64,000 nucleotides of DNA from Paraphysomonas bandaiensis (taxonomy: Eukaryota > Protista > Chrysophyceae), in NCBI GenBank assembly GCA_965644295.1, contig CBFFRP010000352.1:310001-374000 (forward strand), read 5' to 3'. This document shows positions 1 to 64,000 of the stretch, piece after piece (within the stretch, counting starts at the first letter, position 1; each line of letters begins with the position of its first letter). A program made the position numbers and the translations under genes. Below the pieces are notes generated by a model, which saw nothing but the letters and a program-made list of their open reading frames with translations, did no database searches and was not told the DNA's origin.

Positions 1-629
1 ATAGTGAAACCATTCTGTATGTATGTATGTAGGTGTCCATATACATGTATGTACCCGTTGTATGACACCTCATAGTAGATTTATTCGTGTGCCGAGCAGG
101 TGATTGGCCACTCTACCTATACTGTCATTAATATTCATGCAAATATCACTAAAATATTGCTTTCTCTATAGTTGTAACGTTATTCAATTGTGTAACCACT
201 GCACCCCTCTCAGAGGAGCAGAAGAGTTGTGTATCTTCAATATCCAACTGCCATGTTTATTATCCTTCACACACAGTGCAGTGTATCATATCCATGTCTG
301 TGTTCTTCTACACACAACTGTATGATGTGTGCATTTTTCCATGAGGAGCAGCACATCCATAAGGTTGAGTGGTGTATACCAATAAAATATTGAGCCAATA
401 GTATCTTTCCTAATAGGTATTAATCTGTTTGATTGGATACCAGTAATGAATGATCAGCAGATAAGCCATTGGGCTGTTTTTGTATAGTAACATCTCAGCA
501 CACTGACTTCTGTCTTCGTATTGGTTGCATTGAGGGCTGAGAGAACTATATGCATGAGTAGGCACTGCCCGTACATAATTAATTACATTAACTAGAGCAT
601 AAGAGCCTCTATATATTTACTTCTATAAA

Positions 630-3600
630 ATGTCAGGATCGACAGCATTGTATGCACCGTATCGTGCTATAGGTTATGTTACAGACGGAGTGCCATTCAT
701 AGTAAACCATCTCGGTGATGAAATATTTCTGTTGTTTTCTATCGGAAAATCATTTCAGGTGATGAATGGATTGCTGTTAATCCCTCCATATCTAATTGTT
801 CCTATAGGTCTTCAAGGCAGATCATTTGAATTCATGTTTGGTATCGCAGCAGCTGCCAGATAGCATATCAGCAATAGAGGTTGCTGCCTTATTTAGCCAT
901 TGCTTCACTCCACTAAACGGATTTATTCTGATGTCTTGCAGGCGATTGGCCACGAAACATATGCTGGTGTTGGAAAAAGTATATATGTGTTCTACCGTAC
1001 CAAAATTGTGCGCCAATATAACGAACACGACGACGACATCATTGGATTCGTTGTCGTTGGAAAGATTCTTCTGTCCTACTCAGCGGACAATGTTATCAAG
1101 GTAATCATAGTCTGACGTAATAATTGGCATATTTAAGAAGCTATGTAATTAGATTATTGATACAAAGGCCAGAGAAGTTATTTCCACAATTGAACTGATG
1201 CAGGAGTCGACTTTACGTTGTGTGATTCATCCAGCTACATATCTCAATAAATTTTTACTCGGTTTTGAGAATGGCCATATCGAACTGTGGAATATGCGCA
1301 GGAAGGCCTTGATTCATTCTTTTCAAAGTCATATATCGTACTTTTTGTCTTCTAGAGATGATGGAGGAGGTAATCATTGGAACAAGTGTTATCCGATACG
1401 TGTTCACTGTAACTGACTGCAGTACCTGCTGTACTATGCATGGAGCAATCTCCTGCATGTGACGTCGTTGCTATCGGATTTTCCTCGGGTGATATTTTGC
1501 TTATGAATATTAAACAAGACAAGGTACGTCTTGTGATTTCTTGTTTCACTAAAATGACGCGCGACCAAATTGCAGGTGCTCTTTTCTTTTCGGCAGCAGA
1601 GCAGTGAATCTGATTCTAGTAGAGGATCTTCTTCAGCAGTGACCTCGATATCGTTCCGCACGGATGGGGCAGCCGAAAAGTTCCCCTATATGGTATCGGG
1701 AAGTGCTGACGGTCGGGTTTTCGTTTGGCACCTTGGATGCCCAGACAAACAGGACGAGCCTAGACGCCTAATGCTGACCATAGATGACGCACATGGTGCC
1801 TCGCTGCCGACAAATTTAAACTCACGCTTATGTTTATTGTTTATGTAGCCGCCCGCGTGAGCCGAGTACATTTTCTTCATGGTGAGCCCATTATGATCAC
1901 GGCTGGAGAGGATAATAGTGTCAAGACGTGGATATTTGATGCGCCTGACGGTAGTGCACGCTTGTTGCGTAGCCGTGAAGGTCATCGTGGAACATCGAAC
2001 CGTGTCCGCTTCTACGGTGGAAGCACGACTGTATCCATGAGAGAGAACGCAGATGCTATGAGGTTATTTTTTAGAATTGTGATCTTCCGAAGTTTATTTT
2101 TAATGTGTCAGTTGTGAGATGCTCTCTGCCGGGTCCGATGGAACATTTAGGCTATTCAACTTCGCTCTTGAGTCTCAAAATAGGGAAATGACTCAAAAGC
2201 CTATTTTAAAGAAGCTAGGTACTAGAATATGTGCTTGTATACACCTTTTATTGACATTCATTCCAGGTCTCCAGCGTCGTAATGAACGGCTCCCGGAGAT
2301 AATTGGTGAGAACTTGATTACTTTCTTGGGGATTGAAGTGCCTTACTCTTTCTGCTAACAGGTTTTGACTGCTGTGAAACACGACAGTACGAGTGGTCTG
2401 ATGTAGCGACTATTCATAAGAACCACTCCAATACATACCTCTGGAGATTCAGAAATCGAACAGTGACAGAGGTTATACTAAAGCAGCCCTCATGGAAGAG
2501 TAACTCCATGGTACGTTGGAACGTGCTTTTGACAATTGTGGCTTATCCCGCTGTACAGCTTCAATCTGTGGTCGAGCTGGATCGTGCCCGACATAGTACT
2601 GCGGTGTGTCTTACAGCTTGTGGAAACTACTGCGTAGTTGGTTCCAGAGGAGGGAGTATTTACCTGTACAACGCTCAATCCGGCCTTCCTCGAGGCTCTT
2701 ATCCCGTATCTGCTTGTGACCCAATGCTGAAGAAAGGTGCCGAGAGAGATAGATCTCGGGTCGCCGGGAATGTTTTGCATGAAACTAAGAAGCTTCTAGG
2801 GTCGTCGGATTCCTATCGCGCAGGGTCATTGTCTACTCCTGTTGAAAAGTCTGCTGGGGAGTCCACAACTGTGTCCAGTGCTATAGTAGCGGCCCCTGTT
2901 GTTACCGGACATACTTCAGAGGTAACGGGTGTATTCGTGGATCTCACAAACTCCACCTTAGTCTCATGCGGTTTGGATGGATTGGTAATCTTCTGGGGAT
3001 TCAACTCGCGATCGGTTGTACACTCTCTGCAGTTATCATCTCCACAAACTCGCATGCAGGGCTTCTTGGAGGGGGATTTCGTGTGTACTGTTGGTCAGGA
3101 TCGTATCATTCGGGTATTTGATGTGGCGACAATGAAGCTGTGCCGTAGATTTGATGGTAATTCCGGTCACAGCAGAGCTATATCTGATGTCAGCTTCACC
3201 CCGGATGGGCGACGACTTCTATCTGCCTCTCTGGACAGCACAGGTAAGTGCATTTTGTCTGGTCTACCCAATCCGCACTTCACTGTATCTTTGCAGTTCG
3301 CGTATGGGATATGCCGACATCTCGTTGTCTGTCGTGGATGAAATTTGATGCACCTGTGACCTCCATATGCACGTCTCTCTCTGGCGAGTACCTTTGTGCC
3401 ACCCTGGCTGACAAAGAGGGCATCCACATGTACATTGACCGATCACTATACGAAACAGTTCACTTTTGGAAGGAGCCAACTGAACCAACTATTGTAGGGG
3501 AATGTGTTGTTGTAGCTGACGATCCGAGAGAAAATAGTTCTAGTAACGAAGAGGAAGGAGAAATAATTACTGCAGTACAAGCTCACGTGGACCTCGCTGA

Positions 3601-4665
3601 AGGTTCATCGCGAGACACAAGGGAAACGACTGCCCAGAGAGGTGAAGGAGCAATTACTCTAGCCGCTCTTCCTAAGGCTTACTGGATTACCCTCTTTAAC
3701 CTGGAAGAAATAAAACAGAGGAATAAGCCGACTGCTGCACCTACTGCTCCACCACAAGCACCTTTCTTCCTTCCAACTGTCGTAAAGCCTGATTCTGGCA
3801 CTGCGCCTTCCTTCCCTACTCCTCAAGAGTATAGCAAACTCACCTCTGGAGGAAAAGCCTTGGAAGCAAAAGCAACTGATATAACAAACACTGGCTCTGA
3901 CAAGAAGAACAGTGAGGAAGATCCGTTTGACGATGTGTCAGCACTGGCCGGCATGTCGTCTGCTTGGGACGATGACGATGAGGAGACTGGTGATGGCGAG
4001 GAAGTCGGGGGATGGGAGATCGATACAGCACCGACTAATAATGTGAATGTAGCTGTTAATGGTGATAGTAAAAAGCGGAAAGCTGAAGATGTTGATGCGT
4101 CAAAGTCAAAGTCACGAATTCTTCGTAAAAATGTGGAGCTTCCAAGGTAAGGTGATCACAAGACACTTGTCCTGTGCTGAATGCTGTGTGGTGTTCTAGG
4201 TGCCATTTAGTTGCTGTAATCGACAGAGAGTTTCCCCATGGTGCCACAGATAAATACTTAATTGATGAAGAAGAGTCTGCTATTACGGAATATCTGAAGA
4301 GGTACGCTTCGGTGTTATTTTTATGTTGGGCTTACCTGGTTTGTAGTATTGCCCCACCTGCCGTTGATGCACAGCTGAGGGCATTGTGTACTGGGCATGA
4401 GGACGCCAGGGGCGTGGACCTTATCCATTGTCTCTTGCTCTGGTTTGCGAAACAGTTTAGATCTGGAAAAGACTTCGAAGTATTGCAGGCATACCTCTAC
4501 AGATTACTACTGATATACTCAGACACCATTATAAGAGTGCCAGATCTCAACAACGCAGTTTCTAGTGTCAAAGATATTCATGCTGATAGTTGCAAAAAGT
4601 TTAGACATCTCATTCAGAGCAACCTTTGCGTTCTGAAAATGATGGCTCAAATTTCGTCAGTATAG
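630..4665 (+). CDS. UTP21: U3 snoRNA-associated protein 21 / WDR36 (WD40 repeats + Utp21 C-terminal domain), ~14 exons
   Basis: N-terminal LYAPYRAIG and HPATYLNK motifs, multiple WD40 repeats, C-terminal APFFLPT and DFEVLQAYL segments; GT-AG introns join the ORF fragments. Confidence 0.93.
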
Positions 4666-5779
4666 ATGCACTCTGATACACGTAACATAACGGTCTGTCG
4701 ACCTATAATATGACAATGTAGCGCTATAATAATTTATTGTAAACGAAAAATAAAACCTTGTGCAGATAGCACGTTTTCTGTCACGCTGTCACTGTTCTGA
4801 GTGAGTTAGCAGTTAAATTATCGGCACAAAGTATATGTCATCTATACCCGAAATATGATGAGTAACAAAGGCCCAGAAATTAAACCGCAGAATCTCTAAA
4901 CCCGAAGCAAGCAGCTAATAGTCTAAGAGTATACTCTGTATGTTTATCATATAAAGGAAATGGTGTAATAATAAGTGGTGTAAAACTATTACAGTAGTAG
5001 TCCCTTCGATGATACTCTTGTCAACGCTAAACTTTCAAATCGAACTGAGGGTGGCGGCGTTATTTGCATGTACGCATGTACTACCACTTGAATAAGAAGC
5101 AGAGTACTATTGGCCCATACTTACTGCAATCTACTGTCAATGTATGCAGTTTTTAATGGAACTAGAGTGAACAGCGAACTTCACTAAACTTGTGTTTCTT
5201 TATTAATATCAGAAAAATCTAGTTGTGTATTCAGTAAGAATGATGAATTAACAGTTATATTGACTCCTATTATTACAATTTGGTGAAGGAAGAAATAAAA
5301 GTACGCAATAGAATGTCGCCACTAGCGAAGATTCTATCCCCGTACACCTACTGCAGGTATAGTTAAACCAACGTTTGATATATATAGTACCCTAGACTGA
5401 AGCACATGTATAACAGCGAATAAATATATAGGCACATGAAACGACTATAATTGAAGAAGAGGGAAAGTCGCGAGCACGAATTAAAGAGGAACTCCGTAAC
5501 TTTGTAACATTTGGTTGTGTTATTCATGGCATTTGGAGATAGATTGGATCCAAGAATAAAGGGTAACATGGATGCATCAAAAATTATCTTCAAAAGCCAT
5601 AAACAACGCGATCAATGCTACAAGTTACGGATGATAATCTGTGCTGGAAGGCTCCTCCGCGACAGAGACAAATATAATGTGACATACCCCTCATCGGCAA
5701 GTAAGTATATGTATGACTAATATAGATATGTATTATCCAAGATAGGGAATAATATACTCTATATGTGATATATATATAC

Positions 5780-6171
5780 CAGAGCTAGGAAGTAATATAC
5801 TGTATTAGACTATTGGACAAGAATGAATTGATGTTTAGAGGCAATAGATACTGGTGGGAGGGTAGGGTACATTATATTGCACACAATAGTTTGCTCTGTA
5901 CTTATCTACCGTAATTCCTACTTTCATGAGTTTAAAGACATAAAAGATAAATATTATGTTAATGCGAGTGTAACGGTGTTAGGCATTACACTTTGTGTGA
6001 TATGTCCATGCAGTAGTAATTGAAATGAAATGAACGTAAGTAATTAGCTACAGACTAATTATATAATACTATATTGCAATAGTACCAATAGGTTCTTAAA
6101 AAACTATTGCTATAGGTATTGGTAGGAAGATAAGTCTCAATAGTATTACAATATATCGTTCCCTAGCCCTG
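5780..6171. mobile_element. Non-autonomous hAT-like element (MITE), CAG(A/G)GCTAGG termini
   Basis: Termini CAGAGCTAGGAAGTAATAT ... ATATATCGTTCCCTAGCCCTG; 8-bp flanks ATATATAC / ATGTATAC (1 mismatch); same termini as 40360-40480. Confidence 0.7.
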
Positions 6172-6500
6172 ATGTATACACATATGTGTGCAGTATACAT
6201 ATGACAGAGACATTATATATCTACATATCGCGCAACATATGTAGCACAGACATATATAAGCTTGCAGTTTATATATGACATACATACATAGATGTTTGAA
6301 GTATATATGTGTCACAGACGTGTATTGTGTGAAGTATTCACATGGCACATACATATATATGCAGCGTGTATGTAACAGATATATATATGTGACATATACA
6401 TAGAATTCGTGCATATACGTGCATGCAGAACATATACGACGCAGATATATACACGCTTGTGCAATATTGTAATTAAGGCATGGATGTCTATGTATACAAT
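6172..6500. repeat. Low-complexity TA/CA/TG-rich tract
   Basis: Degenerate alternating purine-pyrimidine sequence; yields spurious Y/I/C/M/H-rich ORFs. Confidence 0.6.
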
Positions 6501-7245
6501 CCACATGTGGCAGACGGACCTGCCTGTAAGTGTACGACTGCAGGGTGTCGCCTCCTGTCATTCACCCCACTTCCCATCACTTTAAGTGTGTCTGAGTTGG
6601 TTGAGGTGGTGAAATGTGAGGGACACAACAGAGTGGGATTCAGCTCAAATCCCACATGACTGACTTTCGATAAGGTGGAAGACCAGAGCACTATGAACAC
6701 GAGGATGTGCCGATGCTGCTGCGTGTGGATGGTTATGTGTGCTGTATACCTACAGGCGGTATGGATATCGTCTTAATAGTATGTGAAAGTGAAGTGAAGT
6801 GAAGCATGTTCTGACCGACAGGCAGATCGACTAACCGGACCTGACATACACTTGGCCGGAGTGGATAAGATACTGCTAGACTACGTAGTAAATGCTGATT
6901 CCATGCCGTATCTGGTCGAGTAGTATACACACTGTATTCCGCACTACACGCCCCATATACAGCGACACTTTTTCTGAGAAGAATATATGGCTTCTCTATG
7001 TCTGTGCTGCTCCTCCTGTCGTAACTGTAGGAATACTCTGTATGCATATGTAGCATGTACGTGCATGTATTACAAGAAGAATTCAGTTCAGTTGATGAGA
7101 GGATTCAGTTGGGCTGCTGTGGGGTGTGGTTCCATACATCGCATTCAGACCGAATAGTTGTCTGGAGCATCAATTGATTGGTATACGCTGTAATTGTTCT
7201 CGGGTTATTATCAGCGGGCGGGCTGAAAGTCAACAAGAGATATCT

Positions 7246-9363
7246 ATGACACCTGAGTTGGAGCTCTTGGAAACAGAAGAGGCTTATGTCAACTCCTTAT
7301 CGTACATTATATCCGCATTTCTTGTACCACTTGAACAGTGGGTCAGTGCTCTCAACTCAGAGTTTGAACAAGGACGTAGCAAGGGGACTGTGTTATACAC
7401 AGTACTAAAGAAAGAGAGCATAGATATCACTGCAGTGGTGTTTTCAAACATACGTCTTCTTCTTGGAATCAATCAGTACATCTTATGTGAGTTACAGAAG
7501 GCAGGTACAAATACTGTCGAAATCGTAAAGAAGTTTTCTCTTGTTGCTCCTAGTTTGATCATGTACATTGACTACATTCGAAATTGTGAGAAAGCTCGTG
7601 AGCTGTTACAACGTCTGAGGACAGATCAGAGGTTTGATTTCTTTCACTCAAGATTTGATTTGCACTGATAGTAACTTTATTTAGATTTTCTGACTTTATT
7701 CGTGCTATCGAGTTCCAGCCCTCCAGCAAAGGCCTCAGCCTGGAACAACACCTCGCTAAGCCTTGGCAAAGGGTGATGAAGTACGAGCTGCTCTTCCGTG
7801 AAATGAAGAAACGTGCAGAAGTAGAAGAACAAGAGTTATTGGCATATACCATTCGCACCGTGCAGTCTGTTATTTCTGGTCTCAATGAATCTCAGGCGGC
7901 ATCTGAGAGTCGGCAGCTGCTCATGGAGAAACAAAAATTCTACGGCATTCCTGAATTGACTGGACCGGCGCGACACTTTATTATCGACGGGCAGCTAAAG
8001 CAAGTAACTGGTCCTGGCCGGAGAAAAGACTACAGCTTTATATTGTGCAGTGACATACTCATATACGGCCGGAAAGCAGGACACGTCATGCAAGCGAAGT
8101 TTAAGATAATAGATGTACACGAACTCAAGGTCGTGATATACCCCAAAGGATCCAGCCGGTACTTCATTTTGCGAATATCACCCGAAAAAGGTGAGTTTAT
8201 AGCAGATTAGAATATGATAGATTTTTTTTGTATTTTGACGCACGTACAGCATTCCAGGTGGATTGTACTTCTGTGGATATTTGTGATGAGTGGGTAAGCG
8301 CCCTGATATCCGTAAAAACCGATGCACAGGTTGATGAATATCCATTTGATTTTATATTAGTCTTTAACAAATGTATAAGGTGAAACACATAACTGGAAGG
8401 AAAGATGTGAGGCGCTTATCACTAGCGTCATCACCGAACCCTGACCGTAATTCTCAATCTACACCAAAGCCAGTCGTTCCGGCTGCAGTGGATGTTCCGA
8501 CTATGACAATGAAACTTTGGGAATGCAACGACTACTCAAGCTGTGACCGTGTTAGCAACAACCCATTGTGCACACAAAATGTGTATCAACTTCCTGACAT
8601 GGCTGATTATCCTGATGGAATTATACCTTATGAAAGCCTTGTACCCGTTGCGAACCTCACTCTTGATAACTGCGATAGTTCTATGGATGATAGCGTGAGA
8701 GATAGTAATTTAAGCATTGATGATGATGACGACACCCGTGTTTCACTTTCCTCCGTTTCTACTGTTGATCTCTCGGACATCAATGGGGCTCACTTATCCA
8801 GTCATTCCCAGCAAACATCGACTCCACAACATGAAATGGGATTCGTGAGGAGATTCCTCGGACAGCACTCTCTTAAAATGTTCGGAGAACGTCGTCGATC
8901 ATCTCTGGGATCTGGGAATGAATCTCTCGCAGATATGCCATTGGTACTTTCACTAACGAGACAAAGGTCAAAGACGCCTCCCACATTGCGCCGGCAATCT
9001 TCCACTCAGGCTCGTTCGATCACCCCCCCTCCCCCATCACCATGCCACAAACGCGGAAACTCTTTACTGAGGGCAGACCTACTTATGGAAAGTCTAGAAC
9101 AGGAAGGTCTTTGTAATGCAGATCCAGTGTATCCTCCACGACCCTCTTTTATTCCACCCCCACCTCCACAAAAAAGACCACTGGCAGGAAATATTCCTCC
9201 GACAAGTGATGTTAACAGTATCCCTCCTAGTATTAAGAAAAAAACTCTTCCACGAAGACACTCTGAACCACTGAGTGAATTAAGCCAACCGATCAGAGCA
9301 ACTCATGCGACTGCTCCGACTAAAGTGCGATTGATAGGGCTGTCTTCAGACGAGGCTCGATAA
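7246..9363 (+). CDS. Dbl-family RhoGEF (DH-PH) with Ser/Pro-rich C-terminal tail; 5' end uncertain
   Basis: DH motifs ELLETEEAYVNSL, VFSNI, LAKPWQRVMKYELLF; PH-like FIIDGQL...FILCSDILIYG; poly-Pro tail. Confidence 0.85.
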
Positions 9364-10351
9364 CTCGATGCTACGTAATGATGTGACAATATAGGTTTGA
9401 CACAACTATAACTCGACTTCATAGCATTCTTATTGCTACTTTTTATATTAGTCGCAACACATTTTTATTGAATAAAACTGAAACATATTTGAATTGGTGT
9501 ACATAGTTGCAGTATACATTTCTGATTGGGTACTTTGATGGGTTTTACTATATCATGTGACACATACAATTTATTGTCACTTCGTCATCATACTAGATAT
9601 TGCACCATGCTTAGACATGAAAAATAATTAATTTCATCCGTTTTTATTCAATCTGTAGAACAACTATCCAAGATTCAAGTTTAGACCCGAAAGGTGTCAA
9701 ATAGCGACAAATACTCCTTATTTTAATATTTGTTTGAATTGCAGTGTATGCTAAGATTGTTAGAGTGATTGCACTGCTATTACAGTGAAGAATTATGATT
9801 AAATGAAGCATGTATATACTAATGGGAAGTATTATTCAACCTGGACTAATTTTTACTAAACTATTTTCTGCAAACTATGTTGTTTTCGCTTAGTAGTATA
9901 TATGTAATATGTATATATTGTGGATTGTGGAGTAATATATTACTGTACTACTACTATGCTGCTATGTTGTGTACTTATTTCTCCTTTCTCAGGACTGCAT
10001 ATACAAATCCACTACAGAAAGGGAAAGGGTGAAGGCAAATCTTTCCTCCCCTTGTATACTAGCATTTCGCAACTATTTAAATATTTTCGCCTGAGTATTG
10101 TGCTTGAAAACATATAATTCGTAATAATTATATATACCTCGAGTGTCATGATAGTCTGTCACAGATGAAAAACATGGTGATGACTACGATACACGAGACA
10201 TGATGCACTATGTAGTACGTCATCTACTATCACACCGTATAAGTTGTACTTCTGTACGACATCCAAGAGCCGCAGCTCATATGCAGATATAGGATTTAAG
10301 AAAATAAGATTTCACACAAATGACACAAATATATCCCGTTCAGCGCCGCCA

Positions 10352-12267
10352 TTAGTAATAGTCAGAGTCTCTGGGTGGTTTGTTATTCATCCTCGCATTG
10401 ATAACATACTGCTTGATGGCATCTTTGTGCTCTTTCTTCTTACCATCAACACGTTCAACTATCGTTCTGGACAGATTATTCCACCAAGCGGCCTTCTTCA
10501 CAGGAATTTTATGCACTTTCATACAAGCTATTGAAACGACAATAATTAATGCCACCGAAAAGAAATTATACCGATAATACCTTCAATTGATCCTTTCATT
10601 TGTTGCTTACTGCACACGTGATTTGGAGTTCGGCCAAGACGGTCCTTCTTACGCAACACATCTACAATCTGCGGACTCTTCATCAAAATGCGTGCTGCTG
10701 CCACTTCATTGTGGGCGCAGGCCAGGTGCAGAGGAGTCCACCCTCTGTCGTCTGTAATCGTCTGATCAGCCCCATGATCAAGTAAGAGGCTGATCACATC
10801 CAGGCTGTTGCTTGTGATAGCTTCATGTAATGGTGTACAACCCGTGCTGCCACAAACTTTATTGGGGTCCCCTCCACAATCCAGAATACGCTTCACTGCC
10901 TACAAAACAGTCAAAAACACGCTCACATACAGCGAAACACATGAGAAATTTGCTGTATTCCAGGCGGGTACATAGTCGGTGCGAAATACCTTTATATTTC
11001 CATGAAGGCTGGCTAAGTTAAGAGCTGGCATTTTTCCAGGCAACGTCATGTTTGCTATTGCGCGTTTCTTGGATGTAAGAGAAAGTTCACTGATCTTTTG
11101 CATTCCCACTTCCAAAGATGGGCAGGAGTATCCCTTCACTGTTACTCTACAATCCTGCTGACTCGCTACTACGCTACCAATATGTGAGAGAGCAGGAGTA
11201 ACCGGGGCTGACGGAGTAAAGAAAACTGGTTCAAGTGGGCACGCTGGGTTATCTCTAGATGGAGGACAAGGAGTGGCAGGGTCAGTATCAGAGGAATTCG
11301 CGAATGAGTCAAGCTGAGCCGTGCTATGTGCAGATTCACGAGCAGTCAGAGAAGTAAGGGCTGAGTTACATGGCAGTCCACCTGGACTGCACAGTCGCAA
11401 CTCCGCCTGATACCCAGGTACCCATATCGGCAACCGGCCATTCCAACCAGGTAGAGATCGTCTTGGTTGTTCCGATTCCAAATCTCGAGGTATTACAGGA
11501 GTGCTGTTATCTGTCAGTTCCATTCCATACACATTTCCGTCGCTCCAGAGAGCAATTGCGTCCTCTCTGCTTCGACCTTCACGAGTGTCGTACTTGACAT
11601 TAAGTATGAGTCGATCAGAATTTGTATTCGCGCCAGGGTCAACAAATATAATCATGCCCGGAGCAGGCTTTGCACCTTTCCTCTTTTTCTTCCACCGCTT
11701 TGCGAGAATACTACGGATGGAAAGTACTGTTGCGCGCTGACGGTTAAGACGCAAGGAAACAGTCTTGCCACTCTTGAACTGAGAATCTAGATTACAGAAG
11801 AGTTTGGATGAATTTGGTATTCTTATAACGTCCGGATTAAGGGTATTATCCACAGCTTCTTTGGAGCAGTGCGGATCCCGAAGCAGTATTCCAACCTCTT
11901 CGATAAGATTCTTTTGGCTGGAGACACCTACAATCATACAGGCTACTTTCTTAATTCTTCCCACGCTTATAATGCTATCAACAAACTCTGTACAGAAATC
12001 AGACATAGTGAAGGGGCTGTCTCGAGGGCTGATCTCCACACTATTCTCTGTATGCATCTCCTCTGTAGTCGTATGTATTTTACTGAAGTCAGCCGATGCG
12101 ATTAAATTATTTACAAATCGAGAAGAAAATTTCTTTCGAACAACAGCGACTAAATTATCTCCGCTTGCCTGGATCATGTTATTCTTTTGTTTGGCATAAC
12201 AGTTTGCTTTCGCCTGCTGTAGCTCGTCTAGTATATAGACTCGAGCTGGACTTCTGCCTAACTTCAT
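10352..12267 (-). CDS. Protein with a long unassigned N-terminal region and C-terminal ankyrin repeats (3 exons)
   Basis: Ankyrin motifs GCTPLHEA, GWTPLHLAC, GRTP; GT-AG introns near 10900-10968 and 10525-10580. Confidence 0.75.
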
Positions 12268-12410
12268 TGCTGTAGAGTGATACCTCACCAGCTCAGATAC
12301 ATTATATCATATAACGAGTTGCTGTGTGATAGCCATATCAACTTATCACACGGCATGTAATCCCATTAGCTTAGTCGGAGTGTATTATCACACGTATGGG
12401 TGAGGTGGGG

Positions 12411-12444
<34 letters not shown>

Positions 12445-12784
12445 GTATGGGTATATACTGCTGTGTGTGTATTATCATAATCAAAACCACTTCCCTTCAC
12501 TTCACTTCCCACTGTAGAATATGGTGCCGTTTCACTATCATATCCAAAAAAAAACTTCACCACCAGTCACAGAGATTTCTAGTTTTTTTTCACAAAAGTT
12601 CGGGATTTTCGGAAAAATACACCCCAACATCTAAAAGCTCAAGATAGAGCTGGTCTCAGTCTCTGACAGCAGGCTGAGATGTACCATGTATGTGTATGTG
12701 TATGTGTGGAGTGCGGCTTTATATCTATTTCCTGATTCATGTAATAAATATAAATATCCAGTGCTTCCATCTACTCTAATTGTA

Positions 12785-13644
12785 ATGCAAAGCTCAACTA
12801 TTGATGTATGTTTTGTGCGGCATGGCGAAACTGAAGCCAATCGGGACAATATTCGCCAGGGACACTGCGACTTTCCCATCACTCCAAAAGGCTTGCAAGG
12901 GGCAGAATTAACCGGACATGTACTTCGAGATATTAACTGGACCGCGATCTACTCGTCTGATTTAAAGAGGGCGTATGATGTAAGATATCTGTGTGTGATA
13001 TTTACGTAACGGTTTCGTTTCAGACAGCGCAGATTATAATGTCAAAGAGCTTGGCTCCAAATAAGAGAGAAATTTGTACCATGTACGACCTTCGGGAGAG
13101 AAAGTACGGTATTAGAGAAGGGTACGATAAGTATCTTAGTGTGGAAAAAGTTCGAGAGATGATTTCTGAGAGGTGTAAGACATATGTAGTATATATTTAT
13201 ATCACTGATCTATATGCCAGTCGAGGGATACCCCTGGAAGAAATTGTGGATGATGCAGAGTCGCTAGCTGATGTCCACATCCGACAAGAGAGATTCGTTT
13301 CTCATCTCTGTGACACTATGATTGGAGGTGTTTCTGAAAACACTACAGATGGATCTATCCCACGAGTGCTGGTTGTTTCACACGGAGGATTCATCCGTGC
13401 CTTTCTGGAAAAATACGCACCTGAGAGCACTTCAGCTGTTGCACCATTGGAAAACACTCCACAAGGACAGCGTGTTAAAGTGGGAAATTGCAGTATTACC
13501 ATTGTACGAATTACTAGACCGCAATTAAACGAACAAAACAGTGTCAGTCCACGAATGAAAGCTCTAGTTGTCAGTTGCACGGAGCACTTGAGGCCCGATA
13601 CGAGCGATTCTGCAGATAGTATGAAGTTTTTATGGCCTAATTAG
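12785..13644 (+). CDS. Histidine phosphatase / phosphoglycerate-mutase family (TIGAR/GpmB-like)
   Basis: VRHGET, YSSDLKRA, LRERKYG, VVSHGG, NCSIT motifs; two introns. Confidence 0.9.
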
Positions 13645-13727
13645 TTATCTATATTCTAGAAGTCATTCTATATGTATACACTTATTTGTAAGTGGGTACT
13701 TAATAAATGTGGTGTTTTACGTTTTAC

Positions 13728-13915
13728 GAACACGACCTTTCGTAATTGTTATAATGATGCTGCTAACCAGCTGTGTGAAAAAGTGATCTATTGTGCGACA
13801 CATCTACCGTTGCATTAGAACACGATCTTTCGTAAATGTTATAATGATGCTGCTAACCACCTGTGTGAAAAAGTGATCTATTGTCTATTGTGCGACACAT
13901 CTACCGTAGCATCAG
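13728..13915. repeat. Two-copy tandem duplication, ~90-bp unit
   Basis: GAACACGA...CATCTACCGT(T/A)GCAT starts at 13728 and 13818; second copy has an extra CTATTGT. Confidence 0.9.
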
Positions 13916-14546
13916 AGTTTGTTTATGAAATGTAGAAGTTGCCAAGATTGATCATATGATAATAACTATATTAAGACATTGGAGTGCGCAGAACACATAA
14001 ACGACCTCACAGGCTGATATGTATGTATGAATCTGTGTACCTATCATTGTTTGCTCTGGACACATTTTACATCTCAAAGTGGGTACAACAAAATAACAAC
14101 TATCTCTCAACCGAGACAGACATGATTTTTAATTATGATCTCCTCAACAGGTACCTGACATCTCATAAGTATATTCGACCATGTAATTTCGTCAGTTATG
14201 ATCTAGGCTGATCCAATCGCGCCATTAAACAGCTCGATTAATAGGATTCAATTAAGTTGAGGGGGCAAATTGAATAAGCCTTCGTGTAAACTTCATTAAA
14301 TATATTGATATATGTAAGAGACAAAATGGTCTGAAGTAGAAGTTTCCTTCATTTATTTGTCACTTATGAATATATACTGTAGTGATGGGTATTAGAGTAA
14401 TGATGTGTTTCTGTGCTATATAAAATTAAGTGATTCAAGAAATGCCCTAAGTATAAAGAAATTATTAACATTGCAATAGCTGAAAATGCATTCTTCTACA
14501 CAATGTGCCTTTCGTATTTCTCGAACAATTTACGGTGTGTAAATTA

Positions 14547-16207
14547 CTATTTCGAGAGAATAGATACACGAGATCTCAATTCATCATACGACATCACCCC
14601 AGTCTCTGCACCAAATACCTATTCACACACAGAATATCAACTATAGAAAGGAAAGTATATAGTCAAACTAAACTCGTACTACGTCTAGTACCTCAATCCA
14701 CATTTGGTCAAGCCTCTCACGCATGCCCTCATTTAGTTCAGTCTTATTGGCCCCTTTCCGACCTTTATTCACTTTATTTGCTATTACCTGCACAAACATT
14801 TACCTTCAATACATGCCAAACAGAATGTCACAATACAGAAGTGCAGAGTGTAACTTAATTGAAAGAAAGCTATTTTTAATAAACTAAACATAATGTCCGT
14901 GATCAAGTCAAGCAAAGAGTTTTAAGTGTCTCCACCTGTGAATCTGGGTCTAAACCCATCCGAACTTTACAAGCATCGAAAACCTGAAAGCATGATCACA
15001 CAGCTTCAACATTGACTTATATACATACCACATGCTCGTCAAATTTACTACTATTTTCCTGGCACGCAGAAAATTACACGGGCATGACTGTAATGAACAA
15101 GTGGGCGTACCTTCATGTACTCAAATGATGCGTAGTGTACTACCTTCGCCTTAAGTTTCTCATCAAGAGGAACACCCATAAAGGCTGTCATGTGGCATAG
15201 CATGAGCAAGTTACGTACACAATTCAGACTAGTTGCCTTTTGACGACAGTACTCACGGCATTATACATTCTAAAAGCAATAATACCTGCAATGGCATCCA
15301 CACACTTAGGGAGATCTTCTATGAGATCCTCATAAAATATCCATAACACTGACCCACTGTTCCTGACAATCAAATAGTAAGATCAGTATTATGTATTACA
15401 AAAATGATGCACCTAACATTATAATATGACAAATAATGCTCCCATATTCTTCCAGAGTTCGAGCCACTTCCTGTAGCAGAATCAAAAACACCAAAATACA
15501 AGGCACCCATAAAACAGTTGGCTAAGTGACAAACAATATTAAAATCAAACCTGCAAACAGGCGGTCTAGGAAATCTTGGATTGGTACTTCATCGGTAGTC
15601 ATCTAGATCTTCAACAGTTAGACGCCACGGACGAAAGCACGCAATCATTCACGAACCACAAGTGAAGTACTTACATGGACCCAATCCACGGCAAAGTGAT
15701 AAAATGAGACGCAAGCATCTTTAGGGTCTCTGGCTACGTAAATATACTTGGCGTTTTTTTGAATTAAGTCGTAACTTTCATGTGACTGCAGCAAAATAAG
15801 ATTCGTCCAGTACAACAAATAAGTACATGAACCTTGAAAAGTCTTGGTTGTCCAAGTTGTTCAGCATTCAAATCAATTCCACAATCTAGTGCAAATTTGG
15901 TCCAAGGAACCACCTGAAATATCTCTTCAAAATCGACATACCCACCTGAGCGTATGCAATGGGCAATGAACGAAACCCAAGTCGTTCCGCACTTCTGTGG
16001 CACAGTTAAAACATCATTCACACGTTATATGGCTGATGATCACCGGATAAGTGGCAATAAATACATCCGATGACCTTTGAAGTGTAAAGTTACAACAATG
16101 TGCATAGATATTGCACACTCTAGTGCATACCTCGGTTGCCAGGCTAGACCGGCCTGACTACTTCTAGGATCTTCCATTTGCATTAATCGCTGAAGAAGTG
16201 TGTCCAT
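14547..16207 (-). CDS. PAPS-dependent sulfotransferase (cytosolic type), many small exons
   Basis: 5'-PSB loop KCGTTW, RLFK|SH, YIYVARDPKDACVSFYHF, IFYEDL, C-terminal KVNKGRKG; final exon ends ...RSRVSILSK*. Confidence 0.85.
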
Positions 16208-16789
16208 GCTAGCAATTGCGTTCCAAATCTCGTCTATTAGTCGAGTATTGTATGCAGGTCTTAGATGGCTAGTTGCTAGAAGGGCTTTAGATATGAGTGT
16301 ACGTCTGCGTGTATGCATCATATATACACAATGTATACTACTGCTACTGCTGTATTCATAACAAAAAACGTATTCTCTCTGTGCAATACAACCACATGAT
16401 CTAGCTAGATACAGAGTGTCGCGTCGATCTATTCATTCCCCTTGTAACACATGACTCCGCTACAATTATTGCTACTGCTTTGTAAGAGTATCGTATGAAA
16501 AGACATGATGATCAATGAAACGACGACTGTGCTAACACAGTAACACCTACAGCTCCCTGAAACACACAGACTCCAGCCTTCAGATAGGACGGAGTCGAGA
16601 AGATCTAACCCTTATCTAAGTGGAGCATTATAAATGCTGGGTGATAAAGAGGAAATAAGGCAATATGTTGTATCTAGTAGTATATGTTGATATATACTCT
16701 TTTCACTGAGAGCCGCTGTCCTGTGTGAGGAGATTTTCGGCTTTGTGAGCTAGATTGGAATAACTCCTCTGGGATCTCTTATTGGCCTA

Positions 16790-16960
16790 ATTAACTTGGT
16801 TGTCATACCTCATCATACCAAAATTGTGCAATTTATGACTAGGTTTATAACTAAATCATACCAGGTATAACCATTTATTACGTTGACTAGGTACTTACAC
16901 CAATATTGGCGTGACTAGGTAATTCAACTAAATTGGCTAGGTTGAATAATATTTCCCTAA
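16790..16960 (-). repeat. Terminal fragment of a dispersed repeat with CAACCTAG subrepeats (putative DNA-transposon end)
   Basis: Reverse complement TAGGGAAATATTATTCAACCTAG matches TAGAGAAATATTATTCAACCTAG at 49139. Confidence 0.55.
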
Positions 16961-17341
16961 TAAATACTATTACATAGTAGAATACACATTTCGTATAGCA
17001 ACAAGAATATCGTTTGTCAGTATGTCAACAATATGTAGTTGTATTTGGACCGTTTTGTTTTCGAATTACACCACGTCTTCTAACATAAGAGGAACACTAT
17101 GTACAACGCAACAACTAACTACAAAGTATTAATGCGTAGCGATATGACAGATATTGCTGAACTGCTGAAGATATTTAGACATTCCTGCCTATATGCGTAT
17201 CCATATTGTCAATTTTTAATTTGAAAAAGACATTGCTTAAAATATACATCCACTGTTCAAGAGAAAACCGCATCGTCCACATGCCGTGTACTAATTTTCA
17301 TTAGTGGAGCTATCATTCCACACTGGTAACACTATCTTTGA

Positions 17342-18410
17342 TTATGCTAGCAGACCTACTCTAACTGGTGGACGGTCGGGGTGCATCGCGTCCTCCTCCT
17401 TAGTGACAGCACAGATATTGTCCAATTGAGGGAACATCGACTGGGCCGCCAGCTGCGCATTCTGAAGGCATGTAGTAATTTCCGCCACTGAGAGAGAACC
17501 CGCACCTCCTAGCTTTTTTATACCGCAACATACTCCGTCTCCACACACCGCTATTGTCACCGTGCACTCTGCACACGCCTCTTCCTCCAGGGAAGGGTCC
17601 AACAGCAGACAACCAGCTTGTATCTTGGTAATGGTGATACAAATGGGGAGTCTAGATCCGGGATCAAAGGCAGAGGCATCCGCTGCATCACCTGTGACAT
17701 CAAAGTCTTCTGCTACTCCAGTTTCACCGCTGAATACCTCAGTTCCTGGTATAGTCGTGCATCTGAGTGCAGCATAAGCTGCCCAAGAGCAAGGGTCGAT
17801 GGGACAGGCACTGTCAGTTTCGAGTACCTGCATGAGAGGCACACATCCCATAAAACGCCACAATTTCTCTACAATAAACGTTTACCTGTATGTCTGCGTG
17901 AATCGTCCAGCAGAACTTTCCAGGGATAATATCAAGTTGCCCAGGAAGGATTTGATTGCACGACTGAAGTATAGCGCTGTACATATATACAAATCCATCA
18001 GAGCACAATGGGAGCAGACATTAAATAAATATTACGATTTGATGGAATCTGATATGTAGCTTGACACTTCCTGCTGTCGTTTTTCATCCAGTCGATTGTT
18101 GGATGCCGATGGTGGGAGTTCAACAGTGACATTAATGTACATATCATCAGATTTTCCTGACAATTCTGTCACCACAACCTGTAAGAAATATTTACATAGT
18201 GGCTGATTAATATCATACACGTACTTTCACCCCACATACTACGTCTATCGAATTACCAATACTGACTCGGCTCGACCCATTGCAATGAGGAAATATATCT
18301 GTCTCCACAGCAATGGATCTGAAATCTGTGGTGTTTCTACCGTCGTTTCTAACTCCCAGACTACAACTATGTTTAACAAACAGTTTTTCTGCTTCCGAAA
18401 TATCTGCCAT
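17342..18410 (-). CDS. RRP42: Exosome complex component RRP42 (EXOSC7)
   Basis: ISEAEKLF...RNDGRNTTDFR...NGSSRV...VVCGVK; IIPGKFCWTIHADIQV; LLDPSLEEE; RNase PH fold. Confidence 0.9.
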
Positions 18411-18714
18411 TATAGTACCACTACGAATATAACTTGGAATATAAGAATAAAACGGTCACAATATAATCAAGAGTCAGCAGCAATATGTTGACAAGCAAAT
18501 TCTATTCGTGCTCCTATTTGACCCACCGTAACAAATATCCAACAATACTTCCTGATGAGCTATAGTAAGACAACGCTTCTGGTGCACAATAACTATCTCT
18601 TACGCTTACACACCCTCTCAATAACTCCACAGCTTTCAATATGCATCATGAGGAGACCACTCATAGCAGAGACACAGTTCACAGTATGGAGTACACTCAC
18701 TGCCTCCACCAACA

Positions 18715-20610
18715 TGCATCACCAGCACCACGACTGTATTTTCTGTCGTATACCGTACAATACTCTGTATACCGAGGAGGTGCTGAATAATGGAATATAT
18801 CAAAAAGTCTTCTATTTTGCACTGAAAAATCGAGGAATTATACTCCCAGAAATTAAATAACGTGAATATTTTATCCAATGACAGCCTTGATAGCCACTTT
18901 CATTCGTTATGTACATACGTTGAGGTTGAAGGGATAGCGATGTTGAGCCCTGACGTCAAGAAAGAAGCCACCATCACGATGAGGAATTACTATGACAGAA
19001 TACACACATGCGGTGACCATAACTCTCTTGTCTATTGCCCATATTAGTTATTGGTATTCGGAATAACTTGTTGATTGAAATGAATAAAAAAAACTGTATT
19101 GTTGAGTTCCATGCAGGCACGAAACACGACACAGCGGCCCTGGGAATAAAAGGGTCCAACCTGTGCGAAATGTCGAAGATAGTCCCTGTCCCTGACGGCT
19201 TCATTGTATCGAGTGAAGTATGCCAAGAATACTACACTTTGATGTCTAGATGCAAGCGGACATTGCCGTGTCATGCTATGGAGCAGTGCATTACGGCTAT
19301 TCACGACCTAGAGGAGCGTACAGGCACAAGGTTTGGAGAGAGTGCCGTACAGCATAATATGTGTCCACTTCTTCTATCTGTAAGACCAAGCACACCTTCA
19401 ATTGTCGGCGGGTATGCATAGTTGTACTTAAGTATTCACTGCTAACTTGCATTAACTATAAAGGCTAATGGATTCTGTCCTAAATCTCGGCTTAAATGAC
19501 AATGTACTCGAAGTTTTGGCCACAAAAATGCCAGGAGGGAGCCGTCGTTTTGCTCTAGATACCTACAAGCGATTTCTTTTTATGTTCGGAACGGCCGTTC
19601 TGAAAGTGGACAAGCGGGAGTATGAATGTGCCTTGCAGCGCGGCAAGGACAGAGATGGCGTAACTCGAGAAAATGAACTTTCCGAAGAAGGCCTTGAGTG
19701 GATAGTGCAAGAGTTCAAGCGCATCGCACCTGTTCCAGTGAATCCCTGGGATCAGCTGTGGATGGCACTTGAGGGAATTTACAAATCTCTATATTCAAGA
19801 GAGTGAGTAACTTATCTACACTATAGACCTACACTATAGACCATACCAGACAGATGTTTAGATTAGTGTCATCATTATTCATAGCAAAAATCTAAACTAT
19901 ACTGTTCTAGGTGCAATATGTTTCGTGAGGAGTTCAATATCGAGGAAGTGGAGGCTGCTGCTGTGGTAATTCAGCGTATGGTGTTCGGTAACTTGAACGA
20001 AAAATCAGGGACGGGTGTGTGTTTCAGTCGTTTGTTAAGTGTTGGGGGAAATCTTTATGGTCAGAAACATGCAATTTTGAATAACTTGGTCTGATAAGAT
20101 TACAATAGGTAATTTCTTGCGTCTTGCTGAAGGTGACGACGCCTCTCTGAACGACTACAGAAAAGCATCTGTGAGTGTTGCACAGTTACTGATATTGATT
20201 TATTCTCTTACTCGCAAGTGTAGAGTCTCACCAGCATAGGTAAAGAGCTTTATGATCAATTACAGGAAGAAGTTATAGCACTGGAGAATTACTACCAACA
20301 CAACTTTCAGGTGCGTAATTTCAACTATTTAAGTTCGCGCCCCTAACGCTGTATCATGTACTTCAGTTTGTGGAATTTACTATTCAGGATGGAGCCCTAT
20401 TTATACTGGAAGTGCGTAACTATATATATTTCCTGCTGTGTTGCACTAATATAATTTTCTTAGACCAACGCTGTAAAAAATAATCCTCAGTTTAATGGTC
20501 GATTATTTGTTGTACCGCTTGCCACTGAGGACGATATTTCTTCGAAGGATATATTCTCCCTCGCCAAGGATACCTCTGTTTACGAAAATCCCTTGCATTG
20601 TCAGCCGTAA
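18715..20610 (+). CDS. PPDK-like protein containing only the N-terminal nucleotide-binding (ATP-grasp) domain; start uncertain
   Basis: LGIKGSNLCEM, VPDGFIVS, PLLLSVR, MDSVLNLGLND, RFALDTYKRF, IQRMVFGN..SGTGVCFSR, VEFTIQDG; TAA at 20608-20610. Confidence 0.8.
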
Positions 20611-20909
20611 CTGGGAAATGTCTTTGCGCTTATATAAACTATACAAGTGTACAAATGTACTATTGATTTAAATATATCGAAAGAAGTAGGTTATTGTAGT
20701 CGATGGCTACGGCAGATAGTGTCAGCGTATATGTAATATAAACTTTGGACATGATGGAAATATTGCGCATGACGGAGCGTGTTGGTTACTGAAATTCAAT
20801 AATCCGGCTACACAACCATATTACAAATAGTATATGAGAAAATCGTTCGGAGTAGATCGCAAAAACAAATGACAGGCTAATTTACATGTGCACCAGCTTA
20901 GACAGTAGA

Positions 20910-20991
20910 CAGGGCCTGGTAAAAATTAATGGTGTCCAGTTCCAGGCAATTAAAATGGAATGCCATTACCATTAACGGCTACCAGGCCTTG
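20910..20991. mobile_element. 82-bp miniature inverted-repeat element (CAGGGCCTG termini)
   Basis: CAGGGCCTGGTA...TACCAGGCCTTG; 3' half nearly identical to 49520-49581. Confidence 0.6.
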
Positions 20992-21292
20992 CACCAGCAT
21001 ACTACCGATGTTATTGAATAAGCATCCAAATGTCAGATAACGGAAGGAAATGGCTTATATATTCAAACAAATATATATTTACACCAGTTTAGTTAATCAC
21101 GTCACACGTCACAAAACATGATACAGTGAGTCACCTCACACTTAATAAAAATTCTATTAATCTGTAGCAAATGTATAGTAAAAAGTTGCACACCACCACT
21201 TTTGGTCCAGGAGCGATTGACATGAAAAAAGTCCCACAGATAGTAGAGGTAGTACCCATAAATGCACTATAAATATATCGCAATACATATAT

Positions 21293-22610
21293 CTACCCCA
21301 ATGCAATAATAATACATGAGGCATTATCTGCTGCGTATCCTATAAAAGAAAAAATATTAAGCTTGATACACACAAAGAAAAGTACTTACGGTTTTTTCTC
21401 CAGAAGTCTGACACAGTGGCAGATATACAGAGATCGCGAGCAGCAGTGGTCAACATCTCGTTCAAGTCTTGCCTATTCGCAATGAGATTTTCTTCCCACG
21501 GCCCATCTCTGTACAAACAAATGAAACCTAGTTAAAATCTTTCTATATTAACTTACTCCAAAGCAGTTGCATCCGCCTTTAAATTACAATTCATTCGTCC
21601 CGATTCGATATGGCGTTTTATCATTTTGAATACCTCAGCTGGTTTTAGAGCGTCCCACACTCCGTCTGACGCGAGTACCACCATACGCAAATCTCCGGGC
21701 AGCAAATACTTTTCGACAGGCCCATGGTGGTGTATGATGGCCTCTCGCAGACCACCGAGTCCAGGAATTTTGGCATAAAAGTCACCGAACGAACGTGTTA
21801 CCATAAGGCCTCCTGGATACACCCTAAGGGGCAAGTTGTTTGAGCGGGAGAAAGGGCAACAGGAGAATAACGAAGTTTGTATGATAGATTGATGAACCGC
21901 AGCTCCAGCACTATGACATCGATCTACTTCGGCAGGGTTAGCAGTAGAATGATCTTCAGTTGCTTTGCTAAGTGTGCCATCAGAACGCTGAACGAAAGCT
22001 GAGCTATCACCGCAGTTCGCTATGTACACATGACTCCCCACTATCAGACAGACCGTGGCAGTGGATCCATCTCGGAGTATTCCAGACTCTGTAGAAAGGT
22101 GCTGGTATAGCTTTTCATCCATAATCCGCCATGTCTCTTGCAATGCCGCACTAGGGTCCGAACATATTAAGGGGTGGTGTGCTAGCACCTTGTGGAACTC
22201 TGAAGCAAGAAATTTCGAAGCCTCCCCTCCTCCATGACCTAAAGAGATTATCACATACATACAACTTACACTTCATTATTATAGCGCACCATCAAATATA
22301 GCACAATACATCCTCATGTCATTGTTTGGTGGTTTCGATATGTAACTATTGAGGTTAACACAAACAGCAAAATCCTCTTGAGTCTCTTTTCTGCCTAATT
22401 CCAAAGCGCCCCCGAATGTTACAGTTGGGGTAATATCAACAGGATGAATCTGACTGACGGGCATCACGTCACATTGTTGGATATATATATATATTGCACT
22501 GTGTCGTGTATCGGGGGCGTCTGCTCATGAGGAGTGCAGAGTGCAGTTGTGTGCTGCGTGCTGCTGCTGTGTGTGTACAACTGAACAAATTTTGTCCAAC
22601 AAGTCCCCAT
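21293..22610 (-). CDS. Protein phosphatase 2C (PPM family) with N-terminal MGTC
   Basis: GRKETQED, AIFDGHGG, DGSTA, ANCGDS, TRSFGD, LASDGVWD, DNAS motifs. Confidence 0.92.
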
Positions 22611-23413
22611 AACTATACGTCGGGTATACCACAGTATATCAATGTATTTTACGAGTTGGTTGTGATGTCTGCTGGTGCTGGTGCTGTACGGAGGATGGGA
22701 CGTGCTCGGAGCAAGAAGGGACATACACTATGGCATGATGATGGAAGCTGCTGGGTTCATAATAAGGAGCTCATATGATCTTATAATTATGCTCTGCATC
22801 TGTTGATGTCATATGCTATGAATTGAGTGTATCATCTGTATAATTTAGAGTGTATTCTCTGTATAGTATCACACCAGCAGTCGGTAGACTGACACACAGA
22901 TAGCTCATTACTCTGATGGGTCGTAACATTTATATCCAGCAACACAGATCCAAGATGTCTATATACAACTCAACATAACAATACTTTATATTTGTAGTAG
23001 GAATGAGACATAATTTATTATTTAATTGGACTTGTCGCCATACTGTAGCACCCGCCGGTACATTACAAAGCAACACACTTAACTAGATATTATACTTTTA
23101 CACAGTCTCCACCACTCATAAAGTGCACAGAGAGATTCTTCAGGGGTACCAGTACTAGCTCTCTCCCTTGATATAGTACAATAGAAAGCTTGGATATATG
23201 CCACTATTCAGTATACCCTTTAGGGCTCTACCACAACATTATGCACTGCCGTAATTATATGTCTACTGAAACATATCATGACTAGACTTTGAACAGCAAA
23301 TAGGGAATTATTAGTATGTAGTAGATAATATTCAGTTAATTATCTATATATACTAAGTGAATGTCATATTCTAAGCTATAGGCATGTAAGAGTCAGCACT
23401 AATGTAGCATATC

Positions 23414-23575
23414 AATTTAACTAACTAGTGCTTAACTCTGATATTCTACGAAAACTGTTTGTGCGCCACCGCAAGCACCAAGGTGCAACCCCTTTCGCTC
23501 TATCGCTCAAGCAAACGTATTGAGCAAGCAGAATGTAGAATGTTGGTATACCTGACATCTGCTGAATTCAGGACA
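23414..23575 (+). repeat. 5' fragment of the ~500-bp dispersed repeat also at 29765, 30914 and 49440
   Basis: Shared AATTTAACTA..CTTAACT..CACCGCAAGCACCAAGGTGCAACC..TGAGCAAGCAGAATG..TTCAGGAC. Confidence 0.8.
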
Positions 23576-23959
23576 ATATATACTGAGAAGTGCTGATAGT
23601 ATATTAACAAGCCCGACATGTCACTCTTATACCAGCTTAAAAACAAACATAATTAGTTATATTGAATATCTAATCTGAAAATTGAAATTGAGTTGTTATG
23701 CAACCTGAATACAGTTACTTGATGAAAATTATTCTAATATATCACCACAACACTCAAACAATCCTACCCATACGTTAAAGTTTTAACGCAGAGTATGAAT
23801 TTGATTATCTGTCATCCCCAAATGTGACGCTAAATTAATCAGCGTTTCAATCAGTAATGGCTTCATTCAGCATCATCATTTGTTCGTTCTTGTTTGCTGA
23901 TAGTATGATTAATATGTGATTATTTACACTTTACATTGTGATACATTCGTCTACTTCAT

Positions 23960-26740
23960 TCACAAATCCTGAAACTCATTCCTAGGGAACACTGAAGCTT
24001 TCGTACTTGATGAAAAGAATGTCACATATGCTGCTAATCCAAGACCTATAAGATATAAGGTTTCAGTTCAATGAGTATGACATATTTCAACGTACCTCCG
24101 AAAACCACTCCAGCTGCAACAATAATAACCCAGAAAAAACCAAGCGGTCCAATTAAGTCATCTTGAAAATAATGGTCAAACTCTCAGAATAACTAATTGC
24201 CCCACGTACCATCAGGAGTTTCGGTAGGATAACTTGTTGGAGCTTCTGTTAAAGCCTGAAAATCTGCAAAAGAAAGAACCAGATAAGAATCCATCATCCC
24301 CAGATCTTGATGCCGCAAGAAGTGGCAATTAACAGCATTTTCTCCTGTGAATTGTGCCACGCGAAATCTGACCCTAACAGCAGATGCAACAGGAGGAAGA
24401 GTGTCTCGCCACTGACCCACCTCATAATACTGGCGGTAATCATAATTGTCGGATTCCACCGAGATAATTTGAAAATGCTGTATGCAACAAATTTGTTAGA
24501 ATACAAGTTTCAGTTTAATATTTATATATACTAACATGAGGTTGTATAGTTAGAGCATGATGGGAAGATCCAAGACCATACAATGTCCATTCGTGAACAG
24601 ATCCCATAAAAGTAACCATTTTATTTCGTTCAATATATACTCCAGGGTTAGTTCCTCTGCTACCTTCAAACTGACTAAAGGGACACTCAAAAATTGATGC
24701 ATTCGGATATAGAGGGCCATATGGTTGAACAGAGCTACAATCAGGCCCAGAACCTAGCCAAAATCCACATTCTGACGAGTTTTTCCCGGCCTGATTAACG
24801 CTGAGAGAGTACCACTGGTCAACGGTTGCATTCACATCATAGAGATCAGTGAGGTAATACGGCCTACGAATTCCAGCAAGGTGCTCATCGGTTACAATTC
24901 TTTTCGTTGTTCCTGTTGCCGTAACAACTATGTGAAAGAACAGCCCATTCCCTAGATTATACATAGTGAAAACGCCTAAAAGAAACAGATGATGAAAACA
25001 TTATACAAATCGTATCAGACATACCAACTGTATCGCAATATAATTCTATGTCCACTCTACCCCCTGCAACCACATTAACCACCAACTGAGGTGATCTATT
25101 CTTAATGTACACCCCGTCCCACGCCAGCACAGTCATTGTACATTTATCACTATCGGACGTAACTAGCCTCAACGGCCCAGCTCCGGCCGCATGAACTATT
25201 CGAAGTATAGTTGGAGAATTTCGAACAAGAGAAATACTAGGCTGATACTGTCCATTTATGAGGTCAATGCTACTCATGCCCTCATTACTTGTGTTGAGTT
25301 GAAAATTCATGTCCAACGTACTTCCTGTTTCAGCTGAAAGCTCTTGCAATGAATACGACCTAAAAGGATTGAAGGGCGAAGACTTTTCATTTCCTGCAAA
25401 ATAATTAGATTAGATGAGTTGCAATTTGTTAAGTGGATGTTACCTGAACACAGCGGATACTGCGATACAGGATCACAGGACCAATCAACACCACAACCCT
25501 GAGAAACATTGCCTTCTACCGTTTCTGAATTAAGAACAATATTCGTAACTATCATCAATATACTTCTCGAATTCTTTAAAGACGTCGGGTATTTTAAAGA
25601 TTTATCATCAAGATCAGGTTCAACGACAATTCCGCCAGCCAAACCACCCATAAGTTGCATGGCAGACGAACCATGAGCATGTGAATGATACCAATGTATA
25701 CCTGGCGCATGATTTTCCTTTATACTGTACCTATAAGTCAGAGTTTCACCAGGAGATGCAGTTCTAAAAACACTATTAATCGCAGGATCCACATGTAAAC
25801 CGTGAGTGTAGAAATTAGTTGTATTCGGACTGTGCATTCCATTTCGAACAGAACTGTGAGTAGAGTTAATAACTTCTTGTGGTCCAAGTTCATTCACCAA
25901 TGTTAATGTCAGATTATCACCAGGTCGGAAACGTATAGTCGGGCCAGGATAACTGCAGTAAGAATGCGTACAAAATGTACGTGTGGTAAAGGTAACTGGC
26001 CCTGCAGTAACTCTATATTCTCGGACATAAAGAGTTAATATCCAATTTCTTGCCCTACCATATCCTGAACTTAGTAGTGGCATACTCGTAAGCTCTTTAG
26101 CAGTAAGTTCAGAAAGGGTTGTAGGTTGTGCTGAGGGAACAGGTGTAGGACTTCGTGTTGGATTAGGGGTAGGAGTCATGGTTGGAATCTGAGTCGGATT
26201 TATCGTACTCGTTGGTGGTAATGTTGATGGTGTACTTGTTATTGGTGATGTTGATGGTGTACTTGTTGGTGTTGATGTCGATAATGTACTGGTTGGTGTT
26301 GATGTTGATGGCGTAAAGCTTGGATATGGCGACAACAGCGGAGCTTCACTGGGAGATAAGGATGGTGTAATCGATGGACATGGAGAAACTGTTGGAATAG
26401 AAGTAGGATACGGTGTTGCAGTAACAACGTCGATAACCCCTTTCATACTGGAGTGAATGGAACACTGGTATGAGTACTCGCCAATGTAATCAAACGTGAC
26501 AGAATACACATAACCATATGCAGCAATTACACTTGAGCTCTCAAATGTATTATCTGTCGAAGTAGATTGTACGCTGTGTGGTTCGCTATCTCTCCATATC
26601 CAAGACACTGTATCTCCCACATAAATAAGAGTCCTATTCTGATCCCCAACAGAAATATTCCAATTCAGTACAATCGTTGAAGCAAATATTTGCAACAGAT
26701 TTTGAATGGATATAAGAACAAATAGTGCATAAACTTGCAT
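23960..26740 (-). CDS. Type-I membrane protein: signal peptide, plastocyanin-like cupredoxin, Thr/Pro/Ser linker, 3-domain multicopper-oxidase fold with degenerate trinuclear site, TM helix
   Basis: VGDTVSW..PHSV..YQCSIHSSM; YPGPTIR; TNFYTHG; HWYHSHAHG; HALTIQPHHFQ (spliced); WRDT; NCHFLRHQDLGMM; TM FFWVIIVAAGVVFGGLGLAAYVTFF. Confidence 0.88.
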
Positions 26741-26904
26741 CTCAATACACGACAAACAGCACTTAACAAAACATAAACACTGATTCTAGGATATTACACA
26801 TTTCAATATACATCTATTCCTGGCAGCACACTAATGTGTGCAATGATCTGAGGGTTCTTTATATTATTAACAGACTAGAAGGAAGAAGAAGGTGAAACGC
26901 ACTC

Positions 26905-27152
26905 TACATACATACATACATACATACATACATACATACATACATACATACATACATACATACATACATACATACATACATACATACATACATACATACA
27001 TACATACATACATACATACATACATACATACATACATACATACATACATACATACATACATACATACATACATACATACATACATACATACATACATACA
27101 TACATACATACATACATACATACATACATACATACATACATACATACATACA
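26905..27152. repeat. Perfect (TACA)n microsatellite, ~62 units
   Basis: Uninterrupted tetranucleotide array. Confidence 0.99.
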
Positions 27153-27253
27153 GAGGTACGGAGGCCTCCACTTGTTTTCTTGTTGGTGGGCTGGAGCTTG
27201 TATTTATTATATTTTCGCTTGTGCCGAGAATAAGAATAGCATTAGAAGTCCAC

Positions 27254-29355
27254 ATGTCGAGAATGGCTACCCGAATGTGCAGCAGGGTAGGTGTGTGTAG
27301 ATGTGGTTAAAATGGATGTGTATTTATATGTACAGCACAGTGTGCAGAGAATGTGTGTATGTGTGTATATGCATGTGTATGGTGTGTGTGGCAGCAGCTC
27401 ATATATCCACAGGGTCTGCGAAGATTGAATACAGCCTCTGCTTCAGCTATGCGCGCGCCATCACTACAGCATCTTTACACTGTGCCCCCCACAGATATTA
27501 CCACAGTTACTGGTGGTATGAGAGTGGCCTCACAGGTGATACACAGCCACCCCTTATCTGACTGGTTTAATATTATACTTCTTGCGAAGACGATTGCTGG
27601 TGAGACTGCAACAGTTGGCGTGTGGATTGATACTGGAAGTCGATACGAAACCGCAAAAAACAATGGTGTTGCCCACTTTCTGGAACACATGAGTTTCAAG
27701 GGAACTCCCTCTAGAACACAGCATCGATTAGAAGAAGAGATTGAGAACATGGGGGCGCATTTGAATGCATATACATCACGTGAACACACAGTGTATTTCG
27801 CTAAAGTTTTTAAGAATGATGTGCCCAAGGCAATGGAGATTCTATCTGATATTTTACAGCACTCTATCATGGACGAGAAGGCTATTGAAAGGGAAAGAGA
27901 TGTTATTCTAAGAGAAATGGTCGAGGTCAACAAGGTAGTGTTAGACATTTTACTTATTTTTGCTCATACTGAATAATACCTTGTACAATGTATTGATTGT
28001 ATGCGTCGCTGCACAGATCTATGAGGAGAGAATCCTTGATAATCTCCACGAGACCGCATTTATGGGTACAAGTAAGTTATTGTTGTACTCTTCGTTGTAG
28101 ATGTGGATACAGTTTACTGCGGCTTCTATGTATCTGCTATTTGTTATTGATGATGTAGCACAAGTCGCAATTAAATTTGTATGCTCCCCTAACTATTGTT
28201 TTGTAGGTCTTGGCCACACTATCTTGGGACCTGAAGAGAATATTCGCTCTATCTCCCGCAATGATTTGGTTGACTATGTACAGACAAATTACACTACCGA
28301 TCGCTTTGTGATCGCCGGGGCCGGAGCAGTTGATCACAATGAGCTTGTTGAACTGACCCAGAAGTATTTCGGAAGCCTTCCTACGACTCCGAAGGGCGGC
28401 AAAAAGATCGAGATGCAACCCGCCGTGTTTACAGGATCTGACAAACTTATCCGATATGACTCCATGCAGGTGAACTGAGTGCATAGTGTGGGAGGAGAAT
28501 ACATCAATGCTAGTGTAGTGGTCATAAATCAAGTATTGAATGTAGTTAATGACCACCTATTTGATAGGAAGCTCATGTCGCACTTGCATTCGAGGGCGTC
28601 CCATGGACCTCTGAGTTTGCCTTTCCTATGATGGTCATTCAAACCATTTTAGGTCAATGGGACAGAAGTAATCCTGCAGGTGCCAATGCTGCTTCTAGGT
28701 GAGTGATATCGTTATATCATCCTGTTATGCACTACTGTGAAACATGTGTACAGGCTTCTGCGTATACATTCGTGGCTTATGTAAACGTTGTGTAGGCTAG
28801 CCCGGGAATTGTGTGAAAATGAAGCAGCTCACTCATACATGACATTCAATACTAGTTACAAGGTAGTCTTGGGCAGCTATGAATACATACAATAAAACTT
28901 TTGTTTTGTGGCTGTATTTATTTGTCGTGTAAGGTAAAGCTAACGTTTTGTGCCCTCAGGACACAGGTCTCTTTGGAGTGTATCTAACTGCAGAGGACAA
29001 GAAGCTGGAGGAGGCTATGTACCATGTCACATCTAACCTTACTCGTATTTGCCACGAGGTCACAGACGAAGAGGTTGTCCGCGCGAAGAATCAACTCAAA
29101 GCGAATGTCCTAATGCAGATGGACAACTTTTCATCAGTGTGTGAGGATATCGGCCGACAATTATTAACGTACGGACGCCGCATGTCTACTGCCGAGACTT
29201 CCGCAAGAATTGACGCAATTACCACCGATGATGTCAGAGTAACTGCAAACAAATTCTTTAATGACGAAGACCATGCACTTGCAGCAATCGGGCCTATATT
29301 TGAGCTTCCTGATTACAATTGGATCAGGCGTAGATCTTACTGGAATAGATACTAG
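27254..29355 (+). CDS. PMPCB: Mitochondrial processing peptidase beta subunit
   Basis: Arg/Ser-rich presequence, GSRYE..NNGVAHFLEHM (HxxEH), LNAYTSRE, EDIGRQ, LPDYNWIRRRSYW. Confidence 0.96.
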
Positions 29356-29764
29356 GCAGACAAAAATCTTATAGTTACAGTCGTAGTTGTGTTCGGTGAT
29401 GTGGCATAGTTTTTGTACTGAGAAAAAAGCGATAACTGTTCGCAATGAATTGATCTGCATTTCAAGCGTAATAATACGCAATGTATTACTTTTTTTGTAT
29501 ACTGTAGCTAGTCGTTAACACTCCTGACTAATTATATTATACTGCGGAAAAAGTGAAGAAACTCAGTACCAAATCAATCGAGTATATATATCTAGGTACG
29601 ATATAATTATAATTAACCACGAGTTGTAACGAGGCCAAATTAACCGAGCTTAAAAATTATAACACACAAGGGCAAAAATCCCGAGTTTTAAAATTCAGGC
29701 AAGTAGTGAATATGTCTGATTTTTAGCAATAGACGTATAAAAGTCAGAAATAATATAGCAAAAC

Positions 29765-30013
29765 AATTTAACTAACTATTACTTAACTTTGATATTTTAT
29801 TACTTAAGGCTTGCGTGTCACTGCAAGCACCTAGGTGCAACCACTTTCTCTCCATCACTGCAATCAAACACAAATAACATGCTAAATATAAGTGGGCAGA
29901 AAAATATCATCTGCCTATGTTTGCGGTTCACGCTAGTTTTCCGAAGAAATATCTCCGGCACTTATCCCCCAGAACACCGGAAAAATAGGTGCGAGTCCGA
30001 CTTTGTTGAAGGA
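29765..30013 (+). repeat. Internally deleted copy of the ~500-bp dispersed repeat
   Basis: Matches both ends of the reverse complement of 30914-31417 but lacks its ~240-bp middle. Confidence 0.8.
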
Positions 30014-30913
30014 AATACAGGCAAAAGGGACGATGCTCCGTATTAATATATATGTTGAATTGTAGCTAATCCTCATAATGTTGAAGAACTTTTATTTAAA
30101 AATAAATAGCTATATGTAGCTTGCATGCTGTTAAATATACACTAAGAAAACAAATGAAAAAGCAAAGTATTGTTCAATCAGTGCTAGCTTCATAAGGGAA
30201 TGGCAATTGGACTAGATTAACCCGAATCAATTTCCCCCAGAATTTCAATAATAACTATATATATCAACAAATAATAATGTACCCCTACCACAGAAGATAC
30301 TAATCGTTGTATGTAAATGTGATGATGAATGTAAAATATTGTAGTTGATTGACAATTTGTCAATATGGCATCATCATCACAGTTATGGACAACTAAGTTC
30401 AATATGGGAAATTCAAGTGCAGCTGTCTGGAATATTGAGTGTATGTTCATGTGTGTATATGTTTTGACAAGCATAATCCTGCTGTTAAGGCTAGGTGCCA
30501 GCTCCTCCTTCAGCATCAGATGTGGCAGAATGTGAACTCTCCAGTTATTGCTGAAATATAGTTGCGAAGTCCTACTAGTTACAACGATAGGCCATTTGCA
30601 CTAAAATCATTCTGATCTTCTACATCAGAAGAAGAAAGAAATATATCTTGGAGTATTTTGGATATACAGTAGTCTGGGTTTTGAAAGTTGAGTTATCATC
30701 ATTGTGACTTTTACCTAAAATTGTTAGTAAAATGAATGTCATAATTAGGATAGAGGAGAGTTTTTGTTTGAACGGGCTATTGAAGTTGAATATCAATAAT
30801 TGCCCGGTGCTAATACAAGCGCCCCTTTGAAAAACACTATTTTTGAAACAAAATGGGGATAGGTACATGTGTATGTGAAGTATTCAAAACATTGAACACA
30901 CTACATTTATTTG

Positions 30914-31417
30914 TCCTTCAACTAAGTCGGACTCGCACCTTTTCGTGGTGTTCTGGGGGATAAGTACCGGAAGTATTTCTCCGAGAAACTAACGCGAGTC
31001 GCAAACATAGGCAGCTGATATTTTTCTTCCCGCTTATATTTAGCTAATGTTTGTGTGGGCAAGGGACACTAATGTAAGTTACACTTGTGTATAGACGTCT
31101 TCTTTAAACCCTGATGAATAAACAGACATCCAGGAGTGGGCCCACCTCAAGGGCATCCAGGGTACTGGGCCCACCTGAAGGGTAACCGGGGTATTGGGCT
31201 GCTTGCTGATATCAAGTATCCGGAATGTTAACCTTAAGGACTCGAAAGTCCTGAAGTCATCACAGATGCCAGGTATATCACCATTCTGCTTGCTCACTGC
31301 GTTTGTTTTGAGTGATAGAGCGGGGGTGGTTGCACCTTGGTGCTTGCGGTGACGCACAAGCAGCTTTCATATCGTTAAATAGTAGGATATTAGAGTTAAG
31401 CGCTAGGTAGTTAAATT
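30914..31417 (-). repeat. Longest copy of an unclassified ~500-bp dispersed repeat, inverted relative to 29765-30013
   Basis: Shared blocks CTGCCTATGTTTGCG, CTTATCCCCCAGAACACC, GGTGCGAGTCCGACTT; internal direct repeat CATCCAGG..TGGGCCCACCT..AAGGG. Confidence 0.8.
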
Positions 31418-31925
31418 AAAATTCTAAATTCTAAATGCTAATATGCTAATAAGAAGAGTTTCATTACTTTTATTTGTGTAGTTATTTGCTAAATTCACGC
31501 CCACACTGAACACATAAATCGTTACGTAGTTTCAAGGTTACATATTAATTCTCCACTGTACTGCATACAATACGTTCGATTCTCTGATTTCACTACACCA
31601 CAACTTGTGCATTTTAACAGAACTCAACTTATAAAACAGCGCTTGTGTTGCATTTTTAGAAGGGCTCTCCCGCTGAATTCAATGTATAAATATACTACAT
31701 AATACATGTTCAACTTGTAATGCTTCTGAGTATACGATGTCATTAATTTGTTATCGAGTGGCAAGTTAATGAGCTCTTTACCAATAATACAAAGCATTCC
31801 CACGACCATAAACAATAATGTTAGTTGATATAAGCTGAAAATATAATACAGATATCGACATTGTACAGTAATGTGCTAAACTATAGTTACGTAAGTGTGT
31901 CAGTTCTATTGCTCAGAAATCTGTC

Positions 31926-34049
31926 CTATAGGTTGAATTCATCTATTTCATCTTCATCATATTTCTTCCCTTGTTGCATGGTGACCGCATATCGAGGAAC
32001 TTTAGGTTCTCTCCGACTTTTGAGAATTTTTCGAGGAAGTTTCTTCGAGAGCTTCCATATTAATATAGTTCCGATTGCAATAACATACCACACAAAAGAA
32101 TAGTCAAAAGGCCATGTCAAGCCACTAGACGCTGTCCATGCGAAAAGGGCACTACCACTGGCAGGACCGATCAATCTACCTATTGAAGCCATTGTTTGGC
32201 CAATACCATTTACCTTGGCACGCTCGTGGCTATAGCAAGAATTGTTTATCAGCACAAATACGCACACAAAGCTCCATCCAATAGCCATACTCATTACTGT
32301 ATAACTGAATGTCACAAGTACCCATTGCAAATTTGGCAACTCATCAACATGACCAAAAGTGATAAATGGGGAAAAGAGAGCCATCACACCATATATAACA
32401 ACGCCAAACCTAAATACTTTCAGTGCCCCGTACTGCTGTACTATAACGGGGTACAAAACTACTTGAGATAGAACACACACGGGTCCCGACACCATGATTG
32501 TGATTCCGATTTCGTGAGACTTAAACCCGAAACCGCCCTCTTCACTAGGAACCACTAGCCACAGGGGAAATATCTCCACCATAACAACATGAACTAAAGC
32601 CAGAAGGCCATAGAGAAGAGTGCTGATGAAAACCATTTTGTTACGCATAATTTGCCGTAGTGATCCCCACGAAGAAAGATGTTGTTCTTCCCATCCGTCC
32701 TCTAGTAATTCAGAGCCGTTACTAAAGCGTTCTGAGGACTTTGCCATGAGATCCTCTGCGGCGTCATATGGCTTCTCAGATTCAATTCGAGAGGTTCTAC
32801 CTTGGGTAATAGGAAGGGCGCGGTCCTCTTCAGTCACACGCTTCAGTCTTCCATATTCTAAATCACTCGTCTCAATAATTTTCATTTGTACTGTGCCATT
32901 GAAAGATACTCCTTTCTTCTTTCTTTGGTTTTTTGCGGCCTTATCATCTGCGGGGTCACATGGATTGCGTGGAGGTTCTAATGTATCTACAGCGACAGCG
33001 TGGTGTGCTCCTGTCTGACTTCCCTCCTCTTCGTCTCGTAGTAATGTATGAGTGAGTTCGCTTTCACTCTCCTGTCTAATTAGCTCGTTATCGCTGGTGC
33101 GCACATGCATGTATCCAGCAGGACTGGAGACTGCAGCAGACATGCGATGAAACAAAGAAGGCTTTTGTAAATTCTGTGCTGCACTATCATTCCCAACAGG
33201 ATGTAAATGCGGAGAAGTAAGTTCAACTGATTTATTTTCCATATTCAAATCCAAGCCGTGAGTCTTCTCGTCCAAACTGCCTGTGGACGAGTCCATCCTT
33301 CCATCATCATCACCATCGTCATCATCCACATCATCAGTAGAATTAGTGCCAAGTTTCATGTACACACTCCGTCCCTGACCAGATCCACGAACTACTTTCT
33401 CCTTCACCTGAAGAGTTTCTGTCAGCTCGAAGTACGCCACGCCCAGTACTACCACACAAAACACGACAATGACAACACACGGCAGAGCGAACGGGTACTC
33501 TGCAAACACTGTACCCTGGAATATATCGTATCGATTTGCTGGTTGAGATAGAAAACCTCCTATTATTGGGCCAAAGGTTCGACCAAGTCCGCCTATAGTA
33601 CCAAACATAGCCATACCTTTACAAGAGTTCGAGTCGTCATGTATTTCTGCCATATATGTCTTTCCAACACCAACATTACCATTCAGAAGGCCCCACAAAA
33701 ACCGGGCAAATACAGCTACCCAAAAACTAGGTGCAAACCCAAAAAGAGCCGCAGATAAAGCTGTACCTAAGAGTCCCAGTAAGAGTACTGGTCGCCTCCC
33801 AAAACGATCAGCAGCCACTCCCCATATTAAATTCCCCACCATACTACCCAAACTAAAAGCCGATCCTAATACACCAGCCATGTAACCAACCTCTACTTCA
33901 TGAATATTCGGATAGAAATGAATCACCATAAAGGGGATGAACGCAAAGATCACCCATATGCTAGCGTTGTTAGCGAATAATAAGAGTCCGAGGACACATA
34001 TCTTGCGCACTGGTAGAGGAGTCTGTGTGTCAGTGTCAGAGATATGCAT
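31926..34049 (-). CDS. MFS transporter (ZIF1/ZIFL-like, DHA1 type) with a very long acidic central loop; apparently intronless
   Basis: WGVAADRFGRRPVLL, RFLWGLLNGNVG, GPIIGGFL, YPFALPC, KVNGIGQT; 6+6 TM pattern. Confidence 0.92.
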   Translation of the reverse strand: MHISDTDTQTPLPVRKICVLGLLLFANNASIWVIFAFIPFMVIHFYPNIHEVEVGYMAGVLGSAFSLGSMVGNLIWGVAADRFGRRPVLLLGLLGTALSAALFGFAPSFWVAVFARFLWGLLNGNVGVGKTYMAEIHDDSNSCKGMAMFGTIGGLGRTFGPIIGGFLSQPANRYDIFQGTVFAEYPFALPCVVIVVFCVVVLGVAYFELTETLQVKEKVVRGSGQGRSVYMKLGTNSTDDVDDDDGDDDGRMDSSTGSLDEKTHGLDLNMENKSVELTSPHLHPVGNDSAAQNLQKPSLFHRMSAAVSSPAGYMHVRTSDNELIRQESESELTHTLLRDEEEGSQTGAHHAVAVDTLEPPRNPCDPADDKAAKNQRKKKGVSFNGTVQMKIIETSDLEYGRLKRVTEEDRALPITQGRTSRIESEKPYDAAEDLMAKSSERFSNGSELLEDGWEEQHLSSWGSLRQIMRNKMVFISTLLYGLLALVHVVMVEIFPLWLVVPSEEGGFGFKSHEIGITIMVSGPVCVLSQVVLYPVIVQQYGALKVFRFGVVIYGVMALFSPFITFGHVDELPNLQWVLVTFSYTVMSMAIGWSFVCVFVLINNSCYSHERAKVNGIGQTMASIGRLIGPASGSALFAWTASSGLTWPFDYSFVWYVIAIGTILIWKLSKKLPRKILKSRREPKVPRYAVTMQQGKKYDEDEIDEFNL

Positions 34050-34495
34050 GACTATGAGGGGATATAAATACAATGACTATGCTATGATTGCACAGGCAAC
34101 GTGCATTCCAGGGTCTGGTATGACTGCCCGCTCATATGGACTGGACATATGAGAGCTACACACTGTGCGGTATACGCTCTAGGACTAGACGACTATACGT
34201 ATACCAGGTACTGTATATGCAGCATACACTGCTACACAGTCACATGTGCCTGGCTCGCTCCTAATTTTTGTGTAGCTCTACAGAGCGTGAATACCACAAT
34301 CAGTAATACTGTATTCCGAATGCAGTATACAGACTACAACACCGTGTAGTGGTGCTGCTGCTGTACGCCTATCCGTATAGACCTGTATGTTTATGTATTT
34401 TCATGGGCATAAGGAATGTGCTGTTACTATATGAATATACAGTGCAGCAGAGCAGAGTGGTGGAGGTGGTGCATTATTCTCACCCATTAGCTGCT

Positions 34496-36067
34496 ATGAG
34501 TAAACTATCGACCAATGAAGTATCAAATGAGCCATGTGATGATATTGCGCATGCAGAGGAGTGTGCAGAGGAGACCGATAATCCATCCAATCAGGACCTC
34601 GTATCTAAGTCCACTCTCATAGCTCTGTCTATTGCTTATCTCTCTGTCTTCATTGATATTCTCGGAGTGTCAATTATTTTACCGATTATTCCGTTTCTAG
34701 CCATTAAGTTTGATGCGGGATCCCAGGAAATAGGATATATATACGCCGGCTATGCTGGGGCTCAGATGATATCTGTGCCCCTCAGTGGTACGCTTTCGGA
34801 TAGATTTGGCAGACGTCCGTTGATGCTGATATCTCTCTTCGGGTCGTTTGCTGGGTTTTTGTTTCAAGGCCTTGCTTGGAACATTATGTCCTTCATATTG
34901 GCCAGAGTTGTTGCAGGTGCTTTTGGTGGATCAATTCCGCTGTGTCAGTCCTATATTGCAGACGTAATCCCACTGCAGAGTAGAGGGCGGTACTTTGCGA
35001 TATTAGGTAGTGTCATAGTCACTGCATTTTTATTTGGACCGGGAATCGGTGCCGGCTTGGCTCAGTTTACTTTACAGACCCCTATGCTTGTGTCAGCTGC
35101 TGTGGCTTTTTGTGGATGGGTTATCGCTTATTTCTTCTTTACGGAGCCCGATAAACTTGGACCTGTATCACCAGCTGAGGTCAATGGTGATGATACACCT
35201 CGCCACGAAAAGATTGTAGCCGACAACGATGCAGAAGAGGATGGCGACTGCATTCTCACTGAAGTGACTGACAAGTACGATTCTCGTGTGTACCAGTGGT
35301 TGATTCGGCTCCTCTGGCTTGCAAGCTTCTTCCAGATGATGGCATTTAGCTCAATCTTATATTTTTTTGGACTCTTTACGTATGATCAGTTCGGATGGGA
35401 AGCACTGGAGGTAGGGTTCAGCACAATGCTCATGGGCATATTCCAAGTAGTCATACAAATTCTCCTCTTTCCGAAGATACAGAAAAAGTTAGGAAAACAT
35501 GGGTGTGGCATGCTGGGATGCTTGTCTGGGTGCATTGGTATGCTCTTACTTGGTTTTGTGAATGGGGATGCGAGAGAGTTCACAGGTGTACCACTTTTGG
35601 TCATCGCTGTGGCAATCTCAACTTTTGGAAATGCATGCGTAGTGCCGTCGCTATCAGCTGTGCTTTCTCGCTACGCATCTCAAACACGACAAGGAAGAAC
35701 TCTTGGGGTTGCCCAATCCGCAGAGGCATTGGCACGTACAGTTGGACCCCTGCTCTGGGGCGGTGTTTATGAGACCTCTCGGCATTTGCCGTACCGAATC
35801 TCCACCGTGTGTTATGTAATGGCGGGATTTATGTTTTTTGTGGTTCTATATAACAACCTTCGTTTACCTGAACACCAGAAGCTCAGTAGTGATGAGGAAG
35901 AACGAGGCCACATTAAAGACACGCTTGGTTTAGAGGATAGTATGAGCGTTGAGGAACAGTTGAAATTTCTCATTGAAGAGAACCGCCATCTGAAAGAAAG
36001 GATAAAAATATATGAAGATACATATGATGTTGATGCTTCCGGTGTTTTAGAAATACAGCGGATCTAA
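34496..36067 (+). CDS. MFS transporter (TetA/DHA1-like) with C-terminal coiled coil; apparently intronless
   Basis: D(I)LGVSIILP, GTLSDRFGRRP, RVVAGAFGG, GPGIGAGL, QGRTLG..LARTVGP. Confidence 0.92.
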   Translation: MSKLSTNEVSNEPCDDIAHAEECAEETDNPSNQDLVSKSTLIALSIAYLSVFIDILGVSIILPIIPFLAIKFDAGSQEIGYIYAGYAGAQMISVPLSGTLSDRFGRRPLMLISLFGSFAGFLFQGLAWNIMSFILARVVAGAFGGSIPLCQSYIADVIPLQSRGRYFAILGSVIVTAFLFGPGIGAGLAQFTLQTPMLVSAAVAFCGWVIAYFFFTEPDKLGPVSPAEVNGDDTPRHEKIVADNDAEEDGDCILTEVTDKYDSRVYQWLIRLLWLASFFQMMAFSSILYFFGLFTYDQFGWEALEVGFSTMLMGIFQVVIQILLFPKIQKKLGKHGCGMLGCLSGCIGMLLLGFVNGDAREFTGVPLLVIAVAISTFGNACVVPSLSAVLSRYASQTRQGRTLGVAQSAEALARTVGPLLWGGVYETSRHLPYRISTVCYVMAGFMFFVVLYNNLRLPEHQKLSSDEEERGHIKDTLGLEDSMSVEEQLKFLIEENRHLKERIKIYEDTYDVDASGVLEIQRI

Positions 36068-37512
36068 TGCAAAAGAAATTTTCCGGTTGGTGTTGATCAT
36101 TTAGTCAAGTATGCGGTGATATTAGTCATATATAGCAATCTAAGCATGTACCAGTGATTGATACTGAATAATTATTATTGTAAATTTCGCAATAAATTAT
36201 AATTACTACTTGCAAGCAAGTAAGTCCATTAACAGGGCCGCGTAACGATTAATTAGGGATGTTTATTTTCCATTATCACATCGTAACAATGAAGTGCTGC
36301 AAATACTTTAACAGCATTCGCTACCACTTACGATTCAGTCGTCATCGCACTCCGGAGTGTACGATTCGAGCATTAACACATAAACACGTATGGGCAATTA
36401 ATATTTATCGGTAGTTGTTCTGAAATTGACATGGGCATGGAAAAGCGAAACTGTAACGAGCATCAATATTCCCTTCGAAGAATGATAATTTACGAAGCAA
36501 AGCGTCAAGGTCTAAGAGCTAAGAGCTAAATAGCGTGGCTTGGTAATTGGATGTACATGGTCTGCAGTTCGTATAGTTCAAGTAGTATCGATCTACTAAA
36601 GTGTATATGAACACTGGAGCGGGGTGTAGCTTCTAATTTTGCAAGATACCATCGAAATTTAAGATAACAAGAATAAATTAGCACGTACTTTACATGCGTG
36701 AGATTAATCTCAGGTTAATCGACTTCATGTGACACGTATAAATAGCGTAATATAATAAGTATTATGCATTATTCACTCGGAGTAAAATATCGCTTATTAC
36801 ATGATTAAGATACTCTGGTTCTACAGCTCATACTTACGTCCACGGGAGAAGAGAAACAAAAAATAAGTGAAGTTGACTTGATTGAGTGAGTAGAATAAGA
36901 TGTCGTTATGTACTCAAAAGATATTACATGACAAACGAAAACCAATTGACTGCTTCAATATCAGATGTCTGACAGAGCTGTTATCGTTCAAGTGTTGTGG
37001 GAGCGCTCATCGCGTGAGTCTGACCATCCAATAGCGTGATAATAGTGTAGGTTTAGCATAAAGCTATTGTACGCAGGCATGATCATAGCGTCATCTGTAG
37101 CATATATTAGTCCCCCTGCTGCAATGGGATGTGACTACAGCAATGAGATATCGTGATATTGGAAGCAACTAGCTGGCCAGAACTACCATCATCATGATTC
37201 AAGGTGATGATACGGCACGATACACCATGCTTGGATACCGTATACATGCCGTAGACTGCCGAATACGCTCATGTATGGTGAGGTGTATACAATAGCAGTT
37301 GGTTACGTATTTTATCACCCTTCTGAAGTGTATGTATGCGGTATGTGTACAGCACTACCAGAGCACTGTACAGTACTGTACAGTGCACATACAGCAGTAC
37401 ATGAGTACAATGCACTGCAATTGACTGAACACAATCACAATGCAATAGACAGACAGAGAAGGAGCAGGTCCGTCTTGAAAATCCGATCAACCCCTGCCGA
37501 TAATTCATTGCG

Positions 37513-39168
37513 ATGTCATCCACTATTTTGGAACGAGCCCGCAGTTGTCATGAATTCGCTGAGCGGTTTGAACGCGCTATAGTCACCACTCTGGATGAGA
37601 AGCCTACAGGGGTGCGTCTCTTCATTCTCTTCAGATCTCTCTCTCATGTTTTATTCCTATAGCAAAAAGCGAAGACATGGCAGCAGCATAAGGTTAATAA
37701 TTATTTGAATGAACTCTGCAGCGCTGAGAAGGAGCTTATGGATATATATCAAGACAAGGACGGTATTATGAAGGAGGAGCTCGATTCAATGAAAGGCCCC
37801 AAAATGTTTAGTTCATTTTATGAAACTCTGAAAAATATGAATGAATACAATCAAAAATTTTCTGACAGAGCAGATGTTGAGAATTCGAACCCTGAAGATG
37901 CTATCCAAGTACGCTGTTGTTGTAAATTCACGGTCATTTTACTAACCATATGATAGGTCACAGTCCAATTTTCAGGAGAGGAGCTTTTCGGAAAATATCT
38001 TGACTTGCATTCGCACTATTTAATATTTTGCAATTTACCCCATATGTCAACGCGTGACCTTGATTATTTGCAGTATTTGGACAAGTTCAATAGTTTTTTC
38101 TATATTGCAGAAGAAAAAAAGACCAACAAGGCATACATTAATTATGTGTCTGGTCTGTGGGAGTACATATCAGATTTCTTTCGGCGCATTCAGCCACTAG
38201 TGGACCTAGATGAGATGGTGTCGGAGTGGGAGATAGAGTTTAAGTCATTGTGGAGTGCGGGGAAAGTTAAAGGTTGGGGACCTCCGCGAAAATCAGCGAA
38301 CGGGGCAGGACCACAGGCCCTTCGTCTTGGAATGTTCAACTCTCCTGAAGAGCTTGAAGCTCTTGGACTGGATCGACTTAAAGAAGGTCTTGAGGCTCTT
38401 GGGCTAAAGTGTGGGGGGACTTTGCAGGACAGGGCGCAACGGTTATGGAGTGTGAGGGGAAAGAAAGCAGAGGACATCCCTGAGAAGCTCAAGAAGAAGA
38501 CGAAAGGAAAAGAAACTGGAGCTCATACTAGTGGAGAGGATAGCAGGAAACAGGTACCATTTATTGCTTGAGTTGTGTACTTCTAATTCTGTTATCAGAC
38601 CGCCCTGCTAGAATTCAAGATCCAATCCATGTGCAATGTTATCTCGGACATCGTTACTGCCACCCGCCGCCATGCTGAAAAACAGCAGACTCGCACTCTT
38701 GAAGAAAAAATGGCTCTCGTCGAGGAAGAGGAGTACGGCACCCTGCCGGATGTTGAGGAAGTTGAGGACGACGAAGATGACGATGGCCCCTTGTATAACC
38801 CTCTTAACCTGCCCCTCGGCTGGGATGGAAAGCCGATTCCTTTTTGGTTGTATAAGCTACACGGATTGGGAGTAGAGTACAAGTGCGAAATATGTGGTAA
38901 CCAAAGTTATTGGGGTAGGAGAGCATTCGACCGTCACTTTCAAGAATGGCGTCATGCCCATGGAATGCGATGCTTGGGTGTACCGAATACCAAACATTTC
39001 CATGATATCACCCTTATCGAAGATGCTCTCGCGCTGTACAGTAAGATTAAAGACACTCTCCATAAGGAACAGTTCAATATGGATGCAGAGGAAGAGTTCG
39101 AGGACTCCGAAGGCAACGTGCTGAACAGACGAACGTACGAAGACTTGGCAAGACAAGGATTGTTGTAG
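37513..39168 (+). CDS. SF3A3: Splicing factor 3A subunit 3 (Prp9)
   Basis: [59 protein letters not shown] zinc finger, [11 protein letters not shown]. Confidence 0.97.
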
Positions 39169-39352
39169 TGTGTGATAGTTTTCTCATCTAGCAACGTATG
39201 AAATGAGCGATGTTCACCACCCATTGAAGTGCGGTTAGAATTTGATAATAATCACGTAGTGAACTTTAACTCTACCGAGGATACCATAGAGGTATTGTCA
39301 TTATTGGTAAATGGTGATAGAGGTGATACACCGTAGTACAACGACTAGGAGG

Positions 39353-40633
39353 CAGGCTTGCGTAACGATTATTTGGCAATTAATTGGTGACAGATGTCCA
39401 ACAAAAATAATTGCAATTATTAATCAGCATCCAATTATTGACAATGCAATTAATTGGCAATAATTAATTGGCTTTAATTCTATTGCTAGGTTTTAGAAAA
39501 AATAACTGAACTATAATATATCATCCCAAAGATGCCGATTTTCACGTAGAAACATCAACATTTCAAGGTATCTAGGTGTCTTTCGCTTGCGAAAATCAGT
39601 CATACCAATCTTAGCTCTGCTAAACAACTTCTCACAAACATTGGTAGTGCTATACACTGAAACCCATAAAGATGATGCTCAATCACCCGATGTTGCCACA
39701 GTCGCACCAGTGCTTTTTCAGCGCAGTTCAATTCTTCTTCCCTACCGCGCTGAATTTTGACTATGGCTCTCTCGAAATCTGAATTTTGAACAATGTTCGC
39801 GTATGCACTTAGGTGGAATCTCATCCCAGGGTACTGATGAATTAATCATCAAATTTGTACCCTAATATATATGAAGAATTGATCTTAGTAATGGTAAAGA
39901 ATCAATGTTGTGATTATTAGGAAGTAAGTGATAAACACAGTAAACTGAGAAATATGAATAACAATATAAAACATAACTGTTATGCACATCTCTAATTCAG
40001 TTCATGATATATTTCACTGAACATTATAACTCGCAGATACTACCTTATATTAAACTGAATCCTAATATATAATCTAGATCAATCTAATCTTTCCCTTCTT
40101 ATGCAAATGTTTACAGACGATGTTAAATCTCTTTAAATGAGACATCCTCATTTTCATCTTAAATTTCACAGCAAATGCAGCAAAATAGCGTTATCCAGTT
40201 CTCCAGCACAACTCCATTCGTCAACTACTAAATCAAATGTGTTCGATAACATTTCCTTTAACCTTGCGAGCTGAGGTTAAAGTGTATACTAACCCGTGCA
40301 CTGACTGCCACACACAATTATGATTAATAAATATAATGATAACTTGACTGTGCACATACCAGGGCTAGGAAACAATATGTTGCAATACTATTGTTAGATA
40401 CCGTTCCATCAATACTATTGATGGAAGTTTGACCGGTTCACCAATCAATATATTTTACAATATATTGTTTCCTAGCCCTGGCACATGCATCCAAACTTCT
40501 ATGCTAAAGATAATGGGTTTGTACCTATGATCAGCAGCGATACATCTTAAGATACTATATATAATTGGCAACATTTAGCAATAATAATCGAAATTATCAC
40601 AATAAAAACCAATTAATTTAATTGACAAACCTG
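39353..40633 (-). mobile_element. Degenerate hAT transposon with transposase C-terminal remnant
   Basis: Minus strand 39515-39650 reads TTNVCEKLFSRAKIGMTDFRKRKTPRYLEMLMFLRENRHLWD (hAT dimerisation domain); CAGG(C/T)TTG ends with AATTAATTG subterminal repeats; boundaries approximate. Confidence 0.75.
40360..40480. mobile_element. 121-bp hAT-type MITE nested in the larger element
   Basis: TIR CAGGGCTAGGAAACAATAT at both ends; 8-bp TSD GCACATAC / GCACATGC. Confidence 0.85.
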
Positions 40634-40759
40634 TGACTATTATATATGTAATACTAACATTTCCAAGCTCATAGATGTATAAACACATTTGAATGTCATA
40701 AATATCAAGATAAACGCTTGAATAATACATATAATCGACAATTCTTAATCTATCTCCAC

Positions 40760-41971
40760 TTACAGCTCGGTATTATAGTCGCCTACAGCCCACTCTAATA
40801 TATAATACATTCCAAAATACGGTGGAGGGTGCATTATGACCGTAGTATGGACAGAGTGCAAGTCGCTTAAGAGTTTTAAGGCATCAAGTTGTCCCTGACC
40901 ACCGCGATTGCTGGCCTTTCTTAGCAAAACAACACCCCGGGGAGAGTGCCTCAAATATCTTGAGGAATATTGTTCGTTTACCCAGTGCGCCACTTGATTC
41001 GTGTCAAGAGTAACCAGCGATACGTCACTTGGACCAGCTTCCTCGGTCGACAGCCACGACACCATATATTGTGGATACATCCTCTTGATGTTCTCTATAT
41101 AAACACTACCTGGTTCCCCTGTCTCTGTCACGCCAGTGAGTATATAGTCACGGAAGCCATACAGGGATAAAATCGCTGGCGCTACGCTCCCATGGCCAAT
41201 ACAAATCTCTAGAACTCGATCATAAGAGATATTGCCAAGGTAATTTTTGAATAAAGCAGTACGTAGCAAGCGATCTACAAGAGAAACACTAGACCATAAC
41301 CACGCAGACTCCAGCCTATTCCCACCGACCCACATGTTAAGATCAAGCCAAATTGAACCCCTATCCTCCACTAACCATCGCGTATTAGACAGAACTGGAA
41401 GCAGGTCATACACATCAGTGTGGTGCGCATACAAATAGTTTCCTCCATGTAGTAATGTATCAGTCGGCGCAGTTGTCGAATACTCAAGGGAATCTGCTGG
41501 GAGAGGAGGTTCAGGAAACAACAGTCTGTTCATAGTATGTAGCGCATTGCTATATCGTTCTACAATTACATCAACTAAAAACCTTCGTATCTTCCTCTCA
41601 GAGTTAGAGGAATAAAACACACCTATAAAATCTAACTCAAAATTATCAGATGGGTTCTCGATACTGACAGCACTTAGAGTCTTATCCATCAGACTTGTGT
41701 TCCCATCTAAGTGCACATATATACGCTTGAATATATGATCTCCACCACTACTTCGATATGAATGAATCTTCATGGTGTCTAGGCAGGCTTCTATCATTAC
41801 ATCTCCCCGTATATGGGCATTACTGGTGCAGAAGGATGCTCTCTCGCTGCTGGGCACACTCACAGCCTCCAGTGACCCTCCTGCTGATAGTATAAAGGTT
41901 ACCAGCGGTTGGGCCTGCGAGATGTGGAACTGGGTGCATAGAAGAGATAGTAAAAGAAGGGGTAATGTCAT
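40760..41971 (-). CDS. Secretory-pathway protein of unknown function, possible degenerate SAM-methyltransferase fold
   Basis: 403-aa single ORF, signal peptide MTLPLLLLSLLC..., RVLEICIGHG resembles methyltransferase motif I. Confidence 0.6.
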   Translation of the reverse strand: MTLPLLLLSLLCTQFHISQAQPLVTFILSAGGSLEAVSVPSSERASFCTSNAHIRGDVMIEACLDTMKIHSYRSSGGDHIFKRIYVHLDGNTSLMDKTLSAVSIENPSDNFELDFIGVFYSSNSERKIRRFLVDVIVERYSNALHTMNRLLFPEPPLPADSLEYSTTAPTDTLLHGGNYLYAHHTDVYDLLPVLSNTRWLVEDRGSIWLDLNMWVGGNRLESAWLWSSVSLVDRLLRTALFKNYLGNISYDRVLEICIGHGSVAPAILSLYGFRDYILTGVTETGEPGSVYIENIKRMYPQYMVSWLSTEEAGPSDVSLVTLDTNQVAHWVNEQYSSRYLRHSPRGVVLLRKASNRGGQGQLDALKLLSDLHSVHTTVIMHPPPYFGMYYILEWAVGDYNTEL

Positions 41972-42362
41972 GAACTACCAGTGCATACTCCATATATGAG
42001 ACCCGATTTACCTTAACAACACATCCCTTCCAGGGTACATCTACACGTACATGTACTTCCCTACATGCATACAGGTACGGTGTCGTCTACAAGTACGTAC
42101 CACCGTGTACCTCCGACCCACGACACGATACGGATTGGGTACACTCAAAATTTCCTCATATGGGTGCGAAGAGGTCGAGAGGTGTACTGGTAGGTCGAGG
42201 TAGTTTGTACTACGAATGTACAGCAGTACTAATAGACTATCTATATATACATACACATACACATACACATACTCTGGCAGGAGGCATAACATACATATAC
42301 ACATAGCTATGATCCAGTCACACTGTATACTTGTAATCTAAACAGATTAACATGCCGCATCT

Positions 42363-45300
42363 ATGTCCCCCGTGAACATGCATACAGCACTACCACTGTC
42401 TTGTTTATTCTGTGTGTTTTACGGCTCCCTGTCTCTACAATGGGATACAGGCATATACGCCTCTCAGCCAGTGGCAAGCCCGAGTATCTCCACTGGGGGC
42501 GATATCGAGACATTTGGTAACATAGGGACCCTTGCAGTAGGAGGGGGGAATTACGTGAGAGTGTTTTATGAAGAGTATTCCGTGTCAGGTGGGACCATAT
42601 CATGGAGTTATGGTGCTGAGCTACGAGGGTCTCAGCTCACCAATGATTTGGGGTATGCTATATCTGCCGGGGAAAGTTTGAAAACTCTTGATGTTCTGCT
42701 AGCCAGTGCACCGACCAACAACTCGTTGTATGTCTTCAAGGACACTAGAACGCATTGGTCTGAACAGCAGCTGCTGGTTTCGAAAGATTCAAGTGAAGGT
42801 GACTTATTCGGCCATGATGTTGCTGTCAATGAGTTTGATCCTCGATCTGGTATTGTGGGTGCACCTTATGATGATGATATGGGGACATCATCGGGTTCAG
42901 CTTACATACTCTCTGCTTCTCCTACCGCTACATTTTGGACGATTGGTCAAAAACTTCAACCAAGCGATGCAGAAGAAAACGGCTTGTTCGGTTTCGAGGT
43001 GGATATTGTTGACAGTTACGCTGCAATCACAGCCCCTGGTAGCTGTCAGGTGTATTTATTTAAAGAAGTCGAAAAGCAATGGTCTGAGCAGCAGATACTC
43101 ACTTACACTGGATGTACCTCTCTTAGCATATCTCAATATGGCGAGAGACTTGTCGTTGGGGTACCAGGGGACCCTGGGGATGTCTATGTCTTGGAGCCTA
43201 AGACATACCGAGGAGAATGTGGGGGGGATTTTATGCCAACAATGTTGTCTTTTGATGAAATTGTTGCCATGCGCGACGACCCCTCCATCGACCTTAGAGA
43301 ATCTATATTTTCTTTTAATCCGACAGATATCAAGCCAAGCACTACTAAAATTTGTGAGGTTACGAAGTGGTCGGAGCAGCAGGTATTAACTGGCTCACTA
43401 GGAGCGGCGACATGTCAAAACTTTGGTATTGATGTGGACATATACGAAGACACACTCATCGTGGCTGACACTACACATATAGCCGCTTGTCCCACACCAT
43501 CCCCTACATCGCAGGGAGGAGTCCACATTTATGAGCTGTTCCAGGATTCTTGGACTTTATCTGACACCGAACGTAGTGGAGTAGCCTATGTCACTGACGG
43601 ATATGGGTCGAATGAAATATCTCTCACTGGAACAGATTTCGTGGTGGGAACTGCAACAGGTGTAGATGATGTCTATAACTATAACACAGACTATAACTGG
43701 GATTGTGTTATAATATCGATGGGGGACCAGTTTGGAGATGGGTGGGGTGGGGCGGAGCTTGTTATTACGCATCCTGATGGTAAAAAAGAGCGTTACGCAC
43801 CGTACTGTGATTCTATTCAGAATCCGCATTATATTAGGTGGTGCCCAGACAACAAGAATGATGTTGGGACTGTAGAGATGGAGATTGTTCGGGGCGAAGA
43901 CTTTCCGTTTCATTGGGAGATCCAATGGTCCGTAGAACCAGAGCGCACAGGAATCCCTGTGTATGGCGACGTGAACACGAAAATGGAAGTTGATTTCCAA
44001 GGGGACGAAATGAGAGTGACAGCAACATCTGATTGGTTGGAGGAGGGTTCCACGTGCAGCACCGTATGTCATTCCATTCTTACTCACATGCCGACCCCAG
44101 CACCAGCACCTAAACCGGCCCCTGCTCCGTCTACAGACACAGGAATGAATTCTACCAAAGCTAAACCAAAGCCACCTCCTCCTGATACTGTCATTCTCAC
44201 TCTCACTCTGTCAGATGTTGGTGCTGACTCATGGCACCAGGATTACAACGGCGGTACCTCGTATTCCATCACGAATAGAGATGGGTCAGAATTGTTTGCC
44301 TATGGTACAATGTGTGCATCTCAAATATCTCAGACATGCTATATTGAACTGCCGGAGGATATGGAGTTCGTTTTCCGTGTGGGTGGAGCATTAGATACCG
44401 ATGCCGGCGACCACTCATGGGAGTTCTGCAATACTAACGGTATGGTGCCGTATATAATGTTTCCTTGCATACATATTCTTATCGGTACTTATAGGTGGAG
44501 CGGTGGAACAGCTAGACTTTACCACAGCTTATGGACGGTGCACAGTTCAGGAGGAGTATACTCGTGGTACATACTGCGATAACGTGGCAGAGATTGCTGT
44601 CCTGAGCAATGGAATCCTTCTGTTGCACGGATTAGGTGATACATCTTTGAATTCCGCGGACGAGGCGGCCCTAACTTATGCTCTTTCTCAAGCATTGCAT
44701 AGCAAATATCTATTGGATGCGACGTATTCGTACAGCTATGATACTTACTTTCATGCCCTTAAAGTTGAGTTTGGAATTTATGTGCCCACTAGTACGTATG
44801 GATTGAGTGGAACGGATCATGACAATTTGCATGTGACGTTCGATATCGCGGTAGACTACATCTCTGAGGCTATCAGTTCTGGGGAGCTCGGTAGTTATAT
44901 TACCGAGTTCGTGGGAAATCACCCGCGAAAGACATTCACGATCATGAATCATGGCGCAATTCAATTAGAATCTGTGGCAGAGGGGTCATGGAGGAACCGG
45001 ATTCACTTGACATCATCCCCTTCGCCTTTCTTTGATACCCTTCCGACCCCTTCTCCCACTTATACCCGTGCTCCTTCTACTCCTCGTCCGACACTCTCTA
45101 GTGCTTCCATCACGAAGAGTGGGAAACAGTCTCCTAAACACAGTAGCAAAGATGAAGGGGCAGAATCTGCTTCTTATGTGTATATTGCGGGGGGGATGTT
45201 AGCTGCCGTCGTGTTTTTGATGGTGTTAGCTAATAAAAGCCGAGATAGTATAGCATTCTCGAGGTTTGATGTTGACTCAAATTTACCAGGGTCTGATGAT

Positions 45301-45729
45301 GCGAATATAACTGATTCATATGAAGAACTATGTACTGAAAGCAGTCATCACCAGATTGGAAGCGATGATGGAGGGGATAGTTCTGATAGTGATGATGATG
45401 TCGAAGTTGGACACAAATGCCAAACATTAAATACGAAGAAGATGTCATCTCGAAGTAAGCGGCAAAGTAAAGAACGAAAATTGACAAAGAGTGTGAACTA
45501 TGAGAAATTTGAAAGCTCTCCGGCTGCAGCCTATGAGTCTGTTTTAGGAGCACCAAAGGAAATACCAGGTGAAGATAGCAGTAGCAGTGAGGAAGAAGAG
45601 GATCGATCTCGAACGAAAATTAACAGCCAAAAATCGTACTCTAAACAGAAAGATACAGTGAGAAAGTCAGGAAAATTTAGAAGAGGAAGCAGCGCGACAA
45701 ATTACAGTAGTTTCAGTTCACAGTTTTAG
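42363..45729 (+). CDS. FG-GAP-repeat (beta-propeller) type-I membrane protein with Pro/Thr stalks and a charged cytoplasmic tail
   Basis: Signal peptide; FGHDVAV..IVGAPYDD..GSAY and WSEQQ(L/I/V)L repeats; intron 44440-44494 joins the two ORFs; TM YVYIAGGMLAAVVFLMVLA. Confidence 0.85.
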
Positions 45730-46384
45730 TTCACATTTTCTTTATTATTATATTCCCATATTTGTGAAAGTATCATGATAGGAAGTACATAATTTATCGT
45801 GTATTAATGTAATATGTATTCTATTTAAGTTTCTTGGAATGCAGAATGTGTTGAGTTTTGACAGTAGTAAAAACTACTAGCATTTTTAGTGTTGTATTCA
45901 GTGTTCATTCCTAATTCCTACAAACCACAACAGTTCATAAAGAATCATTCATTCATATAGAACACAATGAAGTAGTTGTATACTGCGCACATACATCAAT
46001 AATATCAAGCAGCACAATCCTGAAATCTCTGGATGCTTTGGCACAGCAAGTTGAAAAGCGAAAGAAATGTTGCCAAATTAATTTGGCCTAGGTCAGGATG
46101 GTGGACCTGAGAATGAGCAGCCCAAACGTTTTCTGTTGGACAGAACTGATGAAGAAGAGGAAAAAAAGATGAAGGTGTCGTTTCACTGACGATAAGGCAC
46201 CAAACGCACCAAGAACAGGAGCGACTGTATATACGCACGACCAAGCGACCAAACCAACCAAGTACCGCGCTTGAAGCATATTTACTACACTACAACTTGC
46301 ACCTCATCGATTAGAGACCCTTATGTTCTTGCACCTTAATAGATTTCTGTGGAATGCAAGTACGGTTGAAGATGCTATACGTGC

Positions 46385-46600
46385 TTGTAATGAGTAACTA
46401 AGTTAATTAGACAATAATTGGCACAATTAAATTGCAATTATAGTTGCGCGAGTTATAACTAATAATTGCAATTAATTGTTACTGTCTATAATCTATAAAA
46501 GAAATTAGCATGTACATATAAATAGTAAAAGCTTAAAATCATTTCTGCTTTAATTAGCCGCAGTTATGCCAATCAATTATGGAAAACTCTAAAACAGACT
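46385..46600. repeat. AATTGCAATT-rich remnant resembling hAT subterminal repeats
   Basis: Same short motifs as the ends of the 39353-40633 and 60231-61342 elements. Confidence 0.4.
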
Positions 46601-47827
46601 CGCCCAAAACTTTAGTTTATATCATTACTATAAATGTCATTGAGAATTGAGAAGGTTTATATATTACCCTAATTATACACTGAAAATGTATAATGTTTCT
46701 ATTCGGAGCATATCTTCTCCTCCGTGTGAAAGTTACTTCTCTACTAGAGTTAACAACCTGCCACATTTACTTTAAGTCTCAGAAAAGTTTCCCGATTTTG
46801 TTCATTCACACAAGTCAGCAGCTACACTGCTCCTCTAGATCTAAATTAGAAAAGACGGACCAGGTGTCACTTGAAAAGAGGACGTAGGCACTCCTCAAGT
46901 CTTAACTAAATCGAATAACCCTGATGAGGCAATCTTTATGTAGGGGTTTAGAATTCTTTTCTCTGATATCTCTTGTTCATGGAGGTCGAAACTTGTTTAC
47001 CCGAAGTTCGTTTTAGATATGAGGTGGTGGCTGTAATCATCAGTCTCAATCTCATACAACTCCATAAAACACCACAGTAGGTCTCAATCAAACCGAGCAA
47101 CTCATTATACGTATCCTGTGAGAGAATCCAAAACTCAGAAGCGCCAGAGAGAATACTCAAAACAGCACTCAACTGACAGCAAATGTCCACTAGCACCAAG
47201 TGACTGCAAAAGAAACCGTGCAGATACAAAGAATTATGTATGAGCTGATATGTATGAGCTAGTAGGGGGTGTCATTAGAAGTCCTGGTAAAATCAGATGG
47301 CACCGCATGCATACGTAACCCCTCCACACGAGAAGATTGGCTGGCCCTGTTGGCTATCGACATATCCATCACCTACAGCATATGTCATCCTATATTCTTG
47401 TTGACTATCAGGCCATAGGGGTCTGCTGATGAAGATGTCGCGGGACTCAGGGTTCTTTAGTCCTAAACGGAAGACTAGTCCGAAAGCAACTCTCTAATCC
47501 AGGAGTTTGTTTAAGTAGCTCAAGTACACGGACACAGACGGCTGTCGGTCCAGACCAACCCTCAGATGGCAAACACAAAAATGAGTTAATGATTTCAGTT
47601 TTCAGTGAAAAACGACGACGTTTCAAGATATGTCAGAGTGGTATATGCAGTCTTTACATATACATATACATGTATATCAATACAAAAACACGGTAGCTGT
47701 ACGTGTACCTGGAGCTGGAGCTGAGCTGTACTGCTGTAGCCTGTCTGTGTATTGAGAGCAGCAGGTTGGTTGAGTTACTTGCTATTGCAACTGCTTCACT
47801 TGAAATAGCGCACTGCAACATCCAACT

Positions 47828-48705
47828 ATGGCAAATCAAGTGGTCAAATTTCAATGGTGTGTATTGAATATTCGAATGGAGTTCATATCGTCTGATCTGC
47901 TCACAGGGAGAAACTGCTCTCAAGATTTTCTGATCCAACAGTTTTAAAGTCCATTAATGCCATTCGCAATAAAGGAAACGAGTTTAACGTACGTATATCT
48001 GTTAGCATATATATACATGTCGTATTCAACGTGTGCTTTGAGTAGGCTGTGATCGCTAAGGAGAGCAAGCCCCTTCCTCCTCTTGATTTCGCTGGTTACA
48101 AAGAGAAACTGAAGTTCACAGGCGTTGGAGTTGATGCACTTGAGGTTATATTGTTGTCTTGAGTGTTAGTATAGTTTACTTATATAATGTGTTAGCCCAT
48201 GTTAAAGTCCATCAAGATTCCTCAGTATACTTCCGACGTACCTGATTTCGAGAAGAAGAAGAGAGAAGAGATGGTATGTTGTAGTTAAGCGAATATATCT
48301 GGAAGTAACAGTTATATTCACGATACGCAGCTTAAGATATTAAATGATGCTACAGAGGCTACCAAGAGCGACTTGCAAGAGCTTTACAAGCAGCGTGAAG
48401 ACTTCGAGACCAATATTCGAACCAACAAGAACTCCACTCTTGCTGATATTCGCCAGCGCTTCCCGGATATTGCTCGCTCCAACGAAGATGAGATTGATCA
48501 GCGTTTGTGGTTCTATAACAAGGAGGAAACTAGATCGCACCTCGAGGAGGCCAGGGAGGACAATGAAGACGCACATTGCAAAAATGACGGTTCCAAGTAC
48601 GCAGGTGATTACGGTTACAAATTGTCCACCGGAAGAATTCCAGCTGTTAAGGGTGAGGACAGCTATGTCGCTAAGAACACGAAGCACTATGTTGGATTTG
48701 AGTAA
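47828..48705 (+). CDS. ATP5PD: Mitochondrial ATP synthase subunit d with C-terminal extension (5 exons)
   Basis: Spliced product MANQVVKFQWEKLLSRF...LPPLDFAGYKEKL...VDALE...IKIP...TLADIRQRFPDI..NEDEIDQRLW fits the subunit-d pattern. Confidence 0.75.
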
Positions 48706-49138
48706 GATTGTTGAAATAGAGGGCATTGTTGGGTGCATGTTTTGTGCAAACTTGTCAATGATTAATATAGTATCATCTCGACCAAACGCTCCTTACACTT
48801 TCCACTGTAGAATAAGCATGCTTCTATTGTACTATTCGACCAGGGACGTGAAATTAGAATGGACTATTGCTTGTATTATTTCATGACTGTTGTAGTTATC
48901 GTTAACACCATGGTATAATTGCGTTTACAAGGTTTGATCGTTAGGCCAATCAACTAGTATTATTGTACATATTAATTAACATTCAATTTCAGCTATTCAT
49001 TCCATGGTATTGCACAAATTAATCCGTCAAATTCTGATAAAATAGTTGTCACAATATTTAAGTTGATATGATATCACTGCGTATGTGCCGCATGTTGCAT
49101 GTTCTGCTATATATGAGAGCAATTGAAAGCAGTAGTTC

Positions 49139-49240
49139 TAGAGAAATATTATTCAACCTAGTCATCCAAAATTTATAGAATAACTTAGGCAACGTAATAA
49201 ATAACTCAACCTAGACAATTTTGGCATTCAACCTAGTTGT
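49139..49240 (+). repeat. Second copy of the CAACCTAG-type repeat end
   Basis: Matches reverse complement of 16850-16960. Confidence 0.55.
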
Positions 49241-49439
49241 TTTTATGTCCATTGATTACACACTATGACAGTCTAAGATGCCATCTCACACCATACACTA
49301 CACACTACACAACATATTAGTGGCTTACATCAGTTTAGAATGATCTTGATGAGTAATCAGTAGCTTATAGAAGATATCATAATTCAACTGTATACTGTGT
49401 AATACAAGTATGGTGTAGTTCAGAGCTGTATTCTATCAA

Positions 49440-49500
49440 GTCCCTTAACAAAGTCGTACTCGGATAAGTACCGAAGATATTTCTCCGGGAAACTAACGTT
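49440..49500 (-). repeat. Short fragment of the ~500-bp repeat family
   Basis: GGATAAGTACCGAAGATATTTCTCCGGGAAACTAACG matches 30957-30993. Confidence 0.7.
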
Positions 49501-49519
49501 CTTCTCCACTGAATGACCT

Positions 49520-49581
49520 CAGGGCCTGATAACCATTAAAGGTCCATTAATGCCGTTACCATTAACGGTTACCAGGCCCTG
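49520..49581. mobile_element. 62-bp miniature inverted-repeat element
   Basis: CAGGGCCTGATAACCATTAA...TTAACGGTTACCAGGCCCTG; flanks GAATGACCT / TAATGACTT. Confidence 0.7.
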
Positions 49582-49968
49582 TAATGACTTCGATGACTGC
49601 ATTAGCTCTCAGGAACGCAAAAATCCCCTGTTTTTACACCAAGAAAGAAAGAAAGGTTTTAAGGGCAGTGAAATATTCACCGGACTAATAGTTCCCAAAC
49701 ACCATCATACAATTCCTTCAATATTACAAAAAGCAATAATTCTGATTACACTTCATAGCAATATTTTCAAATCACAAGTACGGATTTTGGCTCTTCATAT
49801 AACCTCAGAGATACAGTTGTATCATTTGTAGTCAGGCTAAAAAAATTATTACAACTTATACATATATGATGTACGTAAACCATTTCAATTGAACTGGACA
49901 TATTCACGCATAAAGAACGCGTGCAAATAAATCAACACAATTAAATTCACCAATACATGACATAAATT

Positions 49969-52900
49969 TCAATTCCTCTTTTTACGCTTTCTTTTACTAT
50001 CAGCAAGTGTTGGTGGGGCGATTTCCAGAGCACTATATATTCTTTTTTGAGGGCGTACATTTTCCTGCGATACACTCATTCCATGCATTGTCTCAAGATC
50101 GCATATTTTTGCTGACACTTCTTGTAGCCTCAATTCAATATTTTCAATATCTTCCATCATCTGTTTTTTACGCTCTATATCAGACTTCAAGTCATCGATA
50201 ACGGCAAGATCTACAAAAATATGAGTCATAATAATATGATTTACAGTGTACGCTATAACAAAAGCATACCACGTGATATCTTTTTGAATTCCTCCAGATG
50301 AAGTGGACTCTGCTCACCAAATACATAATCTAGCCTCTCTGGAGCGTTATCCCCAGGTAGCACAATGCCATTCGCATTGATGCGACTCCCCTCCAATGTA
50401 TATATTGTGGGCATTTCAGTAGTGGGGTCCGTCCTCAACGAGTTCCAATAGTTCCAAGCCTCACTATCGGTGTCCACCAAAATCTTTCCCCGGAAAACAT
50501 GGTAAAAAATGCTATCCCTTAGACCCTCGTGGCAGTCATTCAAGGCAATTATATTTACCTAGACGAAGAGTTTTCGGTCACTGACTTCAAAAAATATGAT
50601 TTTTATACTTACCATGTCGCGAGGATTTCCAGGTATGGATGAATGCGATGTGGAGCGAGGATTCAAGTAGGTTCTGTGATTCAACAAATTAGCACAAAAT
50701 TTCATTCATTACACAGCAGACCTCTCCTCGAAAGTGCTCCGAAAGACGCGGTTAAGCGGCCAGAACTTAATATTCGAATACCGCCGAAACGCTGAGTACA
50801 GTTCGGGTGATTGGTCTTCGACAACAAGAGCATCCATGTACTCCTGGGCTGCCCAAGACATTATGAATGCTGTTCGCTCACACCCATTGACAAATCCAAG
50901 GTCCACAACCTGTCCTTGTACTAGATGTCGAACAGAATCTGGAATGTCAATCACACTAGACTTCTTCACCTCCCTCAGGCTACCACATGCACGCTCCATG
51001 TCTAATTTCTTTTCTCGCAGGAAAATTTCAAACGCAGGAATCTGCATGATATTATGAGTACATAATTTGTCTAAATCATAATCCAACTGTACGCACATCG
51101 GACTGACTGAGTTGACTGAATTCGTGGAAACGTGTTTCGCTTAAGCAATTCTGTATGGAGTCACCAATAACCCGACACTCATCGCGCAGGCGGGATATCT
51201 CGTCACAGAGATTCGCCCGCTGGCATACGAGGGGCTGTGTGTCATCTTTGAATTTCCTCTCTCTGAGTGCGCGACCTTCATCAGTGGTAAAGTTGCAGAG
51301 AAACGAATATGGCTCGACGCCAGGTACAGGATTCGCATCATGCTTGCTAACGAGAGTAAATCGCACCTGCAATCGTCCATCCCCTCCAGCATCACTTGCA
51401 CTACAACTTTCATCTAGTTGAACATTAGGAAAAACAAACACTCTATCCGAAACCCGTTGGCCCACCAATCCGCTTGCCATGGAGACGGAGTCTTGAGGAA
51501 CGAGTAAGCTAGGAACACGAGCATCTGGTGAGTGGTCCACACTTCCGTCATCTAATAGGCGAAACAGATGACACACCACTGTCACTTCATGGGTAAACTC
51601 TGCGTCATTTTCGTATTCATCCTTTAGGTGTATTTTCAGATTTTTCACAATTACAGAGCCCTCATTGGAATTGCTAATACATAAGTTGTCAACTTGATGA
51701 CTCACTTCTCGACTCACATCAAGCTTTATTCCTGGCCCGGGATGGCACACGATCACTACGTGACCATCACACTGCACAAACATGAAGTCAATAGCATTCG
51801 AATAAATAATTTTGATACCTCTTGTTGAAGCAAATGGTTGCCTTTGATATGCGGACGCGATTCCGTATAATGAAAATGTATGCAGTATTTGCCGCTAACC
51901 GTGATATCAACACCTGGATAAAGTACCGCACCATCCTGAATCTCTGCGCCGGCCATCATATGCTCCACGTTGATAATAGAGGTCGATAACTTTTTCCTGC
52001 CGTCGCGGTGCTCTACCCTAATATCGATGTCCGTTGTATCGATATTCGCCGGTTTATCATCCTCGGTCTTCATATTCAAACAAATTCGAAACTTCTGACC
52101 ACAGGTTACCTCCGTGTACTCAGTAGGTACATATGTCCGCCTCTGATTATACGTGGACAATATATGCACTTCTGGTTCCAATGCAACAACCATATTTTGC
52201 TTGATCAAATAAAACTCAATATTGGCAGCTTCTATGTCCTTTTTCACATTATCGACAGAAAACTTGCCAGATACTTTGGCCCTCACTGTCGTAATATTTA
52301 ACAGCTGTGCACTCTTCAACGATTGATATAACCTTTTCACATTAATTTCAGCACGCATTCTACAAGATTTCGGATTTTTCTTGCTGAAAAGTCTGCACTC
52401 CTCTTCTTCATCCTCTTCTTCACCAAATTGGGCATCAATATTGACACCTGTGATTTTGACATTGCGAAGGCTGGCAATATTGTCCTGACCATCCACCAAT
52501 AAGATCTCTATGTCAGATGGTGCGGCAGCCGATGTCAGAGGTATCCCTAGTAGTTCATTCGATGGCTGTGATTCTTTTCCTAATATTGATTCACAGCGTA
52601 GGAGGATTTTCTCCGGACGGCCTACATTTAGAGTTATTTTCTTGGTGTAAGGCTCGTAGATGTTGTCAATGTCGGAAACAGATACCCACAAAGGACAAGG
52701 AGCTCGAGAAGAGGACAAATAACTTCCCTCCTTAGGGACAAAGCGCAACTCATCTTCACTTTGAATCAGGTCAATTGTTGAAATCTCAACGTCCACGTTT
52801 TCATCTCGATCCTCTTCGGTCCACCTCACGGACAAAATGGGACTGGCATTTTTGCCACAACGTACCTTATTACCGAAGGAGTCAACCACACATACACCTA

Positions 52901-55900
52901 CATTTATCTCACTCACAATGAAACTTCCGCAACCCAGCTCACATACCTTTTATTTTTTTCGCGAAATCCTCAGGGCAAGACGATATCACGCCAATGTCGT
53001 CATTATCAGATAAAATACTCCACTTTACAGCATCCCCAGGCACCACATTTATCGAGAAGTCACTTTGAAGACAGGTGGTACCATCAACAAGGCATTCTAC
53101 ATCGAAGGACTGTGGACCAACGTCAGTAGGCAGCTGCGTGATAAGGTAAAGTGCTGTAACATTGGAAAAAAATGACGTATATTACCTCAATATCGGGAAG
53201 AATCAACGACTGCATATATTCTTGAGTGGCAGTTGTTCTTCTTTTTCGATTTTTTTTCGAAGGGCGTCTAGAGTGATCCCATGACGCACGAATATTCGGC
53301 ACGTTATCACTATCTGATGGTTCCCATACCTCTTCACACTCATCAGTTATATATAACCGCAGGTCAGTTACAATGGATCCAGCACAGAGTTCCCATGGGT
53401 CAGGCAATGAGCGACCACAGTACAATACCTACGACCATAATAGGGTCAGCTATATAGAGGTTCACACTAGTTGTATCACACCTCCATCGACTTCGGTTTG
53501 TGTCCAGGGCTCACCAGCAATAGAAGTTGTGTTTTCGGAGGAGTGGACTGGCTAATTTCAACTCCGTCCTCTCCAACCCATTCCAAGTATAACTCCTGGA
53601 TTACTTCCATTGCTGAGCAAGAAATCTCCTCCTCGACATCAACACGAACATGTGATAGAGTTGCCACTCCATGGACAGCAGAAACGGGGAAATCATGATC
53701 AGCATGAAGAGGCCCTTCGGTCAGTCTCACTATCCATCGTGAGTCTCCCATGGGTCCAGTCCGATTGCCATTACTGTCAAAACACACTACAGATAATGGC
53801 GACAGTGTATCACCATTTCGAACAGAGAGTACTCTATCTTCCAAGTCCGTGACAGCTATGCGCTTCGGAAATCCTGGCACGAAACACATTTTGAAAGTTT
53901 CAGACACCAATACATCGTTTTGTGAAAAGTCAGCAGTAACCTCCACCTCTTTCTTTGACACTTGATCACGTGAAATAAATGGTTCATTATCTGTGGTCTC
54001 TACGAGCCACTTATTCACCTCAAATTCAAGAGCAGTCTCATTCGATTTTAACTACAGTGCAGACATAAGATGAGTAACCTATGCAAATAAAAAGAGCTGC
54101 ATACATGAAATGTGTGATCGTAATTGTCTCCACAGGATATGCTTAGGTTTTCAGCGCGAAGCCGAAGAGAAAAATCACCAGTTATACTTGTAGCATTATC
54201 TTGAGAGTCAAAAAACTCTACGGTAAACCCAGGAAGGTATGAGTCGAGTTGTACTGCTGGAAAATGAGTGTCACTAATCTTTATTTTGTTTACGACGCCC
54301 GCAGACACCTGCATACGCATCTTCGTTGGCACACAAGCTACGTATACGAAATAGCTCACCTGCGCACTAAATTCCTCGAAGTGTACTATCTCATTATCAT
54401 CAAGGACTTCAACAACCATTGTGTGTTTACCTGCCTTGTTCAGGCAGATATCATGAAACACATAGTATTGGGCCTGAGTACAAATAGGAACACTTACTAA
54501 ACAAGCGACTACTGGGCGTAATCAAAGCATCACAAACCTACCTTCCCATGCCCTGATGATATGAATTTAATACTGCCATCGCGATGTTCAGACTTCTCAC
54601 TGCAGTTTCTGCAGATACCGTGATCCGTGTTTAAGCTTTTCGTTATCAGTCGAACAGAATATTTGCGGTTGGCAGCCTCGGGCCTCCCAGGGTATTCAGT
54701 GATGATATTGTTTTTGGCATTTCGTATAGAGACAGCTATGTAATCCACTTTCATGCCGACGTTGAATGAAATATTTTTATGAATACGCTCGCACTTCGTC
54801 TGGCGATAAACTTCCACAGCTACTTTACTCGGTTGATATTCTTTAACCAAATCTTCAAGGTCTTTGACGGATATCTATATTTCATACAACAGTAAGTACA
54901 CGATAGGGCTATTCTATAGCATCGGAAGAACACATACAAACGAACCCACCCATTCGACTCCTGAAAAATCAATATGTATAAGTGAAACGACCAATTCGTT
55001 AGCATTGGATTTGCCATACAACTCCTCGGGGAGTTGTGAAAACAGTAAATACCCGCGACCAAAGCCCTCGTCCTGTTCAAAATAATATAAAATGAAAGCA
55101 TATCTTCAAATTATACTGTATATAAGTTCAGTTTAAATACTAAATATTACCCGCGTATCATGAGTCGTTGGCGAGCTCACAATGAACCCCTCTACCCTTG
55201 CATATACCGTTACAGCTTTTCCTTTTTTGTCGTTCTTCCTCAAACTGAGTTTCAATACATCCCCTCCTTTAACCGCGACCGCTCCAGACCCTATATACAT
55301 GTCATATATGCATTGGATATAGGATTCGCGTGTGATATCGCACCGTAACCATACTGGACCGAATTGTATACAGCTATATCATTCACTTCAGTTTCGGATG
55401 CAGTTTTACGGAAAAACAATCTGCGTGATTTAAGAGCTTCCATCGCCTTTTTTATTCTCTTACTGTCACGCACTCGGTCCGTATACACAAACTCTTGATC
55501 ATATTTTTTGTGGCACACCTTTAGCCATGACTTGAACCTATCTTTAGCATTTTTGGGCGATGACGTGATATCCTTCGAAATTTGTCGATCATTTATCCAC
55601 CTGTCTAAATCTGGGTCTACTTGAATCTTTAGCTTATTATTGGCGATATTGACAAAGTTCGAATCAAAAAATAAAAAACCCTTCAGTCGATTAATCCAGT
55701 TATGTGAGATATCCATAGATTCACATTTGTAAATTGTCTTAGCGCCCGGGAAGAAGCTTAGCTTCGAGACTACAGTCTCAGGCACAAGTCGATTTTGCCA
55801 GTACACCCGGAAGACTGGCTCAGGAGTTACGTCTTCAGTAAGATCAATGATATCAAACTGCTCATCCGTACTCTGCCCCCCCAACAAAATATTGGTCGGG

Positions 55901-57372
55901 GGAAGTGTCTCTTCCCCACGCTGGCAAGGAAAGTACAATAACACTCCCTTTATTTCGACTCTTTGAGCGGTGCTGCCAGTGTGGGCTTGTGACTTCACGC
56001 ACAATAATTAGCACTTAATATATTGAAATATACATCAATTCATATACCCATGCTACCATAAAACACCTACCCATATTGAATTTTCTATATTATTTGCCCT
56101 TCTGCTCCTTGAGTCCTTAACTGGATTAGGGTCAGGTACACTCAATGAAAACCGAAAGAAATCGGAAGCTTTTTCAAAGTATCTATACATAGTAGATAAG
56201 ATAGTTACGACTCGCAGCAACATCGAGATAGATACCTCGAATTAACATCGTTTACTTCATTCAGTTTGATATGAATAACTTCTTGTCCGCCGACAAAAAC
56301 AAATAACGAAATGCACAGGGGCGTGGAAGGGCAGTTTGATATCTCCCTGCTCGAATACAAAATATTAATACACGCGCATAATAAAAATGAAAAATATCCA
56401 CTTGTATATGGAGAGGAATCACTAAACAATGGAACACTTACGGTCTACTATTCTGAGCATCATATAGATGCTCTGGGTGCAGATGAAAGTGATAGATGTC
56501 TGCTAACTGCATTCCTAAATCGCGATACTTGCCGTCTTTCTGAAGCCTTTTCACGGTCCTGTGATATAAAACTTATACTAAAGCCACTAAATATATATAT
56601 CATATCAAAGGCGCTTACGTTGATGTAAGTCGAATAGCAATAATTGTGAAGCTGCTATCTGACTCCTCGTAGTTCCTTCTGCACTCTTGTAAGCATCTAG
56701 GATATCCTTTATTTTCCGTAGTCATATCCCACTGAGGACTGCTATCACTTCGGGATCTCTGTAGCAGATCACTCTCATACACCTAAAGTGCAATTACGAC
56801 AAGAGAAAGCACGCCGGGACGAGATCACTGAACCCCGAGATATATGCGAAACACACCTCTTCATTTCTTTGAAACCTCTCATGCAGCTCGTTCTCATCTA
56901 AAACAAGCTCCAAGATTTCGGAACACGTATCACTTCTGGTAGTTACATGCAATCTATCGCCTAAAAAGAATCCAGCTTGCTTTGCTCCAACACCAAACCT
57001 CGATATGTTGCAGCTACTGGAATCCGTGTTTCCCAATCCTGTAGACTCTATATCTGCGGAATAAGTGGCAAATTTCTCTATTTCCTCCACAGTCATCCCT
57101 TTTCCATTGTCGACAATCATGATGTAACTGGGAAAGTTCTTATAGAATTCAAGGCTCATATAAATTTCAATGTTACGAGATGTCGGATGCGACTTAGTGG
57201 CTTGAATCGAGTTATCGATAAACTCAGCCAAACCATCTGCCACCCCTGAGACATGTGCTTAATACTTAAGACACTCAACATCACATCACTTACTTGAGAA
57301 ATGAGATCTTCCAGATGATGTGAGTGTAGTGTAGTGCGGTGTGTGTTTGATCCCTATATGCTCTACTGGCAT
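49969..57372 (-). CDS. SMCHD1: SMCHD1-like protein: GHKL ATPase, long beta-rich middle region, coiled coil + SMC hinge; multi-exon, start uncertain
   Basis: PHYTTLTSSG..LAEFIDNSIQAT, IVDNGKGMT, ISRFGVGAKQAGFFLG, VYWQNRLVP, hinge GQVVDLGFV..MDALVV..FWPL..PTIYTLEGSRINANG..APERLDYVFG. Confidence 0.85.
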
Positions 57373-57837
57373 CGATGTTGTTGTTTCCTGCAGTACTAGA
57401 TATACCCGTACAAATAAACAACTATAGTACCCCTTGAGCTAAATGATATGAACGCTTCTCAATTCAAGTGTATGGAATACATATGCGGGGTGTGTGCATG
57501 TCAGCTTGGCTCGGCACTCAGTGAAGTAAAGTGTACAAACTGAAAACTCTCCTCTGCAGTGGACACGGAGGATATGTGCCAATTTCTGGAACACAGCGGA
57601 CTACTGTACAATACCGGTATACGGCACACTGTATACTGCTGTACCAAAATAAAATAGTGTTGTATTAAAAACTACGGAAGGAAATACGGGATATACCGTA
57701 TACTGTATGTATACAGTGATGGGACACTGCAACATCCACGAGCAGTGTGTGTGTACAGCACCTTGTGAACACTCAATGGCTTCAAGGAATAACTTTGAGG
57801 TGGTAGTGATGGACAATCAATAAGATTCCTCATAGAT

Positions 57838-59811
57838 ATGGAAGGAAGACTCCTCAATGAGCAGTCAGAGATTGCGCATGAGTTTGGCGCCCTCAACACA
57901 TTGCTCTTGGTCGTTGTTCTTGGACTATGCATACTTAGTGCCTATCTTATTAAGCAGCACAACTTCTACTATCTTCCCGAGTCTGCGGCCGCTATTCTTG
58001 TTGGGATAGTTGTTGGAGGTAGTGATCCTACTGTTTGTACTGAGTTCACTAATGTTTCCGCAGGGTTAGCACGTATAGTTTATCCGAGTGAGGAAGAATT
58101 AGAATTTCTTACATTTGAACCGGAATTGTTTTTTTTCTTGCTCCTTCCTCCTATTATATTTGAGGCCGGGTATACGCTGAAGAAAAAGGAGTTTTTTGCT
58201 AATTTTTGGACTATTGCACTCTTTGCTGTTGCAGGGACAATAGTGTCGACTGTAATCATTGGATTTCTTGTTTATCTTATGGGTTTAATAGGTGTAGCCT
58301 CTGTTGATACATCCAATCCTATGGAGGCGATGCTCTTCGGTGCACTTATATCAGCTGTTGATCCTGTTGCTACGCTATCCATTATGGGGAACCCGAAGCT
58401 AAATTGTGACCCTTTGTTGTACAACCTTGTGTTTGGCGAAAGTGTCCTCAACGATGCTGTTGCGATTGTTTTGTTTAATACCTTTATTGATTTTTACCAA
58501 TCCGGGAACGATTTCTCAGGATCCACTATTCCATCTGTTTTGCTACGATTTACAGTAATATCTCTTGGTTCTGTCTTTGTAGGAATCGTGATAGGACTTG
58601 TATGCTCGTACTTGTGTAAACATACCCAGATGCGTCGGTATCCGGAGTACGAGATATCCATGATTTTTCTCTTTGCGTATGGTAGCTACGCTTTCTCTGA
58701 AGCGTTGAAGCTGTCTGGAATTATGAGTCTCTTTTTTTGTGGTGTAGTTCTCTCGCACTACAATAGCCACAACCTTTCAGCTACCTCCCAAGTAACGGCA
58801 CACAATATATTTAAATGCATGGCTGGCATGTCTGAATTTTTTGTTTATTTGTACATGGGCATGGGTTTTTTTACGGGACGCTTTAGAAACTGGAACTTTG
58901 TGTTTATCATCCTTTGTATCATTTTTTGTCTTCTCTCCCGAGTGTGCAACAGCTTTCCATTTTCATATCTTGCCAACATCTGGCGTGCTCAAAAAATACC
59001 TTTTGAAATGAAATGTGCCATATGGTTTGCTGGACTTCGGGGCGCGATTGCCTTTGCACTGTCTCAAAATATGCCAGGACATAACACTGACTTGTATGTC
59101 TCGACCACTTTGTCTATTGTCATATTCACAACTGTAGTTTGTGGAGGGCTGACGGAGCCTATGTTATCGAAGTTTGGGATGCGCGGACAGCCCCTTCTCG
59201 GTACGGACAGTGAATCTAGATATCAGGTGCGCATTCTATATGTACGACTTATTGCTGTTACTATGTGGGAGTTGTTGTATATGTTATTACTTTTGTGGTC
59301 ATGACCTTATCTGCTTTGTGTAACAGCTTAGTGCACCGTTGGATTCACCTCTGGCTGATGATGAGGAAATAGAGCGTTCGGCAACTGGCGCGCGAAACTT
59401 TTGGTCGAAGTTTGATGCTACCTATATGCAACCTTTCTTTGGGGGTGACGAGGTAGGAAGACTTATTGTACGTACCGCTATATATTCCTTTGGTTTTATG
59501 CGTATTTCTATGCAAAGATGGCAGAAAGTGAACTCGACATCAGCGTAAACTCCCAGCAAAGCCGCCGGCGATCCGATGAAGAGTGGTCCCTCCAGCAGCA
59601 GGAAGAGGGTGGAAGTATTGTAGGATGGGATACTCGCCTTCCATCAGTTCTGAGTAGTAGCTCGAGGGATAGCGCATCATCAGCAACACCTCCTCACCTT
59701 TCACAGCATGGGGTTACAGGAGAAGAACCTATTGCAGTTGGTAGATGTTCAGTGCCTAGAGGATTAGCGAAATACATTCCACCAGGGAGTGCTGCCGATG
59801 TGCAATTGTAG
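57838..59811 (+). CDS. Na+/H+ exchanger, CPA1 family (NHE8/NHX-like)
   Basis: FFFLLLPPIIFEAGY, LISAVDPVATL, LVFGESVLNDAVAIVL, WFAGLRGAIAFAL. Confidence 0.95.
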
Positions 59812-60230
59812 AACCATGTTGTTGGTGACATCTTAGGAAGCTGTCTTTTAGTTGGTGATAATAGACTCGAAAAAGTGGACCATGAATAGAGTAGAATGGT
59901 AAAAGCAGTCGGAAATATCTCCCAATATTATTTTCGAGTTGCTTATGTTAATCACTATCTAATGTTTTAAACACACACACAATGACGGTTTCATGAAGTG
60001 TTACGAAATAAGATGAGATAAACTGAAATGTAGTGATTGTATAGTGTATAGCACATAATAAAAAGATCGTTCCCCAAACGTTTTTAGTTTTGGAGAAAGA
60101 ATTTATCATGCACTCGTGCACGAACGCGTTTTACCCGACAATTAGGGCTTAACCGGAATTTCAGCTTTCTAATACGAAATGTGTTCAGCGCTACTTACTT
60201 ACACAAGCTATGATTTTGAATAATATTAAA

Positions 60231-61342
60231 CAGGTCTGTGTATCAATTAATTGTCAATTAATTGACGCAGGTTGTAGTCAATTATAATTGCATTTATTAC
60301 TTGCTGTCTCAATTTCAATTATTGCAATTAACTGCAATTATATATATAAGTACTAAAATACACTAGTTGCCAATATAGCTACCTCAACTGCCATTTCATT
60401 CCTGAGGCGACGGTTCATGCGTCAAAATGTCGAGGAGTCAATCTCTTGCGCAAACCCGTCATAACAATCTTAGCTCTACTGAACAACCTTTCAACCTTAT
60501 TAGTTGTGGCATGCAAGTGCTTCATGCTGCGGTAACGAGTTTGCTGATTAAGAAGTGCTCGCTTCCGCTGCCTGCTACCATCAATCATTCGGAACTAGAC
60601 TCGCACAGTCAAATCTTATTCATCCTAACCGAGAAAAAATATTTTAATTTAATCTTTTTCCGTCCGAGTTACAGCTTCGTTGCCACATAGAATCCTCAAG
60701 ACTGCTTTTTTGAAAGCAGCGTAATGAATAATAGCAGCATTGTCAAATCGGGTGCCTTATGATGAGTTCGTCTAACAATGTACAAACGTCATGGAGTTAG
60801 GTCAAGCTTGTGATCACCTTACTTCTGTAATTGCAAGGGCACTAGTTAAAGCAATTCCAATTCATCCCGTAATTGCACGAGCTTGACATGCTCACTTAGT
60901 ATTAGACTTAACACGTCGGAACCAAGCTCACATCATCGCAAATGATTAGATAGAAGCAAGTAGCGGCCTATCATGGAAAATGTGGAGCTCCGTTTTCTAC
61001 AGGACAAGTCTCTACAGCAAGCTCTTCGTTAATATCATTTATTTTCTCAAAAAATACTCATGCAATGACTTCTGGTGCTAATTTATCGCTCATATAGCTA
61101 ATTAATTAGATGAATTACTATGTGATATGTGAGATAATGCTATGGATATTATAGCTTTCACCAATCATCGATTTTTTCAATAAAAATGCCGTTTTTTAAC
61201 AACTTTTTACATAAAAAGATGGTATTTTTTGATCAAAAAATAGAAGCAAGCAGGAGTCAATTATAATTGCAATTACGATTTGATGTCCCAATTTCCATTA
61301 TTGCAATTTCAATAATTGACAGTTAATTGATACGCAGCCCTG
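60231..61342 (-). mobile_element. Internally deleted hAT transposon with both TIRs and a perfect 8-bp TSD
   Basis: TIR CAGG(T/G)CTG(T/C)GTATCAATTAA(T/C)TGTCAATTA; TSD ATATTAAA at 60223-60230 and 61343-61350; remnant ATTNKVERLFSRAKIVMTGLRKRLTPRH. Confidence 0.92.
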
Positions 61343-61503
61343 ATATTAAATGTGCCAAAATGTAATTTCCGACAAAGAATTATTAGTTAGCAGATATTAT
61401 GTCAGCTACATCCTATGGGAAAGCACTAGTACCTAGTTACTAATCCAGTGCAGACACGCAGCCACAATTTGGATTCGAAAGCAAATTTCCCAGCACGCAC
61501 AGT

Positions 61504-62432
61504 TTAGCAGTATAATCCTGTATAGGTGTGAAAATCATACTCAGACCCCATCTCCCAAGGTGTCCCGGTATTAGTGGCGCCGTACGAAGCCATCTTGTTA
61601 TTAAAAGGAAGTTTGAGAGGCTCAACGGATCCGATATTCGAGGCTAAGAACTTGGCATTCGCAGGTAAGGCTTGGAAGGAAGACAAAAAGAACGACAGTC
61701 TTGGAAAATTCGCCAAAGGTAGAGCGCTGTTTGTAAATGTAGCCAAAGAGGTGTATTGTAACAGCATTTCATATAGGTGGAAGTCAGGTGCCGTAGCTTT
61801 GTCCCCTACAAGGAAAGTTCCGCTGAATCCACGTTCCGTAACAGCACGTTCCAACCAAAGCTCGAGCTTTTGAAGAACACCATTCTTTCCAGTGACGTTG
61901 TCAAGGACAGCCTGAGCTGCACTAATCTCAAGGGGACCGTTGCAATAAGCAAATTTAACCATTGTATTCCTCAGATCCATAATCTGAATACAGATATCAC
62001 ACAAAAAGTACTACATGAGAGGAACATCAATCCAACCTCACACAACAACTGCTCGCACTCAATGGCTTCATCCTCAGTCGATCCCCACATGTCCAGCTTA
62101 CGGCCAAGATAAGAGAAGCATGCATTTGTCTGAGAAATCAACCTATTTCCGTCAATGATGTACGGCAAGTTGATGAGAGGATTCTGCTTTTTCAATTCCT
62201 TTTTGGCAGTAAACCATTCGCTACAATCATATTTACCATCTTCAACTTTGACTGAAAAATATATTATAAGGGTGTCATGTGTCTTATTAAACTGCAGTCA
62301 CGCACCGTCGTACATAACATTGTTCAGTGGTCTCCCAGAATACATCACCATCATTCGCAGTGGGGATGCAAGGCCACGGATACTCCAGTATCCCACTGTG
62401 ATAGGTTCACCTTGTGAAGATTGCTCGGACAT
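61504..62432 (-). CDS. Glutathione S-transferase, mu-class-like (3 exons)
   Basis: VGYWSIRGLASPLR, NPLINLPYIIDG..ISQTNA, FLVGDKATAPDFHLYEML. Confidence 0.92.
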
Positions 62433-62875
62433 CTTGATGAAATATTAAACCCTGATGATAACTATGTGCACAGTGCCATTCATATGCATATGCTCTGAGA
62501 TACATGCACCATACCACCATTCCACATTCCACAAACAGAAATCTAGAAATCTAACAAATATCCAGATATACAACGCACTGTGCAGTATATTCGAACCACA
62601 AATCTAAAATTTGCCGTTTTTTAATGAATGTGTTAAGTTTCAGACAAAAAATAGTATCCAAGATCCTTTTTTTTGTGTGTTGGTGACGGGAACCAATCAA
62701 GTCATCGCCATCACATCAGTGCACTCGTTTTTGAATGGAGCACACACCAAGTGCGTTTGATATGCATGTATTGATGTATTGGGATATATTTATACCAGTC
62801 GTTCAGTGCACTGTGCATACAGGCGTCTAGATAGAATAATCGCCGTAACTAAGGGGTTATATTGTTGGTTTCATA

Positions 62876-64000
62876 ATGGAATTTGTAAATGGTTGTTTGC
62901 TCCCTGGAAATCTTCGCGAGAGTCTCTCTGACTCCCATAAAGAGATCCTGGCGAAGGTCGAGAACATGGACGATCCAATGAAACGCTGGGCATTGCTGTC
63001 AAAGTCTATTCTCTCGCCATCCTATGCATGGGATATCCACCGAACACTCTATCAAAACAATTACAAGGACTCAGAGGTAGCCCCGGCGTGGTTTCCTGAT
63101 GATATTGATACCACTCAAACAGTTGTTGGCAAACTCATGAAAGAGAAAGGGTTCACAAGGTATCAGGACTTTTACAATTGGTCCATTAGCTCTCCGGAAG
63201 AATTCTGGGATACATGTATTAAAGAAACTAAGGCTGTATTTGATGTGCCGTATACAAGCGTGTTCGACTCCTCACATCCTGAGCACGGTGTAAAGAGTGT
63301 AAATTACCTTCCTGGATCTAAACTAAATATCGCTGCATCCTGTTTTAACCGACGGGCTCCAGAAGAGCCTGCTATAATATATGCCTCTGAAACTGATACT
63401 ACTGTCCGCCAGATGTCTTTCGCTGAGCTGGAAGCACTTTCCAACAAAGTTGCAAACTCGCTAACTCGTTCAAAGGCCGAAGGCGGCATGGGATTAGAGC
63501 GAGGTGATGCCGTCGGTATCTGCATGTCTATGTCCACCGAAGCTGTCGCGATATACCTAGGCATAATCAAGGCTGGCTTGGCGGTCGTTTCTATCGCAGA
63601 CTCTTTCTCTGCGAAAGAAATCGAAATGCGCATGCGCCTAGCCCGAGCCAAGGCAATATTCACTCAAGATGTAGTATATCGTCACAATAAAGTCCTTCCC
63701 CTCTTTGGCAGGGTACTGCAAGCTGCCAACTTATTTGCGGATGCTGGAATTCCTGCTCCGCAAAGCGTAATTTTACCCGGTAATGATATATCTATTCACC
63801 AATCAGTACTGGATATCATGAGAGCGAATATGGATTTTTCGTGGAAAGATTTCCTCGAAGGTTCTTCAGAGTGCTTTGAGAATGTTAGTTGTTCACCAGA
63901 TGAGATTTGCAATATTCTCTTTTCTTCTGGTACCACTGGAGAACCTAAGGCGATCCCTTGGACACATGCGACACCTCTAAAATGTGCCATTGATGGTATG
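62876..64000 (+). CDS. Acyl-activating enzyme (AAE17/18-like, acetate-CoA ligase family); truncated by window end
   Basis: Open frame from ATG 62876: PAWFP, PEEFW, LPGSKLNIAASC, VVSIADSFS, NILFSSGTTGEPKAIPWTH (AMP-binding motif). Confidence 0.92.
   Translation, partial: MEFVNGCLLPGNLRESLSDSHKEILAKVENMDDPMKRWALLSKSILSPSYAWDIHRTLYQNNYKDSEVAPAWFPDDIDTTQTVVGKLMKEKGFTRYQDFYNWSISSPEEFWDTCIKETKAVFDVPYTSVFDSSHPEHGVKSVNYLPGSKLNIAASCFNRRAPEEPAIIYASETDTTVRQMSFAELEALSNKVANSLTRSKAEGGMGLERGDAVGICMSMSTEAVAIYLGIIKAGLAVVSIADSFSAKEIEMRMRLARAKAIFTQDVVYRHNKVLPLFGRVLQAANLFADAGIPAPQSVILPGNDISIHQSVLDIMRANMDFSWKDFLEGSSECFENVSCSPDEICNILFSSGTTGEPKAIPWTHATPLKCAIDGM

Follow-up and report, generated by a model that had tools for sequence, protein, structure and literature searches.

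An expressed multicopper oxidase homologue of Paraphysomonas bandaiensis with two predicted blue-copper sites and a probably lost trinuclear cluster

Gene model and domain layout

The window analysed here is a stretch of 64,000 nucleotides from Paraphysomonas bandaiensis (contig CBFFRP010000352.1, positions 310,001 to 374,000), and all coordinates below refer to it. On its minus strand lies a gene of six exons, whose coding sequence, stop codon included, is composed of 26740-25444, 25393-25025, 24975-24536, 24477-24210, 24161-24096 and 24045-23960, and encodes a protein of 841 aa in a frame that is open throughout. The interval 23960-26740, singled out in an earlier note that was made from the letters alone, coincides exactly with this coding sequence. 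All five introns begin with GT and end with AG and are 48-58 nt long. The model is based on the splice sites, the intron positions of kin and the transcript peptide P0054 (MMETSP1103, genus Paraphysomonas), which is 100% identical to model residues 560-828, crosses introns 3, 4 and 5 and covers the third and fourth of the four copper motifs. Therefore, splicing at these introns, as well as the non-His residues discussed below for this part of the protein, is confirmed at the RNA level. The splicing that the earlier note had presumed at the motif-3 intron is thus borne out, although this intron (intron 3) spans 24535-24478, two codons past the motif, rather than ~24479-24534. The basis for introns 1 and 2 is only colinearity with kin and identical intron positions in two related loci, L001 and L003. 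A search of public assemblies for exact copies of the exon-1 open reading frame returned no match. The gene is expressed and intact.

Along the protein, a signal peptide, an amicyanin-like cupredoxin, a Thr/Pro/Ser linker, the three-domain body of a multicopper oxidase (MCO) and a transmembrane (TM) helix follow one another. The hydrophobic N-terminus (about residues 1-21; 26678-26740) is a probable signal peptide, as judged by a hydropathy peak at residues 3-25 and by equivalent N-termini in kin. The C-terminal TM segment (residues 794-824; 24014-24156) is split by intron 5, is covered by P0054 and is followed by a 17-aa tail that extends to 23963; the same tail architecture is found in the relatives L003, P0032 and P0166. 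These two are the only hydropathy peaks in the whole protein, in agreement with the probable signal peptide and the C-terminal anchor proposed before.

The amicyanin/plastocyanin-like domain (26426-26677) scores 28.1 bits against Pfam PF00127 (Copper-bind, cut-off 21.2). In an amicyanin alignment, its four predicted type 1 (T1) copper ligands, H55 (26578-26576), C93 (26464-26462), H96 (26455-26453) and M99 (26446-26444), all match the T1 ligands of amicyanin, and they are conserved in canonical kin, so that the domain carries both the profile and the His...Cys-x2-His-x2-Met pattern of the plastocyanin/amicyanin type. The linker (residues 106-220, 115 aa; 26081-26425) was delimited by composition, with 30 Thr, 27 Pro and 23 Ser (70% in total), and is made up in part by a 27-nt tandem repeat (26205-26315). 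In the MCO body, Cu-oxidase profiles are found, namely PF07732 in exon 1 (45.3 bits, cut-off 21) and PF07731 in exon 4 (26.3 bits, and 33.5 bits in P0054; cut-off 20.4), and its PDB matches are MCOs. Exon 3 alone gave no Pfam or PDB match by sequence, and the structure predicted for domain 3 from a 10-row alignment had a mean pLDDT of 45, which is too low for use. An MCO fold with an intact tethered cupredoxin, as claimed earlier, is supported by Pfam, PDB and the amicyanin alignment.

Copper motifs and the trinuclear cluster

The four copper motifs read YTH, HSH, HALTIQ and NCHFLRHQDLGM. In Fet3p, the T2 copper is bound by the first His of motif 1 and the second His of motif 3; T3-alpha by the second His of motif 2, the third of motif 3 and the first of motif 4; and T3-beta by the second His of motif 1, the first of motif 2 and the second of motif 4 (PMC4203857). 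By this assignment, motif 1, Y311-T-H313 (25802-25810; canonical H-x-H), has lost its T2 ligand and kept its T3-beta ligand, and motif 2, H352-S-H354 (25679-25687), has kept both His, one of T3-beta and one of T3-alpha. Motif 3, H695-A-L-T698-I-Q700 (24542-24559; canonical H-x-x-H-x-H), retains the T1 His and has lost the T2 and T3-alpha ligands, and motif 4, N752-C753-H754-x3-H758-Q759-x3-M763 (24295-24330), has lost the T3-alpha His and retains the Cys, His and Met of T1 together with the T3-beta His. That is, the Cys and six of the ten His of the canonical MCO set are present, and the missing ones are motif1-H1 (Y311), motif3-H2 (T698), motif3-H3 (Q700) and motif4-H1 (N752). Four of the eight cluster ligands, both of T2 and two of T3-alpha, are absent; the sequence of the window protein retains the T3-beta triad (H313, H352 and H754) and has the C753-H754 dipeptide.

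The four motifs align column by column with the canonical motifs of the full-length kin P0007, P0008 and P0009, and solved MCOs could be aligned for motifs 1 and 2 (Thermus 2xu9) and for motif 4 (3zx1). The context of motifs 2 and 4 is nearly identical to that in canonical kin. In 115 canonical family members, every one of these motif positions is 100% His or Cys, and the four substitutions are consequently real departures rather than alignment noise. The motif readings and the ligand bookkeeping of the earlier note are upheld by the kin alignment, the transcript and the Fet3p assignment, as is its complete T1 site in the MCO body (H695, C753, H758 and M763).

In CueO, the second-sphere carboxylates D112 and E506 supply protons and are needed for O2 reduction (PMC2944330). 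Among the 115 canonical kin, the D112-like position is D in 114 and the E506-like position is E in 98, and both carboxylates expected of a functional MCO are missing here, being replaced by N322 (25777-25775) and Q759; N and Q are found at these positions in L001/L003 and P0166 as well. Without the two T2 ligands and two of those of T3-alpha, and with the proton-supplying carboxylates replaced, the protein has probably lost the trinuclear cluster and can presumably no longer carry out the canonical four-electron reduction of O2; the earlier suggestion to this effect is thus supported, and N322 and Q759, which it had not taken up, reinforce it.

The canonical three-domain MCOs, such as Thermus thermophilus 2xu9, Campylobacter McoC (3zx1) and E. 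coli CueO, share with the window protein the domain order (Cu-oxidase_3 and Cu-oxidase_2), the four alignable motifs and a complete T1 site with a Met axial ligand. However, they have the six ligand and carboxylate positions that are altered here, and the window protein adds the N-terminal cupredoxin, the long linker and the TM anchor. As to a ferroxidase of the Fet3 type, inspection by eye showed no acidic residue four positions before the T1 His.

Relatives with different ligand losses

The direct phylogenetic neighbours of the window protein are cupredoxin-tethered protist MCOs (P0164, P0001, P0002, P0003 and P0005), which have the same signal peptide, cupredoxin, Pro/Thr linker and MCO body and are 45-54% identical to it. 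However, they keep every visible copper ligand, and the window protein is a derived paralogue. For example, P0164, which comes from the same Paraphysomonas transcriptome, is canonical and has all 12 copper positions. The clade of the window protein is sampled by four lineages, none closer to it than 57% identity; the most similar one, L001/L003, stands at this value and has the same intron positions. In word searches with domain 1 of the window protein, the transcript peptide and P0166, the nearest relatives were 54-57% identical, a distance at which synonymous sites would be saturated, and a metagenome scan with the family alignment found canonical kin only.

A careful tree, computed without the ligand columns, has the topology (P0032,(window,(L001/L003,P0166))), with supports of 91/89 and 97/99, and the clade is nested, with support 100/100, within canonical proteins, one of which is the paralogue P0164 of the same organism. 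The branch lengths within the clade are 0.27, 0.45, 0.98 and 1.38 and rise with the number of ligands lost, the shortest (0.27) being that of the window protein. In the wider family, ligand loss arose at least seven times, which makes degeneration a common fate there.

Given four changed ligands, two changed second-sphere positions and exons 1-2 that lie outside the transcript coverage, a pseudogene in decay, or an error of gene modelling or assembly, might be supposed. However, sequences obtained independently from other samples carry the Y/F, N and Q replacements too, and a pseudogene is contradicted by the open six-exon frame with canonical splice sites, the transcript spanning three introns and the shortest branch of the clade. 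We regard such an explanation as extremely improbable.

In motif order, the ligand positions read YH HH HTQ NCHHM in the window protein, FH YA HSH KCNHM in L001/L003, YH RQ LHQ GTSQL in P0166 and YH SN QSK QSNHV in P0032. In L001/L003, two of the three His of the T3-beta triad are replaced (by Y and N) and the T1 site is kept, and in the P0166 and P0032 lineages the triad is broken and the T1 Cys of the MCO body is lost as well. The triad is thus broken in all three of the other lineages. The earlier note had looked to homologues for a shared ligand pattern; instead, the loss is heterogeneous, which is the outcome that it had itself named as speaking against its reading.

In the window protein and L001/L003, the ligands of the cupredoxin read HCHM; they read MCHL in the P0166 group, as taken from P0167 and P0176, and HCFM in P0032; in the sequence upstream of P0166 (L009), no readable cupredoxin was seen in the single frame tried. 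As HCHM goes with an intact MCO T1 site and an altered cupredoxin with a lost one, the two T1 sites appear to stand or fall together, and there is some support in these sequences for joint retention or degradation with two independent losses. Both of the blue-copper sites described in the earlier note are thus intact in the window protein and in L001/L003, and both are altered in P0166 and P0032.

Despite these losses, the architecture is complete in the P0166 and P0032 lineages, with the TM helix and a similar cytosolic tail, and their frames run uninterrupted on short contigs of 2.3-3.5 kb. Since the architecture is kept without the T1 Cys in two sister lineages, copper redox chemistry need not be part of the function that the clade has in common. 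Plants, insects and bacteria all have known MCO relatives in which copper sites were lost, and E. coli FtsP (SufI) is an MCO-fold protein without normal copper centres. The window protein may be a non-redox pseudoenzyme comparable to plant SKU5/SKS, insect MCORP and bacterial FtsP, in which the MCO body would serve as a scaffold for adhesion, for metal binding or sensing, or as partner of a transporter or of the canonical paralogue, with the copper ligands as slowly decaying relics. In fact, copper-less MCO relatives with essential non-oxidase roles have been described, and in insect MCORP, which is membrane-bound, and in plant SKU5/SKS and Bp10, normal copper centres are impossible in an MCO fold (PMC4203857). 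However, MCORP and SKU5 kept the T2 histidines and lost T1 and T3 (PMC4203857), which is opposite to the window protein, where T1 and one T3 triad are kept and T2 is lost. The likeness to MCORP, SKU5/SKS and FtsP is one of kind only (MCO fold and lost ligands) and does not extend to common descent, because the 100/100 nesting among canonical protist MCOs indicates an origin independent of MCORP, SKU5 and FtsP. Moreover, the window protein and L001/L003 have the complete T1 ligand sets of both sites, eight residues in total, in canonical context, and the growth of branch length with ligand loss suggests a different, tighter constraint on the copper-bearing members. A protein without any redox role is thus an unlikely explanation for the window gene itself.

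The retained histidine triad

According to the earlier note, the loss looked patterned and suggested a functional mononuclear site of three His (His3). On such a model, electrons would flow from the tethered cupredoxin to the T1 of the MCO body and on through Cys753-His754 to a single copper on H313, H352 and H754, type-2-like as in copper nitrite reductase, where a small substrate would undergo one- or two-electron reactions. Such a rewired enzyme is consistent with the presence of the T3-beta histidines, a Cys-His dipeptide and all T1 ligands, with the almost canonical surroundings of motifs 2 and 4 and with the short window branch, a sign of strong purifying selection on the whole protein; nitrite reductases with tethered cupredoxins (9cck and 6hbe) are among the PDB matches of the N-terminal domain. 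However, the triad is broken in the three other lineages, including the most similar one, which keeps T1. If four of the eight ligands were lost at random, this triad would be kept with a chance of 5/70 (7%), and either T3 triad with a chance of 10/70 (14%), which is not compelling. H313 is retained in every degenerate relative, even in those without other ligands, and its presence consequently says little about copper. In addition, acidic side chains close to the cluster have given way to neutral ones, and the tethered cupredoxin, which is present and intact as claimed, is not a novelty of the rewiring but ancestral, being shared with canonical kin including the same-organism paralogue. Patterned loss leaving a functional His3 site is therefore not borne out by the relatives, and we consider the rewired enzyme distinctly unlikely.

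In NirK, a trimer of two-domain chains, the His3 site lies at the contact of two subunits, and the bridging His comes before the Cys. The copper nitrite reductases with tethered cupredoxin (9cck and 6hbe) are conceptually similar in layout to the window protein, where a blue-copper domain is likewise added to a T1 site and a putative His3 copper would be reached via the residue adjoining the T1 Cys. However, the window body is a three-domain chain, colinear with three-domain MCOs throughout rather than with a two-domain trimeric subunit, its retained His follows the Cys, and the His3 set is not conserved among kin.

It should be noted that H352, H354 and H754 are kept in the window lineage while ~43% of the aligned residues differ from the most similar relative. 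At such divergence, sites free of constraint should have changed, and these three residues may thus be under some constraint, either structural or copper-binding. A bolder proposal is that the Paraphysomonas pocket (H313, H352 and H754, possibly with H354, Q700 and N752) binds a single copper fed from T1 via Cys753-His754, which would make an MCO-derived, single-chain enzyme with a T1 and a type-2-like site, taking electrons from its own tethered cupredoxin for one- or two-electron chemistry at the cell surface. We think this quite improbable; if it were true, the pocket would be a natural experiment in the conversion of an oxidase cluster into a mononuclear site.

A probably oxidase-dead member of a proposed graded series

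Considering the observed anatomy, lost ligands, transcript, phylogenetic position and heterogeneity among kin, we favour, with reasonable though far from full confidence, an oxidase-dead, expressed surface protein with two T1 coppers and a relic His3 site, from a clade derived from canonical cupredoxin-tethered MCOs. It is a variant of the known copper-poor MCO relatives rather than a clearly rewired enzyme. It would be a type-I membrane protein, with the MCO ectodomain carrying the amicyanin-like cupredoxin on a long, probably glycosylated linker. The small clade would have a single origin from canonical cupredoxin-tethered MCOs. At its base, oxygen-reducing chemistry would have been lost, with a T2 His changed to Tyr or Phe and the two proton-supplying carboxylates to amides, and the remaining cluster ligands would have been lost later in lineage-specific combinations. 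The window protein would then be the slowest-evolving and least degraded member, with both blue (T1) sites and a leftover T3 triad. Presumably, copper is bound at the two predicted T1 sites. The role of the protein, on the cell surface or inside a lumenal compartment, may be that of a one-electron carrier or oxidoreductase or of a redox-linked partner, with no reduction of O2 to water. In this view, the His3 pocket would be a relic rather than a selected catalytic centre.

So read, the clade forms a graded series from one ancestor: full oxidase, T1 with a His3 remnant, T1 only, and no MCO copper site. The fate of the additional, tethered blue-copper domain follows that of the MCO T1, both being kept or both lost. 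From such a series, one could learn which parts of the scaffold serve without oxygen reduction, and whether the tethered cupredoxin and the MCO T1 act as a pair.

Gene model and domain organization

A single protein-coding gene of the minus strand coincides exactly with the stretch 23960-26740 of the window. Reading and splicing the DNA gave six exons, separated by five GT..AG introns (48-58 nt), and a product of 841 aa. A 269-aa transcript peptide (P0054, MMETSP1103), whose source is taxon 36769 of the genus Paraphysomonas, a colourless chrysophyte stramenopile, is 100% identical to model residues 560-828 and crosses introns 3, 4 and 5. Therefore, the gene is transcribed, and the intron at motif 3 (24535-24478) is spliced as the earlier note had supposed. 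The peptide (residues 560-828) also shows that His is not restored at the RNA level in motif 3 or motif 4. For introns 1 and 2, the evidence is colinearity with related proteins and the placement of introns at the same positions in two metagenome loci that are related to the gene. A pseudogene or an artefact seems highly improbable at this transcribed locus. Another ORF of the window also has an exact match in the MMETSP transcriptome collection, and the contig is not of human origin.

According to hydropathy, the protein begins with a hydrophobic N-terminus. Residues 22-105 form a cupredoxin domain (Pfam Copper-bind, above threshold), and alignment to amicyanin places all four T1 (blue copper) ligands, namely H55, C93, H96 and M99. 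Residues 106-220 are a linker composed of 70% Thr, Pro or Ser, and part of its coding sequence is a 27-nt tandem repeat (26205-26315; 4.1 copies, 82% matches). The tether is consequently made in part of 9-aa repeats, and its length may differ among strains. The remainder is colinear with three-domain multicopper oxidases (MCOs), with Cu-oxidase_3 and Cu-oxidase_2 above threshold; the best matches among proteins of solved structure are the Thermus MCO 2xu9 and Campylobacter 3zx1, and the predicted fold of domain 3 is of low confidence. A 31-residue hydrophobic segment (residues 794-824) and a 17-residue tail complete the protein.

Copper ligands and loss of oxygen chemistry

The copper motifs were aligned with full-length relatives and with 180 members of the family in a profile alignment; in 115 canonical members, all the ligand columns are invariant. 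In the window protein they read Y311-T-H313, H352-S-H354, H695-A-L-T698-I-Q700 and N752-C753-H754-x3-H758-x4-M763, exactly as the earlier note had reported. On the assignment made for Fet3p (as given in PMC4203857), the protein lacks both ligands of T2 and two of the three of T3-alpha, and it retains all three T3-beta ligands (H313, H352 and H754, the His3 triad) and the full T1 set. The equivalent of CueO D112, nine residues past motif 1, is Asp in 114 of the 115 canonical relatives and N322 here; that of E506, after the T1 His, is Glu in 98 of 115 and Q759 here. Both CueO residues have been implicated in proton delivery for O2 reduction (PMC2944330). Because these carboxylates and the T2 site are gone, the canonical four-electron reduction of O2 is very unlikely, in agreement with the earlier note. 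Of the features that define a functional MCO, the fold is present; the ligand set and the carboxylates are not.

A family profile searched against 1.84 billion representatives retrieved 1561 proteins at E < 1e-30, the majority fully canonical. The closest canonical relatives share 45-54% identity with the window protein, and in P0001, P0002, P0003 and P0005 the signal peptide, the cupredoxin and the Pro/Thr linker recur. The paralogue P0164, from the same Paraphysomonas transcriptome, is intact at 12 of 12 ligand positions. As a paralogue of a normal oxidase, the window gene has diverged, and the tethered cupredoxin, which had been taken as an element of the rewiring, is ancestral, since canonical kin including P0164 carry the same architecture.

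Three other lineages have the same C-terminal anchor and tail together with Y/F, N and Q/K replacements: L001/L003, reconstructed from metagenomes (57% identity, five of five intron positions the same); the P0166 group (P0166, P0167, P0168-P0170, P0172, P0175, P0176); and P0032. In the searched collections, no closer orthologue was found. A careful tree built without the ligand columns gave (P0032,(window,(L001/L003,P0166))), with supports of 91/89 and 97/99, and nested this clade among canonical proteins with support 100/100. The MCO ligands, from profile-alignment columns, are YH HH HTQ NCHHM in the window protein, FH YA HSH KCNHM in L001/L003, YH RQ LHQ GTSQL in the P0166 group and YH SN QSK QSNHV in P0032; the corresponding cupredoxin T1 ligands are HCHM, HCHM, MCHL and HCFM. 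The changes at the first His of motif 1, the Asp and the Glu are shared, which indicates a single loss of O2 chemistry at the base of the clade. All further changes are lineage-specific, and end-branch length grows with the number of ligands lost (0.27, 0.45, 0.98, 1.38).

The tail after the hydrophobic segment (23963-24013) carries a [S/T]-[K/R]-x-x-V-[F/I]-P-like motif, similar in all four lineages (at about 2060-2125 in L003 and at the C-terminus in P0032 and P0166), which hints at a conserved signal for cytosolic interaction or sorting. Upstream of the P0166 frame, no cupredoxin-like sequence was found in frame 1 of locus L009 (3-290), the frame that was translated; in the assembly, the N-terminus of this protein may have been cut short or put out of frame.

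Function of the retained sites

Does the surviving His3 site reflect more than chance? The earlier note proposed a patterned loss, leaving an enzyme in which electrons pass from T1 to a mononuclear copper. However, the triad is broken in all three related lineages, one of which has T1 intact; ligand loss is heterogeneous, an outcome that by the note's own terms would refute its proposal. With random loss of four of the eight cluster ligands, simple counting gives 70 cases, of which 5 spare the given triad and 10 spare either T3 triad. H313 says little about copper, because no degenerate relative lacks it, whichever other ligands are gone. In the window lineage, which evolves slowly overall, H352, H354 and H754 have been held across substantial divergence, and some constraint on them, contrary to pure drift, is conceivable. 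We regard such an enzyme as quite unlikely.

The cupredoxin T1 and the MCO T1 are both intact in the window protein and L001/L003, and both altered in the P0166 group and P0032, with two independent losses on the tree. This covariation, though of few events, is suggestive of the two sites functioning as a pair. The two blue-copper sites of the earlier note stand as aligned ligand sets, whose copper binding is putative. Its interpretation survives in the lost O2 chemistry and the retained T1 set, not in a patterned His3 rewiring or in a cupredoxin recruited to it.

The window protein is probably an oxidase-dead, membrane-anchored carrier of single electrons. Its ectodomain would bind two T1 coppers, accept single electrons and pass them on, with no reduction of O2 to water. 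The pocket of the His3 site would be a relic. A non-redox scaffold role, as for SKU5, MCORP or FtsP, is unlikely, if a little less so than the mononuclear copper enzyme. Insects, plants and bacteria have copper-poor MCO relatives that are alike in kind (PMC4203857), but the window protein is of independent origin and shows the opposite pattern, T1 being kept and T2 lost. Its resemblance to nitrite reductases with a tethered cupredoxin is only conceptual. A literature search found no papers on Paraphysomonas MCOs or the degenerate clade. The locus is of value chiefly as one stage of a natural series of graded forms.

Wider family and neighbourhood

Among the top 150 relatives, ligand loss has at least seven independent origins; degeneration is therefore a recurrent fate in the wider family. 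P0096/P0122 and P0087/P0146/P0178/P0180 are independent degenerate groups with other loss patterns, one without the T1 Cys and with most cluster His kept, the other without motif 3 only. In nine otherwise canonical relatives (P0076, P0081, P0091, P0104, P0112, P0121, P0125, P0126, P0141), the axial T1 Met is replaced by Cys (...H-E-D-x-G-C-M), which is uncommon among blue-copper sites. In the canonical P0012, P0173 and P0179, a C-terminal Hint domain (hedgehog-type autoprocessing, PF01079) replaces the membrane anchor, and the bacterial P0011 and P0013 contain FN3 and PF18962 domains.

In the window, the region upstream of the gene holds a perfect (TACA)x62 microsatellite (26905-27152), whose near end is 165 nt from the start codon, in the intergenic region before a divergent ORF (27353-27976, plus strand). 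Judged by eye from the ORF list, the HFLEH motif of this ORF and the sequence on either side resemble an exon of an M16 (mitochondrial-processing-peptidase-type) metalloprotease. Further neighbours are an exon of a PP2C phosphatase (21553-22260), a divergent pair of major-facilitator transporter genes (31926-34073, minus; 34349-36067, plus), a protein with FG-GAP repeats (42363-44582) and a Na+/H+ exchanger (57838-59304).
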